DNA of 6,423 bases from a virus (lineage: Duplodnaviria > Heunggongvirae > Uroviricota > Caudoviricetes), in IMG/VR virus record IMGVR_UViG_2541047819_000001, positions 1 to 6,423 of that record. One strand, given 5' to 3'. Below are positions 1-6,423 of this stretch, piece after piece. How positions within the stretch are numbered: position 1 is the stretch's first letter; each line of letters starts with the position of its first letter. Made by a program: the position numbers and the translations under genes. Below the pieces are notes generated by a model, which worked only from the letters and a program-made list of their open reading frames with translations, was not told the origin of the DNA and did no database searches.

Positions 1-105
1 AAAGACGGTAAGAAAATTGATTATCCGGCGCGTCCTCTGCTCGGCTTTACCGGTGAGGATGTGCAGATGATTGAAGAGATTATCCTGGCTCACCTCGACC
101 GTTAG
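1..105 (+). CDS. 3' end of an upstream phage late gene (34 codons, ...EDVQMIEEIILAHLDR*); occupies the S/orf30 slot that precedes V in P2-like genomes; product not identified
   Basis: Frame 1 is open from the window edge to TAG at 103-105, same strand as the tail operon. I do not recognise the C-terminal peptide, so the product is left open. Confidence 0.5.
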   Translation, partial: KDGKKIDYPARPLLGFTGEDVQMIEEIILAHLDR

Positions 106-106
106 T

Positions 107-122
107 TGTGCCATTCCTGACA
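107..122 (+). promoter_or_regulatory. Candidate late-promoter activator dyad (TGT-N10-ACA) upstream of V; possible PV-type Ogr-dependent promoter element
   Basis: TGTgccattcctgACA lies about 57 bp upstream of the V ATG. P2 late promoters carry a TGT-N12-ACA dyad near -55 (from memory); the spacer here is 10, not 12, so this is tentative. Confidence 0.25.
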
Positions 123-137
123 CCTCATCGTCACATT

Positions 138-159
138 GCCGCCGGTATGACCCGGCGGC
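138..159 (+). other. GC-rich hairpin (8-bp stem GCCGCCGG / CCGGCGGC, 6-nt loop) between the upstream gene and V
   Basis: Perfect inverted repeat at 138-145 and 152-159. No clear T-tract follows (atccttcccgtt), so it is not a typical intrinsic terminator; it could be a weak terminator or an RNA-stability or regulatory element. Confidence 0.3.
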
Positions 160-171
160 ATCCTTCCCGTT

Positions 172-807
172 ATGAACACTCTCGCAAATATTCAGGAACT
201 CGCGCGCGCACTGCGCAACATGATCCGCACCGGCCTTGTCGTCGAAACCGACCTTAACGCCGGTCGCTGCCGTGTGCAGACCGGCGGCATGTGCACTGAC
301 TGGCTTCAGTGGCTGACCCATCGTGCCGGTCGTTCGCGCACATGGTGGGCACCTTCCGTGGGGGAGCAGGTGCTGATTCTGGCCGTGGGCGGTGAACTCG
401 ACACGGCGTTCGTTCTGCCGGGGATTTATTCCGGCGATAACCCCGCGCCGTCTGCGTCGGCGGATGCCCTGCATATCCGTTTCCCTGACGGGGCGGTGAT
501 TGAATATGAACCTGAAACCAGTGCACTCACGGTAAGCGGAATTAAAACGGCCAGCGTGACGGCTTCTGATTCTGTTACTGCCACGGTGCCGGTGGTCATG
601 GTGAAAGCATCAACCCGCGTCACCCTGGACACACCGGAGGTGGTCTGCACCAACAGGCTGATTACCGGCACGCTGGAAGTGCAGAAGGGCGGGACGATGC
701 GCGGCAACATTGAACACACCGGCGGTGAACTCTCATCAAACGGTAAGGTACTGCATACCCATAAACACCCCGGCGACAGCGGCGGCACAACCGGGAGCCC
801 TCTATGA
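172..807 (+). CDS. V: Baseplate central spike protein gpV (211 aa)
   Basis: Length matches P2 gpV and the N-terminus MNTLANIQELARALRNMIRTG agrees with my recollection of it. Gly/Ser/Thr-rich C-terminal region ends in an HTHKH His motif. First gene of the V-W-J-I-H-G order. Confidence 0.92.
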   Translation: MNTLANIQELARALRNMIRTGLVVETDLNAGRCRVQTGGMCTDWLQWLTHRAGRSRTWWAPSVGEQVLILAVGGELDTAFVLPGIYSGDNPAPSASADALHIRFPDGAVIEYEPETSALTVSGIKTASVTASDSVTATVPVVMVKASTRVTLDTPEVVCTNRLITGTLEVQKGGTMRGNIEHTGGELSSNGKVLHTHKHPGDSGGTTGSPL

Positions 808-1151
808 CAGCGCGTTATCTCGGAATGAATCGCAGTGATGGCCTGACGGTCACTGACCTTGAGCATATCAGCCAGAGTATCGGCGATATCCTGCGCACAC
901 CGGTCGGCTCACGGGTGATGCGTCGTGATTACGGCTCGTTGCTGGCGTCAATGATTGACCAGCCGCAGACCCCGGCGCTTGAGTTGCAGATTAAGGTCGC
1001 CTGTTACATGGCGGTGCTGAAATGGGAACCCCGCGTCACGCTGTCATCTGTCACCACGGCGCGCAGTTTTGACGGGCGAATGACGGTCACGTTAACCGGC
1101 CAGCACAACGACACCGGCCAGCCACTTTCGTTAACCATCCCTGTGAGTTGA
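804..1151 (+). CDS. W: Baseplate wedge protein gpW (115 aa), gp25-like
   Basis: Length matches P2 gpW. The GSRVMRRDYGSLL motif resembles the gp25/GPW family signature. ATG overlaps the V stop (ATGA). Confidence 0.9.
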   Translation: MTARYLGMNRSDGLTVTDLEHISQSIGDILRTPVGSRVMRRDYGSLLASMIDQPQTPALELQIKVACYMAVLKWEPRVTLSSVTTARSFDGRMTVTLTGQHNDTGQPLSLTIPVS

Positions 1152-1155
1152 AACC

Positions 1156-2064
1156 ATGCCGATTATCGACCTGAACCAGCTACCCGCACCGGATGTGGTC
1201 GAGGAGCTGGACTTTGAAACCATTCTCGCCGAACGCAAGGCGACACTGATTTCCCTTTACCCGGAAGACCAGCAGGAGGCGGTCGCCCGTACCCTGACGC
1301 TGGAATCTGAGCCTCTCGTCAAACTGCTGGAGGAAAATGCTTATCGTGAGCTTATCTGGCGTCAGCGTGTGAATGAGGCTGCACGGGCGGTGATGCTGGC
1401 CTGTGCAGCCGGTAATGACCTTGATGTGATTGGTGCCAATTACAACACCACGCGCCTGATTATCACCCCGGCAGATGATTCGACCATCCCGCCGACACCG
1501 GCAGTGATGGAATCTGACACCGATTATCGTCTGCGTATTCAGCAGGCGTTTGAAGGTTTAAGCGTCGCCGGGTCGGTGGGTGCCTATCAGTATCATGGTC
1601 GCAGTGCGGACGGGCGTGTCGCGGATATCTCTGTCACCAGTCCGTCTCCGGCCTGTGTCACCATCTCTGTGCTGTCACGTGAAAATAACGGCGTCGCATC
1701 CGAAGACCTGCTGGCTGTGGTGCGTAACGCCCTTAATGGCGAGGACGTCAGGCCGGTGGCCGACCGCGTGACCGTGCAGTCTGCCGCCATCGTTGAATAC
1801 CAGATAAACGCCACGCTGTATCTTTACCCTGGTCCCGAAAGCGAACCCATTCGCGCTGCCGCCGTGAAAAAACTGGAAGCGTATATCACGGCACAGCACC
1901 GGTTGGGGCGCGACATCCGTCTGTCTGCCATTTATGCCGCTTTGCATGTGGAAGGCGTGCAGCGTGTCGAGCTGGCTGCACCGCTGGCCGACATCGTGCT
2001 CAACAGTACGCAGGCGTCTTTTTGTACCGAATACCGCGTCGTGACCGGAGGCTCGGATGAGTGA
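1156..2064 (+). CDS. J: Baseplate wedge protein gpJ (302 aa), gp6-like
   Basis: Length matches P2 gpJ and the position follows W. A GTGAG Shine-Dalgarno-like sequence sits about 8 nt upstream of the ATG. Confidence 0.92.
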   Translation: MPIIDLNQLPAPDVVEELDFETILAERKATLISLYPEDQQEAVARTLTLESEPLVKLLEENAYRELIWRQRVNEAARAVMLACAAGNDLDVIGANYNTTRLIITPADDSTIPPTPAVMESDTDYRLRIQQAFEGLSVAGSVGAYQYHGRSADGRVADISVTSPSPACVTISVLSRENNGVASEDLLAVVRNALNGEDVRPVADRVTVQSAAIVEYQINATLYLYPGPESEPIRAAAVKKLEAYITAQHRLGRDIRLSAIYAALHVEGVQRVELAAPLADIVLNSTQASFCTEYRVVTGGSDE

Positions 2065-2587
2065 TTCGCGCCTGCTGCCGACCGGCTCATCACCGCTTGA
2101 AGTCGCCGCCGCAAAAGCCTGTGCGGAAATTGAAAAAACGCCGGTCAGTATTCGTGAGCTGTGGAACCCGGACACCTGCCCGGCAAATCTGCTGCCGTGG
2201 CTGGCGTGGGCGTTTTCGGTTGACCGCTGGGATGAAAAGTGGCCGGAAGCAACAAAACGCGCCGTTATCCGCGATGCGTATTTCATTCACTGCCATAAAG
2301 GCACTATCGGTGCAATCCGGCGTGTGGTGGAGCCGCTCGGCTATCTCATTAACGTAAAGGAATGGTGGGAGACAAACGACCCGGCCGGAACCTTTCGCCT
2401 TGATATTGGCGTACTGGAAAGCGGTATCACGGAAGAGATGTATCTGGAAATGGAACGGCTGATTGCCGATGCCAAACCCGCAAGTCGCCACCTTATCGGT
2501 CTGAACATTATCCAGGACATTCCCGGCTATCTGTATACAGGCGGTGTGGTCTGTGATGGTGATGTTATTACTGTTTATCCCGGATAA
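2057..2587 (+). CDS. I: Baseplate/tail protein gpI (176 aa)
   Basis: Length matches P2 gpI. GGAGG lies 5 nt upstream of the ATG, and the start overlaps the J stop by 8 nt. Confidence 0.9.
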   Translation: MSDSRLLPTGSSPLEVAAAKACAEIEKTPVSIRELWNPDTCPANLLPWLAWAFSVDRWDEKWPEATKRAVIRDAYFIHCHKGTIGAIRRVVEPLGYLINVKEWWETNDPAGTFRLDIGVLESGITEEMYLEMERLIADAKPASRHLIGLNIIQDIPGYLYTGGVVCDGDVITVYPG

Positions 2588-2597
2588 GTGAGAAACA

Positions 2598-5120
2598 ATG
2601 AGCACGAAATTTAAAACCGTTATCACTACTGCCGGAGCCGCAAAGCTGGCAGCCGCCACTGTCCCCGGCGGGAAAAAAGTAAACCTGTCTGCAATGGCCG
2701 TGGGTGACGGTAATGGCAAATTGCCGGTGCCGGATGCCGGTCAGACGAAACTGGTGCGTGAAGTCTGGCGTCACGCTCTGAATAAAGTCAGTGTGGATAA
2801 CAAGAATAAAAACTATATCGTGGCTGAACTGGTTGTTCCGCCAGAAGTGGGCGGCTTCTGGATGCGTGAGCTTGGTCTGTATGACGATGCCGGAACACTG
2901 ATTGCGGTATCCAACATGGCAGAAAGCTATAAGCCAGAACTGGCTGAAGGCTCCGGACGTGCGCAGACCTGCCGCATGGTTATTATTCTCAGCAACGTGG
3001 CGTCCGTTGAGCTGAGTATTGATGCCAGCACAGTGATGGCGACGCAGGATTACGTCGATGACAAAATCGCAGAGCATGAGCAGTCCCGCCGCCATCCTGA
3101 CGCCACGCTGACAGAAAAAGGTTTTACTCAGTTAAGCAGTGCAACAAACAGCACCAGTGAAAAGCAGGCTGCAACGCCAAAGGCAGTAAAAGCAGCCTAT
3201 GACAATGCTGAGAAACGTCTGCAGAAAGACCAGAACGGTGGCGATATTCCAGATAAGGACGCTTTTCTGGACAATGTTGGCGTTACCAGCCTGACGTTTA
3301 TGAAAAACAACGGCGAAATGCCGGTTGATGCTGATCTGAATACATTTGGTCCCGTTAAGGCTTATCTGGGGATCTGGTCTAAAGCTACTTCAACTAACGC
3401 AACACTGGAGAAAAATTTCCCGGAAGATAATGCTGTCGGTGTGCTTGAGGTATTCAATGGCGGTAATTTTGCAGGAATGCAGCGTTATACCACCAGAACA
3501 GGCAATGTTTATATGCGCAACCTTTCTGGCACCTGGAATGGCTCAGACGGTCCGTGGAGCTACTGGCGTCAGATTCAGTCAGCAACACGCCCTTTGAGTA
3601 CGACTATAGACCTGAATACGCTTGGAGCCGCCGAACATCTTGGTTTATGGCGTAACAGTAGCTCGGCTATAGCTTCATATGAACGCAATTATCCAGAGGA
3701 AGGCGGCTTTGCTCAGGGGATGCTTGAGATCCTCGAAGGCGGAAATTATGGAAGAACGCAACGTTATACCACTCGCCGTGGAAATATGTATGTCCGCTGC
3801 CTTGCGGCAAGCTGGGATGCATCAAATCCGCAGTGGGAACCGTGGTTAAGAGTCGGTCATCAGTCAGAGAGTCGTTATTACGAAGGTGATTTAAATGTTC
3901 TAACCGACCCCGGTATTTACAGTGTTACAGGAAAGGCAACAAACGGTCCGATGCTGGACACCGTTGGCGCGACACTACTTGGGATACTGGAAGTAATCAG
4001 ACGTTTTGATGGTGTGTCTGTCTGGCAGCGTTACACAACCACAGGGAAATCAGAAACTACACAGGGACGCACTTTTGAGCGCGTCTACGCCGGGAGCAAA
4101 TGGACCGAATGGCGAGAAGTATATAACTCCTTTTCGTTGCCTCTGAATCTGGGCATCGGTGGCGCAGTGGCAAAACTATCCAGTCTGGACTGGCAGACCT
4201 ACGATTTTGTGCCGGGCAGTCTGATAACCGTGCGGCTTGATAACATGACCAACATTCCCGACGGTATGGACTGGGGCGTCATTGATGGCAACCTGATAAA
4301 CATCGCAGTTGGTCCGAGTGATGATTCCGGTACGGGGCGCTCAATGCATGTATGGCGCAGCACTGTAAGTAAAGCGAACTACCGCTTTTTTATGGTGCGT
4401 ATTTCAGGAAATCCGGGAAGCCGCACGATCACGACAAGACGTGTGCCAATTATCGACGAAGCTCAGACATGGGCGGCGAAACAGACATTCAGCGCCGGTC
4501 TTTCAGGCGAACTGTCCGGCAATGCGGCTACAGCTACAAAGCTGAAAACGGCACGAAATATTAATGGTGTCAAATTTGATGGCACCGGCGATATAAATAT
4601 TAATACGCTGGTATCCCGGAATCGCGTCACAGCATTAAGCGGGAGTGCAAAGGGGACGCCTGGTATTCAGATGTATGAGGCATATAACAATGGCTACCCT
4701 TACACCTATGGCAATGTGCTTCATCTTACGGGGGTGTCCGCAGTTGGAGAAGGTGAATTACTTATCGGCTGGAGCGGCACCAGTGGAGGTTACGCGCCAG
4801 CATATATCCGTTCAAGGCGGGATACAGATGATGCTCAATGGTCTGGATGGGCGCAAATTTATACGACAGCTCATAAACCATCGCCAGGTGATATTGGCGC
4901 TTATACCAAGGCGGAATGTAATTCACGTTTTATTACAGGTATTCGCTTAGGTGGTTTGTCATCCCTTCCAACGTGGAATGGTACTGGCTGGCATGACAGG
5001 TCAGGGCATGTTCTTACTGGTGTTGTCAATAGTAATACTGATGAATTAATTGATATCGCGCAGGCAAGACCTGTTCAGTATTGTATTAATGGCACATGGT
5101 ATAACGCAGGGAGTATTTAA
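2598..5120 (+). CDS. H: Tail fibre protein gpH (840 aa), mosaic: conserved P2-H-like N-terminal attachment domain, three tandem ~92-aa repeats, conserved fibre junction motif, divergent C-terminal receptor-binding tip
   Basis: Single uninterrupted ORF in the H position. N-terminus [20 protein letters not shown]... is typical of P2-like fibre proteins. The motif [31 protein letters not shown] matches the conserved tail-fibre junction seen in P2 H, lambda Stf and Mu S. Confidence 0.92.
3333..4127 (+). repeat. Three tandem protein-level domain repeats (~92 aa each) inside H, with shared motif DLNxL...G-x-LE[IV]...QRYTT...W..W
   Basis: Repeat units start at 3333 (DLNTFGP), 3609 (DLNTLGA) and 3888 (DLNVLTD). 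A QRYTT core recurs at about 3478, 3757 and 4026. The copies are diverged at DNA level and similar mainly as protein. Confidence 0.7.
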
Positions 5121-5650
5121 TGATGATGCATTTAAAAAATATTAAGGCAGGGAATCCAAAAACTATTGAACAATATGAATTAACCAAACGATTTAATATT
5201 GTCTGGCTATGGTCAGATGATGGTAAAAACTGGTATGAGGAACAAAAGAATTTCCAGCCAGACACTTTAAAAATGGCCTACGACGAGAACGGTATTATTC
5301 GTTGCATTGAGAAAGATGTGTCAATGCTCAACCCTGATGGCTTGAGTGTTGTTGAGTTACCGAATATAACCGCCAACCGTCGCGCTGATATTTCAGGTAA
5401 CTGGATGTTCAAAGATGACACTGTAATTAAACGTGTATATACGGATGCAGAACGGCAGCAGCAAGCCGAAGTCCGAAAGTCAACCTTGCTTGCAGAAGCT
5501 GAGGCATTGATTCAGCCGCTGGAGCGTGCGGTCAGGCTGAATATGGCAACAGATGAGGAGCGCAGCCGACTGGAGGCATGGGAACGCTACAGCGTTCTGG
5601 TCAGTCGTGTGGATCCTGCAAATCCTGAATGGCCGGAACTACCACAATAA
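5120..5650 (+). CDS. G: Tail fibre assembly chaperone gpG (176 aa), Tfa family
   Basis: Length is close to P2 gpG. C-terminus [26 protein letters not shown] resembles the lambda Tfa C-terminus (...LEAWKKYRVLLNRVDTS..EWP..P, from memory). ATG overlaps the H stop (TAATG); GGGAG lies about 8 nt upstream. Confidence 0.9.
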
Positions 5651-5655
5651 ATACA

Positions 5656-5682
5656 GGCGGGCGGATTGCCCGCCTTTTCTTT
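5656..5682 (+). terminator. Rho-independent terminator downstream of G
   Basis: Stem GGCGGGC (5657-5663) pairs with GCCCGCC (5668-5674) around a 4-nt loop, followed by TTTTCTTT (5675-5682), 6 nt after the G stop codon. Confidence 0.7.
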
Positions 5683-5779
5683 ATCTGTTGTTTCATCCCC
5701 TGACCAGTCAGGACAAATAGCGTCTCACGCCCTGTACAACTGAAAATACCACTCACCCATTAACCACGGAGTTAAACGG
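5683..5779 (+). promoter_or_regulatory. Candidate late promoter region for the FI operon (PF-like), containing dyad CCTGAC-N2-GTCAGG at 5699-5712
   Basis: In P2 a late promoter (PF) precedes FI. A dyad lies about 74 bp upstream of the FI ATG and GGAG sits at 5767-5770. I could not find an exact TGT-N12-ACA match, so the assignment is positional. Confidence 0.3.
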
Positions 5780-6423
5780 ATGAGTGATTATCATCACGGT
5801 GTGCAGGTGCTGGAGATTAACGACGGCACCCGCGTCATTTCCACCGTATCCACCGCCATTGTCGGCATGGTCTGCACGGCCAGCGATGCGGATGCGGAAA
5901 CCTTCCCCCTCAATAAACCGGTGCTGATTACCAATGTGCAGAGCGCAATTGCAAAGGCCGGTAAAAAAGGCACGCTGGCGGCATCGTTGCAGGCTATCGC
6001 CGACCAGTCAAAACCGGTCACCGTTGTCGTGCGTGTGGAAGACGGCACCGGCGACGACGAGGAAACGAAACTCGCGCAGACCGTTTCCAATATCATCGGC
6101 ACCACCGACGAAAACGGTCAGTACACCGGACTGAAAGCCCTGCTGGCGGCGGAGTCAGTAACCGGTGTTAAACCGCGTATTCTCGGCGTGCCGGGACTGG
6201 ACACCAAAGAGGTGGCTGTTGCACTGGCATCAGTCTGTCAGAAGCTGCGCGCTTTCGGGTATATCAGCGCATGGGGCTGTAAGACCATTTCCGAGGTGAA
6301 AGCCTACCGCCAGAATTTCAGCCAGCGTGAGCTGATGGTCATCTGGCCGGATTTCCTCGCATGGGATACGGTCACCAGTACCACCGCCACCGCGTATGCC
6401 ACCGCCCGTGCGCTGGGTCTGCG
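5780..6423 (+). CDS. FI: Tail sheath protein gpFI, 5' portion (214 codons, continues beyond window)
   Basis: ATG at 5780 with a GGAG RBS; the frame stays open to the window end. N-terminus MSDYHHGVQVLEINDGTRVISTVSTAIVGMVCTASDADAETFPLNKPVLITNVQSAI agrees with my recollection of P2 sheath protein FI. Confidence 0.9.
   Translation, partial: MSDYHHGVQVLEINDGTRVISTVSTAIVGMVCTASDADAETFPLNKPVLITNVQSAIAKAGKKGTLAASLQAIADQSKPVTVVVRVEDGTGDDEETKLAQTVSNIIGTTDENGQYTGLKALLAAESVTGVKPRILGVPGLDTKEVAVALASVCQKLRAFGYISAWGCKTISEVKAYRQNFSQRELMVIWPDFLAWDTVTSTTATAYATARALGL

What the first reader, a model, noticed from the sequence alone, without database searches (positions are those of the whole stretch)
3333..4127. 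Tail fibre H carries a triplicated ~92-aa module absent from the canonical P2 fibre
H is 840 aa, against the 669 aa I recall for P2 H. The extra length is largely three consecutive diverged copies of one domain (DLNxLG...LEV/LEI..GG...QRYTTR.GN.Y.R....W...W) between the conserved N-terminal attachment domain and the junction motif. Tandem domain arrays in fibre shafts change fibre length and can add carbohydrate-binding sites, so this may matter for receptor reach or specificity. I cannot assign the repeat to a named family from memory.
Basis: seen in the sequence. Interest (0 to 1): 0.5.

Follow-up and report, generated by a model that had tools for sequence, protein, structure and literature searches.

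The report
Three tandem knob domains in fibre
The tail-fibre gene of this P2-like E. coli prophage does contain three consecutive copies of a ~90-residue domain, but it is the known 'pyocin knob' fibre domain, in an arrangement shared with many sequenced phages, so the finding is real but ordinary.

Summary
H (2598-5120, 840 aa) carries three in-frame tandem modules at aa 244-335, 336-428 and 429-512. Copies 1 and 2 are unmistakably related (43% identity, z=32). Copy 3 is marginal by pairwise sequence but sits in register and folds the same way. AlphaFold models of the array, and of copy 3 alone, both match the Knob domains of the R1/R2 pyocin fibres and the same set of knob-bearing phage receptor-binding proteins. 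NCBI already names near-identical fragments 'pyocin knob domain-containing protein'.

Canonical P2 H lacks the module, but this is not an insertion. Everything after aa ~204 is a different cassette. Aa 226-656 (three knobs plus about 145 aa) is 55% identical to T6 gp37 aa 105-531. The same architecture occurs in Yersinia phage L-413C gpH, in about 30 Peduovirus records and in 275 of 5426 complete E. coli genomes. Each knob is closer to its positional counterpart in T6 than to its own neighbours, so the triplication is old. In the wider family, arrays of 1-6 knobs occur and three is common.

The most likely role is as trimeric bead-like shaft and folding modules, possibly with accessory glycan binding. 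The Mu S'-like tip probably sets specificity. Low interest; already known.

The parts
2598..5120 (+). Tail fibre gene H (840 aa); identical to E. coli WP_021540557.1
   Evidence: ORF list. PHROG 381 tail fiber, E 6e-178. Exact match in NCBI. Gene order V-W-J-I-H-G-FI.
2598..3227 (+). Conserved Peduovirus N-terminal baseplate-attachment region: PF12571 aa 1-151 and PF03406 repeat aa 170-210
   Evidence: Pfam. 84% identical to P2 H aa 1-204. 99% identical to L-413C H over aa 1-204.
3327..3602 (+). Knob domain 1 (aa 244-335)
   Evidence: AF2 gives five strands. Fold matches. Family profile iE 2e-37. 65% identical to T6 gp37 knob 1.
3603..3881 (+). Knob domain 2 (aa 336-428)
   Evidence: 43% identical to knob 1, z=32. 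AF2. Profile iE 2e-29. 68% identical to T6 gp37 knob 2.
3882..4133 (+). Knob domain 3 (aa 429-512), the most diverged copy
4134..4565 (+). Remainder of the gp37-like shaft block (aa 513-656), fold unresolved; contains the [13 protein letters not shown] junction motif at nt 4518-4556
   Evidence: Part of the 55%-identity alignment to T6 gp37 aa 105-531. Monomer AF2 pLDDT below 30. No similarity to the knobs. Homolog alignments and Yp22 identity break at aa 656-668.
4803..5117 (+). Receptor-binding tip (aa 736-840), Mu S'-like
   Evidence: PDB 8ju3_A residues 385-488, E 1.4e-44. 71% identical to Mu S'.
5120..5650 (+). Tail fibre assembly chaperone gene G (176 aa), Mu U-like
   Evidence: PDB 5yvq_B, E 6e-86, full length. 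73% identical to Mu U and 60% to U'.

Best explanation
Nt 3327-4133 encode three tandem 'Knob' domains of the kind first defined in the R1/R2 pyocin fibres. Each is an ~85-93-residue module in which each chain contributes a five-stranded antiparallel beta-sheet joined by outward-facing loops. By analogy with the solved pyocin fibre, the three chains of the trimer pack their sheets around the fibre axis, so each module forms one globular bead on the shaft. The array is the proximal part of a ~430-aa shaft cassette (aa 226-656) shared with T2/T6-type gp37 and with L-413C-type Peduovirus H proteins. This cassette is recombined between the conserved P2-type baseplate-attachment domain (aa 1-204) and a Mu S'-like receptor-binding tip (aa 736-840), which is folded by a Mu U-like chaperone (G). 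Shown here: the repeat, its fold class, its homologues, its age and its frequency. Inferred: that the knobs act mainly as trimer-registering and folding modules and as rigid length-adding beads, with variable surface loops that may provide accessory low-affinity glycan contacts, while primary host specificity lies in the tip.
Against: The models are monomers (pTM 0.44), so trimeric packing is assumed rather than shown. No curated Pfam or NCBIfam model hits aa 246-510. No experiment addresses this protein or the knob block of any close homologue. Even for the pyocins, the role of the knobs is inferred from sequence diversity and bound ethylene glycol. The knobs are the most divergent part of the shared region when compared with L-413C (46-67% against 99% and 76% for the flanks). 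Knob 1 also carries a local recombination patch relative to vB_YpM_22. Both patterns would equally fit a direct role in host recognition.
Confidence: 0.78

Rival explanations
1. The knob array is itself a primary or co-receptor binding site. Its surface loops would bind LPS core or O-antigen sugars, so that knobs and tip together orient the fibre on the cell surface, as proposed for Knob2 plus the C-terminal domain of R-type pyocins.
For: Buth et al. found Knob2 to be the most diverse fibre region and to bind ethylene glycol. [quoted passage not shown] Here the knobs are the most divergent part of the otherwise conserved aa 1-656 when compared with L-413C. Of the 77 nt differences from vB_YpM_22 in that region, 40 fall within knob 1.
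Against: In T2/T6-type phages the same block sits in the proximal part of gp37 (aa 123-392 of 994), far from the gp38-capped tip. Near-identical knob blocks (86-100%) are joined to unrelated tips in vB_YpM_22 and several E. coli homologues, as expected for a shaft cassette that is neutral to specificity. The knob 1 patch has as many synonymous as non-synonymous codon changes (15 vs 14), which points to recombination rather than selection.
Confidence: 0.18
2. The three copies arose by a recent, lineage-specific triplication or insertion into a P2-type H gene.
For: P2 H lacks the module and is 171 aa shorter.
Against: Each copy is closer to its positional counterpart in T6 gp37 and L-413C than to its neighbours. 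DNA-level repeat signal is almost gone. The entire interior of H is non-homologous to P2 H.
Confidence: 0.02
3. The third 'copy', or the repeat as a whole, is a chance resemblance of short motifs.
For: R2 vs R3 gives z=2.4 only, and the R1+R2 HMM scores R3 at 3.7 bits.
Against: R1 vs R2 gives z=32. R3 folds independently into the same fold class. R3 shares 16 invariant columns in register. R3 is found by the family profile at 2e-16.
Confidence: 0.02

Closest known systems
Knob1/Knob2 domains of Pseudomonas aeruginosa R1/R2 pyocin fibres (PDB 6CL5, 6CL6, 6CU2; Buth et al. 2018, PMC6116203)
   Different: Sequence identity is only 17-21%. There are two knobs in the pyocin fibre and three here. 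The distal parts differ: an iron-containing shaft plus lectin foot in pyocins, against a gp37-like block plus Mu S'-like tip here.
Yersinia phage L-413C gpH (913 aa) and vB_YpM_22 H (911 aa), Peduovirus
   Same: Same architecture: P2-type N-terminus, three knobs at the same positions (aa 245-514), and the same following shaft block. vB_YpM_22 is 87% identical over aa 1-768. L-413C gpH is an experimentally supported RBP described as a mosaic.
   Different: The distal ~180 aa and the tip are unrelated (31-36% identity). L-413C knobs are only 46-67% identical to these.
T2/T6-type long tail fibre distal subunit gp37 (e.g. T6 BBF63668.1, 994 aa)
   Same: A 431-aa block containing the same three knobs in the same order plus the following domain, at 55% identity.
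   Different: The block is embedded in a T-even distal half-fibre that attaches through gp36 and carries a gp38 adhesin at the tip. The N- and C-terminal contexts are different.
Alteromonas phage A5/V22 tail fibres (PMC10579305)
   Same: A documented case where related fibres differ by duplication of a pyocin-like knob domain. This shows that knob copy number varies among known fibres.
   Different: The sequences are unrelated, and there are one or two knobs rather than three.
Canonical P2 tail fibre H (NP_046775.1, 669 aa)
   Same: N-terminal 204 aa (84% identity), the C-terminal INGTWYN-type end (29%), and the gene context V-W-J-I-H-G.
   Different: No knob modules are detectable by BLAST or by two profiles. 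The interior is a non-homologous region.

Membership tests
Pyocin-type Knob domain (Buth et al. 2018; NCBI name 'pyocin knob domain') | Module of ~80-90 residues built from a five- or six-stranded antiparallel beta-sheet connected by variable loops | tested here: met
   The AF2 model has strands at 23-27/46-53/56-64/69-74/89-92, then 114-118/139-145/151-157/161-167/182-186, then 204-208/227-233/240-247/254-262/271-274.
Pyocin-type Knob domain (Buth et al. 2018; NCBI name 'pyocin knob domain') | Structural similarity to Knob1/Knob2 of the R1/R2 pyocin fibres and to the other knob-bearing RBPs (phi11 gp45, phage K gp144, T4 gp34, AS12 gp42) | tested here: met
   [not shown]
Pyocin-type Knob domain (Buth et al. 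2018; NCBI name 'pyocin knob domain') | Homotrimeric packing with the beta-sheets buried at the three-fold axis | not testable with these tools
   Only monomer prediction was available. This needs AlphaFold-Multimer or an experimental structure.
Pyocin-type Knob domain (Buth et al. 2018; NCBI name 'pyocin knob domain') | Match to a curated sequence model of the domain | tested here: inconclusive
   Pfam and NCBIfam give no hit in aa 246-510. However, NCBI names 74-95%-identical fragments, and a member of this protein's 90% cluster, 'pyocin knob domain-containing protein'. The CDD model behind that name could not be run.
Pyocin-type Knob domain (Buth et al. 2018; NCBI name 'pyocin knob domain') | Located in the shaft of a phage or tailocin fibre or tailspike, often in tandem | tested here: met
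   The modules lie between the P2-type attachment domain and the receptor-binding tip of H. There are three in tandem.
Peduovirus (P2-like) tail fibre protein H | N-terminal tail-collar fibre domain (PF12571) plus PF03406 repeat, homologous to P2 H aa 1-204 | tested here: met
   PF12571 E 5e-57 and PF03406 E 2e-21. 84% identical to P2 H.
Peduovirus (P2-like) tail fibre protein H | Gene order V-W-J-I-H-G followed by FI, with a tail fibre assembly chaperone immediately downstream | tested here: met
   ORFs. RefSeq annotation of 97%-identical prophages. FI start at 5780. G matches the Mu U chaperone.
T2/T6-type gp37 shaft cassette | Collinear homology across three knobs plus the following ~145-aa domain | tested here: met
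   H aa 226-656 vs T6 gp37 aa 105-531: 55% identity, E 8e-169.

The most novel reading that the evidence does not exclude
The three-knob block could be an independently exchangeable accessory glycan-binding module. It would give P2-like and T2/T6-like fibres a second binding site on LPS, distant from the tip, that orients the fibre, as proposed for pyocin Knob2. On this reading the local mosaic patch in knob 1 (aa 271-330) reflects host-driven diversification of that site.
Probability: 0.15. Interest if true: 0.4.

Novelty: already known. Interest (0 to 1): 0.12.

Why it matters
The practical value is mainly for annotation. RefSeq names this protein only 'phage tail protein' or 'tail-collar fiber domain-containing protein'. 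Here it resolves into attachment domain, three knob domains, a gp37-like shaft block, a junction motif and a Mu S'-like tip. Clean cassette boundaries (aa ~205-225 and ~656-668) are useful for engineering chimeric fibres or retargeted tailocins. The conservation of a three-knob block between Peduovirus H and T-even gp37 is another clear example of fibre cassette exchange between unrelated phages. It does not open a new question.

Tried and rejected
- Self-BLAST of the whole H returned only the identity hit, so the segments had to be compared separately.
- Pfam and NCBIfam gave no model for the repeat.
- A PDB sequence search found only the Mu S/S' fibres, matching the PF03406 repeat and the tip but not the knobs.
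- An HMM built from R1+R2 alone barely detects R3.
- A fourth knob was sought in aa 513-656. There is no sequence similarity and the monomer AF2 model does not fold there, so this remains unresolved.
- DNA-level tandem repeats are absent.
- The readings 'recent triplication' and 'simple insertion into P2 H' were rejected.
- A literature search for an explicit description of knob domains in T2/T6 gp37 or P2-like H found only the EM-based 'knob' domains D1-D10 of T4 gp37 and the mosaic description of L-413C gpH.

Full report
**Context.** The window is a P2-like (Peduovirus) tail and baseplate operon. It carries V (172-807), W (804-1151), J (1156-2064), I (2057-2587), H (2598-5120, 840 aa) and G (5120-5650). 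A hairpin with a T-run follows G at about 5656-5683, and the tail sheath gene FI starts at 5780. The whole window is 97% identical to prophages in complete E. coli genomes, where RefSeq annotates the same gene set. The H protein is identical to E. coli WP_021540557.1, which is named 'phage tail protein' or 'phage tail-collar fiber domain-containing protein'.

**Check of the observation.**
- Nt 3333-4127 correspond exactly to H aa 246-510.
- 'DLN' begins at aa 246, 338 and 431, and 'QRYTT' at aa 295, 388 and 477, so the period is 92-93 aa.
- Copies 1 and 2 are 43% identical over 90 aa. The local alignment score is 201 against 27.9 +/- 5.3 for shuffles (z=32).
- Copy 3 is far more diverged. Against R1 it gives z=5.0 (3 of 2000 shuffles reach the score), and against R2 z=2.4 (56 of 2000). 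An HMM of R1+R2 alone gives it 3.7 bits.
- Copy 3 nevertheless shares 16 invariant columns with the others in the same order: DLN, G-LE, QRYTT, R, W..W.
- A profile built from 317 family domains scores copy 3 at 2.4e-16. This is partly circular, because R3 helped seed the profile.
- At the DNA level only the QRYTT-coding 17-mer and the DLNTxG-coding 22-mer repeat, and TRF finds nothing.

The caveat is that copy 3 needs structural evidence, which is given below.

**What the module is.**
- An AF2 model of aa 236-520 (15-sequence alignment, pLDDT 78) gives three consecutive modules, each with five beta-strands at the same relative positions.
- The best Foldseek matches against the PDB are the R1 and R2 pyocin fibres (6cl5 at 2e-6, 6cl6 at 4e-6). 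Next come the P68 fibre and the phi812 and 80alpha receptor-binding proteins.
- Buth et al. 2018 list phi11 gp45, phage K gp144, T4 gp34 and AS12 gp42 as sharing the pyocin 'Knob' domain. They describe that domain as a five- or six-stranded antiparallel sheet with outward loops, whose sheets pack at the trimer axis (PMC6116203).
- NCBI already names 74-95%-identical partial proteins, and an N-terminally truncated member of this protein's own cluster, 'pyocin knob domain-containing protein'.
- Pfam and NCBIfam have no model that hits the region.

**Relation to P2 H and to other fibres.**
- Canonical P2 H (669 aa) aligns only to aa 1-204 (84%) and aa 744-840 (29%). Neither knob profile finds anything in it.
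- The module is therefore absent from P2 H, but the difference is a replacement of the whole interior rather than an insertion.
- H aa 226-656 is 55% identical to T6 gp37 aa 105-531 (E 8e-169). This block comprises the three knobs plus a further ~145 aa.
- A tblastn of the module finds 227 phage records. Thirty-two are at 60-95% identity; the listed examples are all Peduovirus-type phages (vB_YpM_22, P24E6b, 720R8, PhiR44_2, 11W, phage 899). The other 195 are below 60%; the listed examples are almost all T-even gp37 (T6, RB3, RB6 and many others).
- vB_YpM_22 H is 87% identical over aa 1-768.
- L-413C gpH (913 aa) has the same three knobs at the same positions. Published work describes it as a mosaic and supports it experimentally as the receptor-binding protein (PMC7460101).
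- In complete E. coli genomes, 275 of 5426 hold at least 80% of nt 3333-4127.

**Age and frequency of the array.**
- Each knob is more similar to its positional counterpart in T6 and L-413C than to its neighbours in the same protein. Counterpart identities are R1 52-85%, R2 60-100% and R3 34-100%. Paralogue identities are about 36-45% for R1/R2 and mostly about 20-35% for R3 against the others, with a few lower values (6-17%) from poor pairwise alignments.
- The triplication therefore predates the spread of this cassette between Peduovirus and T-even fibres.
- A profile of the three copies, scored against 1.84 billion representative proteins, finds 418 at E<=1e-3.
- Among the 149 best, the copy-number distribution is 1:30, 2:49, 3:47, 4:14, 5:4, 6:5.
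- Variation in knob copy number between related fibres has been described before (PMC10579305).

**Mosaic structure of H.** The protein has four parts.
1. Aa 1-204 is the P2-type attachment domain.
2. Aa ~226-656 is the gp37-like shaft cassette, made of three knobs plus an unresolved domain.
3. A junction lies around [13 protein letters not shown] (aa 641-653). Identity to vB_YpM_22 falls there from about 100% to 36%, and several homologue alignments end at aa 666-668.
4. Aa 736-840 is a tip 71% identical to Mu S' (PDB 8ju3). It is followed by a chaperone 73% identical to Mu U.

**Mechanism.** The repeat, its fold class, its homologues and the cassette boundaries are shown by the results above. 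The following points are inferred from the pyocin fibre structure.
- In the trimer each module forms one globular bead, with the sheets at the axis and the loops outside.
- The beads act as trimer-registering and folding units, and as rigid elements that add length.
- The loops may provide accessory sugar contacts.
- Primary specificity most likely lies in the Mu S'-like tip, because near-identical knob blocks are joined to unrelated tips.

The main rival is that the knobs bind receptor directly. Two observations keep it alive. The knobs diverge more than their flanks when compared with L-413C. Knob 1 also carries a local patch of differences from vB_YpM_22, although that patch has as many synonymous as non-synonymous changes, which looks like recombination.

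**Verdict.** The feature is real and correctly located. It belongs to a known, named domain family, in an architecture already present in characterised phages and common in E. coli prophages. Novelty: already known. Interest is low.

Noticed in passing
window 4803-5117 (H tip) and 5120-5650 (G): The H tip is 71% identical to the Mu S' tip (G(-) orientation) and only 39% to Mu S. The adjacent chaperone G, however, is 73% identical to Mu U (the G(+) partner) and 60% to U'. In its C-terminal half the figures are 75% to U and 40% to U'. The tip and chaperone pairing therefore differs from Mu's.
   Followed up: partly
window 3408-3587 (H aa 271-330, second half of knob 1): Compared with Yersinia phage vB_YpM_22 H, 40 of the 77 nucleotide differences in aa 1-656 fall within these 60 codons (15 synonymous and 14 non-synonymous codon changes). 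Most of the rest is identical. This looks like a small recombination patch inside knob 1.
   Followed up: partly
window 4518-4600 (H aa 641-668): The conserved [13 protein letters not shown] motif marks a recombination breakpoint. Identity to vB_YpM_22 falls from about 100% to 36% just after it, alignments of several database homologues end at aa 666-668, and the T6 gp37 homology ends at aa 656.
   Followed up: partly
window 4134-4565 (H aa 513-656): This ~145-aa block is conserved with T6 gp37 (part of the 55% alignment) and 76% identical to L-413C. It could not be folded as a monomer (pLDDT below 30) and shows no similarity to the knobs. Its fold is unknown and may be an intertwined trimer.
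   Followed up: partly
[not shown]
   Followed up: partly
window 5651-5779: G is followed directly by a GC-rich hairpin with a T-run (about 5656-5683) and then, about 100 nt later, by the FI sheath gene at 5780. There is no cargo gene between G and FI, unlike fun(Z) in P2 or the hypothetical genes in L-413C and vB_YpM_22.
   Followed up: no
P0038 (1300 aa): One representative protein in the public library carries six matches to the knob profile. This is the longest array seen among the hits.
   Followed up: no

Follow-up and report, generated by a model that had tools for sequence, protein, structure and literature searches.

A mosaic tail-fibre and chaperone region in a P2-like prophage and the family-wide GC profile that it carries

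Introduction

Phages P2, Mu and P1 exchange segments of their tail fibres, a textbook case of phage mosaicism since 1992, when Haggard-Ljungquist et al. (title cited in PMC13100340) reportedly proposed horizontal transfer of the P2 fibre genes.

The described systems closest to the locus analysed here are the H and G genes of P2, the S'-U' fibre and chaperone modules of Mu and P1 (PDB 8ju3; Mu S-U complex, PDB 5yvq), an engineered P2-P1(S') fibre that, in combination with U', directs P2/P4 particles to Shigella flexneri (PMC9942202), and the two-domain model of fibre chaperones (Mu; Pam3 gp25), in which a variable N-terminal domain binds the fibre and the C-terminal domain is conserved (PMC9608196, which summarizes the structure of the Mu chaperone).

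The locus lies in a window of 6,423 nucleotides, which is the whole stretch of DNA that was analysed. With P2 it shares the operon position V-W-J-I-H-G-FI, the N-terminal domain of H up to nucleotide 3203, the length and family of G, a G C-terminal domain that is 84% identical, and the course of GC content along H and G. It differs from P2 in an H of 840 rather than 669 amino acids, whose sequence past aa 202 has no relation to that of P2 H and comprises three knob-like repeats and a tip of S' type, in a G N-terminal domain with only 68-74% identity to P2 G, and in the absence of the P2 cargo gene Z/fun between G and FI. With the modules of Mu and P1 it shares a tip that is 71% identical to Mu S' and a U'-like N-terminal domain of G, but there is no invertase, no cix/gix site and no second fibre copy in the window, the fibre N-terminus is P2-type, and the C-terminal domain of G is not that of U' (31-35%). 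The engineered P2-P1(S') construct has the same plan, in that a P2 fibre N-terminus is combined with an S'-type distal part and an S'-matched chaperone domain, but its junction lies at aa 370 of P2 H, whereas that of the window fibre, which is natural, lies at aa 202-226, and it uses an intact U', whereas the chaperone in the window is a hybrid. As in the two-domain model, the variable N-terminal part of the chaperone tracks the type of the tip loosely and the C-terminal part is conserved; in the subfamily of the window, however, N-terminal domains are 68-80% identical even between tips that are only 27-53% identical, and tip and N-terminal domain can uncouple.

A first-pass annotation of this DNA proposed that positions 3100-5460, comprising the receptor-binding part of the fibre and the 5' two-thirds of the chaperone gene, form a low-GC cassette whose two parts were acquired together from a lower-GC donor. 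The present work evaluates the homology and the base composition of the region with respect to this proposal.

Results

Gene content of the window

The gene order V-W-J-I-H-G followed by the start of FI, as read from the open reading frame map and from Pfam matches, is that of the late operon of P2-like phages (Peduovirus), and the order in P2, YpM22 and the PEC41 prophage is as in the window, with H between I and the chaperone gene. The genes and flanking features are as follows.

172-807, + strand: V, baseplate (Pfam Phage_base_V with Phage_spike)
804-1151, + strand: W, baseplate (Pfam GPW_gp25)
1156-2064, + strand: J, baseplate (Pfam Baseplate_J)
2057-2587, + strand: I, baseplate (Pfam Tail_P2_I)
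172-2587, + strand: high-GC backbone V/W/J/I, GC 0.54-0.60
2598-5120, + strand: H, tail fibre, open reading frame of 840 aa, GC 0.498, GC3 0.468
5120-5650, + strand: G, tail fibre assembly chaperone, open reading frame with PF02413
5655-5675, + strand: GC-rich hairpin followed by a T run, terminator-like, directly 3' of G
5780-6423, + strand: FI (tail sheath), 5' part only, continuing beyond the window; translation DYHHGVQVLEINDGTRV...

Positions 1-2597 are 96-98% identical to many Peduoviruses, and among cultured phages the matches of the baseplate genes are restricted to Peduoviruses, at 96-98%. At the other end, the FI region is 93% identical to FI of P2 and YpM22, with GC content back at the backbone level, and in the PEC41 prophage the annotated tail sheath gene begins 130 nt past G. 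The hairpin lies at the place equivalent to that of the putative rho-independent V-operon terminator annotated downstream of G in P2.

Domains and breakpoints of the fibre gene

H is a P2-type gpH both by its domain order, which is an N-terminal tail-collar domain (PF12571 at aa 1-151, E = 4.9e-57) followed by a Phage_fiber_2 repeat (PF03406 at aa 170-210, E = 2.1e-21), and by its position in the operon, and in the near-identical PEC41 prophage it is annotated as a tail-collar fibre protein. Its parts are the following, L012 being a P1-like phage-plasmid.

2598-3203, + strand: conserved N-terminal, baseplate-proximal part (blastn match to P2, locus L005, spanning 1364-3203)
3318-4142, + strand: shaft with three knob-like repeats in tandem, each about 90 aa long (R1 3318-3593, R2 3594-3872, R3 3873-4142)
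4473-4604, + strand: conserved linker motif of 44 aa, also present at the same position of YpM22 H and in two copies in L012 S'v
4566-5117, + strand: distal tip of Mu/P1 S' type, putatively receptor-binding (PDB 8ju3, Mu S'v, L012 S'v)

In blastn comparisons the similarity to P2 H stops at 3203 and that to the S'v gene of the phage-plasmid begins at 3277, and in the protein the junction lies at the motif N[VL]GVTSLTF, at aa 226. The three repeats, which self-BLAST did not report, were detected by segment-by-segment comparison; R1 is 43% identical to R2 (E = 1e-26) and 31% identical to R3 (E = 1e-4), and they have the motif DLN..G.LEV..QRYTT in common. Further breakpoints fall inside the linker motif, where similarity to the YpM22 group stops at 4565 and similarity to D6 S' begins at 4530, the D6 S'-U' match spanning 4530-5469; the coincidence of these breakpoints suggests that the motif may be a recombination junction.

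Residues 736-840 of H align with PDB 8ju3, a chimera of Mu S and S' (E = 1.4e-44 for this stretch, 3.4e-63 for the whole chain). The tip and Mu S'v share 71% identity; at the DNA level the tip is 94-99% identical to the S'v gene of the phage-plasmid, and it is not alignable with the tips of YpM22 or P2 (27-60%). The receptor specificity of H is predicted to be S'-type.

The chaperone gene

G belongs to the Caudo_TAP family of P2 G and Mu U, as indicated by its Pfam match (PF02413, E = 7e-35) together with full-length similarity to a characterised member, Mu U, with which residues 2-176 align (PDB 5yvq_B, E = 6e-86). Its ATG start lies at 5120 or 5123 and overlaps or abuts the stop codon of H (TAATG). 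It consists of two domains.

5123-5461, + strand: N-terminal domain, aa 1-113, U'-like, putatively fibre-binding
5462-5650, + strand: C-terminal domain, aa 114-176, conserved, P2 G/U type

Among cultured phages, the N-terminal domain has its best tblastn matches in U' of D108, Mu, P1, D6, P7 and RCS47 (75-80%), and its identity to Peduovirus G is 70-73%. The allele is rare: of 5426 complete E. coli genomes only 4 carry it at 99% identity or more, all four of pig origin, and the next best match is 77% identical. The C-terminal domain is 84-86% identical to G of P2, YpM22 and NCTC11151 and 79% identical to U of Mu and D6, and it has 31-35% identity to the U' proteins of Mu and D6; from position 5540 the DNA identity to NCTC11151 and YpM22 climbs to 96-100%. 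On these sequence comparisons G is a hybrid, in which a U'-like N-terminal domain is joined to a C-terminal domain of the P2 G/U type at about 5450-5540, the junction (aa 113-140) being near the domain boundary. Across loci, the distance between fibre tips correlates with the distance between G N-terminal domains with r = 0.65 and with that between C-terminal domains with r = 0.42. By analogy with what the literature reports for the Mu chaperone, the N-terminal domain of G would bind the fibre tip and the conserved C-terminal domain would drive trimer assembly.

Sharing with P1-like and Mu-like phages

The P1-like phage-plasmid carries S, U, U', S'v, cin and a cix site, and positions 3277-5470 of the window align contiguously with its invertible S'v-U' segment at 91.5% identity. 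When identity is computed per 100 nt, it passes from 94-100% in H (93-100% to S'v over positions 3600-5100) to 63-80% in the N-terminal domain of G. Since the tip is 94-99% identical and the N-terminal domain of G only 63-80%, the two have different histories, and the corresponding values of 97% for the tip and 78% for the N-terminal domain show them uncoupled in this phage-plasmid. Among cultured phages, the best matches of the tip and the 5' part of G are P1-like (D6, JL22) and Mu-like phages at 77-78%, as against Peduoviruses at 96-98% for the baseplate genes, which bears out the expectation that the tip would find its closest relatives in other phage lineages than the baseplate. Small patches of H-G have differing nearest relatives. 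The window contains no invertase open reading frame and no match to the D6 cix core at up to 4 mismatches, this core being present in the phage-plasmid; of the elements of an S'-U' module, it has the S' tip, and neither a full-length U' chaperone nor an invertible segment.

Shape of the GC profile

The GC content of the window was analysed by penalised-likelihood segmentation with penalties calibrated on shuffled sequences; at penalties of at least 7, 40 of 40 mononucleotide shuffles gave a single segment. The heterogeneity of the window is well beyond chance, and four segments are obtained from the change-point analysis.

1-2340: GC 0.585
2341-5020: GC 0.502
5021-5440: trough, GC 0.369, reaching from 100 nt before the end of H to 320 nt into G
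5441-6423: GC 0.567

The drop in GC content described in the first-pass annotation exists, but its shape is that of a plateau at about 50% and a deep trough of 420 nt, rather than that of a uniform low-GC block over 3100-5460. The range of 52-65% read for V/W/J/I and the 5' end of H agrees with the computed values (0.604, 0.578, 0.581, 0.542 and 0.538, respectively), as does the figure of about 30% for the start of G (0.32, 0.30 and 0.37 in 60-nt lines). The range of about 38-48% for H beyond 3100 was overstated as a drop, since 200-nt windows of the H interior lie at 0.445-0.535 until about 4900 and 3100-4565 has 0.497, and the value of about 62% for the final third of G was likewise too extreme (0.553 at positions 5461-5650). 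A sharp step was recovered close to the proposed right-hand boundary at about 5460, with a support interval of 5430-5450 (0.369 vs 0.557, Fisher p = 9e-6). The left-hand boundary, which had been placed at about 3100, moves to a supported interval of 2200-2500 within the conserved gene I; forcing this step to 3100 costs 3.9 log-likelihood units, and 2341-3099 (0.520) and 3100-5020 (0.495) do not differ in GC content (p = 0.23).

GC content in related loci and its components

The same profile recurs in a set of 79 related loci that comprise 11 types of fibre tip and in which GC content is 0.566 upstream, 0.494 in the body of H, 0.428 in the last 100 nt of H, 0.386 (range 0.372-0.406) in the first 320 nt of G and 0.542 in the rest of G; these loci are non-independent, many being near-identical Peduovirus prophages, and the result is backed by three unrelated phage groups. 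GC content is 0.38 then 0.53 along P2 G, 0.38 then 0.52 along D6 U and 0.385 then 0.47 along D6 U'; in Mu it is 0.545 in the baseplate genes, 0.458 in S, 0.378 then 0.543 along U and 0.381 then 0.491 along U'. The close relative YpM22 has 0.49 in H and 0.45 in G, and 0.53-0.62 in its remaining late virion and lysis genes. Because the profile of the window recurs in the 79 loci, in P2 G and in U and U' of D6 and Mu, GC content is no evidence of acquisition by the window phage.

The GC shift relative to the backbone was decomposed into an amino-acid part and a synonymous part, measured against backbone codon usage. These parts are, respectively, -0.122 and -0.094 in the N-terminal domain of G, +0.040 and -0.062 in its C-terminal domain, -0.026 and -0.064 in the interior of H, and -0.007 and -0.094 at positions 4566-5020 of H. 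Amino-acid composition accounts for about 0.16 of the 0.19 jump in GC content at 5440, and the step there, which falls at a boundary between protein domains, is for the most part an effect of this composition. A paper on codon usage (PMC2266997) makes no statement specific to P2 H/G.

The GC boundaries had also been taken to coincide with domain limits. At the right this stands, in that the junction of G at about 5450-5540 is near the step at 5440, although the step is also present in homologues that have no junction there; at the left it does not, since there is no GC step at 3100, and the step at 2200-2500 does not coincide with the homology breaks at 3203-3277. A scan of species-representative genomes with the fibre tip gave only 9 loci (Erwinia, E. 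coli, Kluyvera, Pantoea and one MAG), with no close match and no low-GC host among them, and no donor taxon of low GC content emerged; the tip has its closest genomic relatives in Enterobacterales, in loci at 43-56% GC. A compositionally foreign island, that is, a recent low-GC import, was considered and rejected, given that the left-hand step misses the homology breaks, the profile is family-wide and there is no matching donor.

Discussion

The region is very probably a host-range module of a P2-like prophage which is mosaic on a fine scale and whose low GC content belongs to a shared pool. H would be a trimeric tail fibre whose conserved N-terminus docks on the baseplate and whose distal two-thirds, made up of the three knob-like repeats, the linker motif and the S'-type tip, bind a cell-surface receptor, and the N-terminal domain of G would grip the fibre tip while its C-terminal domain drives trimer assembly. 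The mosaic would have been built through repeated recombination at short conserved linker motifs, with segments drawn from a pool of fibre and chaperone sequence that P1-like phage-plasmids and Mu-like phages have in common with Peduoviruses. The body and tip of the fibre are nearly identical to a P1-like S'v gene, and G joins its U'-like N-terminal domain to a P2/U-type C-terminal domain. The lower GC content would be a property of this pool, present in each lineage that carries it, with two components: a synonymous-codon shift throughout H and G, and the amino-acid composition of the N-terminal domain of G, which generates the sharp 0.37-to-0.56 step within G.

It is unlikely that the whole of 3100-5460, with the receptor-binding part of H and the 5' two-thirds of G, arrived in one event from a lower-GC donor whose composition it still displays. 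The contiguous match of 3277-5470 to the phage-plasmid at 91.5% would suit such an event, as would the GC content of that locus (0.468, P1-like elements having about 47%), but the identity is 94-100% in H and 63-80% in the N-terminal domain of G, and 3100-4565 is 95% identical to the same best-match Peduoviruses as the flanks, which together with the differing relatives of the smaller patches argues against a single cassette. Mean GC content is indeed 0.473 in 3100-5460 and 0.57 in the flanks, but the profile has no step at 3100, amino-acid composition explains most of the one at 5440, and the same profile accompanies unrelated tips and is present in P2, Mu and D6. The synonymous GC deficit spans both H and G and would agree with a pool that, on a deep time scale, came as a whole from a lower-GC source, but the closest genomic relatives of the tip point to Enterobacterales and to no low-GC taxon. 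Joint transfer of the tip and the N-terminal domain of G is only partly supported: an S'-type tip does accompany an N-terminal domain closest to U' proteins, and tip distance follows this domain (r = 0.65) more than the C-terminal one (r = 0.42), but the divergence of the two from the phage-plasmid is unequal. The alignments do support the distal fibre as a horizontally shared module.

The region might instead have been inherited vertically, with its GC variation produced by protein-level constraints alone, and both the share of the 5440 jump explained by amino acids and the family-wide conservation of the profile agree with this; a synonymous deficit of 0.06-0.14 nevertheless persists after amino-acid control, and the match of 3600-5100 to a P1-like phage-plasmid at 93-100%, together with the sharp breakpoints against other Peduoviruses, is incompatible with vertical descent, which makes such an explanation extremely improbable. 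There is also a slim chance that the AT-rich stretch (GC 0.37-0.41) formed by the 5' two-thirds of G/U and the final 100 nt of the preceding fibre gene, which is sharply bounded in P2-like, Mu-like and P1-like phages, is kept by selection on the DNA or mRNA, beyond the effects of ancestry and protein composition alone. The targets of such selection could be translational coupling, or the translation rate or recombination at the fibre-chaperone junction, and if this were true, the natural hybrid G would show that N- and C-terminal domains can be freely re-paired.

As a fine-scale mosaic with the GC content of a shared pool, the region is an ordinary example of a long-known kind of fibre and chaperone region and contributes little new biology, the two-domain logic of the chaperone having already been published. 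The methodological lesson is that a GC step of this kind is here the mark of a protein domain boundary and of a family-wide trait and not of recent import. The locus also presents a natural and presumably functional design, in which a P2 fibre N-terminus carries a distal part of S' type and is accompanied by a hybrid chaperone, and this design could guide the retargeting of P2/P4 delivery particles or tailocins.

Gene content and nearest genomes

An ORF map and Pfam matches place a P2-type late operon in the window, with the following features.

Late-operon features (V to G from the ORF map and Pfam)
172-807, + strand: V, spike
804-1151, + strand: W, gp25-like
1156-2064, + strand: J
2057-2587, + strand: I
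2598-5120, + strand: H, tail fibre, 840 aa
5120 or 5123 (alternative starts) to 5650, + strand: G, fibre assembly chaperone
5655-5675: terminator-like hairpin, 3' of G
from about 5780: FI, tail sheath, 5' part

Many Peduoviruses, among them L-413C, vB_YpM_50 and PhiR44_1, match positions 1-2597 at 96-98% identity, and the nearest complete genome, a prophage in the pig E. coli strain PEC41, is 96.3% identical across the whole window. At its C-terminal apex (700-803), the V spike differs from PEC41 by 45 mismatches per 100 nt and a 6-nt indel while the remainder is 97-98% identical, which suggests that the spike tip may be a separate small mosaic cassette. The G-FI gap of about 130 nt (5651-5779), which contains the hairpin, holds no cargo gene, whereas P2 has Z/fun at this site and vB_YpM_22 (YpM22), a close Peduovirus relative, has a 1.1-kb ORF of 37% GC.

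GC profile

The GC content by gene is 0.604 in V, 0.578 in W, 0.581 in J, 0.542 in I, 0.498 in H and 0.444 in G. Change points were located by penalised-likelihood segmentation, with break intervals taken from the profile likelihood and shuffled sequences used as the control.

GC segments of the window
1-2340: 0.585
2341-5020: 0.502
5021-5440: 0.369
5441-6423: 0.567

The breaks fall at 2200-2500, 4890-5040 and 5430-5450, and the main anomaly is a 420-nt trough across the H/G junction. The heterogeneity described in the first-pass annotation is real, since the same segmentation found no break in the shuffled sequences, each of which remained a single segment as against four in the window. The right edge of the low-GC region, which had been put at 5460, was correct to within 10-30 nt. 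The step proposed at 3100 is absent: a break placed there is 3.9 log-likelihood units below the best position, and there is no significant GC difference between 2341-3099 (0.520) and 3100-5020 (0.495). The 38-48% GC given for H was likewise overstated, the measured value being about 0.50.

The drop begins within gene I, a conserved baseplate gene, in its 3' half (2200-2600, GC2 0.37), upstream of every homology breakpoint. Because the sequence here is 96-98% conserved among Peduoviruses, this drop is characteristic of the family, not a scar of recombination.

Cause of the low GC content

The proposal that the region was recently imported from a low-GC donor fails in its GC argument, because the profile is common to 79 IMG/VR loci, P2, D6 (a P1-like phage) and Mu. 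In the 79 loci, which cover 11 fibre-tip types (13 with two D6 reference pairs added), GC is 0.566 in the upstream genes, 0.494 in the H body, 0.428 in the last 100 nt of H, 0.386 (range 0.372-0.406) in the first 320 nt of G and 0.542 in the rest of G. The 5' and 3' parts of the chaperone gene have values of 0.38 and 0.53 in P2 G, 0.38 and 0.52 in D6 U, and 0.385 and 0.47 in D6 U'; in Mu, the baseplate genes are at 0.545, S at 0.458, U at 0.378 and then 0.543, and U' at 0.381 and then 0.491. In vB_YpM_22 (genome 0.515), H is at 0.49 and G at 0.45, with the other late virion and lysis genes at 0.53-0.62. The same GC profile is thus found wherever the H-G gene pair occurs.

The deficit was divided into amino-acid and synonymous effects by re-coding the amino acids of each segment with backbone codon usage.

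Amino-acid and synonymous effects on GC
G N-domain: amino-acid -0.122, synonymous -0.094
G C-domain: amino-acid +0.040, synonymous -0.062
H interior: amino-acid -0.026, synonymous -0.064
H 4566-5020: amino-acid -0.007, synonymous -0.094

Given this split between the two G domains, the step at 5440 is mainly a protein domain boundary, and a moderate synonymous shift runs throughout the H-G module, the conserved G C-domain included. The GC pattern, a property of a shared fibre-gene pool, neither dates nor locates an acquisition by this phage. Among the genomes carrying the closest relatives of the tip, which are Enterobacterales, no low-GC taxon was found. P1-like elements are at about 47% GC (0.468 in L012, a P1-like phage-plasmid locus) and are a plausible reservoir.

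Mosaic structure of the fibre gene

Breakpoints were obtained from pairwise comparisons of the window with its relatives. Similarity to canonical P2 H runs out at 3203; the best Peduovirus matches, the vB_YpM_22 group, are about 95-100% identical up to 4565 and do not match beyond it; and the D6 S'-U' genes match 4530-5469 at 74-77%. Of the relatives, L012 is the most informative; it belongs to a 95-kb IMG/VR contig that matches phage P1 at 91% and carries S, U, U', S'v, the invertase gene cin and a cix crossover site. Its S'v-U' genes are 91.5% identical to 3277-5470, unevenly so: 75-87% over 3300-3600, 93-100% over 3600-5100 and only 63-80% over the G N-domain (5100-5470). The nearest relative also differs between the patches at 3100-3270 and 3440-3600. 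Given the uneven L012 identity and these patches, the single cassette proposed at 3100-5460 gives way to a nested fine-scale mosaic.

The two patches can be delimited more closely. The stretch 3113-3260 is 100% identical to YpM22 and to the relative L015 but 82% to PEC41, and 3452-3587 is 97.5% identical to the relative L008 but 75% to YpM22, PEC41 and L012; such 20-25% divergence from otherwise near-identical relatives looks like exchange of gene-conversion size. Over the 1468 nt of 4527-5994 (H tip, G, intergenic region and FI start), PEC41 has 2 mismatches, while the remaining window differs by 2-3%, which suggests that this stretch was exchanged very recently between two Peduovirus backbones.

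A conserved linker motif at 4473-4604, which reads '...QTF.(G/A)[23 protein letters not shown]...', contains the 4530-4565 breakpoint, at which the YpM22 match ends and the D6 match begins, and recurs in YpM22 H and twice in L012 S'v. This distribution fits a portable recombination junction. In the 668-aa S'v ORF the copies lie at aa 49 and 495, one of them just inside the cix site.

Within H, three tandem knob-like repeats, each about 90 aa long, occupy 3318-4142 and have the common motif DLN..G.LEV..QRYTT..W..W. Repeats R1 and R2 are 43% identical (E = 1e-26), a Pfam search of the repeats gave no match at E <= 0.01, and the S'v gene of L012 carries the same repeats. Non-mobilizable E. coli plasmids of 47-49 kb match the H-body DNA (3215-4583) at about 88%. 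At the distal end, the Mu S/S' chimera structure 8ju3 aligns with H aa 736-840 (E = 1.4e-44 for the stretch, 3.4e-63 for the whole chain), and this stretch is 71% identical to Mu S'v and only 39% to Mu S.

The chaperone and its coupling to the tip

Mu U (5yvq_B) aligns with G end to end (E = 6e-86), but G is a hybrid of a U'-like N-domain and a C-domain of the P2 G/U type. Over aa 1-113 (N-domain), identity is 76-82% to Mu and D6 U' as against 68-74% to P2 G, YpM22 G, Mu U and D6 U; over aa 114-176 (C-domain), it is 79-86% to P2 G and U and 31-35% to U'. In a tblastn search of cultured phages, labelled U' genes (D108, Mu, P1, RCS47, D6) were the top N-domain matches at 75-80%, the remaining leading matches were Mu-like, P1-like and similar non-Peduovirus phages at 75-80%, and Peduovirus G proteins ranked below all of these at 70-73%. 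From 5540 on, DNA identity to P2-type G genes climbs to 96-100%. The N-domain allele is rare, occurring at 99% identity or more in 4 of 5426 complete E. coli genomes, with the next best at 77%.

This hybrid fits the published two-part model of the chaperone, in which the N-domain binds the fibre and the C-domain is conserved (PMC9608196). The expectation that the chaperone N-domain matches the type of tip is supported in that a U'-like N-domain lies beside an S'-type tip; the coupling, judged from sequence comparison, is loose. L012 has a tip 94-99% identical to that of the window and an N-domain only about 80% identical; across 81 fibre-chaperone pairs, the distance between tips correlates with that between N-domains (r = 0.65) and with that between C-domains (r = 0.42); and the N-domains of several tip types are 87-94% identical where the tips themselves reach only 38-76%. 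The 4562-nt IMG/VR contig L009 has the same tip (98% aa), with G N- and C-domains 91% and 76% identical to those of the window, and bears a second, inverted partial fibre copy (68.6% match); it probably represents a further invertible-segment context of the tip type.

Relation to known systems

A 1992 paper by Haggard-Ljungquist et al., whose title is cited in PMC13100340, reportedly proposed that P2, Mu and P1 exchange fibre genes horizontally. The systems of Mu and P1 have an invertase and crossover sites, whereas neither was found in the window, so its fibre is fixed and not switchable. The observation made in the first-pass annotation is partly confirmed, and its interpretation partly supported. 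P2/P4 particles given an engineered P2-P1(S') fibre together with U' are redirected to Shigella flexneri (PMC9942202). In the window, this construct has a natural counterpart with a hybrid chaperone. As a member of a well-known kind, the H-G feature is ordinary.

Follow-up and report, generated by a model that had tools for sequence, protein, structure and literature searches.

The mosaicism of tail-fibre genes has been known in principle since the early 1990s, and the described systems that come closest to the locus studied here, a stretch of 6,423 nucleotides of the IMG/VR virus record IMGVR_UViG_2541047819_000001 (the window), are found in the phages P2, P1 and Mu. The window shares with phage P2 (gpH/gpG, NC_001895) the gene order V-W-J-I-H-G-FI of P2-type tail loci, and outside the variable part its DNA is 92-97% identical to that of P2-like phages. 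The open reading frame of gene H (2598..5120; unless stated otherwise, all features lie on the plus strand) encodes an 840 aa protein that Pfam and DNA identity assign to the P2-type tail fibres: It starts with the tail-collar fibre domain PF12571 for baseplate attachment (residues 1-151, E 4.9e-57, Pfam), a PF03406 match covers residues 170-210 (Pfam), and residues 1-204 of P2 H are 84% identical to the window H at the protein and 92% at the DNA level. However, P2 H has 669 aa and no copy of the linker motif described below, its similarity to the window ends at nt 3203, and fun(Z) lies between G and FI in P2 but not in the window, where FI starts at 5780, after G. In P1, both S and S' contain the motif twice, followed by a homologue of the module that we call B; in P1 and a P1-like contig, this sequence belongs to an invertible segment, cix precedes the motif by 36 codons, and cin and an alternative arm are present, all of which the window lacks. 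The S'/U' proteins of Mu (the G(-) fibre, PDB 8ju3) resemble the window proteins in the last 105 aa of H (71% identity), with the same final 11 residues, and in the N-domain of G (78%), but S and S' lack the motif, gix corresponds in position to H ~207-232, module B takes the place of the middle of S' in the window, and the C-domain of the window G is not U'-like. Finally, gp37 of T-even phages (T6, RB32, fPS-90 type) carries the motif at 60-73% identity to that of the window, and fPS-90 gp37 shares the shaft module as well (52% over H 168-660); in this protein, unlike in the window H, the motif precedes the shaft module and is close to the N-terminus.

Our work supports the idea that, in P2-like prophages, an exchangeable host-range cassette has its left border at this motif, and we give the explanation as a whole a probability of about 75%. 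The linker motif, J1, comprises 31 residues (H residues 641-671, 4518..4610), and the string quoted in the earlier note corresponds exactly to nt 4518-4610. In a tblastn search with the 31 aa (E<=1e-3), it was found at 564 places in 428 of 50,697 phage records, nearly all of them in annotated tail-fibre genes, and IMG/VR contributed 375 stretches. The motif is not a chance string; it is the window's copy of a linker of about 30 aa that is widespread between the modules of phage fibres, with the pattern N-A-x-T-A-x-K-L-x-T-A-R-x-I-x-G-V-x-F-D-G-[ST]-x-x-I; the positions G16, N17, A18, T20, A21, K23, L24, A27, I30, V33, F35, D36, G37 and I41 of our alignment (A1) are at least 90% conserved. Carriers are P1 S/S', many P2-like H proteins, T6-type gp37 and some Mu-like S proteins. 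The motif had been described as common to P2 H, lambda Stf, Mu S and T4 gp37, but no copy is present in the reference sequences of P2 H, lambda orf401/orf314 (Stf), Mu S/S' and T4 gp34-37; the block that the P2 H, lambda, Mu and T4 fibres do share with the window H corresponds to residues ~116-229. A literature search for the motif string returned no relevant paper. A small open reading frame on the reverse strand that covers the motif (4463-4630) has no support and was taken as spurious.

As anticipated in the earlier note, related prophages lose their identity at the motif when aligned, and the end points are sharp. The seam was mapped by DNA end points in IMG/VR loci and E. coli genomes; a histogram of homologous proteins was dropped because the proteins had at most 490 aa, many were partial, and gapped BLAST ends are too fuzzy. 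The stretch 4100-4900 is matched by 393 complete-genome E. coli records, which have the shaft DNA upstream of the motif in common with the window; only six of them go on beyond the motif, covering at least 80% of this range. In 59 out of 60 evenly spaced records from this set the match ends at 4550, 4553, 4565 or 4583, which does not stand for 59 independent crossovers since the E. coli and IMG/VR records descend from few events; there are only about six to seven independent tail types after the motif. The IMG/VR loci that share H 601-668 end at 4565 (33 loci), 4582-4585 (34) or 4594 (4), and for shaft-only loci the match ends at 4565-4594 in 71 of 79. Individual phages behave similarly: Yersinia phage vB_YpM_22 is 96.6% identical to the window H at the DNA level as far as nt 4565, and the similarity of phage P24A7b ends at 4583. 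The identity in sliding windows is 90-100% up to about 4548, 60-73% over 4548-4593, and random beyond, and pairwise inspection places the collapse at H residues 653-668. A seam 100 aa past the motif, suggested by tblastn against P2-like phages that ran to residue 768, was rejected as a low-identity artefact through W..YTT.KP..GD.GA.

Unrelated partners are found on either side of the seam. Among the viral contigs, 76 reach at least 88% identity over H 601-668, and their C-terminal ends fall into seven unrelated types, which form tail clusters of 152-260 aa and include collar-domain tips as well as chaperone (Tfa)-dependent tips. Conversely, seven different families precede the unit of motif plus module B and seven follow B; several of the latter open with another copy of the motif, and in the P1-like Sv' arm and in Tequatrovirus fPS-90 gp37 the motif also flanks the other side of the shaft module. 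For loci that share only the downstream modules, the match begins at 4461-4518 in 63 of 65 cases. The start and end points thus delimit a crossover zone (4461..4583), a patch of about 100 bp that is common to the shaft and cassette lineages and about 80% identical between them.

The motif itself is conserved at the level of the protein, not of the codons. Compared with more distant carriers, its first half (residues 641-653) groups with P2-like shaft DNA, whereas residues 654-668, the second half, vary together with module B downstream. The first half has 88% amino acid identity, yet the same codon is used for just 31% of the identical residues, as opposed to 43-58% in the flanks of the motif.

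The 170 aa downstream of the motif (4611-5117) had been taken for one receptor-binding tip. They are indeed part of the unit swapped after the motif, but they consist of two modules with a second seam between them. Module B (H residues 672 to ~755, 4611..4860) is of the P1 Sv/Sv' proximal-domain type: The region shares 61% identity with P1 S (H 615-788) and 56% with P1 Sv' (H 615-821), module B occurs mid-protein in several PHROG fibre families, and a profile alignment matches it with residues 323-413 of Mu S' in PDB 8ju3. The second seam, J2 (H residues 753-761, ..QIYTTAHKP.., 4855..4879), is where the DNA similarity to Mu and P1 S' begins (4855/4858); matches to S'/U'-type loci of E. coli start at 4855-4914, and among the loci that share J1 and B the match ends at 4864-4879 in 51 of 72. 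Module C (H residues ~762-840, 4880..5117) is a chaperone-dependent fibre tip of the Mu S' type, and here the GC content drops from ~52% to 33% (33-42% within the module). The last ~85-105 aa of H resemble the Mu S' tip (H 736-840 versus S' 385-488), and both proteins end in INGTWYN. PDB 8ju3 matches the H C-terminus at E 9e-46. In agreement with the earlier note, the tip bears no more than a remote likeness to that of P2 H (21% identity over the C-terminal 250 aa). Pfam gave no match for the 169-aa tip; NCBI names a 99%-identical protein (P0001) a pyocin-fibre knob domain. An AF2 monomer of H 626-840, calculated with a 56-sequence alignment, is of low confidence (mean pLDDT 55), and with this model 8ju3 was the sole significant Foldseek match in the PDB, the R-pyocin fibre knobs 6cl5 and 6cl6 reaching E 0.3-0.56.

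Gene G (5120..5650), directly downstream of H, encodes a tail-fibre assembly chaperone of 176 aa (Caudo_TAP; PF02413, E 7e-35; phrog_136, E 1e-78), and this protein is chimeric. Its N-domain (1-97) is 78-79% identical to U' of Mu and P1, with the N-domains of U and P2 G nearly as close (71-72%), and its C-domain (98-176) matches P2 G at 78% identity, compared with no more than 37% for U'. At the DNA level, the window is collinear with S'-U' of Mu and P1 over 4855-5470, and the seams inside G lie at 5417-5470. In the Tfa chaperones, contact with the fibre tip is made by the N-domain, and trimerisation takes place through the C-domain (PMC9608196). The P2-like DNA homology resumes at 5653-5656 with 92-93% identity, at a terminator-like hairpin (5655..5675) that forms the right edge of the variable region. 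As judged from these alignments, the exchanged unit takes in G and ends at its stop codon. The NCBIfam HMM search of H and G gave no match.

A further seam lies upstream in H (residues 202-227, 3203..3277), as defined by the end points of DNA homology: The homology to P2 ends at 3203, and the similarity to a P1-like invertible arm and to other loci begins at 3277. Its position is the counterpart of the gix site in Mu S, and a 20-residue stretch of the window at this seam aligns with the gix-bearing segment of Mu, KDRNGADIPNKPLFIQNLGL. It is followed by two tandem shaft repeats of ~95 aa (H residues 236-330 and 331-425, 3303..3872; local alignment z = 34 versus shuffles), and the shaft-repeat region is the most variable part among prophages that have the same tip. 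Pairwise tests gave no support for counting module B as a fourth shaft repeat (z ~2).

How could such a cassette be exchanged? In our reading, it starts mid-motif (nt ~4550-4598) and reaches as far as the G stop codon and terminator (5650-5675), and the version in the window is a composite of B (P1 Sv proximal type), J2 and C (Mu S' tip type), with module C inherited together with the fibre-binding N-domain of G next to a G C-domain of the P2-G/U type. We suggest that phages and prophages residing in the same cell exchange it through general recombination, probably of the short-homology ("relaxed") kind, acting within the ~100-bp patch at 4461-4583. This patch may stay similar because the peptide is constrained. 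The constraint, in turn, may arise because the peptide trimerises as a self-contained element; a junction at such a linker would leave both neighbouring modules able to fold. A clue in this direction comes from the Dec protein of phage L (PDB 6e3c): The motif profile weakly matches residues 98-134 (NAETADKLSTARTI...FDGSANVTI; E 0.002), the C-terminal spike that holds the trimer together (PMC11398494) and that folds only upon trimerisation. Unlike the window H, Dec is a capsid protein and has an 11-residue insertion within the motif, and the structure of the spike is experimentally unsolved. Since a short patch with ~80% identity is a poor substrate for RecA, exchange driven by homology is plausible at most. 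It is also conceivable, though unlikely, that the seam reflects only selection for chimeras that can fold, after illegitimate or microhomology-based exchange anywhere in the gene. The survivors would then have their junctions in a structurally neutral linker, and the DNA of the motif would play no role. The low codon identity in the first half of the motif across lineages fits this idea, as do the exact runs shared by donor-type and recipient-type DNA (at most 11-14 bp between P2-like and Mu-like versions of the motif) and the lack of a Chi site in the window. Against it stands the overlap of the shaft end points and the cassette start points in one patch, and such a patch is what relaxed recombination needs; this type of recombination between phages and defective prophages is documented (PMC3945230).

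The relationship with invertible segments allows two other explanations. The closest relatives of the cassette outside the P2 group reside in invertible segments (P1, a P1-like phage-plasmid, a Mu-like prophage), and in P1 and the Mu-like prophage cix or gix lies 36-37 codons upstream of a copy of the motif, in line with the crossover site that the earlier note placed near this position in Mu/P1-type systems; the relatives L009 and L169 do have an invertase gene and an alternative arm. Thus, a Din-family invertase (Gin, Cin or Pin) might have captured the cassette or might still move it at a cryptic site near the motif. This is very improbable, and the window indeed has neither a crossover site nor an invertase, as first stated from inspection of the letters: The best match to four gix/cix reference sites is 15/26, no better than in shuffled sequence (mean maximum 15.7-15.8), G is followed by the terminator and FI both here and in the syntenic complete E. 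coli PEC41 prophage, and no alternative inverted Sv'/U' arm was found in either. Moreover, the similarity to the Mu-like arm starts 85 nt downstream of its gix rather than at gix. The second explanation, which has a substantial chance of being correct although we would not bet on it, starts from the IMG/VR contig UViG_2802429224_000004, a P1-like phage-plasmid of 95 kb that encodes a Cin-type invertase and whose cixL is the same as in P1. Over 3277-5470, the DNA of the window and the Sv' arm in the Cin/cix invertible segment of this contig are 91.5% identical; the value rises to 96-100% for 3677-5077, and the motif does not interrupt the similarity. Because of this collinearity, the J1 crossover may lie in other lineages and not in this allele: The allele would be parental at J1, the segment 3277-5470 having moved as a whole between a P1-like invertible C segment and a P2-like H-G locus by crossovers at ~3277 and ~5470 or 5077, and the J1 seam would have been made in other P2-like lineages. 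The separate grouping of the two motif halves against more distant carriers speaks against this, and the data give neither the direction nor the order of events. This possibility is compatible with a seam at the population level and does not contradict it. Finally, the fibre ends might simply have undergone rapid divergence where they are, driven by diversifying selection on host range, with no exchange at all. Receptor-binding fibre ends do evolve quickly, but this explanation is effectively refuted: The tails vary from 152 to 260 aa and belong to different domain families (collar versus Tfa-dependent), the GC content falls from ~52% to 33%, and relatives of the tail with 75-91% DNA identity occur downstream of unrelated sequence in P1-like and Mu-like elements.

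Returning to the exchangeable cassette, the comparison suggests that module C together with G would determine the receptor, although 71% identity to the Mu S' tip does not imply the receptor specificity of Mu G(-) particles. It is tempting to speculate that the motif trimerises by itself and works as a portable adaptor through which any pair of fibre modules becomes compatible, a splice signal at the level of the protein that would serve Peduoviridae, P1-like phage-plasmids, Mu-like and T-even phages, and Pseudomonas and Acinetobacter myoviruses alike. If this rather doubtful idea were correct, the motif would therefore be a general and predictable cut point for chimeric fibres, with a cognate chaperone N-domain as the sole other need.

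The locus represents a known kind of mosaicism, the swap of a host-recognition module, which is clear but ordinary and well documented; it adds one more well-resolved example for tail fibres. The range of bacteria open to attack by a phage, or by a delivery particle derived from one, is set by the ends of the fibres. Here, a natural cut point is mapped precisely to codons ~651-668 of H, and the locus also shows how much has to be moved along: the whole sequence as far as the G stop codon, or no less than the tip and the N-domain of G. Moreover, the distal "tip" turns out to be two separately exchangeable modules. This provides a practical guide for building chimeric fibres based on P2/P4 and for predicting the host range of prophages from their sequence.

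Our analysis supports the view that a 31-amino acid motif in the tail fibre protein H (residues 641-671, nt 4518-4610, exactly where the earlier note had placed it) is a recombination seam that works without an invertase. The note had suggested looking for a collapse of identity behind the motif in related prophages, and the outcome favours its proposal. The phage vB_YpM_22 is 96.6% identical to the window over nt 1-4565 and then does not align until 5085, and the similarity to P24A7b breaks at 4583. Representatives of five other tail types show, in sliding windows, 90-100% identity up to about 4548, 60-73% over 4548-4593 and random identity after about 4600. A comparison of window 4100-4900 with complete E. 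coli genomes gave 393 matching records, only six of them with at least 80% coverage, and the similarity ends at 4550, 4553, 4565 or 4583 in 59 rows of an evenly spaced 60-row sample. The same picture emerged from two sets of IMG/VR loci. In the 80 loci selected by H residues 601-668 (at least 88% identity), the last matching DNA position is 4565 (33 loci), 4582-4585 (34) or 4594 (4), and their 76 complete tails form seven mutually unrelated clusters: collar-domain tips (36), tails like the middle of Mu S' (28), the window's own type (5), module B with a different tip (4), the Mu S type (2), and two singletons. From the other side, 80 loci were selected by the motif plus the ten amino acids directly after it: similarity to the window starts at 4461-4518 in 63 of the 65 non-truncated loci, and there are seven distinct upstream families, among them P1-type Sc with cix and Mu-type sequences. 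The shaft-side ends and the cassette-side starts overlap in a patch of about 100 bp (4461-4583). Since the seam records go back to only a few events (about six to seven tail types), these counts demonstrate that the boundary is fixed; they do not stand for dozens of separate crossovers.

The distribution of the motif differs from the initial account. A search with the 31-residue peptide hit 428 of 50,697 phage records (E≤1e-3), nearly all of them in annotated tail-fibre genes, so chance does not account for the motif; among the hosts are Escherichia, Yersinia, Shigella, Acinetobacter, Pseudomonas, Aeromonas, Shewanella, and Synechococcus. Otherwise unrelated fibres do share it, as had been claimed, but the carriers named were mostly wrong: When reference sequences were retrieved and each was checked directly, the motif was absent from P2 H, lambda orf401/orf314 (Stf), Mu S, Mu S', and T4 gp34-gp37. 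It is present in two copies each in P1 S and P1 S', in many Peduovirus H proteins (e. g. vB_YpM_22 and P24A7b), in gp37 of the T6/RB32/fPS-90 type, and in some Mu-like S proteins. The block that is truly common to P2 H, Mu S, P1 S, lambda orf401 and the window's H covers residues ~116-229 and includes the PF03406 repeat and an NG(A/G)DIP box. As a copy of the motif also lies immediately before the shaft module in the Sv' arm of a P1-like element and in fPS-90 gp37, it is a general marker of module borders. The shaft itself contains two clear tandem repeats of ~95 amino acids (3303-3872, H residues 236-425, z = 34) and a weaker third one extending to ~4200. This region is only 62-90% identical among prophages with the same tip (tips 98-100%), a sign that the repeats may undergo additional exchange or conversion.

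Downstream of the motif, the single receptor-binding tip proposed in the note gives way to two modules. Module B (H residues 672 to ~755) aligns in profile searches with the penultimate domain of Mu S' (residues 323-413, 8ju3); over H 615-788 its region shares 61% identity with P1 S, and over H 615-821 the value for Sv' is 56%. Motif plus B form a unit that sits mid-protein in several large fibre families. Module C (H residues ~762-840) resembles the C-terminus of Mu S' (71% over H 736-840; 8ju3, E 9e-46). The border between them (4855-4879) is a second seam: DNA similarity of Mu and P1 S' to the window begins at 4855/4858, the match ends at 4864-4879 in 51 of 72 loci sharing motif and B, and seven families were found after B, several of which begin with another motif copy. 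The exchangeable cassette takes in the chaperone gene G as well, whose product is a chimera: its residues 1-97 share 78% identity with Mu U', whereas residues 98-176 match P2 G at 78% and U' at only 37%, with DNA seams at 5417-5470. This agrees with published work on tail-fibre assembly chaperones (Tfa), in which the variable N-domain attaches to the tip of the fibre and trimerisation is the role of the conserved C-domain (PMC9608196, citing North et al. 2019). The GC content, ~52% in B, drops to 33-42% over 4900-5300 and is back at 53-55% in G's 3' half; the deep trough at 5000-5300 (33-34% versus 52-60% elsewhere), which covers the final 40 codons of H plus the initial 60 of G, is consistent with a foreign origin of the unit of tip and chaperone N-domain. 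Many E. coli and phage matches to G start within the last 12-17 codons of H (5067-5085, H residues 824-830). The conserved extreme C-terminus of H acts as a further junction, so that some exchanges swap G alone.

As the note had stated, there is no gix- or cix-like site in the window: the best match to four reference sites was 15/26, below the shuffle average of 15.7. The PEC41 prophage of E. coli, 96.3% identical over the full length, contains no invertase, and FI directly follows G there as in the window. Relatives of the cassette do occur inside invertible segments. In P1, 36 codons separate the motif from the cix crossover upstream of it (between YLGL and RELG), and in a metagenomic Mu-like prophage (L169), which is collinear with window 4481-5470 (77.6%), gix lies 37 codons upstream. 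A 95-kb P1-like contig (L009/L089) carries a Cin-type invertase, and its cixL is identical to the P1 site. The Sv' arm of this contig shares 91.5% identity with window 3277-5470, rising to 96-100% over 3677-5077 (the matching region on L009, IMG/VR UViG_2802429224_000004, is 1025-3989). Three quarters of H and half of G therefore also exist as an invertible-segment arm. The Mu gix site corresponds to H residues ~207-232 of the window, where P2 homology breaks (nt 3203); the P1-like arm and other loci begin to match at 3277, and the interval 3203-3277, the counterpart of the gix-bearing region of Mu S, contains no gix sequence.

How might exchange be directed to the motif? In distant carriers, its first half is 88% identical at the amino acid level, but only 31% of the identical residues use the same codon (43-58% in the flanks). 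P2-like and Mu-like DNA, ~80% identical in the patch, share exact runs of just 11-14 bp, and the window has no Chi site. Together, this indicates that protein constraint underlies the conservation of the motif. Its profile also matches the C-terminal spike of phage L Dec (E 0.002), a segment that keeps the three Dec chains together and adopts its fold only once they trimerise (PMC11398494); with the protein constraint, this suggests a self-contained trimerising linker. Its constrained coding DNA would provide a short stretch of imperfect homology at which co-resident phages could undergo general (relaxed) recombination, and junctions inside it would persist because both neighbouring modules still fold. 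That selection alone keeps junctions at the motif seems unlikely to us, next to a patch that does retain ~80% identity. It is conceivable, if somewhat short of an even chance, that the window's allele is the parental one at the motif.

The window represents the late-gene region of a P2-like prophage with the genes V (172-807), W (804-1151), J (1156-2064), I (2057-2587), H (2598-5120, 840 aa), G (5120-5650, 176 aa), and the sheath gene FI, which starts at 5780 and continues past the window end. P2-like homology returns at 5653-5656 (92-93%), at the terminator-like hairpin (5655-5675) after G. The G-FI gap that contains this hairpin comprises only ~130 nt (5651-5779) and is a variable cargo slot, empty in this prophage and occupied by fun(Z) in P2, a 1.1-kb ORF in vB_YpM_22, and three small ORFs in P24A7b. 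A further local mosaic patch is found at 601-800 in the 3' part of V (the C-terminal part of the baseplate spike), with 76% identity to the PEC41 prophage as compared to 96-98% for its neighbours.

The locus is a new combination, and tail-fibre mosaicism itself has long been known; the studies by Haggard-Ljungquist et al. (1992) and Sandmeier et al. (1992/1994) are the classic references. While it will not surprise the specialist, the locus helps fibre engineering and the prediction of host range.
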